Below the pieces are notes generated by a model. It saw only the letters and a program-made list of their open reading frames with translations, was not told where the DNA came from and did no database searches. Positions 1 through 37,749 of a DNA stretch of 37,749 nt are shown here, in pieces. The translations under genes were made by a program, and so were the position numbers. Each line of letters opens with the position of its first letter. The first letter of the stretch is position 1. Origin of the DNA: Gemmatimonadales bacterium (GTDB lineage: Bacteria; Gemmatimonadota; Gemmatimonadetes; Gemmatimonadales; GWC2-71-9); NCBI GenBank assembly GCA_041599395.1, contig JBFHWR010000002.1:1-37749 (forward strand), written 5' to 3'.

Positions 1-74
1 ACCGCCGGTCGGGGCGTGGCCGGCGGCGGGGCGACCCACAGCAACATGGTCACGAGATACAGCAGCGCGCTCAT
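1..74 (-). CDS. hypothetical (hydrophobic N-terminus) protein, 5' fragment running off the left edge
   Basis: The ATG at 74..72 is preceded by AGGA with 5 nt spacing. It reads MSALLYLVTMLLWVAPPPATPRPA.. with G/C-rich third positions. It is too short and truncated to appear in the ORF track. Confidence 0.4.
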   Translation of the reverse strand, partial: MSALLYLVTMLLWVAPPPATPRPA

Positions 75-81
75 GCCGGTC

Positions 82-834
82 CTATGCCGTTCCCTCGAGG
101 TACCGCCGCCGCGTCCGCTCCGGGAATTTCTCGATGGCGTATCGCAACATTGTCCGTGGCATAATAGCGTAATGCGCTGCCAGGAACCCCTGCGCTGCGC
201 TCACATCGCGATTGCCTACCTCTCGAAGCATCCACCCCACCGCCTTGTGAATGAGATCCTCGTCATCGGCAAGTAACATTCTGGCGATTTTGAAGGTTTC
301 TGTAAACTCACGGCGCCTGATGAAGTGTAACGTCGCCATGATGGCGATGCGGCGCTCCCACAACGAGCGCGACCTCGCGAAGCGGTAGAGCGGTTGTTTG
401 CTTCGCCGATCGAGGTACGCTCCCACGATGTGCGGTGCGGAACCGTCTACGAGATCCCAGCTATTGACGAAGCGCGTATGGCTCGAGTACAGATCGAAGA
501 TCCGTTTCTTGCCGGCCGGCCCCGCCTTGCTGAATTGGTGCGTGAGGATCACGAGGGCGAACAGTCGTTCTTCGTGGATCCGCGACCGGAGCAGCCGGCG
601 TACGTCGTTGAGCGGAAGGGAGCGGTATGTACGCGCCACGGCACGAACGCGAGGGACGCGCACGCCGAGAAACACGTCTCCCTCACCGTACTCGCCGGGT
701 CCCGTCTTGAAGAAGCGTCGGCTCATTGCCGCTCGCTCCTTGCTCGCGTGCTGGGCCAACTCGCGTGACGCGGCGCGTGCGGTCAGGTCGCGCTTCAGCA
801 GTGCCGCGCGCGGCCGGATCGGACGGTCAGGCAT
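82..834 (-). CDS. DNA alkylation repair protein (AlkD/AlkC-like HEAT-repeat family)
   Basis: ORF 82..930. The sequence has the family-typical ..FFKTGPGEYGEGDVFLGVRVP..., ...WDLVD.SAP.IVG..., ...WERR.AI..T and ..HKAVGWMLREVG... motifs. Start chosen at MPDRPIRP (ATG 834..832), which overlaps the stop of the upstream GNAT gene by 8 nt. Confidence 0.85.
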   Translation of the reverse strand: MPDRPIRPRAALLKRDLTARAASRELAQHASKERAAMSRRFFKTGPGEYGEGDVFLGVRVPRVRAVARTYRSLPLNDVRRLLRSRIHEERLFALVILTHQFSKAGPAGKKRIFDLYSSHTRFVNSWDLVDGSAPHIVGAYLDRRSKQPLYRFARSRSLWERRIAIMATLHFIRRREFTETFKIARMLLADDEDLIHKAVGWMLREVGNRDVSAAQGFLAAHYAIMPRTMLRYAIEKFPERTRRRYLEGTA

Positions 835-1381
835 GACGTACGGTATAGGGACCGTCTTCCGGCTGGAAGTCGTCAGACGACAGCGAGTAGTACACGAGAT
901 CCGAAGTGTTGATCGACACGCGTTTCTCAAAGCGCATGCCGGTGTTCTCCATCACGCTAATCGAGTCGGTATTTGGCGCGTTCGCGCTGGCGACGATTCG
1001 GTGGAATCCGAGCTGCTCGAATCCATACCGCATCACAGCCCGCGCGGCCTCCGTTGCAAACCCCCGGCCCCAGACGCGCGGGTGCAGTCCATAGAGAAGT
1101 TGCAGTTCCGGGGGCTCGTGGAAGAAACGATATCCGCAGAAGCCGATCAGTCGATCACCATCCTGAGGTCGGACACCCCATTGTCCCATCCCGTGGTCCT
1201 CGAAGAGGCGGATCGAGTCCTGGATCTCCGATGCGACCCAGTCCGGCGACACGACCTTGTCGTCGAAGAGATACTTTCGCACAGCGGGCTCGGTCCACAT
1301 GGCATGGAGCGCGTCCCGATCGTCTGGCGTGTAGGGACGCAAGCTGAGCCGTGCCGTTTGAATGATCGGGCTGCGAGGCAT
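827..1381 (-). CDS. GNAT family N-acetyltransferase (RimJ/RimL-like)
   Basis: ORF 827..1537. It reads ..IQTARLSLRPYTPDDRDALHAMW.., with the acetyl-CoA motif ..LHPRVWGRGFATEAARAVMRYGF.. and ..ENTGMRFEKR... Start taken at MPRSPII (1381). Confidence 0.85.
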   Translation of the reverse strand: MPRSPIIQTARLSLRPYTPDDRDALHAMWTEPAVRKYLFDDKVVSPDWVASEIQDSIRLFEDHGMGQWGVRPQDGDRLIGFCGYRFFHEPPELQLLYGLHPRVWGRGFATEAARAVMRYGFEQLGFHRIVASANAPNTDSISVMENTGMRFEKRVSINTSDLVYYSLSSDDFQPEDGPYTVRHA

Positions 1382-1597
1382 CTGTGACCCCTCAGGGCGA
1401 ACCTGCTCGGAATCGATACGCCGGCGCTGCCGTACCACGCTATGTCGCAAATCACTTGTAGTGGATGGAACGCGCCGGGGCAAGGCTGAGTGCTGATGGT
1501 CGGGGAGCCACCCGACTAGCGAGGGCCCGATCGCCATCCCTACCTTAAGAGCGTGAGCCGGTCAAGGTGGGTGCGTTCTTCTGGTGAGGAGGTTGTC

Positions 1598-2896
1598 GTG
1601 TTTCGAACCAACATGTTGGGCGTGATTCTCTTCTCTCTCGCTGCGATTCCCTGCGCCGCGCAATCTGAAGAAATTGATCGGGCGGTGGATGCCGTGGCGG
1701 CGGAGATCATTGAGCTTCGGCATCGGATCCATCAGAATCCCGAGCTGGCGAATCGCGAATTCGAGACGGCGGCGCTCGTCGCGACGCATCTCCGGAAGCT
1801 CGGCTTTGACCGGGTCGAGACCGGTATTGCCCATACGGGAGTGGTCGCCGTCCTGGAAGGCGCCAAGCCGGGTCCGGTGGTGGCGGTTCGGGCTGACATG
1901 GATGCGCTTCCGGTTACGGAAGATACGCCGTTTTCGTTCAAATCCACGGTTCGCACGACGTATCTCGGTCAGGATGTCGGCGTGTCGCATGCGTGTGGAC
2001 ACGACATTCATACCGCGGTGCAATTGGGAGTGGCGTCGGTGCTCGCCTCGCTGCGGGATGAGCTGCCGGGCACGGTCAAGTTCATCTTCCAGCCGGCGGA
2101 GGAGGGCGTGCCGCCCAACGAGGAAGGTGGTGCGGAGTTGATGGTGCGCGAGGGAGTGCTCGAGAATCCTCGACCGCGCGCCATCTTTGGTTTGCACACG
2201 TTCGCCGCATTGGAGGTGGGGACGGTCGGGTACAATATCGGGCCTGCGCTTGCTGCGGTGGATCATTTCCGCGTGGTCGTCCGCGGGAAGCAGGCCCACG
2301 GCGCCGCGCCGCATTTGAGCGTAGACCCGGTTGTCATGGCGTCCCAAGCGGTCATGGCTCTGCAAACGATTCGCTCCCGCAACCTGTCCCCGTTGGAGCC
2401 GAGCGTCGTGACCGTCGGAATCATCCGCGGCGGCACGCGATTCAACATCATTCCGGACGAAGTGCGGCTCGAGGGAACGGTCCGCACGTACAACGAGGAC
2501 GTGCGAAACCAAGTTGAAGCGCGCATGAACGAAATTCTCGCCGGGATAACGGCAGCCGGCGGGGGCAGCTACGAACTCGAATATCAACGCAACACGCCGG
2601 CGACCATCAACGACCCTGACCTCTCCAACAAGATGCTTCCCACAATTACCCGTGTCTTGGGTGAGCACAACGTGTTTCCAATCGAGCCGTGGATGGCGGG
2701 CGAGGATTTCGCCTATTATGCGAATGAGGTGCCGGGCTTCTTTTTTAGACTCGGGATGGTCAAACCCGGGACTCGCTCGGGTGGGCACCACACGCCGGAC
2801 TTTCTCGCGGATGACAGCGCGGTCCCCGTAGGCATGCGTGTGATGTCGAACGTCGTGTGGGACTACCTCACGTTTGCCGCGACGGGCCTGCCATAG
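1598..2896 (+). CDS. M20 family amidohydrolase (hippurate hydrolase / N-acyl-L-amino-acid amidohydrolase-like), secreted
   Basis: ORF 1553..2896. Diagnostic stretches are RHRIHQNPELANREFETAALV, VRADMDALP, HACGHDIH, FQPAEEG and GEDFAYY. A signal-peptide-like N-terminus MLGVILFSLAAIPCAAQ is present. Start is uncertain: GTG 1598 follows GAGGAGG, and ATG 1613 is the alternative. Confidence 0.85.
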   Translation: MFRTNMLGVILFSLAAIPCAAQSEEIDRAVDAVAAEIIELRHRIHQNPELANREFETAALVATHLRKLGFDRVETGIAHTGVVAVLEGAKPGPVVAVRADMDALPVTEDTPFSFKSTVRTTYLGQDVGVSHACGHDIHTAVQLGVASVLASLRDELPGTVKFIFQPAEEGVPPNEEGGAELMVREGVLENPRPRAIFGLHTFAALEVGTVGYNIGPALAAVDHFRVVVRGKQAHGAAPHLSVDPVVMASQAVMALQTIRSRNLSPLEPSVVTVGIIRGGTRFNIIPDEVRLEGTVRTYNEDVRNQVEARMNEILAGITAAGGGSYELEYQRNTPATINDPDLSNKMLPTITRVLGEHNVFPIEPWMAGEDFAYYANEVPGFFFRLGMVKPGTRSGGHHTPDFLADDSAVPVGMRVMSNVVWDYLTFAATGLP

Positions 2897-3394
2897 TCAA
2901 AAGCACGGCGCCGGCGCCATCGTCCAGGCACGCTCCTGCGGATCGTCAGGACCTCCATCGATCTGTGCGACCAGTGTTCCTCGTTCGGTCCGGCGGTAGA
3001 GAATTCGCTTGGGATAATCATGCTCGGGCGCTTCGAACATCGCGGCACCGTTCGATTGGGTCGTCAAGCGGAATGAATGTTCGGACCTCTTGCCGTTCGG
3101 GTATGGTGTGAGTGTCACGCCGGTACTGTCGTGCGTGATCAGTGAAAACTCAAACACCACTGTGCGGTTCTGGACGAGATAACGCGTGGTTCCCAGCATC
3201 ACGTTTTCCGAGACCGCCGTATAATGTTCTTCTATCACGCCCTGATCCTCGCCGCTCTCTAACGGGCCCTCCCAGCAACCGCTCATGAAGGCGAGATCGC
3301 TCAGGGTGGGCTCAGCCAGCCGCGCCGCGTCGCGGGCTGCGCCGGCCGTGAGCACGGTGAGCACGAGGAGCGCTGAGAAAACCAACGGTGTCAT
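2897..3394 (-). CDS. DUF6265-like secreted protein
   Basis: ORF 2897..3535. Start taken at MTPLVFSALLVLTVLTAGA (signal peptide; ATG 3394 preceded by GGAGGA). Family-like motifs are SGCWEG and FEAPEHDYPKRILY. Confidence 0.7.
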   Translation of the reverse strand: MTPLVFSALLVLTVLTAGAARDAARLAEPTLSDLAFMSGCWEGPLESGEDQGVIEEHYTAVSENVMLGTTRYLVQNRTVVFEFSLITHDSTGVTLTPYPNGKRSEHSFRLTTQSNGAAMFEAPEHDYPKRILYRRTERGTLVAQIDGGPDDPQERAWTMAPAPCF

Positions 3395-3443
3395 GTCATC
3401 CTCCGGAAAAAAGGGCCAACAGCAGCGAATGGGCCAAACCCCG

Positions 3444-4412
3444 TCAGAGCTCGAACCGCTGACCTTCCTGGGCCACGCTGAAACCACGACGCTCGAGATC
3501 CCGGCGCTCGTTTCCCTCTCGGTCGAACGCGACATTCGTGTTATTCAAGTGGGTGAAGATCACCCGGCGCCCCTCCGCAACGGCCCCTTCGAGCCGCCGC
3601 ATCGTATCGGGAATGAGGGGGTGACGGATGTCTTCCTGACGGCGTCCAGGGACCTCAGCGGCATAATAGAACGATCCGTCCAGCAAGGCGACGTCCGCTT
3701 CGCCGACCACGGTTTCGATCCGCCGATCCCACGTCTCCCAGCGATCGATGTCCGGCAGGTACAAGAGTGTCCGGGATGGTCCGCGAAACAGGAAGCCCAC
3801 CGTATCGGAAAACTCGTCACGGTGGGGTACCGGCAACGGGCGAACGGACATGAGGTCATCTACCCGGTGCCATCGGTCCGTGGACAGGGGACGGAGGTCG
3901 AGCCGGCCCTCCTCGACGAGCAGGCTCCACGGGCCGTTGTCCGATAAGAACGACGCCATCTGTTCGGTGCAATAGCACGGCGTCGGGGCCATGGCGAGCG
4001 CTTCCCGTCCGAGCATTGCGAGCCCGAGATAATGACCGATATGCGCATGGGTGAGAAAGATCCCGTCAAAGGGGCGACGGGCGCGCGCGCGCTCCCGAAA
4101 ATTCGGCTCGCGGATGAGATCGATTTGCCGAGTGATGTCGGGCGTCGCGTCCACCAGGTAGTACCGTTGCACGCTGGGTTGGATGAGCGCAAGCGAAGCG
4201 ATGTAATGCGCGCTCATGCGGGCGCGTTCGCAGCGAGGGCTGTAACAGCCCGTTTGCGGAAGGCCCCCATCCTGCGCCGATCCGAGAACGAGCGCGTAGA
4301 GCTCCGACCGACCCAGGCGCCCTCGCCTCCACCATCCCACATCCGTTGCTGCTCCTGCTACCGCACCGAGGAAGTGCCGCCGCGAGAGGGTGTGAATCCG
4401 CTGCCCGGTCAT
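3444..4412 (-). CDS. MBL-fold metallo-hydrolase, PqqB-like, with twin-arginine signal
   Basis: It has a Tat-like SRRHFLGAVAG and the PqqB-like LGSAQDGGLPQ.GC stretch. The metal motif is FLTHAHIGHYLG, followed by ..LLDGSFY.. and H.L... The start lies 3 nt after the rhomboid stop. Confidence 0.8.
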   Translation of the reverse strand: MTGQRIHTLSRRHFLGAVAGAATDVGWWRRGRLGRSELYALVLGSAQDGGLPQTGCYSPRCERARMSAHYIASLALIQPSVQRYYLVDATPDITRQIDLIREPNFRERARARRPFDGIFLTHAHIGHYLGLAMLGREALAMAPTPCYCTEQMASFLSDNGPWSLLVEEGRLDLRPLSTDRWHRVDDLMSVRPLPVPHRDEFSDTVGFLFRGPSRTLLYLPDIDRWETWDRRIETVVGEADVALLDGSFYYAAEVPGRRQEDIRHPLIPDTMRRLEGAVAEGRRVIFTHLNNTNVAFDREGNERRDLERRGFSVAQEGQRFEL

Positions 4413-4415
4413 CGG

Positions 4416-5174
4416 TCAGCGGGCAGCAAATCGGTCGAGGAAGGCGCGCTCCTCCGGCGTCAGGCTCTCGACGCCGCTCGAACTGATCTTGTCCAGCATG
4501 CGGTCGAGCTCCGCCTGGTTGACTTCGTGCAGCCGGTCCCGCTCGATGGCCCGCCATCGCTGCACATCGGTTTGCGCACTGGTTCCGTGGGGCCGCGTTC
4601 CGAGTGCCGCCTTTCTCTTGAATCTCCGGGCCGGTGAGGAGTAGTCGAGCCACCGAAGGTACAGGAAGCCTCCCAAGAACCCGCCGAGGTGGGCAAAGTG
4701 CGCAATGTTGCCGCCGCCCGAGAACCCCATCCATAACGAGAGCCCCGTCAGGATGATGACCAACCACCGGGCTTCCACCGGCAGGACGCCCCAGATGTAG
4801 AGTACTGCGCGCGGCCAGTAGTACGCGAACCCCAACATGACTCCGAACACGGCGCCTGACGCCCCCACGATTCGCACAAACGGCGTGACGATCGACAGCA
4901 GAGCGCCCGCAATACCGCTCACGAAGTACAGCATGAGAAAACGGCGTCCTCCCAAGCGCGCCTCCAGCCGTGGACCGAGGAAGTACAGACCGAGCATGTT
5001 GAATAACAGATGGCCCGGACCCGCGTGCAAGAACATATACGTGACGATTGTCCACGGTCGCTGCAGCGCGAAGACGGGCACGAATGAGAGTGGATACGCC
5101 AGCTGTGGCGCCAGCATGATGATAAAGAACACGGCGACGTTGGCGATCAGGAGACGAGTGACCCAAGGCGTCAC
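4416..5174 (-). CDS. rhomboid family intramembrane serine protease with C-terminal soluble extension
   Basis: There are multiple TM helices. Motifs seen are HAGPGHLLFNM, the catalytic GASGAVFG and the downstream HLGGFLGG. It starts at GTG 5174. Confidence 0.9.
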   Translation of the reverse strand: MTPWVTRLLIANVAVFFIIMLAPQLAYPLSFVPVFALQRPWTIVTYMFLHAGPGHLLFNMLGLYFLGPRLEARLGGRRFLMLYFVSGIAGALLSIVTPFVRIVGASGAVFGVMLGFAYYWPRAVLYIWGVLPVEARWLVIILTGLSLWMGFSGGGNIAHFAHLGGFLGGFLYLRWLDYSSPARRFKRKAALGTRPHGTSAQTDVQRWRAIERDRLHEVNQAELDRMLDKISSSGVESLTPEERAFLDRFAAR

Positions 5175-5190
5175 GAGAGTCGGCTCACCG

Positions 5191-5793
5191 TCACACGCGC
5201 TCGTCGGGCGACTGTTCCCAGGCTTCCACGGATGGCTCGTCGTCTATCCCCAACCCGTCCGCCACGCGATTGATGTAATTGAAATACCCCACGATCTGTG
5301 TTGCATCGTGAATCCCCACGTCGTCAAAACCGTGCCGCCGGAGCGTTGCAATGTGGTTGACGGTCATCGACTCCGGAAACCTCGTCAGTCGTTCGGCGTA
5401 TTCACAGAGCGCGACGTTTGCGTCGCTCAATCCCGCGCTGCGCCAGTCGGTCGAAATATGACGAACGAATCGATCGATGGCGTTCTCATCGGTAACGCCA
5501 AAATCTCGTGCGACCTCGGCCCGGAGGTCGTGCGCGTGGGCGCGGATTCAGTACACACAGCGGTTCGCAGCCGACACAACAACCGCGAGCATCTCGCGTT
5601 GTCCGCGGCTCAAGGGAGAATCCCCGTGCATGAGCACGCCGTAGAATCGGATCGAGGCCGAGAGCGCGCGTGGGTTCATGCTCATCAAGCTCACGATGTT
5701 CCAGATCCGACCGGCCCGCTTCACCGCAGCATCGTATTGCTGCTTCAGCAATCCAGTGGCCGCACGGTGTGGAATGACCTCAATCCACGACAT
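5191..5793 (-). CDS. AhpD/carboxymuconolactone-decarboxylase-family 'peroxidase-related enzyme' with an in-frame TGA at the redox motif (candidate selenocysteine; otherwise a nonsense pseudogene)
   Basis: Track ORFs 5548..5817 and 5191..5430 are in the same frame (5547-5430 = 117 nt). No other stop lies between them. Read-through gives MSWIEVIPH...SAANRCVY[TGA]IRAHAHDLRAEV...LSDANVALCEYAERLT...YFNYINRVADGLGI, 200 codons. The TGA (5550..5548) replaces the second Cys of the family N-x-C-x-Y-C-x3-H motif. Start is ATG 5793, after GGAGGG. Confidence 0.75.
5511..5530 (-). promoter_or_regulatory. SECIS-like hairpin downstream of the in-frame UGA
   Basis: The mRNA-sense sequence is CGACCUC-CGGGCC-GAGGUCG, a perfect 7-bp stem with a 6-nt G-rich loop. 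The stem starts 17 nt after the UGA and the apical loop starts 24 nt after it. Confidence 0.4.
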
Positions 5794-5947
5794 CTTGGCT
5801 AACCCTCCGCTGCGCATCGCTTTCGGGAACCCCCATACGGTACTATCATGTTAAACACTCCTGTTCACACGCGCAAAGACGAGAGACCGTTGCAGATCAT
5901 GCGCCTGCGGAACCGGCACCAATGGAAGAGAGAGGGGTACGCCAACC

Positions 5948-8785
5948 GTGGAACGGATGAGAGGCATTGCAAAGCTGATTCAAACCGCCGCGTCGGCGGT
6001 TGTTGGTGTCGCGCTGGTGTGCACCACCGCGTACGGACAGGACCCCAGCGCCCTCGACCATCCCCTCCCGGTAGATCCCGACGTGACGATCGGGGCGTTG
6101 CCCAACGGGCTCCGCTACTACATCCGCGTCAATAAGCGGCCGGAACAGCGGGCAGAACTTCGCCTGGTCGTCAACGCCGGCTCGGTCTTGGAAGATGATG
6201 ACCAGCGCGGGCTGGCTCACTTTGTGGAGCACATGGCCTTCAACGGCACCGAGAATTTCCCCGAAGACGATCTCGTGGACTACCTCGAGCGCATTGGCAT
6301 GCGCTTTGGTCCCGACATCAATGCGTTCACCAGCTTTGATGAGACCGTCTACATGCTCCACGTGCCCACCGACTCCGTCGACATCCTGCGCACGGCATTT
6401 CGGATCCTCGATGATTGGGCGCACCGGCAAACCTTTGATCCGATCGAGATCGACAAAGAGCGGGGCGTCGTCATCGAGGAATGGCGACTCGGGCGCGGGG
6501 CCGAGGCGCGGATCATCGATCAGCAGTTTCCCGTCCTGTTCAAGAATTCGCGGTACGCAGACCGTCTGCCAATCGGAACCAAAGAAACGCTGGAGACCGC
6601 ACCGCGAGAGGCGCTCCTGCGGTACTATCGCGATTGGTATCGACCCGATTTGATGGCCGTCGTGGCGGTGGGCGACTTCGACGCCGCTTGGGTGGAAGAG
6701 GTCATCCGCAGCCAGTTTAGCGCGATTGCCGCTGTGCGGACGCCGCGGGAACGGACGCTGTTCCCGGTGCCGGACCATGAGGAGACGTTGTTTGGGCTGG
6801 CAACCGACCCGGAAGCGACGTCGACGGACGTTCACTTGTACTACAAACAACCACTGCGCGCGTTTCGTACCGTGGGTGCGTACCGCCAGAGCATCGTGGA
6901 ACGCCTCTACAACAGTATGCTCAACGCGCGCCTGTTCGAACTCACCCAACAAGCCGACCCGCCGTTCCTCTTCGGATCGTCCGGCCAAGGGCGCTTCATA
7001 CGGTCCAAAGAAGTCTACATGTTGGGAGCAGCCGTGACCGACACGGGCATCACCGAGGGGCTGGCCGCCGTCCTCACCGAAGCCGAGCGGGTGGCGCGTC
7101 ATGGCTTCACGGTGAGCGAGCTCGAGCGACACAAGCTCCAGCTCGTGCGCCGGATGGAGCGCGCGTACGCCGAACGGGAGAAAACGAACTCCGCCTCGTA
7201 TGCCTTTGAGTACACCCAGGCGTTTCTCGAAGACGACCCCATCCCAGGTATTGGCGCCGAGTACGAACTGACCAGGCGCTTTGCGCCGACGATTGCGGTG
7301 GGCGAAGTCAATCAGCTCGCGAGAGAGTGGCTCACGAATCGGAATCGCGTGATCTTGGTTGGCGCGCCGGACAAAGACGGGGTCAGCCTTCCCACCCAAG
7401 ACTCCCTTCTCCGGGTGTTCCAGCATGTCATGAGCCTCGAGATCGAGCCGTACACCGATTTCGCGAGCACCACGCCGCTGGTGACGCAACCACCGGTGCC
7501 AGGTGCGGTGACCAGTGAACTGGAGGTCGCTGGCGTGGGTGTCACTGTCTGGCAACTCTCGAACGGCGCGCGGGTGATCGTGAAGCCGACCGACTTCAAA
7601 GACGACGAGGTGCTCCTCACCGCCTTCAGTCCCGGTGGCACCTCGCTCGCCGCCGACGCCGATTTCGTTGCGGCTGCCACGGCATCGACAGTCATCGACA
7701 TCGGCGGATTGGCGGATCTGAGCCTGGTTGACCTGCAGAAGCAACTCGCCGGCAAGGTCGTGCGGGTGTCCCCCACCATCGGGTCGCTGTACGAGGGGTT
7801 CGGCGGCTCAGCCTCTCCCAAGGATCTCGAAACCCTCTTCCAGCTCATCTACCTCTATGTCATCGCGCCGCGTCGGGACGAGGCGGCGTTCGCGTCTTTC
7901 AAAACGCGAATCCAGGCCTTTCTCGCCAATCGCAGTGCCGACCCAATGGCGGCTTTTCAGGACACGTTGAGCGCGGTGCTGTCGCAGCACCATTTTCGTG
8001 CCCGACCAAGTACACCGGAACTCTACGACGAGATGGACCTGGACAAGTCCCTCTCGTTCTATCGCGAGCGATTTGCAGATCTCAGCGACTTCACGTTTGT
8101 GTTGGTGGGCGCCGTCGAGCCGGCGGCAGTGCGGCCGCTGGTCGAGACGTACATCGCGGGCCTACCGTCCCTCAATCGGGAAGAGCGGTATCGGGATGTG
8201 GGCCTCAGGCCCCCAGCCGGTGTCGTCGAGAGAATCGTGCGGCGTGGTGTCGAGCCACAGAGTCAGACGCAAATCGTGTTCACCGGTTCCGCCCCGTACA
8301 GCGCGGTCGAAGAATATGTCCTCGAAACCTTGGCCTCGGTGTTGGAAATCAGGCTCCGAGAAAAGCTGCGTGAGGACCTGGGTGGCACCTACGGGGTGAA
8401 TGTGAGCGCCACGTTGAACCGAGAACCCATCGAGGACTATGCAATACGGTTGAGCTTCGGGGCCGACCCGGAACGATTGGAGGAGCTGGTGAGAGTCGTT
8501 TTCGACGAGATCGACCGGCTGAAACAGCCTGGTCCACTGGAGCAGCTTGCCAAGGTCACCGAAATGCAGCGCCGGGAACTCGAGACGAATCTCCGGGTGA
8601 ACAACTATTGGCTGAACAAGCTCGCGACAGCAAGCAGGGCAGGTGTCGACCTCCGCACCGTCCTCGACGTCGAGACGTACATCGCCGACGTGACGCCCGA
8701 CATGGTGCGAGCGGCCGCGGTGCAGTATTTCCAGACAGACAACTACGTCCGCGTGTCGCTCTATCCGGAAGCAACCGGGCGCTAG
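5948..8785 (+). CDS. M16 family (pitrilysin/insulinase-like) zinc peptidase, double-length, secreted
   Basis: The inverted zinc motif HxxEH is present (GLAHFVEHMAFNGT). Two peptidase_M16 plus M16_C-like halves give 945 aa. The N-terminal signal is IAKLIQTAASAVVGVALVCTTAYGQ. Start is GTG 5948 or ATG 5957. Confidence 0.9.
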   Translation: MERMRGIAKLIQTAASAVVGVALVCTTAYGQDPSALDHPLPVDPDVTIGALPNGLRYYIRVNKRPEQRAELRLVVNAGSVLEDDDQRGLAHFVEHMAFNGTENFPEDDLVDYLERIGMRFGPDINAFTSFDETVYMLHVPTDSVDILRTAFRILDDWAHRQTFDPIEIDKERGVVIEEWRLGRGAEARIIDQQFPVLFKNSRYADRLPIGTKETLETAPREALLRYYRDWYRPDLMAVVAVGDFDAAWVEEVIRSQFSAIAAVRTPRERTLFPVPDHEETLFGLATDPEATSTDVHLYYKQPLRAFRTVGAYRQSIVERLYNSMLNARLFELTQQADPPFLFGSSGQGRFIRSKEVYMLGAAVTDTGITEGLAAVLTEAERVARHGFTVSELERHKLQLVRRMERAYAEREKTNSASYAFEYTQAFLEDDPIPGIGAEYELTRRFAPTIAVGEVNQLAREWLTNRNRVILVGAPDKDGVSLPTQDSLLRVFQHVMSLEIEPYTDFASTTPLVTQPPVPGAVTSELEVAGVGVTVWQLSNGARVIVKPTDFKDDEVLLTAFSPGGTSLAADADFVAAATASTVIDIGGLADLSLVDLQKQLAGKVVRVSPTIGSLYEGFGGSASPKDLETLFQLIYLYVIAPRRDEAAFASFKTRIQAFLANRSADPMAAFQDTLSAVLSQHHFRARPSTPELYDEMDLDKSLSFYRERFADLSDFTFVLVGAVEPAAVRPLVETYIAGLPSLNREERYRDVGLRPPAGVVERIVRRGVEPQSQTQIVFTGSAPYSAVEEYVLETLASVLEIRLREKLREDLGGTYGVNVSATLNREPIEDYAIRLSFGADPERLEELVRVVFDEIDRLKQPGPLEQLAKVTEMQRRELETNLRVNNYWLNKLATASRAGVDLRTVLDVETYIADVTPDMVRAAAVQYFQTDNYVRVSLYPEATGR

Positions 8786-8955
8786 ACGCGGGCCAATCGG
8801 CCCGGAGCTGACCGGCCCGCTGTGGCGGCCGGGCATCAGGCCGGCGCCGGCACGACGAATCGGGGTGCCGCAAGGCTAGACCGGCCGCAAAAACTGTCTG
8901 GCACGAGCATTGCTATCGATGTTCACGAGCACTGCCGGCGGGGGCCCGTTGCCCG

Positions 8956-9336
8956 TCACGCCGGCGGCACTCGCTCATCGTCTCGATGAACGAGGGCGGG
9001 CGAGAAGGCGGGGAGGCAGACTGCGATGTACTCGGCGCCCGGCGGCTCGGGTGTGCTGTACCGGATCCACTCGCCTTTGCGAGTGATCACTGCCTGACCG
9101 GCCCGGACGTTGAGGGCACCGCCCTCATGCTCCACTCGCAGCATGCCGCTCAGCACGACGGTGAATTCATCGAAGTCCGGTCTCTGGCCGGGTTCGACCC
9201 AACCGCTCGGGCTCTGCATGTGGGCAATGCTCACGTCGGTGGTGTCCGAGTTCACTCGGCCGATATGCTCATCGATGATCTTGGGCTTCGAGCCGGCGGC
9301 GGGAATACGGGTGGCGGACCCAATGAGCGTGGGCAT
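8956..9336 (-). CDS. cupin domain-containing protein
   Basis: This is a 126-aa small beta-barrel-type sequence (..GWVEPGQRPDFDEFTVVLSGMLRVEHEGG..VRAGQAVI...G.W.RY). The assignment rests on overall pattern only. Confidence 0.65.
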   Translation of the reverse strand: MPTLIGSATRIPAAGSKPKIIDEHIGRVNSDTTDVSIAHMQSPSGWVEPGQRPDFDEFTVVLSGMLRVEHEGGALNVRAGQAVITRKGEWIRYSTPEPPGAEYIAVCLPAFSPALVHRDDERVPPA

Positions 9337-9455
9337 GTTTGCAGGGCTCCGACGAGAGTGAAAGGGTGTTGTTCGTGCAACAGTATACGTCTGTCAACTG
9401 CATAGCGGGATGGACCCGGAGCGGCGCGCCGGCGCGGCCGGGCGTCCGCGGACGA

Positions 9456-10781
9456 TTGGCACCCGGCGGGCGTATTGCGCAAGTCACCGCGGTGATGGCC
9501 ACGCTGTTCTGGGGCAGTGGGTGCAATTCCCAGTTCATTCAAGACACTTTCGTCGGACAGACGCCGCACGAGCGATACGAAGTGAGCCTGCGCGCCGCCA
9601 ATCTGGCTGAGACGGCCCTGGGGAAGGATTGGCTGGCGGCGGCAGACCAAAGCCTGCAGGTCGCGTTGGGGATCACGACTCCGTTTGAGGAGGTCGGCTA
9701 CCTCGACCCCACCGAGGCTCGCGCAGTCGGCTACCGCGTCAACATGCGACGCGGCCAGCACATCAGCGCAAAGATCGAGGTCGAGGATAGCCGTTCCGTT
9801 TTGGTATTCCTCGACCTGTTTGTCCTCGGGACCAATGCCGTGCCTCGCCTGCTGACATCCGCGGACAGCGGGAGCCATGAGATCGAGTACACCGCCCGGC
9901 GGGACGGGCAATACCTCCTCCGCATTCAGCCCGAACTCCTGCGGGGAGGGCGGTACTCCTTCGAGGCATCGGTCACCGGCTCCCTCGCGTTTCCAGTGGG
10001 TGGCCACGACATCGATGCCATCCTCAGTGTCTTCGGCGACCCCCGAGACGGAGGCCGTCGCCGGCATCACGGCGTCGATATCTTCGCGGCGCGGGGTACT
10101 CCCGTCGTGGCGGTCGCGAGTGGCGTGATCAATCGCGTCGGCTCGACGCGGCTGGGCGGCAAGATCATTTGGCAACGCGACAGCCTGGGCCAATCGTTTT
10201 ACTACGCGCATCTCGACCGTCAGGTCGTCACGACGGGAGCGTCCGTCGCACGGGGAGACACGATCGGGTTCGTTGGCAATTCAGGTAATGCCCGCACCAC
10301 CCCTCCCCACTTGCATTTTGGCGTCTATCAAAGAGGACCGAAGGACCCGTTTCCCTATTTGGAGCAACTTCCGACGAACCCGAGGACCTTTATCGGCGAG
10401 TTGGCGCAACTTGGCCAATGGGCTCGGGCACGCCGCGCCGGGACGCGAGTCCGTGAGTCGCCGACGATTCGTGCTCGGGTGAAGACCGAGGTTCCGCTCC
10501 ACACGCCGATGCGTGTCCTCGCCGGCACCGGGAGCTGGTACCGGGTCTACCTGCCCGACGGGACGACCGGCTTCGTGTCGGCCGCCGTGACAGAAGCCGC
10601 GAACGACGCCATCCAAACTCTCGCCGGGGGCGCGATGGTGCTGAGCGGACCTACACTGGCCGCGGCGCCCGTGGACAGCGTCGAGCCCGGGGAACACGTG
10701 CCGGTCCTGGGAATGTTCGGGGAGTTCGCCCTCGTGCAGTCGTCAAAAGGACGCGCCGGCTGGGTCCATCTGCTGGATTAG
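9456..10781 (+). CDS. M23 family metallopeptidase with C-terminal SH3b-like domains, probable lipoprotein
   Basis: M23 motifs are HHGVDIFAARGTPV, YYAHL and GNSGNARTTPPHLHFGVY. The C-terminal repeats resemble SH3 (W.RV.LPDG.TGFV; GWVHL). Start is uncertain: TTG 9456 gives a lipobox-like ..VTAVMATLFWGSGC, and the longest ORF starts at TTG 9339. Confidence 0.8.
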   Translation: MAPGGRIAQVTAVMATLFWGSGCNSQFIQDTFVGQTPHERYEVSLRAANLAETALGKDWLAAADQSLQVALGITTPFEEVGYLDPTEARAVGYRVNMRRGQHISAKIEVEDSRSVLVFLDLFVLGTNAVPRLLTSADSGSHEIEYTARRDGQYLLRIQPELLRGGRYSFEASVTGSLAFPVGGHDIDAILSVFGDPRDGGRRRHHGVDIFAARGTPVVAVASGVINRVGSTRLGGKIIWQRDSLGQSFYYAHLDRQVVTTGASVARGDTIGFVGNSGNARTTPPHLHFGVYQRGPKDPFPYLEQLPTNPRTFIGELAQLGQWARARRAGTRVRESPTIRARVKTEVPLHTPMRVLAGTGSWYRVYLPDGTTGFVSAAVTEAANDAIQTLAGGAMVLSGPTLAAAPVDSVEPGEHVPVLGMFGEFALVQSSKGRAGWVHLLD

Positions 10782-10799
10782 GAGTTCAGCGAACCAGGG

Positions 10800-11285
10800 T
10801 CAGCTCGCTCGCGTACCACGGCGCACGTCTTTGGGTTGGCGCTGACGCCGCTTCTTCATTTCGAACACGTACGTGTTCAGATACTCGATTGTATCCCGCT
10901 GGCCCTGTAGCTGGAACGCCAGGATGTCCCCGCTGGTGACAATCCCGCACAGCTCGCCGTCGCAGACCACCGGAAGGTGACGGATGTTGTTGCCGGTCAT
11001 CGTGCGGATGCATTCGTTTGGCGTATCTTCGAGGCAACAGGTGATTACCTGATCCGTCATTACGTCTTGAACCAGGGTTGAGACGGGGTCGCGACTCTCG
11101 GCAACGACCCGCTCGAGAATGTCCCGTTCGGTGATGATGCCGCGTATCTGATCGTCCTCCGTCACGAGCACGCTGCCGATCTCGTGCGTGTTCATGAGCG
11201 TGGCGGCGGCCAGTACCGTCTCGCCCCCTCCGATCGAGACAACGGTGACACCCTTCGTCTGTAGTAGTTGGCTAACGGTGGCCAT
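10800..11285 (-). CDS. CBS domain pair protein
   Basis: Two CBS repeats are visible (..IGSVLVTEDDQIRGIITERDIL.. and ..NIRHLPVVCDGELCGIVTSGDIL..). Start taken at MATVSQLL (11285). Confidence 0.85.
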   Translation of the reverse strand: MATVSQLLQTKGVTVVSIGGGETVLAAATLMNTHEIGSVLVTEDDQIRGIITERDILERVVAESRDPVSTLVQDVMTDQVITCCLEDTPNECIRTMTGNNIRHLPVVCDGELCGIVTSGDILAFQLQGQRDTIEYLNTYVFEMKKRRQRQPKDVRRGTRAS

Positions 11286-11445
11286 GCATCCGATTCCCTC
11301 ACCAGTCCCCACTGATCCGCCTTCCGACCGTCCGGAAGCACGCTTCCGTAAAGTCGACGGTGCAAGAAACACGCCGAGTGCATCGGCACTGGCATTCACG
11401 TGTTGTTTGGAGGATGCGACGCGGCATCGTCGCCGCGGGAACCAG

Positions 11446-12159
11446 CTAGACGGAGGCCCCTTCGAGCGTTTGTGCTGCGGCCGGGCGAGTGCGCCGCCGC
11501 GTCACGCGCCGCATCTCCATGAGAGTGCGGGAGGCCACGTGAATCCACGGCGTTCCGGTCTTCACGCCTACGGGCTGGACGGACCGCAGAGCCTCCCGGA
11601 ACGCTGCGACAGAGTCGAACGCCGGCATCCTCGTGAACGCGCGTCCCAGCTCCCACGAAAAGTGCGCATCCGATCCTGCGAGCGCCGGCAACGATCGGCA
11701 CGCCGCGGCGAAAGCGGCACGCCGGTTCCATCGTCGCAGAAAGGCGCGCGAGTTGAAGACTTCGACGGCGTCCGCAACTGCCAGCGCACGTTCCGCGTGC
11801 TGTCTGCTCCGCATGGCATACGCGTACGGGTGTGGCGCGTACACAATTCCGCCCTGGTCGCGGATCCGCTCGGCGCATTCCTCGACACTGAGATCTCCGG
11901 GAACACGATGCGAGAGAAAGAGGCCGATGAGGTGTGTGCCGCAGCGACAGGTGATTTCCTCGCCGACGAGCACCCGATCAGGATGCCGGCTCGCGGCCTC
12001 GAGCGCACCCTCGATTTCGTTGTGGTCGGTGATGGCGATTCGGTCGAGGCCGGCCTCGACCGCGCGGTCCACAAACTCGGCGGGAGCGAGCGTTGCGTCG
12101 GGAGAGTAGCTCGTGTGTGCGTGGAAATCGACTTTGATGATGGCGTCTTCGGGGTTCAT
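11446..12159 (-). CDS. PHP domain-containing metal-dependent phosphoesterase
   Basis: PHP motifs are KVDFHAHTSYSPDA, IAITDHN, ...YAPHP and GSDAH. Start taken at MNPEDAII (12159). Confidence 0.85.
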   Translation of the reverse strand: MNPEDAIIKVDFHAHTSYSPDATLAPAEFVDRAVEAGLDRIAITDHNEIEGALEAASRHPDRVLVGEEITCRCGTHLIGLFLSHRVPGDLSVEECAERIRDQGGIVYAPHPYAYAMRSRQHAERALAVADAVEVFNSRAFLRRWNRRAAFAAACRSLPALAGSDAHFSWELGRAFTRMPAFDSVAAFREALRSVQPVGVKTGTPWIHVASRTLMEMRRVTRRRTRPAAAQTLEGASV

Positions 12160-12435
12160 CGCTTCTCGTTGACGATCGTGAACGTCCAGGCACACGTGCG
12201 GTGACCCAAACTCGTCGCAAAAATCGGGCCGCGGCACTGGGTCGCGGCAGCGTGATGCAGACGTCCGCCCGCGTGCGTGCTTCGCTGTCCGGTGCGTGGT
12301 AGATGTTCAACGGGGCTAGCACGGAGGGACGTCGCGACTCCTGCATATTGCCATGAATGTGGAGGGTGGCACGGCGGCCCGGCGCAGGTCACGGGTCGTC
12401 CAGTTGGCAGAACTGAAAACCCGTGCTACCGAGGG

Positions 12436-13158
12436 TCAGCTGACTTTGGCCTCGCCCATGACCCTGACTAATCCGCCAAATCTGCGCTCGCGTCGATGGA
12501 ACTCGGAGATCGCCGCTGCGAGGTCCGGGCGCCGGAACTCCGGCCAGTACACGTGTGTGAAGTACAACTCCGCGTACGCCGCCTCCCACAGCAGAAAGTC
12601 GGAGAGCCGAGCCTCACTCGCGGTCCGGATCACGAGATCCACCTGGGGAGTTCCCTGAGTGATGTGGAAATGCAACAGTTCTGAGGAAATCTCGTCCGGT
12701 CTGAGGGCTCCCCGCGCGGTGAGGTCCGCCAGCTGAGTCGCGGCCTGTGTGATGGTCCAGCGCGAGCTGTAGTCAATCGCGAGCCGGAGGTGGAGGGTGG
12801 ATCCGCCAGCGGTGGCCGTCTCGAGCTCGCACAGCGCTGCGAGCGCGGACTGGGGGATTCGGTCCCGCCGGCCGATTGCCGTCACCTTGACGCTGTTCTC
12901 GAGCAACTCCTGGCGTTCCCGGCGGCAGTATTCACGCAACAGCCAAAACAGGCGCCCCACCTCCGTCGGGGGTCGCTTCCAGTTGTCGCTGGAAAAGGCG
13001 TAGAGTGTGAGCGTGTCGATTCCGAGGTCTGGAGCGGCCTCCACCACATCGCGCACGCTGTCCACGCCAGCCAGGTGCCCGCGCCAGCGCGGCTTCCGTC
13101 GGCTCCGCGCCCACCGGCCATTCCCGTCCATGATGATCCCGACGTGCAGTCCGCTCAT
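12436..13158 (-). CDS. uppS: isoprenyl transferase / undecaprenyl-diphosphate synthase family (cis-prenyltransferase)
   Basis: Family motifs are HVGIIMDGNGRWA, LTLYAFSSDNWKRP, IRTASEARLSDFLLWEAAYAELYF and F.RRERRFG. Its ATG overlaps the upstream regulator's stop (ATGA, 13155..13158). Confidence 0.9.
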   Translation of the reverse strand: MSGLHVGIIMDGNGRWARSRRKPRWRGHLAGVDSVRDVVEAAPDLGIDTLTLYAFSSDNWKRPPTEVGRLFWLLREYCRRERQELLENSVKVTAIGRRDRIPQSALAALCELETATAGGSTLHLRLAIDYSSRWTITQAATQLADLTARGALRPDEISSELLHFHITQGTPQVDLVIRTASEARLSDFLLWEAAYAELYFTHVYWPEFRRPDLAAAISEFHRRERRFGGLVRVMGEAKVS

Positions 13159-13478
13159 TTGCGTTCCAACGCCTCCCGGGCTTCGGTGAGAATCGTTTCC
13201 ATGTTGTCCAGGTAACCTTTGAGAGCCCGGCGGCCGTTTTCTGTGAGCTGGTATGCAGTCCGGGGTTTCCGATCCGCAAAGCTTTTCGACACCTTGATGT
13301 ATCCCGCCTCCTCCAGCTTGCGAGCGTGGACGCTCAGGTTGCCGTCCGTGGTCTTCAGGATCTGTTTGAGATCGTGGAAACTCATGCTGTCGCCGGCGGC
13401 GAGAGCGGAGACAATGCCGAGCCGCAGGCGTTCGTGGATGAGACGGTCGAGCCCGTCGGTGACTGCGCTAGCCACCAT
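13155..13478 (-). CDS. winged-helix DNA-binding transcriptional regulator (HTH_34/MarR-like small family)
   Basis: The sequence is LIHERLRLGIVSALAAGDSMSFHDLKQILKTTDGNLSVHARKLEEAGYIKV...RTAYQLTENGRRAL. Start taken at MVASAV (13478). It overlaps the upstream membrane gene by 11 nt. Confidence 0.8.
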   Translation of the reverse strand: MVASAVTDGLDRLIHERLRLGIVSALAAGDSMSFHDLKQILKTTDGNLSVHARKLEEAGYIKVSKSFADRKPRTAYQLTENGRRALKGYLDNMETILTEAREALERK

Positions 13479-14049
13479 GTCGCCACACGATGTCGAGCCC
13501 GATGATGATGTGGAGTCCGCCGAATCCCATGGCAAGGGCGATGAGGCCCAGTCCCGGCGTGAAAAGCGCGAGGGCTCCGAGCGCCAGAAAAGCCACGCCC
13601 ATCCAGCGAATCGCACGCACTGAAAAAATTGCTCCTGCCGTAACGCCGGCGCCGTAGAGGGTGAGCCAAATGCCGGGGAGCATGTGGGGGGCGTCGTTCA
13701 CCAACATGGCGAACGTGAGCAGCGCGCCCGCCAGGATGGGCGGCGTCATGACCCAGACCATTCTCCGGAAGGCGCCCGACCAGACGGGTACCTCGAGACG
13801 ACGGGCTTTTTGGGCGTTCGCGACCGAGGCAAACACGACGGAGATGGCGGCGGCGGGAATCCACACGCGGAGATCGGCGGCGATTTGGGCGGCCCACGCC
13901 AACCAGGCTGCAACCAGGCCGATCGCACCGCACGCCACCAGGCCCCATCCGGAGACCGGGGTGAACGTCGAGGCGGACTCCATGGTCCGCCGGATGAAGG
14001 CAAGCGTCTCCTGGGCGTGCTGCTGGTCGCTCTGAGTCGGGATTGTCAC
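13468..14049 (-). CDS. hypothetical polytopic membrane protein (partner of the wHTH regulator)
   Basis: This 193-aa ORF has 5-6 hydrophobic helices. It starts at GTG 14049, after GGAGGAG. I recognise no family. Confidence 0.65.
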   Translation of the reverse strand: MTIPTQSDQQHAQETLAFIRRTMESASTFTPVSGWGLVACGAIGLVAAWLAWAAQIAADLRVWIPAAAISVVFASVANAQKARRLEVPVWSGAFRRMVWVMTPPILAGALLTFAMLVNDAPHMLPGIWLTLYGAGVTAGAIFSVRAIRWMGVAFLALGALALFTPGLGLIALAMGFGGLHIIIGLDIVWRHGG

Positions 14050-14072
14050 GTCTCCTCCGCGGCGAAGCTATG

Positions 14073-14091
14073 TACTTTACATTACAAAGTA
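14073..14091. promoter_or_regulatory. perfect inverted repeat TACTTT-N7-AAAGTA, candidate operator
   Basis: This is the only AT-rich patch in the 249-nt divergent intergenic region. It lies 24-42 nt upstream of the GTG of the membrane/wHTH/uppS operon. Confidence 0.4.
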
Positions 14092-14203
14092 TCCTCATCC
14101 GCGCAAGCCCAGCCAGTTCGGCCGTCGGCCCAGGACCGGGCCGTGGGACCCCGTCAGCCCCGCCACCCCGGGGCGGCCCGGCTGGCGAGGTTTGTGAAGG
14201 ACC

Positions 14204-14233
14204 TTGAGCCATCCGGGAGCGCCTAATTACAAT
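14204..14233 (+). promoter_or_regulatory. sigma70-like promoter candidate for the ABC operon
   Basis: The elements are TTGAGC (14204..14209), an 18-nt spacer and TACAAT (14228..14233), about 65 nt upstream of ATG 14299. Confidence 0.35.
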
Positions 14234-14298
14234 TTCTCACCTCCGGCGGCTGCAGATGACGGAGCTGAATCTCGGGTTGGTCTCACAGTGGAAACAGC

Positions 14299-15240
14299 AT
14301 GTCCATCTTATCACTCGTAAACGTGAGCAAGCACTTTGGGGACGTGAAAGCCGTCGACGGCGTCACGTTTTCCGTTGATCGCGGGCAGGTCGTTGGGTTT
14401 CTCGGCCCGAACGGGGCCGGTAAGTCAACGACGATGCGAATGATCAATCAGTTCTTCGATCCGGATGAAGGGGATATCGAGTTCGACGGCGCGCCGCTTC
14501 ACGAGGCGGGTCGGGAGGCGAAGCGCCGGATCGGGTATCTCGCCGAAAACAATCCGATCTACGAGGACATGCTGGTCGCGGATTATTTGTCGTACTTCGC
14601 CGACCTCCGTCAACTGACTGGGCCGGCGCGTGCGGGCGCGATCGACGAGGCGGTGCACGCGACAGGGATCGCCAGCGTGTTTTTCCGACCGCTTGGCGAG
14701 CTGTCCAAAGGGTTCCGGCAACGGGTGGGTCTCGCCCAGGCCATCCTGCATCGGCCGGACCTCTTGGTGCTCGATGAACCCACCGAAGGGCTCGACCCCA
14801 ATCAGCGACTCGAGATTCGCCGCCTCATTGAACATCTCGGACAAGACCGCACCGTGATTCTCTCGACGCACGTGCTTTCTGAGGTGCATCAAACATGCTC
14901 GCGGCTCTTGGTGATTCACGAGGGCCGCATCGCGGCCGACGGGCCGGTGGAGCAGCTGACCGCACAGGCCGAGGGGAAAACACAGGTGGCCGTGGAGGTC
15001 GCTGGGACGGGCGTTCGGGATGCCCTCCGTTCGCTCGACGGCGTCGAGCACGTCGAGCACCTGCGGGAGCAAGATGGGCGCGTGGCGGTGTCGGTGACGG
15101 CCGACCGGGCAAGCGACATTCGTCCGGCGATCTTCGAGTTGGCCAAAGCCAAAGGGTGGACGTTGTTCGAGCTTCATGAGGAGGCCCGAAGTCTCGAAGC
15201 CCTCTTCCAGGAACTCACGAGCAGCTCTCAACAGTCATGA
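14299..15240 (+). CDS. ABC transporter ATP-binding protein (ABC-2/GldA-like)
   Basis: It has Walker A GPNGAGKST, the signature LSKGFRQR and Walker B LLVLDEPTEGLD. An ATGA overlap links it to the next gene. Confidence 0.95.
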   Translation: MSILSLVNVSKHFGDVKAVDGVTFSVDRGQVVGFLGPNGAGKSTTMRMINQFFDPDEGDIEFDGAPLHEAGREAKRRIGYLAENNPIYEDMLVADYLSYFADLRQLTGPARAGAIDEAVHATGIASVFFRPLGELSKGFRQRVGLAQAILHRPDLLVLDEPTEGLDPNQRLEIRRLIEHLGQDRTVILSTHVLSEVHQTCSRLLVIHEGRIAADGPVEQLTAQAEGKTQVAVEVAGTGVRDALRSLDGVEHVEHLREQDGRVAVSVTADRASDIRPAIFELAKAKGWTLFELHEEARSLEALFQELTSSSQQS

Positions 15241-17483
15241 ACCGAATCTGGACCATTGCCAAGCGCGAACTGAAGGTGCTGTTTGACCATCCCACCGGCT
15301 ACATCCTCGTGGTGGTCTTTCTCGCGCTGAATAATTTCCTGTTCTTCCGCCAGGCGTACCTGATGTCGCTGGCGACGCTCCGGCCCATGCTGGACCTGTT
15401 GCCCTGGTTACTGCTGTTCTTTGTCCCCGCTGTCACGATGCGTTCCCTCGCCGAGGAAGTCCGGGGCGGCACGATCGAAGTGGTGTTGGCCCAGCCGGTC
15501 ACCGAACTCGAGTTCCTGATCGGGAAGTATGTCGGGCAACTCCTGTTCATCTGTTTTGGGCTCGCCCTCACCTTTGCGATCCCCCTCGGCCTCTCCCTTG
15601 GCGCCGACATTCAGGTTGGCGTGGTGTTCGCGCAGTACGTGGGCGCTGCGATGCTGGCCGCCGGGTTCACCAGTGTTGGTATGTGGGCGTCCAGTCTCAC
15701 GCGGAATCAGATCACGGCGTTCATCATCGGTGTCGCCGTGATGTTCCTGCTGGTTTTCATCGGGCTCAATGCACAACTCGTTGGATTACCGCCGGTCCTC
15801 GCGGCTGTCGCCGCCAACCTCGGCGTGCTCTCGCACTTCGAAAACATCGCGCGGGGCCTGCTGGACCTGCGCGATCTGATCTATTTCACCACGCTCGCGG
15901 CGATCTTTCTCATCCTGGCATACTGGGTGTTGGTGGGCCGCAAGCTGGCCCCCACGGGCGAAGCATTGAAACGACTCCGGGCCGGCGCCACGATGCTCGT
16001 GGCCACGATGGTCGTCGTCAATTTGTTCGGGAGACAGATCAAGGGACGGATCGACCTCACGCCCGGCAATGCGTACACGCTCTCGCCCGCATCGAAGGAG
16101 ATCGTGTCGACTGTCGACGATCGCGTCACGGTCACGCTCTTCGCGTCGAAAGAACTGCCGACCGAGATCGCGCTCAGAAAACGTGACGTGGAAGACTTGC
16201 TGGGTGATCTCCGTTCCGCGTCCGCGGGGCGGGTGCGATACGTCGTGCGCGACCCGAGTGACGACGAGGACGCCGCAAATCAGGCGCAGGCGGTTGGCAT
16301 CCCACCGGTGCAGTTCAACGTGTACGGACAAGCGGAGCTGACAGTCAAAGAGGGGTACTTCGGTCTGTCCGTTCAGTATGCCGACGACACGGAGACGATC
16401 CCACTGATTCAGCGCACGGACGACCTGGAATACCGTCTCGTGTCCTTCATTCGTTCGCTGACACGTGCCGCGAAGCCGACCATCGGTATCGTCGCGCAAG
16501 CCGGGCCTCAGGGTCAGCTCGGTGTGAGCACACTGCAGCAGCAGCTGGGAACTGCCTACGAGACCCGGGTGGTCTCGATCGAGCGCGATTCGTTGAGCGT
16601 CGCGCAGATGCCGGCGATCGTCGTGGCAGGCGGGGGCGGTGTGCTCGCGGATTCCGTGGTCGACAAGGTCAGCGCCTATCTCGCCGAGGGTGGAAGCGCG
16701 TTGGTTTTGGCAAGCGGGATGGAGCTTTCGCCGCAGCAGCCGTTCGCGTCGCCCAGTCCGGTCGGGTGGAACCGACTGTTGGAGCCGTATGGCGTGTCGA
16801 TCCGTCCCGATATGGCGTACGACCTCATGTCGAATGAACGCGTCGCGGTGCCCGCGTCCTTCGGCCGGATTTTGATGGCGTACCCATTTTGGGTACGCGC
16901 GGTCAGCACGCGCCTCGCGTCAATGAACCAAGAAATCGAAACGGTGTTCTTCCCCTGGGGGAGCACCGTTGACACGTCGAACGCCGCCCCCGGAACCGTG
17001 ACGCCCCTGTTCACGACGACGGAGGCCGGAGGCGTCGAATCCGGTCAGGCGTTCATTGCGCCGCAGCGGCAAGACTATTCGCGTGAGGATCTCGCGTCGC
17101 GACTGCTCGGCGCAGTGATCAACCCGTTGAATACCGAGGGAGAAGACGATTCCGGGAGCGAGCGTCTACGCGGTCGCATTGTCGTGATCGGCAACGGCGA
17201 TTTCGTGAGCGACCAGTACGTCGCTAACGCGCCGCAGAACGTGGTCTTCGTGTTGAATGCCGTTGACTGGCTCGCGCAAGATGAGGCACTCGTCAGTATT
17301 CGTTCGAAAAACCGCACCCCCCCGTCACTCAGTTTTTCGAGCGCAACGAAGCGAGATCTCGCCCGATACGGCAACATCATCGGGGTGCCGTTGTTGGTGA
17401 TCGTCGCCGGATTCATCCACGTTCTTCGCCGCCGCCGCCGCACCCGCCAGCAATACGTCCCGCTGACGGCAGGTGCCGCATGA
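15237..17483 (+). CDS. fused ABC-2 permease (GldF-like) / GldG-like 'ABC-type uncharacterized transport system' protein
   Basis: The N-terminal ~240 aa form a six-helix ABC-2 permease. A large soluble region follows, then a C-terminal TM helix and an RRRRR anchor, which is the GldG architecture. It is coupled to its flanking genes by ATGA overlaps. Confidence 0.8.
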   Translation: MNRIWTIAKRELKVLFDHPTGYILVVVFLALNNFLFFRQAYLMSLATLRPMLDLLPWLLLFFVPAVTMRSLAEEVRGGTIEVVLAQPVTELEFLIGKYVGQLLFICFGLALTFAIPLGLSLGADIQVGVVFAQYVGAAMLAAGFTSVGMWASSLTRNQITAFIIGVAVMFLLVFIGLNAQLVGLPPVLAAVAANLGVLSHFENIARGLLDLRDLIYFTTLAAIFLILAYWVLVGRKLAPTGEALKRLRAGATMLVATMVVVNLFGRQIKGRIDLTPGNAYTLSPASKEIVSTVDDRVTVTLFASKELPTEIALRKRDVEDLLGDLRSASAGRVRYVVRDPSDDEDAANQAQAVGIPPVQFNVYGQAELTVKEGYFGLSVQYADDTETIPLIQRTDDLEYRLVSFIRSLTRAAKPTIGIVAQAGPQGQLGVSTLQQQLGTAYETRVVSIERDSLSVAQMPAIVVAGGGGVLADSVVDKVSAYLAEGGSALVLASGMELSPQQPFASPSPVGWNRLLEPYGVSIRPDMAYDLMSNERVAVPASFGRILMAYPFWVRAVSTRLASMNQEIETVFFPWGSTVDTSNAAPGTVTPLFTTTEAGGVESGQAFIAPQRQDYSREDLASRLLGAVINPLNTEGEDDSGSERLRGRIVVIGNGDFVSDQYVANAPQNVVFVLNAVDWLAQDEALVSIRSKNRTPPSLSFSSATKRDLARYGNIIGVPLLVIVAGFIHVLRRRRRTRQQYVPLTAGAA

Positions 17484-18376
17484 GCTCACAACAGTTGAAG
17501 CGTGTGGCGCTGGGTTTGGTGGTCGTCATCTTTCTCTGGGGTGCGTCGCATATCGTGACGCGGGGTGGGGATGAGCCGGAATCAGATATCGTGTTCCCGG
17601 CGCTGGACGCCGTCGATGTCGACTCCATCATCATCTCCCGGCCCGCGGACACCCTGATCTTGGCCAGAACGGGTACCGCGTGGACCGTGAACGGCCGAGA
17701 CGCATCCGCGGACGCGATCAGTCAGATGTTCAACGCGCTGAACGCGGCGAGCCCTGCGCCGCTCATGGCGACAAGGGACGCGCTGCATGCCCGCATGGGC
17801 GTCGATTCGGCCTCGGCGAAGCGACTGCGGTTCGTGCACGGCGAGCGAAGCCTCGGGACCTTTCTCTTCGGCAACCGGGGGAGTCTCTTCAACAGCGTGT
17901 TCGTGAGACGGTCCGGCGAAGCCGAGGTGTACCAATACACGGGCAGCTTGAGTCGATTGGTGGACCAGGGTATCGACGACTGGCGGAACAAGCAGGTGGT
18001 GGACCTCGAGGCCGATAGCATCGGGTCCGTCGTGGTGAGTCGGCGGCGCGGAGGGTACACCGTGACGCGAGCCGACAGCGGGTGGACGGTCGGCGCATCG
18101 CCGGCAGACTCGGCGGCGGTGGAGCGTCTGTTGGGGCAGTACGGGCCCCTCACCGCGACCGGCTTTCCCACCGACGCGCAGTTGGATTCAGCAAACTTCG
18201 ACCGGCCCGACCTGACCGTCACGGTACTCGGCTTGACGGGTGATACCTTGGCCGCGTTGGCGTTCGACTCTTCGGCAGCCGCCTACTGGCTACGGAGAGG
18301 GTCCGATGGAACGGTGTTCCGGGTACTGCAATGGAAGGTCAATCAGCTGGCCCCGGCCGACAGCACGCTCCGCTGA
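17480..18376 (+). CDS. DUF4340 domain-containing protein
   Basis: It has an N-terminal TM anchor (VALGLVVVIFLWGA). It occupies the position immediately after GldG-like genes that is typical of DUF4340. The sequence is repetitive and beta-rich. Confidence 0.65.
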   Translation: MSSQQLKRVALGLVVVIFLWGASHIVTRGGDEPESDIVFPALDAVDVDSIIISRPADTLILARTGTAWTVNGRDASADAISQMFNALNAASPAPLMATRDALHARMGVDSASAKRLRFVHGERSLGTFLFGNRGSLFNSVFVRRSGEAEVYQYTGSLSRLVDQGIDDWRNKQVVDLEADSIGSVVVSRRRGGYTVTRADSGWTVGASPADSAAVERLLGQYGPLTATGFPTDAQLDSANFDRPDLTVTVLGLTGDTLAALAFDSSAAAYWLRRGSDGTVFRVLQWKVNQLAPADSTLR

Positions 18377-18462
18377 CGGATGTGCTCTCTCCCCCGGTGA
18401 CGGTGACGCGCGTGCTCGAGCGGACTGGCGGACCCGTTGCACCTCCTGGGCCGTGACGCAGT

Positions 18463-18768
18463 CTAGTCCCCGGTGCCCGCTCCTCGGTGCAGGCGAACGC
18501 GGACACCCATCACACGGAAGCCAACGGCCGTGAACAACGGCAATGCCAGAACGCACACCACGGTTGGAACGGCAACACGAGTGACGAGACCGGTCCCTCC
18601 GAGTACAGCGTGCAGTAGGCCCCAAACAACCAGATAGAGGGCGAACGTCCCGACCAATCCGAGCACCTGACGGGTCCCCGAGCCGCCCTCGACGTGTACC
18701 GGGCATCCGCCGATGTACACGGCGATGAGTGTCCAAAACAGCGAGATTGGAATCAGCCAGTCGAGCAT
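18463..18768 (-). CDS. small hypothetical membrane protein (3 predicted helices)
   Basis: This 101-aa hydrophobic ORF lies 11 nt downstream of the DUF1775 gene on the same strand. Confidence 0.55.
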   Translation of the reverse strand: MLDWLIPISLFWTLIAVYIGGCPVHVEGGSGTRQVLGLVGTFALYLVVWGLLHAVLGGTGLVTRVAVPTVVCVLALPLFTAVGFRVMGVRVRLHRGAGTGD

Positions 18769-18779
18769 CGTCTCCCTCC

Positions 18780-19382
18780 TTAGTGAGTGCGTCCGCCGCG
18801 TACTGGCCGTTTGAGCGCGGCCAAGGCCAGTGCGAGCATTGCGATCCCTATCGCGGCACCGCCGAGAGCGACGGCGCCTCGGACCGAAATGGTGGCCCGG
18901 CCTACGATCTCGACGGTGGGCGCTGCGGTCACCGATCCCGGACGGCTCCGATACACGACCGTCGCATCCTCCTCATGGGTCAACACGACCGGGAACACGA
19001 GCGTTTTCTTTCGGGCGTCGCCGGCGACCCGTCCCAGAAACGCGAACTCTCCCAACGCCGGATACCGCACCGCGCCCTCGGTCCACTCGATGTATTGCGC
19101 CGTGGTATCGGTGCCCGGCACGACGGCGAACCTCCAGTCCCCCGGTAGGACGCCGAGTACTGTGACTGCATCGGGGATCTCCACACGCACACCGACGACG
19201 GCGTCATTGGTCGCGTTCACGACGCTCACCGTAAACCGCTCCCACGCGGCCGGTGTGACCGTCCGCGGGTGGATGGTCACTTGTCCTTCCAACACCGAGA
19301 GACGCGCGCCAGCGGGAAGCAGGGTGGCGAGCAACAGCAGCGCGCCGCGCAGGATTCGCGTCCGAGTGTTCGGCGTAGTCAC
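18780..19382 (-). CDS. YcnI/DUF1775-like protein with signal peptide and C-terminal TM anchor
   Basis: The pattern V.I.P......W..FTV.V.N......V.VEIP..V.....P..W....... ..I.W......G.F.F matches the YcnI fold family. GTG 19382 overlaps the UDG stop (GTGA). Confidence 0.65.
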   Translation of the reverse strand: MTTPNTRTRILRGALLLLATLLPAGARLSVLEGQVTIHPRTVTPAAWERFTVSVVNATNDAVVGVRVEIPDAVTVLGVLPGDWRFAVVPGTDTTAQYIEWTEGAVRYPALGEFAFLGRVAGDARKKTLVFPVVLTHEEDATVVYRSRPGSVTAAPTVEIVGRATISVRGAVALGGAAIGIAMLALALAALKRPVRGGRTH

Positions 19383-20080
19383 GTCTGCTCCATGCGCCGG
19401 CGTGCCCGGTGAAAGATGTCGTACCACATGGATTTGGTCAGTTTACCGGTGTTGGTGTTTTGCCGGCTCGGGTGGTAGGAGGCGATGAGGCACTTGCCGT
19501 CTGGGAGCGATGTCTCGGCGCCGTGTGCGAAGCGCGGTCGCTTCGCCGGCGGTAGCGCGGACAACCCGGAAGCCTTGAGCCACCAGTGATGCGCGAGCTG
19601 TCCCAACACGATGGTGACCTCGACGCGCGCGAGCAGGCGGAGTTCGGCGTGCAGATACGGGAGACAGCTCGTGAACTCGGCGGTCGTCGGCTTGTTTCCA
19701 GGAGGTGCGCACCGCGCCGCTGCGGTGATGTAGCAATCGATGAGTTCCAGACCATCGTCCCGCGCTGTCGATTCAGGCTGATTCGCGAACCCGAAGTGAT
19801 ACAAGGCATCATAGAGCCAGTCCCCGCTGGAGTCGCCGGTAAACATCCGCCCGGTACGGTTGGCCCCATGCGCCGCAGGCGCGAGGCCGATGATGAGCAG
19901 GCGTGCCTCTCGGTCGCCGAAGCCGGGAACCGGCTTGCCCCAGTAGGTCCAGTCGCGAAAGGCGCGCCTCTTTGTCAGGGCGATTTCCTCCCGGTGCGCA
20001 ACGAGCCGGGAACAGCGGCGGCACGCGACAACCGCACGGGTAACGGACGCAGGTGACCGCCAAAGGGTGTTGTGCGTCAC
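19379..20080 (-). CDS. uracil-DNA glycosylase, family 5 (UdgB-type)
   Basis: Motif A is GLAPAAHGANRTGRMFTGD (GLAPA is characteristic of family 5). The Fe-S cysteines are C..C...C. Motif B is HPSRQN. The GTG start overlaps the fadD stop (GTGA). Confidence 0.85.
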   Translation of the reverse strand: MTHNTLWRSPASVTRAVVACRRCSRLVAHREEIALTKRRAFRDWTYWGKPVPGFGDREARLLIIGLAPAAHGANRTGRMFTGDSSGDWLYDALYHFGFANQPESTARDDGLELIDCYITAAARCAPPGNKPTTAEFTSCLPYLHAELRLLARVEVTIVLGQLAHHWWLKASGLSALPPAKRPRFAHGAETSLPDGKCLIASYHPSRQNTNTGKLTKSMWYDIFHRARRRMEQT

Positions 20081-21756
20081 GAGCGTTTCGCGAGCTCTTC
20101 CTCACGCAGTTCTCGACGGAGAATCTTGAGCACGGTGCTTTTGGGCAAGCTCTCCCGAAACTCGATGAACCGCGGGACCTTGTACGCCGCCAGTTCCTCG
20201 CGACAGTAGGCTCGCAAATCGTCCGGCGTCACCGTGTGACCTGTGTGCAAGACAACAAATGATTTGACCGTTTCGCCACGCGCCTCGTCCGGGATTCCGA
20301 TCGTGGCCGCCTCCGACACCGCAGGGTGCCCCATCAGCACGCGGTCGACCTCGTCGGGATAGACGTTGTAGCCTGCGCAGAGGATCATGTCCTTCTTCCG
20401 CCCGACGATGTAGAAGTATCCGTCCTCGTCCATGACTGCGAGATCCCCGGTGTACAACCAACCGTCTCGAATCATATCCGCCGTCTCGTCCGGCCGATCC
20501 AGGTACCCCTTCATGACCTGCGGCCCGCGGACGATCAGTTCTCCCTCCTCGCCCGGCGGCAGCTCCCTCGTCCCCGTGTCCATGTCCACGACCTTCGCGT
20601 CCGTGTCCGGCAGCGGGACGCCAATGCTCCCTACCTTTCGGTGGGAGAGCGGATTTGAGTGGGTCACGGGCGACGTCTCGGTCAAACCGAATCCTTCCGT
20701 GATCCGTGCTCCTGTGAGTTCCTCGAATCGGTGCAGCACTTCTACGGGCAAAGGCGCCGACCCTGAGTTGCAGATTTTGATGCTGCTCAAGTCCAGGCGC
20801 TCGACGCCGGGGTATTGATTGATGGCGTTATACATCGCGGGGACGGCGGGCAGCATCGTGACGCGATGTTTGACCACGTTTTTCACGATCGACCCCGTAT
20901 CCCTCGGATTGGGGATCAAGACGAGATGAGCACCCAAGTGAACCCCGACGATGAGGGCAACCGTGAGCCCGTAGATGTGGAAAAAGGGGAGGCACGCCAT
21001 CCAGACGTCCTCCCCATCACTGGCAGCCGTCCACCGGATGAGCTGTTGAGCGTTGCACATGATATTGCGATGTGTCAGCATTGCTCCTTTGGACAATCCG
21101 GTCGTACCGCCCGTATACTGCAGCATGGCCACGTCGTGGTCCGCAACGTCAACGTGTGGCGGAGTCGGTGGAGTTGAAGCGATGAGTTTTCGAAAGAAGC
21201 GAATATGCGATGCGGGCTCGACGCGAGCCGTCATCGGAGGAGTTTGCCGCCTGAGCTTGAGCGGTGCCAAGACATTGAGTGGGAAACTCAGATACTCCGC
21301 GACCGACGCAATCACGAAATGTTGGACAGGTAGCTGGGCACGAACCTCCCTGACCACCCGGTCGTAAAGTGCATCCAGCACGACCGCTACCTTGGCGTTC
21401 GCATCATTCCACTGATGGGTGATCTCGCGGGGTGTGTAGAGCGGGTTGGTCATCACGACCTGCGCGCCGAGCTTGAGCGTGGCGTAGTACGCAATCACCG
21501 TCTGCGGCAGGTTGGGAAGCTGAATGGCCACGCGATCACCCGGTTTTACGCCCAACCCGTGGAGGGCCGTCGCAAACCGGTTCACCTGATTCTCGAGTTC
21601 CCGGTACGATAGGCGCGTGTTCATGAAACTCAGGGCGGTGCGGTCGGGTCGTTCGCCGGCGGACCGCTCGAGTGAGCCGTGAATGGTGTGGGTCCCGTAG
21701 TCGATCGATGGGGGGACACTGTCGTCATAGAATTTGAGCCAAGGGCGTTCGCTCAT
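20077..21756 (-). CDS. fadD: long-chain-fatty-acid--CoA ligase (AMP-dependent synthetase)
   Basis: At 559 aa it is collinear with E. coli FadD. The AMP-binding motif is LQYTGGTTGLSKGAMLTH. GYGLTE-like FGLTETSP, TGD and the C-terminal ..GKILRRELR.. are also present. Confidence 0.9.
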   Translation of the reverse strand: MSERPWLKFYDDSVPPSIDYGTHTIHGSLERSAGERPDRTALSFMNTRLSYRELENQVNRFATALHGLGVKPGDRVAIQLPNLPQTVIAYYATLKLGAQVVMTNPLYTPREITHQWNDANAKVAVVLDALYDRVVREVRAQLPVQHFVIASVAEYLSFPLNVLAPLKLRRQTPPMTARVEPASHIRFFRKLIASTPPTPPHVDVADHDVAMLQYTGGTTGLSKGAMLTHRNIMCNAQQLIRWTAASDGEDVWMACLPFFHIYGLTVALIVGVHLGAHLVLIPNPRDTGSIVKNVVKHRVTMLPAVPAMYNAINQYPGVERLDLSSIKICNSGSAPLPVEVLHRFEELTGARITEGFGLTETSPVTHSNPLSHRKVGSIGVPLPDTDAKVVDMDTGTRELPPGEEGELIVRGPQVMKGYLDRPDETADMIRDGWLYTGDLAVMDEDGYFYIVGRKKDMILCAGYNVYPDEVDRVLMGHPAVSEAATIGIPDEARGETVKSFVVLHTGHTVTPDDLRAYCREELAAYKVPRFIEFRESLPKSTVLKILRRELREEELAKRS

Positions 21757-21927
21757 ACCGGTTTCCGAGGTCGGATGTCGATCAACTATGGCGAGGCGAC
21801 AGAGAGAGCGTCAATCCCCCCACTTGCGGCCGCGAGACCGAATAGGCAACATGCGCGATGTGGTGTGCCTGTCGCCGTCACGTCCCGATCGCGCCGAGTC
21901 ACCATCGGAGATGAGAGAGGAGAACTC

Positions 21928-23265
21928 GTGAGCAGGAGCCGCCAGCCGCCAAATTGCATGCTGTTTACCGTTGCCGCACTCTGCAGCGGACTCACCGGCG
22001 CAGTGACGCCGGCGCGCGCGCAGAACCTGACGCCCGTTGAACAGCGCATCGTGGAGTACGTGGATTCGCATACCGAGGAGGCGGTCGCGCTGCTGGAGCG
22101 GACCGTGAACATCAACAGTGGCACGATGAACCACGAGGGCGTGCGAGCGGTGGGGCGGGTGTTTCGCGAGCCGCTCGATGCGCTCGGGTTTGCTACGCGC
22201 TGGGTCACGATGCCCGATAGTGTTCATCGGGCCGGCCACCTCTTCGCCGAGCGCCGTGGCGATCGAGGGAAACGTGTCCTGCTGATCGGTCATCTGGATA
22301 CGGTGTTCGAAACCGACAGTCCGTTTCAGCGCTTCGAGCGACTCGATTCGCTGGCCCGGGGTCCCGGAACGGAGGACATGAAGGGGGGCAACGTGGTCAT
22401 GCTGCTCGCGCTCGAGGCGCTCCACGCCGTGGGCGCCCTGGACGGCACGCGGATCATCGTCGCGTTCACAGGAGACGAGGAGGAAACCGGTGATCCGCTC
22501 AGCGTGAGCCGATATGATCTCATCGAGGCAGCCGGGCGAAGCGATGTGGCGTTGGGATTCGAGGGGGGTGTGGGGAGCATGCACACGGCGACGATCGCCC
22601 GCCGCGGCTACACGGACTGGTTTCTCCGTGTCCATGGAGAGCGCGGTCACTCCTCTCTCATCTTTGGCGATGAGTACGGGAGTGGAGCGATCAACGAGGC
22701 GGCCCGCATCATCACCGAATTCTACAACGAGTTGCGCGGGGAGCAGTATCTGACGTTTGGTCCCGGCATCGTGCTCGGAGGAACGGACGTGTCGTACGAC
22801 ACCGCCATGGCGCGCGGGACGGCTTTCGGAAAAACCAATGTCATCCCGCAAACCGTAACAGTCGCCGGTGACCTTCGGACGATCAGTCTGGAGCAGCGCG
22901 ACCGGACGAAGGCGCGTATGCGCACTATCGTGGCTCGAAGTCTTCCCGGCACCACCGCAGAAGTGTCCTTTCGGGATTCGTATCCCCCGATGAGCCCAAC
23001 CGAAGCGAATCAAGAGCTGTTCGACGCACTGAACCGGGTCAGCCTCGATCTGGGGTATCCAGCTATCGAAATGATCGATCCCGGCCGGCGCGGCGCAGCC
23101 GACATCTCGTTTGCGGCGCCGCATGTCGGCGCGGCGCTGGCAGGGCTTGGCGTCTTCGGAGCCGATGGCCACACGACCAAGGAAATCGTCGACCTTCGCT
23201 CGATCCCGGTAGCCGCCAAGCGGGCGGCGATTCTGATCTACCGGCTGACTAGGGAGCGTGCGTGA
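21928..23265 (+). CDS. M20 family metallopeptidase (carboxypeptidase G2 / glutamate carboxypeptidase-like), secreted
   Basis: Motifs are LIGHLDTV, PG..DMKGG and FTGDEEETG. GTG 21928 follows GAGAGAGGAG and gives a signal peptide ..CMLFTVAALCSGLTGAVTPARAQ. Confidence 0.85.
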   Translation: MSRSRQPPNCMLFTVAALCSGLTGAVTPARAQNLTPVEQRIVEYVDSHTEEAVALLERTVNINSGTMNHEGVRAVGRVFREPLDALGFATRWVTMPDSVHRAGHLFAERRGDRGKRVLLIGHLDTVFETDSPFQRFERLDSLARGPGTEDMKGGNVVMLLALEALHAVGALDGTRIIVAFTGDEEETGDPLSVSRYDLIEAAGRSDVALGFEGGVGSMHTATIARRGYTDWFLRVHGERGHSSLIFGDEYGSGAINEAARIITEFYNELRGEQYLTFGPGIVLGGTDVSYDTAMARGTAFGKTNVIPQTVTVAGDLRTISLEQRDRTKARMRTIVARSLPGTTAEVSFRDSYPPMSPTEANQELFDALNRVSLDLGYPAIEMIDPGRRGAADISFAAPHVGAALAGLGVFGADGHTTKEIVDLRSIPVAAKRAAILIYRLTRERA

Positions 23266-23307
23266 AACGGGCGGCAGCGGCGCCCGCGTTGGGGACGAGA
23301 GGGGACG

Positions 23308-25323
<2,016 letters not shown>

Positions 25324-25462
25324 TCAAGGTGAGTGGATCTAACTGATTGTGCGACAGCGGGTTATGACAGGGCTGCGCCTCCCCTCAGCGTGAGCACCCC
25401 GGGTGACGGGGAAATGGGGTCATCGACGTGCAGGTCCGCGCTCTCGCTGTGGTCGCATCCTC

Positions 25463-25756
25463 TCATTCTGCGGTCCACACGATCCGCGTGATGCGCTTGC
25501 CGCGTTTGTGGAGCTGGCGAAGGATGGTTGGAGACATGAGCTGGAGCTCCTGCATCCAAGCGGCCGACTTCACCGCGACAAACAGAATACCGCCGGCCGA
25601 GACCGAACGCGGTGTGGACACCTGGGCGATACTGGGGCCGACCAGTGACTCCCATTCGGCGACGACACTCGCTTGCGCCAGGCGTCGGCCGATCCCCGTC
25701 CGGTGGCAATAGGCCTCCAGGGCCTCGCCCACGCGTGTCGCTCGCTTATCGCTCAA
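25463..25756 (-). CDS. DUF721 domain-containing protein (DciA-like, classically between recF and gyrB)
   Basis: The sequence is ..VGEALEAY....GIGRRLAQASVVAEWESLVGP.IA..S.P.S...G.L.V.V.S.AW.QEL..M....L..L.. Start is uncertain. TTG 25756 follows GGAGGA with 4 nt spacing. The longest ORF (25849) would overlap recF by 104 nt. Confidence 0.75.
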   Translation of the reverse strand: MSDKRATRVGEALEAYCHRTGIGRRLAQASVVAEWESLVGPSIAQVSTPRSVSAGGILFVAVKSAAWMQELQLMSPTILRQLHKRGKRITRIVWTAE

Positions 25757-26819
25757 TTGATCCTCCAACGATGCGCCATCTGGGGCGGTCAAACAGCGGT
25801 GCCGGCACTTCTTCGTCGCGAGGCGCCGTGATGATGACCTGTCCGCCAAGCGATTCGTCGATAAGCGTGAGCAACCGCTGCTGCCGCTCCTGGTCCAGCT
25901 CCGCGAAGACGTCGTCGAAGAGCGCGACCGGCTGTGTACCGAGCGACGCCGTCAACGTCTCCGCTTCGAGCAGTCTGAGGGCAATGGCGCCTGTGCGCTG
26001 CTGCCCGGCGGAGCCGAACCGTCTGAGTTCTCGCTCGTCGAGCGACAGCGCGACATCGTCCCGGTGGGGTCCCCGAGTCGTCACGCCGACTCGCAAGTCC
26101 CGGTCCAATACGTCAGACATCGCCTGCTCAATCTCATGCGCCCCGCCCTCCGGCGTCCAGTGCCGAAACCGGTAGGTCATGGCTGCGATCCCGCGCTCCC
26201 CGAGCGCGCCGCAGAGTTCGGTGTATCGCGTCGCCCACCGCGTGATCCAGCGGCACCTGGCAGCCGCCACCGCATGACCGGCAGCCGCCACCGGCCGGTC
26301 AAATGCGCGTGCCTCGTCCGGTCGGCCGCGTCGCAGGGCGGCGTTTCGCTGCCTGAGGGCGCGCCGAAAGTCCGCCAAGCTCGACAGATAGCCTTCGTCC
26401 GACAGCGACAACAGGACGTCGAGATATCGTCGCCGGCCTGCGGGCCCCCCCTCGACAATTATCCGGTCGGCCGGTGACAGCACGACGGCGACCAGCATGC
26501 CGACCGCGTCCACCAATCGCTTCCGCTCAGTCCCGTCCACCGTAATTTTCTTGCGCCGACCGGCAGGCTCGTAGCCGGCGGTGATGCGGTGCGCCGTACT
26601 CGTCCCCGCCAGAAAGAAACCGGCGTCGCCAAAGCGGACGAGCTCCCGGTCGCGCGCCCCTCGCATCGAGCGGAACAGGACGAGGTAGTAGATCGCTTCG
26701 AGGAGATTGGTTTTTCCCTGTCCGTTTGCCCCAATGACGATCGCTCCCGAGGATGGAATCTCCAGATCGAGGGAGGCGAGGTTGCGGAAATTGCGCGCCG
26801 TGAGGGTGGTGAGTTCCAC
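25746..26819 (-). CDS. recF: DNA replication and repair protein RecF
   Basis: The N-terminus is L.ARNFRNL..L.LE with Walker A GANGQGKTNLLEAIYY. The signature-like FGSAGQQRT and Walker B LFDDVFAELD are present. It starts at GTG 26819. Confidence 0.95.
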   Translation of the reverse strand: MELTTLTARNFRNLASLDLEIPSSGAIVIGANGQGKTNLLEAIYYLVLFRSMRGARDRELVRFGDAGFFLAGTSTAHRITAGYEPAGRRKKITVDGTERKRLVDAVGMLVAVVLSPADRIIVEGGPAGRRRYLDVLLSLSDEGYLSSLADFRRALRQRNAALRRGRPDEARAFDRPVAAAGHAVAAARCRWITRWATRYTELCGALGERGIAAMTYRFRHWTPEGGAHEIEQAMSDVLDRDLRVGVTTRGPHRDDVALSLDERELRRFGSAGQQRTGAIALRLLEAETLTASLGTQPVALFDDVFAELDQERQQRLLTLIDESLGGQVIITAPRDEEVPAPLFDRPRWRIVGGSIER

Positions 26820-26825
26820 GCGGGA

Positions 26826-27224
26826 CTACTGCAGCGTGAAGCGCCGCAATCCTGCGGCTTGATTGCCCAGGCTGTCGACGGCTGTCACGGAGAAATTGAG
26901 TATTCCGGGCGGCGCGCTTGCCGTCGGAATGGGATACTCCCCGTGAAAGATCGTATCGTTTGGCATCACGTTGGAGAAGCCGAAGTTGAGCGCCCCCGAC
27001 ACGGCGGCGGTCACGACGACGATCACGGATCGGTCGAACACCTGGAGCGTAACGGAGAGCGTGTCACCGACCGAGAACACACTGTCTCTGGGGGAGGCGA
27101 AGAGAATCAACGGGCCGTTGAGATCGTTGTCCTCTACCGGCAGCGCAAACACCGGGCGATTGGGCTCGCCACAGGCGACCCCGCCGGCCAAGCAGAGCGC
27201 GGCAGCGACGATGCGGAGGCTCAC
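26826..27224 (-). CDS. small lipoprotein, Ig-like beta-sandwich character
   Basis: GTG 27224 overlaps the ogt stop (GTGA) and gives VSLRIVAAALCLAGGVAC (lipobox). The beta-rich remainder ends 6 nt before the recF start. Confidence 0.6.
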   Translation of the reverse strand: MSLRIVAAALCLAGGVACGEPNRPVFALPVEDNDLNGPLILFASPRDSVFSVGDTLSVTLQVFDRSVIVVVTAAVSGALNFGFSNVMPNDTIFHGEYPIPTASAPPGILNFSVTAVDSLGNQAAGLRRFTLQ

Positions 27225-27706
27225 TCGGGTCGGACGGTGCCGGGAAGGGTGCTGTGCGACGCCTCGAGCCTCAGGAGATCCTTCTTGAGCGATAGCCCCC
27301 CTCCAAAGCCCCCGAGCTTGCCGCCCGCCGCGACCACACGATGGCATGGAATCACGATGGGGACGGGGTTTCTGCCGTTGGCAGTCCCCACGGCTCGTGC
27401 GGCACCGGGGCGCCCGATGGCGCGCGCGACCTCGCCGTACGTCCGCGTCTGGCCATAGGGAATGCGTTTCAGCGCAGACCAAACCCGGCGCTCGAAAGCG
27501 CTCCCCGCGAGGTGAACGGGGAAGGTGAACTCGGTGCGGACCCCCTCGAAATACTGGATCAGCTCTCGCGCAACCCGCTTCTCAAACGGGGATCCGGCCG
27601 GACGGCGTCCACGGCGGTCCAGCTGGATACCGGTGACGGTGTCGTCCGTTACGGTCACGGAGAGAGAGGTGATCGTCGACGCGACGGTGAACGGGGTGTT
27701 GGACAT
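27221..27706 (-). CDS. ogt: methylated-DNA--protein-cysteine methyltransferase
   Basis: The active site is IPCHRVV. YGEVARAIGRPGAARAVGTANGRNP is also present. Start taken at MSNTPFT (27706). Confidence 0.9.
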   Translation of the reverse strand: MSNTPFTVASTITSLSVTVTDDTVTGIQLDRRGRRPAGSPFEKRVARELIQYFEGVRTEFTFPVHLAGSAFERRVWSALKRIPYGQTRTYGEVARAIGRPGAARAVGTANGRNPVPIVIPCHRVVAAGGKLGGFGGGLSLKKDLLRLEASHSTLPGTVRPE

Positions 27707-28187
27707 TGAGCTGGCGTCCCTGTGGATCGGCTGTTGCTTCACTCTCCCAAGATACACCGGCGGCAAGCGAAGAGGATGCGGCTCGGGCGGGCATCGTGTC
27801 GCCGATCACGAAATCGGATGCGCCCGGGTCATCCCGCCCGACTTTAGTCAACGGGAATACCTGCCGACACTAGGACATGTCTGGTTGCTCTTCGAGGGCA
27901 GCCGTCCCTCGTGGTGACAAGTTGTCGCGCGGTTGGCAGTCGTTCACCGAGACGCGTCGTGGAAGCTCGAGAATGGTCGAGACCCGATGTGAACGAGCAC
28001 GGCCGGAACGCCGTGGCTGTCCGTTGGAGCAGTCCGAGAGAAGGCACCACGGCGGGGAGCGGCGCAGGTCCTCGAATCCGCGACACAGGGCGACGCCGCT
28101 GCGCGTTGTTGGGCTTGCGTGTTGGGTGGGTCCCGACGCACGGCGGGCGGGATTGTGTTTGGAGGGTTTGACCAGCTGGAGCTGCGT

Positions 28188-28670
28188 ATGAGCGATGAGG
28201 TGAAGCGGGCGGTTAAGGTTCGACTCAACGCGTCGGGGACGCGCCTCATCGGTTATGTCCAGCTTCGTCCGCACGAAAACCGCATCTCCGATCGGCTGAA
28301 CGATGGCGATGCGTTCTTTGTTCTCGATACGCCGGACTCGGTTGAGGGAGGAGCCCAATGTGTGGCCGTGTTCAAGGATGCGGTGAGTTACGTCGAGGCG
28401 CTCGAAGAGCCTGAGCGCTTGCACCGAAGGCGAATCGCCGGCGATTTTCATTGGGTCACGGTAGAACTCATCCGGCCCAAGGCGACGCTCATGGGAGAGT
28501 TATTCGTGCCACGGGGTGCCGCTGTCACCGATGGCCTCAACGATTGCCGTCGGTTCATCAATCTCAAGAATGTGACCTTTTCAGATTCCAACGAACAATA
28601 CGGATTCCTCGCGCTGGGGAAGAGCCAGTGTCGCATGTGGGCGCTCCTCAGGCCCAAAAAGACTGCCTGA
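28188..28670 (+). CDS. hypothetical protein built from two copies of one ~70-aa domain
   Basis: ATG 28188 follows GGAG. The halves align as V.V.L......L.G...........D.LND...F..L (VKVRLNASGTRLIGYV..RISDRLNDGDAFFVL against VTVELIRPKATLMGEL..AVTDGLNDCRRFINL). The opposite-strand ORF 27870..28451 has a junk-like composition. Confidence 0.6.
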   Translation: MSDEVKRAVKVRLNASGTRLIGYVQLRPHENRISDRLNDGDAFFVLDTPDSVEGGAQCVAVFKDAVSYVEALEEPERLHRRRIAGDFHWVTVELIRPKATLMGELFVPRGAAVTDGLNDCRRFINLKNVTFSDSNEQYGFLALGKSQCRMWALLRPKKTA

Positions 28671-28823
28671 ACGAGAGGTTCCAGTCAGGCCGTCCTCCCG
28701 AAATCACGCACCGCCGCTTTCCTGCGCCCCGCATATTGTTCCCCGACCGCGCGCCCTGCTGCTGGCGTGAGGCGTTCGCCGCCGTAACTTTCCGCCGAAG
28801 AGCGGCCGGAGAGTGAACCCAAC

Positions 28824-29720
28824 ATGACCAGGTCGAAGTCGGGCCTTTCGCGTCTCGCTGTTTGTGTTCTGGCGTCGGTTGCGGGCTGCAAACCCGCTGC
28901 GCCGGACCCAGCCGTCACGGGAGTGACGCGTGCGGGTGTCTACTACGAAGCCACTGGGAGTGGTACCGCCGTGGTACTTGCGCACGGCTTCAGCCTCGAC
29001 CGGCGCATGTGGGAGCCGCAGGTTGACGTGCTGGCAGAGCACTACCAGGTGATTCGGTACGACCTTCGGGGCCACGGCAAATCGGTGGCGGCTTCGACAC
29101 CGTTCCAGGCGTATGACGATCTGGGCGCGGTGCTGGACGCGGTTGGTGTCGATCGGGCGGCGATTGTGGGCCTGTCATTCGGAGCGGAAATTGCGGTCGA
29201 CTTCGCGTTACAGTACCCCGACCGCGTGACGAAACTCGTGTTGCTCTCACCTGGGCTCAGCGGATACGTGCCGACGGAGCCGTTCACGTGGTTCCAACCG
29301 GTGGCTGAAGCACTTCAATCCGGTGATGTCGAGGAGGCCGCGAGGCGCTGGGCCGACTCGCCGCTCATGGCGGTCTCCGACAGCGCGGCGGCAGAGGTCA
29401 TCCGCGCCTTGGTCGCCGATAACGCGCGCGTGTGGTCGTACACGAGATACGATCGGTCGCCCGAGCCGCCTGCCGTCGCGCGCGTCGCTCAACTCAAGAC
29501 ACCGATGCTGGTCGTCATTGGCGAGCGCGACCTCCCGAACATCCACGGCGTGGTCGATACCCTGGTGACGTGCGTCGTCTCGGCGAGAAGAGTGACGATA
29601 CCGGGCGGGCGCCACATCGTGAACCTGACGGCGCCCGCTCTTGTCAATCAAATCGTGTTGGACTTCCTGCAAGACGAGTCGATGTCCCCAATGCCCTCGG
29701 AGCCGAGTCCCTGTGCATGA
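28824..29720 (+). CDS. alpha/beta fold hydrolase, lipoprotein signal
   Basis: The lipobox is LASVAGC. The HG oxyanion motif is VVLAHGF, and RYDLRGHGKS follows. The nucleophile elbow is GLSFGA. A late His lies in GGRHIVNL. Confidence 0.85.
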   Translation: MTRSKSGLSRLAVCVLASVAGCKPAAPDPAVTGVTRAGVYYEATGSGTAVVLAHGFSLDRRMWEPQVDVLAEHYQVIRYDLRGHGKSVAASTPFQAYDDLGAVLDAVGVDRAAIVGLSFGAEIAVDFALQYPDRVTKLVLLSPGLSGYVPTEPFTWFQPVAEALQSGDVEEAARRWADSPLMAVSDSAAAEVIRALVADNARVWSYTRYDRSPEPPAVARVAQLKTPMLVVIGERDLPNIHGVVDTLVTCVVSARRVTIPGGRHIVNLTAPALVNQIVLDFLQDESMSPMPSEPSPCA

Positions 29721-29729
29721 GGGAGACGC

Positions 29730-30143
29730 GTGACCTGGCGTTGCGCCGCGTATCTCTGGTCCGGGCCAACGACACTGCTGGGTTTGGGAATGGCACTCTG
29801 TGCGTTCGCGGGACGCGGAACGCTCCGCATCGTAGACGGTGTCATCGAAGTTCACGGTGCCGTCCCCCGGTTCTTCTTACGAGCGTTCCCGCCTCGCGGC
29901 GTTGCCGCGATCACCGTAGGGCACGTGGTTCTGGGATGTGATCCGGAGAGTCTCGCTCGCACCCGGGCGCATGAACGGGTCCACGTCAAACAGTGCGAGC
30001 GCTGGGGTCCCCTGTTCCTTCCGGCATACGTCGCGGCGGGTATCTGGGCTCTCCTCAGAGGGCGACACGTTTATCACGACAATTGGTTTGAGCGACAGGC
30101 AAGGCGCGAGGCCCTACGTGTTCGATCTGGTGATATTCGATAA
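29730..30143 (+). CDS. hypothetical membrane protein with HExxH motif
   Basis: GTG 29730 follows GAGGGAG. There are two hydrophobic segments, and AHERVHVKQCERWGPLF contains HERVH. I cannot name the family with confidence. Confidence 0.55.
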   Translation: MTWRCAAYLWSGPTTLLGLGMALCAFAGRGTLRIVDGVIEVHGAVPRFFLRAFPPRGVAAITVGHVVLGCDPESLARTRAHERVHVKQCERWGPLFLPAYVAAGIWALLRGRHVYHDNWFERQARREALRVRSGDIR

Positions 30144-30777
30144 CGACGGCGTCCTCGTCGACAGCGAACCGCACGCCAATGAGATTCTCGCCGCGCTGCT
30201 GACACAGGTCGGCCTGCCGACGACCTACGAAGACTCGATCGCCGAATTCATGGGTGGTTCGTTCGAACGGGTGCGGCGAATGGCGGAAGACCGGCTGGGA
30301 GAGGCATTGCCCGTCGACTTCGAAGATCAGTACCACGCTCGGCTCTTCGAACGCTTCCGGACGGCGCTCGAGCCAGTCCGGGATGTGGTTTGGGCGCTCG
30401 ACCGGATCGATATCCCGACCTGCGTGGCGTCGAGCGGGACGCACGATCGTATTCGAGTGAGTCTCGAGGTCACGGGACTGTATCCACGTTTCGCGGGACG
30501 CATTTACAGCGCCACCGACGTCGAGCGTGGTAAGCCGGCGCCGGATCTGTTTCTTCATGCTGCGCGGCGGCAGTCCGTTCCACCGCGCCGCTGTGCGGTG
30601 ATTGAAGACACGGCGCTTGGCATCGAGGCGGCGAATGCAGCCGGGATGACGAGTTTCGGGTTTGCGGCAATGGGACCGGTGGACAGGCTGGCACACGCGA
30701 CCGGCGGAATATTCCACAGCATGCGTGATCTCCCGGACTTGCTCCGCGCACCGGCCGGGGAGCAGTCGAGGATCTGA
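30118..30777 (+). CDS. HAD family hydrolase (beta-phosphoglucomutase/phosphatase-like, subfamily IA)
   Basis: Motif I is VIFDNDGVLVDSE, motif II is ASSG and motif III-IV is ..K...P.....A........C.VIEDT..GIEAANAAGM. Start is uncertain: GTG 30118 gives M-FDLVIFDNDG, TTG 30088 is the alternative, and the track ORF starts at 29938. It overlaps the previous gene. Confidence 0.8.
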   Translation: MFDLVIFDNDGVLVDSEPHANEILAALLTQVGLPTTYEDSIAEFMGGSFERVRRMAEDRLGEALPVDFEDQYHARLFERFRTALEPVRDVVWALDRIDIPTCVASSGTHDRIRVSLEVTGLYPRFAGRIYSATDVERGKPAPDLFLHAARRQSVPPRRCAVIEDTALGIEAANAAGMTSFGFAAMGPVDRLAHATGGIFHSMRDLPDLLRAPAGEQSRI

Positions 30778-30788
30778 TCAATCGGCGC

Positions 30789-31046
30789 TCACCGCCCTCT
30801 CGAGCGTTCCTGCCGGCGGAGCAGTTGTGCGATGACAAATCCAACGAGCCACACGGCGGCCAGGACACCGATCGTGATCACCGGGTAGCGAAAGAACCAC
30901 TTGAGCACGATCAGCAACACGATCCCGACGAGCACCACGGCAACGGTGCCCACGAGGATGACTTCGGCTCGATCGCGCCACGTCGCTTTCTGCTCCACCT
31001 GATACCTGCGGAGCCAAGGTCCAAGCTGTGGTCGGTTGCCCGCCAC
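30789..31046 (-). CDS. small hypothetical membrane protein (2 helices)
   Basis: GTG 31046 lies 7 nt after AAGGAGG. The hydrophobic stretches are VILVGTVAVVLVGIVLLIVL and VITIGVLAAVWLVGFVIAQLL. Confidence 0.5.
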   Translation of the reverse strand: MAGNRPQLGPWLRRYQVEQKATWRDRAEVILVGTVAVVLVGIVLLIVLKWFFRYPVITIGVLAAVWLVGFVIAQLLRRQERSRGR

Positions 31047-31230
31047 CGCTCCACCTCCTTCAGAGTCCGCGCTGGACGAAAGAGAACATGATGGCACCGG
31101 TGCGCGCTAGCACCGCTACGTCCGATCGATGAGACGGACCGCATCCCCGCCGTCTGTCCCGTGTATACTTCGTTGAGCCCAGGTGTGCCGTTAGCGGCAA
31201 GGAATGAGCGAACGCGAACCGGACGACGAT

Positions 31231-31710
31231 ATGCAGACCGTGACGTGGACACGAACCGTGATTGTCCTCGCAGCCGTGACCGTGGCGTGGTTCCCGTGCG
31301 GCGCAACGCGTGCCAGCGCCCAGGAACGCACCGCCGCCGATTCCAGTTCGCGCGAGGCGGACGAGCGCGACGCCACGCAGGCGGCGCTGGATTGGCTTCA
31401 GCTCGTCGATGACGGCAAGTACGCCGAATCGTGGGAGCAGGCAGCTGCAGCCTTCAAGAGGGCCGTCACGAAGGGCGCTTGGGAGCACAGCGTCGTCGCC
31501 GCGCGCTCTGCGTTCGAGCCGTTCGGGGAGCGGACCATATTCGTGGCGAGGTATACGACCGAGCTACCGAATGCGCAGCCTGGGGAATACTTCATCCTCC
31601 AGTATCGTACGCAGGTCCCCGGCCGGCGCACGGTGGTCGAGACGGTGGTGCCGATGCGAGACAGCGACGGATCGTGGCGCGTCGCTGGATACTTCGTGCG
31701 ACCTGAATGA
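31231..31710 (+). CDS. DUF4019 domain-containing protein, secreted
   Basis: The family-like pattern is W..LVD.GKY..SW..A...F......W........R...G....R......LP..QPGEY....Y.T.......VE.V......DGSWRV.GYF. The signal peptide runs from ATG 31231 (ATG 31204 is the alternative). Confidence 0.7.
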   Translation: MQTVTWTRTVIVLAAVTVAWFPCGATRASAQERTAADSSSREADERDATQAALDWLQLVDDGKYAESWEQAAAAFKRAVTKGAWEHSVVAARSAFEPFGERTIFVARYTTELPNAQPGEYFILQYRTQVPGRRTVVETVVPMRDSDGSWRVAGYFVRPE

Positions 31711-31713
31711 TGT

Positions 31714-32787
31714 CTATTTGCGGTTTGCGCGCTCTTCGAGGGTTGCGCGTTCCAGGTCCAAGAGAAAGCGTTTGCGCCAGACCCCCCCGCCGTACCCACT
31801 CACGGCGCCGTCGGCGCGGATGATGCGGTGACAGGGAATCACGATGGCGATGCGGTTGTCGCTGTTGGCCCGCCCGATTGCGCGCACGGCCGTGGGTCTG
31901 CCGATGCTCTTCGCCTGTTCTTCGTACGTTTTCGTGCATCCATACGGAATGGCGCAGAGCGCCCTCCAGGCGGCACGTTGAAACGCCGTTCCCGGCAAGA
32001 CGACCTGGACCGTAAACCGCCTCAGATCACCGATGAAATAACGCTCCAGTTCGGCCTCGAGTTGGGCGAGATGCCTATGGTGCCCGGGGACGGCGACGCA
32101 CGCGAGGCGGGCGCTCAGTCGCTGGAGCTGGGTCGCGAGCGAGACGCGGTCGGCGAATTCCAGGAGGCACACTCCCTGCTCGGTTGCTGCGGCGATCATC
32201 GGGCCAAGCGGCGTGAGCACGCGCGCCAGCCATAGCTGGGTCGCGTCGCGGCTTTTGCCGGGCGTGGCACCAAAGAACCGTGCGAATGCGTCGCGGAATC
32301 CGCTCAGCGACTCAAACCCATAATCGTACGCGGTGCTCGTCATGGCCGCCCCCTGTTGCATCTGCCCGAGTGCCAGTCCGAGCCGGCGGGCTCGTTGGTA
32401 GGCATGGAACGTCATCCCGTGATGATGATGGAACCAGCGCCGAACGCGCGCGGGGTCCAGTGACATGGCCCGCAAGTCCGCGTCCGTCCACCGGCGGGCG
32501 GGATCCCGTTCGACCTCGGACATCAGGTCCTCCAACCATTGCGGCGCGTGTCCGTTCAGTTTGGTCGGGAGGCACCGCTTGCACGGCCGATAGCCGGCTC
32601 CGGTGGCGTCCCGGGCCGACGCAAAGAATTCAACGTTTTCGCGAGACGGCTTCTTGGCGGGGCAGCTCGGCCGGCAGAAGATGCCTGTCGTCCGCACCCC
32701 TGTGAAAAACACGCCGTCGTACGCGGTATCACGGCGTGTGAAGGCCTTGTACATCTCGTCGGTTGGGGGCATCTTCGCGTCGATCAT
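31714..32787 (-). CDS. ada: bifunctional Ada: methylphosphotriester-DNA methyltransferase / AraC-type activator / O6-methylguanine-DNA methyltransferase
   Basis: The N-Ada zinc site is VRTTGIFCRPSCPAK...YRPCKRC. An AraC HTH middle region follows. The C-terminus has YGCTKTYEEQA..IGRPTAVRAIGRANSDN and the active site IPCHRII. Confidence 0.92.
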   Translation of the reverse strand: MIDAKMPPTDEMYKAFTRRDTAYDGVFFTGVRTTGIFCRPSCPAKKPSRENVEFFASARDATGAGYRPCKRCLPTKLNGHAPQWLEDLMSEVERDPARRWTDADLRAMSLDPARVRRWFHHHHGMTFHAYQRARRLGLALGQMQQGAAMTSTAYDYGFESLSGFRDAFARFFGATPGKSRDATQLWLARVLTPLGPMIAAATEQGVCLLEFADRVSLATQLQRLSARLACVAVPGHHRHLAQLEAELERYFIGDLRRFTVQVVLPGTAFQRAAWRALCAIPYGCTKTYEEQAKSIGRPTAVRAIGRANSDNRIAIVIPCHRIIRADGAVSGYGGGVWRKRFLLDLERATLEERANRK

Positions 32788-32834
32788 GACTGCAATCTAA
32801 GATGGTCGGGGAACCGGTCTACCGAAATCTGAAC

Positions 32835-33605
32835 ATGGAATTCCCATCTCACTGGCTCGAGCTGCTTACCGAGATCGCGGACCGCGCCGACGAGATCGCG
32901 TTGCGGTTCTTTCGGGCACGTGACCTACCGGTAGATGCCAAGTCCGATGGGAGTCCGGTGTCGGCGGCGGATCGCGCCATTGAAGAAATGGCACGGGTCG
33001 TCGCCCGCAAGCACTTTCCCACCCTCGGCGTTTTTGGGGAAGAAGAGGGAGACGCGCCCGGAGGGAGTGCCCAGCGGCTGATCATCGATCCGATCGACGG
33101 AACCAGGAACTTCGTCCGCGGCATTCCCATCTTTGCCACGTTGCTCGCGATCGAGGACGGTGACGACGTGGTGGCAGGAATGGTCAGCGCGCCCGCGCTG
33201 CGGTCGCGTTGGAGTGCCGCCCGGGGGCACGGGGCGTACCAGGCCGACCGCCGGCTTCAGGTCTCGAGCGTCGCCTCCCTCGAGCGCGCGCAACTCTTTC
33301 ACGGCGATGTCGGTGCAACGCGGGAGCCGCATCCGCCAACCGGAATGTTTGCCATGATTCGACAGGTCGAGCGTACTCGAGGATTCGGTGATTTTTATCA
33401 ACACATGCTCGTCGCCGAAGGCGCGGGGGAGTTCGCGATCGATCCGGGCGTGAACCCTTGGGACATTGCCCCGATGCTGGTCATCCTCGAAGAAGCGGGT
33501 GGGCGCGCCACCTCGTTCGCCGGTGAGCGCACCATCTACGGTGGCAGCCTGGTGTCTACAAACGGTGTGCTCCACGAGGCGGCGCTGCGGGCGCTCGAGT
33601 CGTGA
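32835..33605 (+). CDS. inositol monophosphatase family protein (possibly histidinol-phosphatase HisN-type)
   Basis: Motifs are FGEEEG, IDPIDGTRNF and WDIAPMLVILEEAGG. Start is ATG 32835 or ATG 32802. Confidence 0.85.
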   Translation: MEFPSHWLELLTEIADRADEIALRFFRARDLPVDAKSDGSPVSAADRAIEEMARVVARKHFPTLGVFGEEEGDAPGGSAQRLIIDPIDGTRNFVRGIPIFATLLAIEDGDDVVAGMVSAPALRSRWSAARGHGAYQADRRLQVSSVASLERAQLFHGDVGATREPHPPTGMFAMIRQVERTRGFGDFYQHMLVAEGAGEFAIDPGVNPWDIAPMLVILEEAGGRATSFAGERTIYGGSLVSTNGVLHEAALRALES

Positions 33606-33621
33606 TCGTAGGGGACGACCC

Positions 33622-34083
33622 GTGCGCTCCGGCGAGTGGTTGGAACTTCACGGCGTTGTGGTCGAGGGATACGGCGTTGCATCGGGAACCGCGGCTGACA
33701 GCCCCTACCCGCGAGGCAGCATCGAACTGCAGGTGCCCTTCTTCAAGGATTGCGGTCTAGACCTGACACGGTTTCACCGCGGGACCCTCAACGTGTCAAT
33801 CGCGCCACTGAGGGCCTCGATGGTGAATCCCCGTTTCACCTTCCGATCCATCCTGTGGTCGCCGAGCCACGAACCGGAGGATTTCTCGTTTGCGCCTTGT
33901 CAGATCGCCCACGCCGAGGCCTGGCATGCAGGATTCGTGTACTACCCGCATCCGGAGACCAAGCCGCGCCACCATCACGATCCGTCGATACTGGAGATCA
34001 TTACCACGTACTTGACGGGTGTTGCGTATGGAGATGCGATCGACTTGTTGATAGGGGCGCGCGAGTTCACCGTGACGCGCTGA
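33622..34083 (+). CDS. hypothetical protein; weak DUF120 / CTP-dependent riboflavin-kinase-like motif pattern
   Basis: GTG 33622 follows AGGGGA. The stretch LHGVVVEGYGVASG....YP.GSIELQ.PFF...GLDL...HRGTLNVSI resembles the G.V.SG.G.G ... GTLN pattern. The assignment is tentative. Confidence 0.5.
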   Translation: MRSGEWLELHGVVVEGYGVASGTAADSPYPRGSIELQVPFFKDCGLDLTRFHRGTLNVSIAPLRASMVNPRFTFRSILWSPSHEPEDFSFAPCQIAHAEAWHAGFVYYPHPETKPRHHHDPSILEIITTYLTGVAYGDAIDLLIGAREFTVTR

Positions 34084-34097
34084 GGCGAACGTCGGAG

Positions 34098-34568
34098 ATG
34101 ACTGCGCTGCAACGCCAGTTCCTTGCCCTCGAGCCGCGATGGATCGGTGGGGCCAGACTCTTCAAACTCTATTTGCGGCGGGGCGTCCTCCACGCGGCAT
34201 GTGTGGGTGGGCAGAGTCGGGGCCTGCTCGAACGCGTGGCCCTGTGGGGTGAGTTGGCCTTTGTGTTTCGAAGCACCGTGCGGATCGACCGCCAGTTGGA
34301 AGGGAGCTATGATGCCATCGACCTCCCCTCCCCCGCGTTGATTGCTCGGGATGGGCGCAATTTCCGGATCGCGAGCGCGGAAATCGAACGTGTGATCCTG
34401 AAGCCACGGCGGCTTTGGTCGGTCCCGAAGGTATGGCGCCGCGCCTGCTCGGTCGGCTTCCGGCACAGGGGCGATGGACACACGCGGGTGCTCTGGGTCC
34501 GATGGGATGACGCCGAGCCCTTGCGAGGCGCGCTCGCAGCCATGGCGTTTCGTGTCGAGGGGCCATAG
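34098..34568 (+). CDS. hypothetical protein
   Basis: ATG 34098 follows GGAG. Third positions are G/C-rich. The composition is more protein-like than the long opposite-strand ORFs. I recognise no family. Confidence 0.5.
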   Translation: MTALQRQFLALEPRWIGGARLFKLYLRRGVLHAACVGGQSRGLLERVALWGELAFVFRSTVRIDRQLEGSYDAIDLPSPALIARDGRNFRIASAEIERVILKPRRLWSVPKVWRRACSVGFRHRGDGHTRVLWVRWDDAEPLRGALAAMAFRVEGP

Positions 34569-34682
34569 ACCACGCACAGCAAGCGGCTCGGGAGACGGCG
34601 CGTGACGTGTCCCAACGCGTGCACTGACACGCAGCGCACCGTTTCCGTATCTTGTCCGAATCCCTGACCTTCGAGACGGACG

Positions 34683-35225
34683 ATGTCGAACCTCGCCCTC
34701 CGTGAACGGCCCGCTCAAACCGAGTACGCCCCTTATTATGGAACGTATATCGACCTCGTGCCCGAGGGTGACGTGGTCGAAACGCTTGCCGGACAGATCG
34801 CAGAGACCCTCGCATTACTCGAGCCGCTGGACGAGCAGCAGGGGGAGTATCGGTACGCAAGGGGGAAGTGGAGTGTGAAGGACATCGTGGGACATCTCTG
34901 CGATACCGAGCGCATCTTTTCCCTCCGCGCGCTTCACTTCGCCCGAAACGACCCGGCTCCGTTGCCGGGAATGGAGCAGGACCCATACGTGCTGTGGGCG
35001 GAATCCGATCGGCGGACGCTTCATTCCCTGCTTACCGAATTGGCGGCTATTCGGACTGCCACGCTTGCGTTGTTCCGTGGCCTCGATACGGGCGTGTGGT
35101 CCCGCCGGGGGATGGCGGACGGGGTGGAGTTTACGGTGCGATCGCTCGCGTACATCATCGCGGGTCACGAGCTGCATCATGGACGCGTCATACGCGAGCG
35201 GTATCTGGGTCATTGGAGTACATGA
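34683..35225 (+). CDS. DinB family (DinB_2) four-helix-bundle protein
   Basis: The conserved His triad context is W.VKDIVGHLCDTERIF...., ....GHELHHG. Confidence 0.8.
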   Translation: MSNLALRERPAQTEYAPYYGTYIDLVPEGDVVETLAGQIAETLALLEPLDEQQGEYRYARGKWSVKDIVGHLCDTERIFSLRALHFARNDPAPLPGMEQDPYVLWAESDRRTLHSLLTELAAIRTATLALFRGLDTGVWSRRGMADGVEFTVRSLAYIIAGHELHHGRVIRERYLGHWST

Positions 35226-35638
35226 TCCGCACTAGACACGGTGACAATCACATGACTGACGCGACCTACACAGGGCTCACCAAGATCGGCCAGATATTCG
35301 TCAGAGTTTCGGATCTCGAGAAAGCAACGGAGTTTTATCGCGATGTGCTTGGGATGACGCACCTGTTTCAGGTCCCCAATATGTCGTTCTTCGATTGCGG
35401 CGGGGTGCGGTTGATGCTGGGTGTTCCCGAGAAGCCCGAGTACGATCACCCCGCGTCGATCATCTACTATGCAGTGGGCGAGATCCACGAGACATTTGCC
35501 GAACTGACGGCGCGGGGCGTGGCCTTTCGCGGCGAGCCACACTGCATCGCAAGGCTCCCCGACCATGAGCTGTGGATGGCGTTCTTCAACGACATCGATG
35601 GGAACGTGCTCGCGCTCATGAGTGAGGTGCGGGAGTAG
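35222..35638 (+). CDS. VOC family protein (glyoxalase/bleomycin-resistance fold)
   Basis: The sequence is IGQIFVRVSDLEKATEFYRDVLGM....... ....F.D.DGN.L.LM. ATG 35222 overlaps the DinB stop (ATGA). Confidence 0.8.
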   Translation: MIRTRHGDNHMTDATYTGLTKIGQIFVRVSDLEKATEFYRDVLGMTHLFQVPNMSFFDCGGVRLMLGVPEKPEYDHPASIIYYAVGEIHETFAELTARGVAFRGEPHCIARLPDHELWMAFFNDIDGNVLALMSEVRE

Positions 35639-35667
35639 GGCCCGGAACCGTGGCAGCCGGTGCGCGA

Positions 35668-36549
35668 ATGGACCCCGTGGCGGGTGCGGAATCGTACCGG
35701 GCCATCTATCGGGTGGTGCGACAGATACCGGAGGGAATGGTGGCGACGTACGGGCAGGTTGCGACGTTGGCCGGGCTCCCGGGCCACGCGCGACAAGTCG
35801 GGTACGCCTTGCACGCCCTCGCCGACGGGAGTGGGGTGCCGTGGCACCGGGTCATCAACGCGCGCGGTCGAGTGAGCCGTCGCGCCGACCCCGGATACGA
35901 GCGGCTGCAACGCGCCCTGCTGGAGGCTGAGGGCGTGGTCTTTGAGCCGTCCAGCCACGTGTCGCTAGCGCGGTTTGGCTGGCGCCGTCGCCTTCCCGCC
36001 AACGCGGCCCTGATCATCATCGATGTGCAAAAGGCGATTGACGATCCCAGCTGGGGCGAGCGCAATAATCCGCACGCGGAGGCAAACATGCAGCGGCTGC
36101 TCGCCGCGTGGCGGGCAACGCGCCGCCCCATCGTGCACGTCCGGCATTTATCCACGGAACCAAACTCCACCTACCGTCCCGGCCAGGAGGGCTGTGAGTT
36201 CAAAGATGCCGTATGGCCTCTGACCGGCGAGCACATCGTCGACAAACGGACGAACAGCGCCTTCATCCGCACGAATCTGGAAGATCACCTTCGGGCAGAG
36301 CGAGCGGACACCCTCATCGTCGTGGGTGTTATCACGAATAACTCGGTGGAAGCCACAGCGCGCATGGCCGGCAACCTCGGGTACACGACCTACGTCGTGG
36401 CCGACGCGACGGCGACCTTCGGGCGCAACGACTTCAATGGTGTGCAGCGAACGGCGGACGAAGTCCACGCCATGTCGCTCGCCAATTTGCAGGGCGAGTA
36501 CGCGGAGATCGTTCTCACCGACGATGTGCTGGAGCGGGTTGCATCGTGA
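35668..36549 (+). CDS. fusion protein: alkyltransferase-like (ATL/YbaZ-type MGMT DNA-binding domain, Cys replaced by Trp) + isochorismatase-fold hydrolase
   Basis: The N-terminal ~105 aa are collinear with E. coli YbaZ (IPEGMVATYGQVATLAGLPGHARQVGYAL....VPWHRVINARGRVS...LLEAEGVVF......RFGW). An isochorismatase fold follows immediately (ALIIIDVQ ; DKRTNSAF ; LIVVGVITNNSVEATAR). No stop or frameshift separates the two parts. Confidence 0.8.
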   Translation: MDPVAGAESYRAIYRVVRQIPEGMVATYGQVATLAGLPGHARQVGYALHALADGSGVPWHRVINARGRVSRRADPGYERLQRALLEAEGVVFEPSSHVSLARFGWRRRLPANAALIIIDVQKAIDDPSWGERNNPHAEANMQRLLAAWRATRRPIVHVRHLSTEPNSTYRPGQEGCEFKDAVWPLTGEHIVDKRTNSAFIRTNLEDHLRAERADTLIVVGVITNNSVEATARMAGNLGYTTYVVADATATFGRNDFNGVQRTADEVHAMSLANLQGEYAEIVLTDDVLERVAS

Positions 36550-36607
36550 GCCCCCGCGGGAGCATGAGCGCTTCGCACCGGCGGCGCCGTGCTCGTCCGT
36601 CTCGCGC

Positions 36608-37090
36608 GTGAACGAGGCGGCTCCGAAACGGGACGAGCAGTCACCCGGGGAGCGGCTGGCCCGGGTCCAGCGATTGGCGTACCTGCTCGACACGGCGGTC
36701 CGGATTCCGTGGACGCCGATCCGGTTTGGGGTGGATTCGGTGATCGGATTGGTGCCGGGATTAGGCGACGCCGTTGGCGCGGCGATGTCGGGATACATCA
36801 TGTACGAGGCCGCTCGGCTGGGTGCCTCGAAACGGGTGTTGCTGCGCATGCTGTACAATGTCGGCCTCGATGTGTTGGCCGGCGTCATTCCGATCGTCGG
36901 CGACCTGGTGGATGTGGTCTGGAGAGCGAACGACCGGAACGTCAGACTGCTCGAGCGGCATATCCACGATCCGGCCGGGACGAAATCCGCGACCGGTTGG
37001 TTTTTTGCAGCAATTACAGCAGCCCTCGCCGGGCTTGTGCTCGGCACTCTGGGCCTTGCGGCGTGGCTCGTCGCACTCATCATTCCCTAA
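36608..37090 (+). CDS. DUF4112 domain-containing membrane protein
   Basis: The family pattern is LLDTAVRIPWTPIRFGVDSVIGLVPGLGDAVGAAMSGYIMYEA..LG......RM..N...D...G.IP..GDL.D..W.AN.RN..LL. The first in-frame start after the upstream stop is GTG 36608. Confidence 0.75.
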   Translation: MNEAAPKRDEQSPGERLARVQRLAYLLDTAVRIPWTPIRFGVDSVIGLVPGLGDAVGAAMSGYIMYEAARLGASKRVLLRMLYNVGLDVLAGVIPIVGDLVDVVWRANDRNVRLLERHIHDPAGTKSATGWFFAAITAALAGLVLGTLGLAAWLVALIIP

Positions 37091-37162
37091 GCCGTTCCGC
37101 GTCGCCTTCTCGCCGATGGTGTGAGATACGATTCACGGTATATTTCTCCATCACTCAACCGG

Positions 37163-37642
37163 ATGCCGATCATGGCCAAGGCAACGTTTGCGGCTGGATG
37201 TTTCTGGGGTGTTGAAAGCGCGTTTCGGCAAATCGCGGGAGTGCGTTCGGCAACAGTGGGTTACACGGGAGGGACGCTCGAGAATCCCTCGTACCAAGAT
37301 GTGTGTTCCGGCCGGACGGGTCACGCTGAAGCCGTCGAAGTAGACTTCGATCCGGCTCTCACGTCATACGATGATCTGCTTGACGCGTTCTGGGGCATGC
37401 ACGACCCCACAACTCCCAATCGCCAGGGGCCGGATGTCGGCTCGCAATATCGGTCCGCGATCTTCGTCCACGACGCCGAGCAGGCCGATGCCGCGCACGC
37501 CTCCAAGGACCGGTGGCAAGCGACCGGACGGGTAGCAGGCCCGATCGTGACGGAGATCGTACCAGCATCGACCTTTTACCCGGCGGAGGAGTACCACCAG
37601 CAGTACTTTGCCAAACACGGAGTTTCCAGCCCGACGCATTGA
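37163..37642 (+). CDS. msrA: peptide-methionine (S)-S-oxide reductase
   Basis: Motifs are [18 protein letters not shown]...NPSY..VCSG.TGHAE.V.V.FDP, QG.D.G.QYRS.IF and AEEYHQQY. Start is ATG 37163 or ATG 37172. Confidence 0.92.
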
Positions 37643-37655
37643 GACGAAACGCTTC

Positions 37656-37749
37656 ATGCTCGCGTCGAGCGCGCTTGCCGGTCCGATGATCGAGACGGCG
37701 CCGTACTATCCTGAGGACGAGGCGTACCTGATCGACCCGGAGCCGAACG
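37656..37749 (+). CDS. hypothetical protein, 5' fragment running off the right edge
   Basis: ATG 37656 opens MLASSALAGPMIETAPYYPEDEAYLIDPEPN.. with strongly G/C-biased third positions. I recognise no family. Confidence 0.35.
   Translation, partial: MLASSALAGPMIETAPYYPEDEAYLIDPEPN

Follow-up and report, generated by a model that had tools for sequence, protein, structure and literature searches.

Two short open reading frames on the minus strand (5548..5817 and 5191..5430) of the window, by which we mean the whole 37,749-nt stretch of DNA analyzed here, raise the question of whether they are two genes, the remains of one, or a single gene in which an internal UGA is decoded as an amino acid. 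We consider it very probable that they constitute a single gene for an AhpD-like (TIGR01926/COG2128) thiol/selenol oxidoreductase, with selenocysteine (Sec) encoded by the UGA at 5550..5548.

Reading frame, family and active site

Reading of the minus-strand frame established that the two ORFs share a common frame and that the sole stop between them is the TGA at 5550..5548, which lies in the context AANRCVY-TGA-IRAHAHDLR. Read through from the ATG at 5793, the gene specifies 200 residues, from MSWIEVIP... to ...YFNYINRVADGLGI...DERV, and ends at a terminator that is likewise a TGA (Table 1). A further in-frame ATG lies upstream at 5817; the one at 5793 is supported as the likelier start because it is preceded at 10 nt by a GGAGG and because the N-termini of homologs, of the form M-[SAP]-[WYF]-I, coincide with it. 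The internal TGA is followed by 118 codons, the first 39 of which include no ATG, GTG or TTG start codon. An earlier note on this DNA had proposed the common frame with a single internal TGA and a read-through product of 200 codons, both of which we recovered; it had further held that family-typical sequence continues for 116 codons past the TGA, of which the continuation stands and the count is corrected to 118. Its expectation that ORF calling splits the gene is borne out by the databases, which hold the homologs as fragments of 110–120 aa or as “hypothetical protein”.

Table 1. Coordinates of the features of the AhpD-like gene in the window
Feature	Positions	Strand	Remarks
Predicted complete AhpD-like (TIGR01926) selenoprotein CDS	5191..5793	minus	200 residues including predicted Sec82
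CDS terminator TGA of the AhpD-like gene	5193..5191	minus	
Predicted selenocysteine codon TGA (Sec82), site of the second Cys of CxxC	5548..5550	minus	TGA in 81/81 homologous copies
Glu67 codon GAG, proton-relay glutamate, 12 residues N-terminal of Cys79	5593..5595	minus	invariant 82/82
Cys79 codon TGT, the leading Cys of the C-x-x-U motif	5557..5559	minus	invariant 82/82
His86 codon CAC, relay histidine of C-x-x-U-x3-H	5536..5538	minus	invariant 82/82
GGAGG, Shine-Dalgarno-like	5804..5808	minus	10 nt upstream of ATG 5793
Candidate bacterial SECIS hairpin	5511..5530	minus	inside CDS, codons His-Asp-Leu-Arg-Ala-Glu-Val-Ala

For profile scoring, a Cys was substituted at the TGA position. The protein thus rendered matches the TIGR01926 model (“peroxidase-related enzyme”) with 125.7 bits, above the curated cutoff of 81.8, its residues 2–187 spanning profile positions 1–177 of 178, and also matches both the AhpD core domain TIGR00778 and the Pfam CMD domain; this agrees with its prior assignment to the “peroxidase-related enzyme” branch of the CMD/AhpD family. 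On the canonical AhpD model TIGR00777 it scores 22 bits, far below the cutoff of 191.95. A weak match to NF041238 (59.6 bits versus a cutoff of 175) is confined to the C-terminal half of that profile (positions 152–341), and the window protein is not a member of this AhpD_rel_CFYUT family.

The closest solved relatives, at E-values from 4e-25 to 1e-15, are the PDB entries 6k40, 2oyo, 2pfx, 3c1l and 2prr; 6k40 matches over residues 16–188 of the window protein (E = 3.9e-25), close enough to settle the fold. The NRCVYC of 6k40 and 2oyo aligns residue for residue with the NRCVY-TGA of the window gene, and the TGA column also faces Cys in the Cys-form homologs (CDYC, CEYC and similar); hence, the stop sits exactly at the second redox Cys, as had been claimed. 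The predicted relay residues of the window protein are E67, C79, Y81, U82 and H86. Their spacing is that of the proton relays of Pseudomonas aeruginosa PA0269 (Glu36, Cys48, Tyr50, Cys51, His55) and of Mycobacterium tuberculosis AhpD (Glu118, Cys130, His132, Cys133, His137; PMC3141380), namely Glu-x11-Cys-x-(His/Tyr)-Cys-x3-His.

Conservation of the UGA and of the hairpin downstream of it

A scan of species-representative genomes (one genome per species) recovered 594 relatives, of which the best 80 loci were analyzed; these were picked by their match to the window protein, and so represent the Sec clade, not the family at large. Within this sample, the aligned column is TGA in 81 of 81 homologous gene copies from 80 genomes, which by record title belong to at least eight phyla, viz., Latescibacterota, Chloroflexota, Gemmatimonadota, Planctomycetota, Actinomycetota, Acidobacteriota, Calditrichota and Pseudomonadota. 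In each of the 81 copies, 100–125 open codons follow the TGA in frame; the median pairwise identity of these copies is ~63% over the 60 residues preceding the Sec column, and the relay residues Glu67, Cys79, Tyr81 and His86 are invariant across the 82 sequences (81 copies and the window). Relatives with TGA at the same column, which the earlier note had suggested looking for, are accordingly plentiful.

A protein search returned dozens of “proteins” of 110–120 aa that start exactly one residue past the TGA column. Among its full-length matches were 17 Cys forms of the family, as well as homologs with W at the Sec column. At the DNA level, three of the four “W” homologs checked proved to be a TGA translated by the gene caller with code 4, all on short contigs; as a general account of every database “W” at this column, this fails for one protein (P0011), in which the codon is a genuine TGG.

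The candidate SECIS hairpin comprises, on the minus strand, a 5′ arm CGACCUC (5530..5524), a loop CGGGCC (5523..5518) and a 3′ arm GAGGUCG (5517..5511). Its sequence is exactly as the earlier note had described it: a perfect 7-bp stem beginning 17 nt from the UGA and capped by a G-containing 6-nt loop that begins 24 nt from it. The minimum free energy (MFE) of the 20-nt hairpin is −10.5 kcal/mol and that of the consensus fold (RNAalifold) −10.1 kcal/mol. The bSECIS model (bSECISearch), in the form in which it is quoted in PMC13188914, has a loop of 3–9 nt on an upper stem of 4–16 bp, a G within the first two loop positions that is usually followed by G or U, a UGA-to-loop distance of 16–37 nt and an MFE of at most −7.5 kcal/mol. 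The hairpin falls within all four of the constraints quoted there (6-nt loop and 7-bp stem; loop G, then G/U; 24 nt; −10.5 kcal/mol), upholding the proposed compatibility with bacterial SECIS elements. The Rfam scan of the window matched no family.

Taken by itself, the 81-nt stretch shows no folding advantage over shuffled sequence (z = 0.23). The geometry is nonetheless rare: of the 1068 TGA trinucleotides that the window contains, only 18 (1.7%) are accompanied by a perfect 7-bp Watson-Crick stem in SECIS-like geometry. Single-sequence folding of this stretch is uninformative and it is the comparative evidence that is decisive for the hairpin. Starting at the UGA, a stretch of 60 nt aligns without gaps in all 82 sequences, and RNAalifold on the homologs returned exactly the seven pairs named in the earlier note; 98.1% of the cells are paired in this structure, versus 19.6–45.3% once the 3′ partners are shifted 1–3 columns. 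The covariation that had been proposed as a check is present, with compensatory changes at three stem pairs (C-G to U-A, in seven sequences each for two of the pairs and in one for the third) and a covariation score of 0.175 as against 0.140 ± 0.007 in shuffles, none of 500 of which reach 0.175.

The stem overlaps a conserved peptide, HDLRxEV, and the nucleotide conservation is therefore partly protein-driven, a confounder that is addressed by the compensatory changes and, most sharply, by synonymous choice at the wobble positions. The Leu codon in the stem is CTC in 81/81 sequences (30% elsewhere in the same genes), the Val codon ends in C or T in 74/74 (54% elsewhere) and the Glu codon is GAG in 81/82 (57% elsewhere), while the Arg codon in the loop is CGG or CGT in 82/82 (41% elsewhere) and never CGC (43% elsewhere); naive probabilities for these synonymous choices ignore the shared ancestry of the sequences, although synonymous sites nearby are saturated. 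The exceptions preserve pairing: the sole GAA co-occurs with the sole TTC, and each Ile (ATY) in place of Val co-occurs with GAT. The loop reads C-G-[G/U]-G-N-N in all 82 sequences; in a related low-GC clade (L087, L091 and L092) one extra pair is closed to leave a GGUC tetraloop. The hairpin is absent from a CxxC homolog (L082), in which three of the seven pairs are in register, and is degraded in a homolog that keeps the second Cys alone (L081).

Sense codons also occur at the Sec column in certain relatives. It is TGG in L083 and L090, for which 11 contigs of up to 199 kb are on record, and AGA in L084, in each case with the hairpin and its exact preferred codons retained; two more database proteins have R and G there, as seen at the protein level only. 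Among metagenome contigs, a diverged clade keeping both TGG and the hairpin was not found, with an identical copy as the only such match and the nearest relatives having TGA. Recoding of other sense codons to Sec has been reported (Mukai et al. 2016, as summarized in PMC10778597). That a tRNA-Sec with a matching anticodon might likewise recode UGG or AGA to Sec via the retained SECIS in these relatives, as distinct from the window gene with its ordinary UGA, seems to us very doubtful.

Selenocysteine machinery, gene neighborhood and competing readings

Neither selA, selB and selD nor a tRNA-Sec gene was detected within the 37.7 kb window: E. coli SelA, SelB and SelD used as probes had no match there, and ARAGORN found no tRNA of any kind in the window and no tRNA-Sec in the window together with 60 related loci. 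Across 0.89 Mb of related loci there is one true selB (TIGR00475, 327 bits versus a cutoff of 242), which is found in the Planctomycetaceae MAG locus L038 ~170 nt downstream of its copy of the AhpD-like TGA gene. With roughly 0.2 such adjacencies expected among 80 loci by our estimate, this single case is compatible with chance and demonstrates no more than that the machinery exists in the L038 genome.

The Pfam scan covered 30 ORFs of the window, which are of a housekeeping character (e.g., gyrB, recF-like, uppS, peptidases and an ABC transporter), with no AhpC/peroxiredoxin gene among them. The window gene sits beside genes for a rhomboid and an M16 peptidase, in a chromosome of 62–64% G+C; this M16 peptidase shares 55% identity with one from a Gemmatimonadetes MAG. 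No conserved neighborhood emerged, in that the rhomboid, MBL-fold, M20 and M23 neighbors are not common to the 80 loci; for this reason, no partner protein can be inferred from the context. The window yielded no other read-through candidates, the remaining matches being antisense shadows or adjacent genes, and a promoter and terminator scan of 4300..6100 gave nothing above chance.

The absence of Sec machinery from the window would be in keeping with a relic, i.e., a gene and SECIS left intact in an organism that has lost the machinery, with translation stopping at codon 82 of what would be a young pseudogene. The existence of lineages in which the TGA has mutated to TGG or AGA with retention of the hairpin also indicates that the Sec codon is sometimes lost in this family. 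Nevertheless, a window of this size would rarely hold sel genes in any case, and the TGA, the hairpin with all its preferred codons, the relay residues and the 118 downstream codons are all intact, which makes a relic quite unlikely.

Alternatively, the UGA might be decoded as something other than Sec: as Trp or Gly by a reassigned code, as Cys by a suppressor tRNA(Cys), or through near-cognate read-through. The inserted amino acid is not readable from sequence alone, and unusual suppressor tRNAs do occur in nature, as illustrated by a tRNA-Sec-like opal-suppressing tRNA(Cys) (PMC5389517). A reassigned genetic code, however, is excluded because most Pfam-supported genes in the window (13/19) use TGA as their normal stop; it also terminates the AhpD-like gene itself, and the G+C content of 61–66% speaks against such decoding as well. 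Given further that a SelB-type hairpin fitting the bSECIS model is conserved, and that the site is the redox Cys position of a family already catalogued as Sec-containing, we judge decoding as another amino acid to be very unlikely.

TGA is one base away from both Cys codons, as would befit a change of TGC/TGT to TGA, whether by strain-specific nonsense mutation or by sequencing error, in an ordinary Cys-type AhpD-like gene. The earlier note had taken relatives that all carry Cys and lack a conserved hairpin to be the mark of such a nonsense mutation; instead, the relatives have TGA in every one of the 81 copies, which come from 80 independent assemblies and at least eight phyla, and the hairpin is conserved with covariation while being absent from the true CxxC homolog. 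This joint conservation rules out a mutation or error in practice, and we give it a negligible probability. Finally, two separate small genes for a split two-subunit protein, as the two ORFs of gene callers and the many database entries holding the C-terminal part as a separate protein of 110–120 aa might suggest, are scarcely credible when it is precisely at the catalytic residue that the frame is interrupted, conserved sequence resumes at the very next codon despite the lack of an ATG, GTG or TTG for 39 codons, and the supposed start “M” of the homologs is merely the residue after the TGA.

Predicted mechanism and comparison with known systems

Returning to the reading as a selenoprotein gene, we infer that Sec is actually inserted at this UGA and that the source organism has the Sec-decoding trait (selA/selB/selC/selD). 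The mRNA hairpin 17 nt past the UGA would act as a bacterial SECIS and be bound by SelB, the Sec-specific elongation factor, carrying Sec-tRNA(Sec); SelB would then hand Sec to a ribosome with the UGA in its A site, allowing translation to run 118 codons further. The predicted product would have a C79-V-Y-U82 redox center set within the AhpD proton relay (Glu67, Cys79, Tyr81, Sec82 and His86), with Sec taking the place of the second Cys of CxxC. Such an enzyme probably alternates between selenol/thiol and selenenylsulfide states, and might reduce either an oxidized partner such as a peroxiredoxin or peroxide directly.

In terms of annotation, the locus is best recorded as one selenoprotein of 200 residues (Sec82) rather than as two fragments or a pseudogene, and the presence of the gene predicts the full Sec-decoding trait, comprising selA, selB, selC and selD, in its source organism. 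Moreover, the signature UGA-N17-YGAYCUC-CGKGNN-GAGRUYR within the codons for H-D-L-R-x-E-V could rescue hundreds of split “hypothetical proteins” from MAGs of Chloroflexota, Latescibacterota, Gemmatimonadota and other phyla.

Experimentally, the archetype of the bacterial SECIS is that of E. coli fdhF. Like the consensus bacterial element, the hairpin of the window gene lies in frame directly after the UGA, with its loop, spacing and MFE within the model; the above signature with its 6-nt loop is the AhpD-like family's own.

At the protein level, the window protein shares with PA0269 (C-A-Y-C) the relay spacing and the Tyr, and differs from both PA0269 and M. tuberculosis AhpD in the predicted Sec for the second Cys. 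It is further set apart from canonical AhpD by its TIGR00777 score below the cutoff and by the want of an ahpC neighbor in the window. Whereas the structures 6k40 (“Alkyl hydroperoxide reductase AhpD”), 2oyo and 2pfx (“uncharacterized peroxidase-related protein”), matched with E = 4e-25 to 3e-19, carry Cys, the window protein is predicted to have Sec; it also has ~10 residues more than 6k40, in the VTDENAIDRF region. With NF041238 (AhpD_rel_CFYUT, the Sargasso “hypothetical protein 1”) it has in common a motif of the C-x-Y-U type and an AhpD-related domain; however, members of NF041238 are ~357 residues long and possess an extra N-terminal half.

The closest counterpart is the AhpD-like (COG2128, CxxU) selenoprotein family, which was described as new in 2005 from 27 Sargasso Sea sequences, along with its predicted SECIS (Zhang, Fomenko and Gladyshev; PMC1088965). 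In the 2008 GOS survey it appeared as “AhpD-like 1”, the fourth most abundant prokaryotic selenoprotein family, with 299 sequences (PMC2398784), and it is present in a few sequenced genomes (PMC1794560). It is entered as “AhpD-like protein, TIGR01926, CxxU” in a 2026 review (PMC13188914) and serves as the worked example of the BSepDB paper (PMC13326102); these papers also describe how annotation routinely truncates such genes or misses them altogether. The window gene resembles this family in its TIGR01926 match, its CxxU with the predicted Sec at the second Cys, the candidate SECIS directly after the UGA with a G in a small apical loop, and the same mis-annotation as fragments, and differs in nothing essential. 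While the family was first known from marine metagenomes, the relatives found here are mostly from MAGs of Chloroflexota, Latescibacterota, Gemmatimonadota and other phyla. Thus, the window gene adds a member to a selenoprotein family known since 2005, with no new biology beyond that of the family.

Tryptophan and other sense codons at the selenocysteine column

Public protein collections include full-length versions of the AhpD-like protein with Trp at the position of the predicted Sec82 (P0001, P0003, P0036 and about 50 similar matches). The DNA of the three that were checked (loci L085, L086 and L087, respectively) carries TGA at this column in every case; the apparent Trp in these proteins is the product of genetic code 4 (TGA = Trp), picked by the gene caller on contigs of about 1 kb.

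A true TGG codon is found in the gene for P0011, in the context NDCSY-TGG-TQAHAHDLREEV. This gene is recorded on 11 contigs, the longest of 199 kb, the sole further match among metagenome contigs is an identical copy, and its closest relatives, at 49–52% identity, have TGA at the Sec column. A second relative, encoding P0013, has an AGA (Arg) codon in the context NRCHY-AGA-TLAHAYDLRAEV, and further residues at this column are seen in the protein sequences of P0018 (R) and P0015 (G); the codons for W, R and G are each one base away from TGA. The TGG is most likely a point mutation specific to its lineage. The predicted SECIS hairpin is intact in both the TGG and AGA genes, as are the preferred synonymous codons within it in the TGG gene. 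We consider it highly improbable that the retained SECIS recodes these sense codons to Sec.

Coordinates of features in the window and in the loci of relatives
Feature	Location	Coordinates	Strand	Remark
TGG relative (P0011)	L083, ENA ERZ781359 NODE_685	3001-3582		
TGG relative (P0011)	L090, JGI12109J20283_10677170	2001-2579		
AGA relative (P0013)	L084, Logan SRR8466080_13873	3001-3582		
Cys-bearing relative (P0022)	L081	3001-3570		
CGGUCG-loop relative	L087	177-749		
CGGUCG-loop relative	L091	around 2133		
CGGUCG-loop relative	L092	around 2243		
Rhomboid-family protease gene	window	4416-5174	-	begins 16 nt past selenoprotein stop, same strand
MBL-fold hydrolase gene	window	3444-4412	-	directly after rhomboid-family gene
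gyrB and recF-like SMC_N gene, adjacent	window	23308-26819	-	
selB	L038, Planctomycetaceae MAG SGMAG-72, contig11	6758-8734		TIGR00475, 327 bits

Genomic context in the window and in relatives

In the window, the selenoprotein, rhomboid-family and MBL-fold genes may form one operon; this neighbourhood is not conserved across the 80 related loci. Elsewhere in the window gyrB lies beside a recF-like gene, as is usual for the dnaA-dnaN-recF-gyrB region close to an origin of chromosome replication; GC skew does not switch sign anywhere inside the window.

Among the relatives, the planctomycete locus L038 has a bona fide selB about 170 nt downstream of its AhpD-like Sec gene, and the Latescibacterota chromosome OZ250150.1 (L072) carries two AhpD-like copies (around 1983 and 6244, about 4.2 kb apart), both with TGA and hairpin. 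Two MAG contigs titled 'uncultured Klebsiella sp.' (L006, L007) share their motif and hairpin codons with the Roseiflexaceae copies (L004, L019-L021), and their Klebsiella label looks wrong.

Variation of the hairpin

In a subgroup comprising the proteins P0020-P0028, P0022 among them, the first Cys is lost and Cys (TGC) occupies the Sec column, giving the motif S-T-R-Y-C. Its hairpin is weakened yet retained (GAC UAU ... GAG GUC) and may be a relic of an earlier Sec-to-Cys conversion. Alone among the 81 gene copies of the best 80 of 594 relatives, the L038 copy has a Leu-to-Phe (TTC) change in the hairpin matched by a compensatory GAG-to-GAA. A further clade (L087, L091, L092) with the loop CGGUCG displays the motifs CEY-U, CDY-U and CHY-U, followed by xxAHL[HY]DLR. 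In L091 and L092 the first C and last G of this loop are able to pair, resulting in a longer stem capped by a GGUC tetraloop, which we take to be similar to the SECIS loop of Escherichia coli fdhF.
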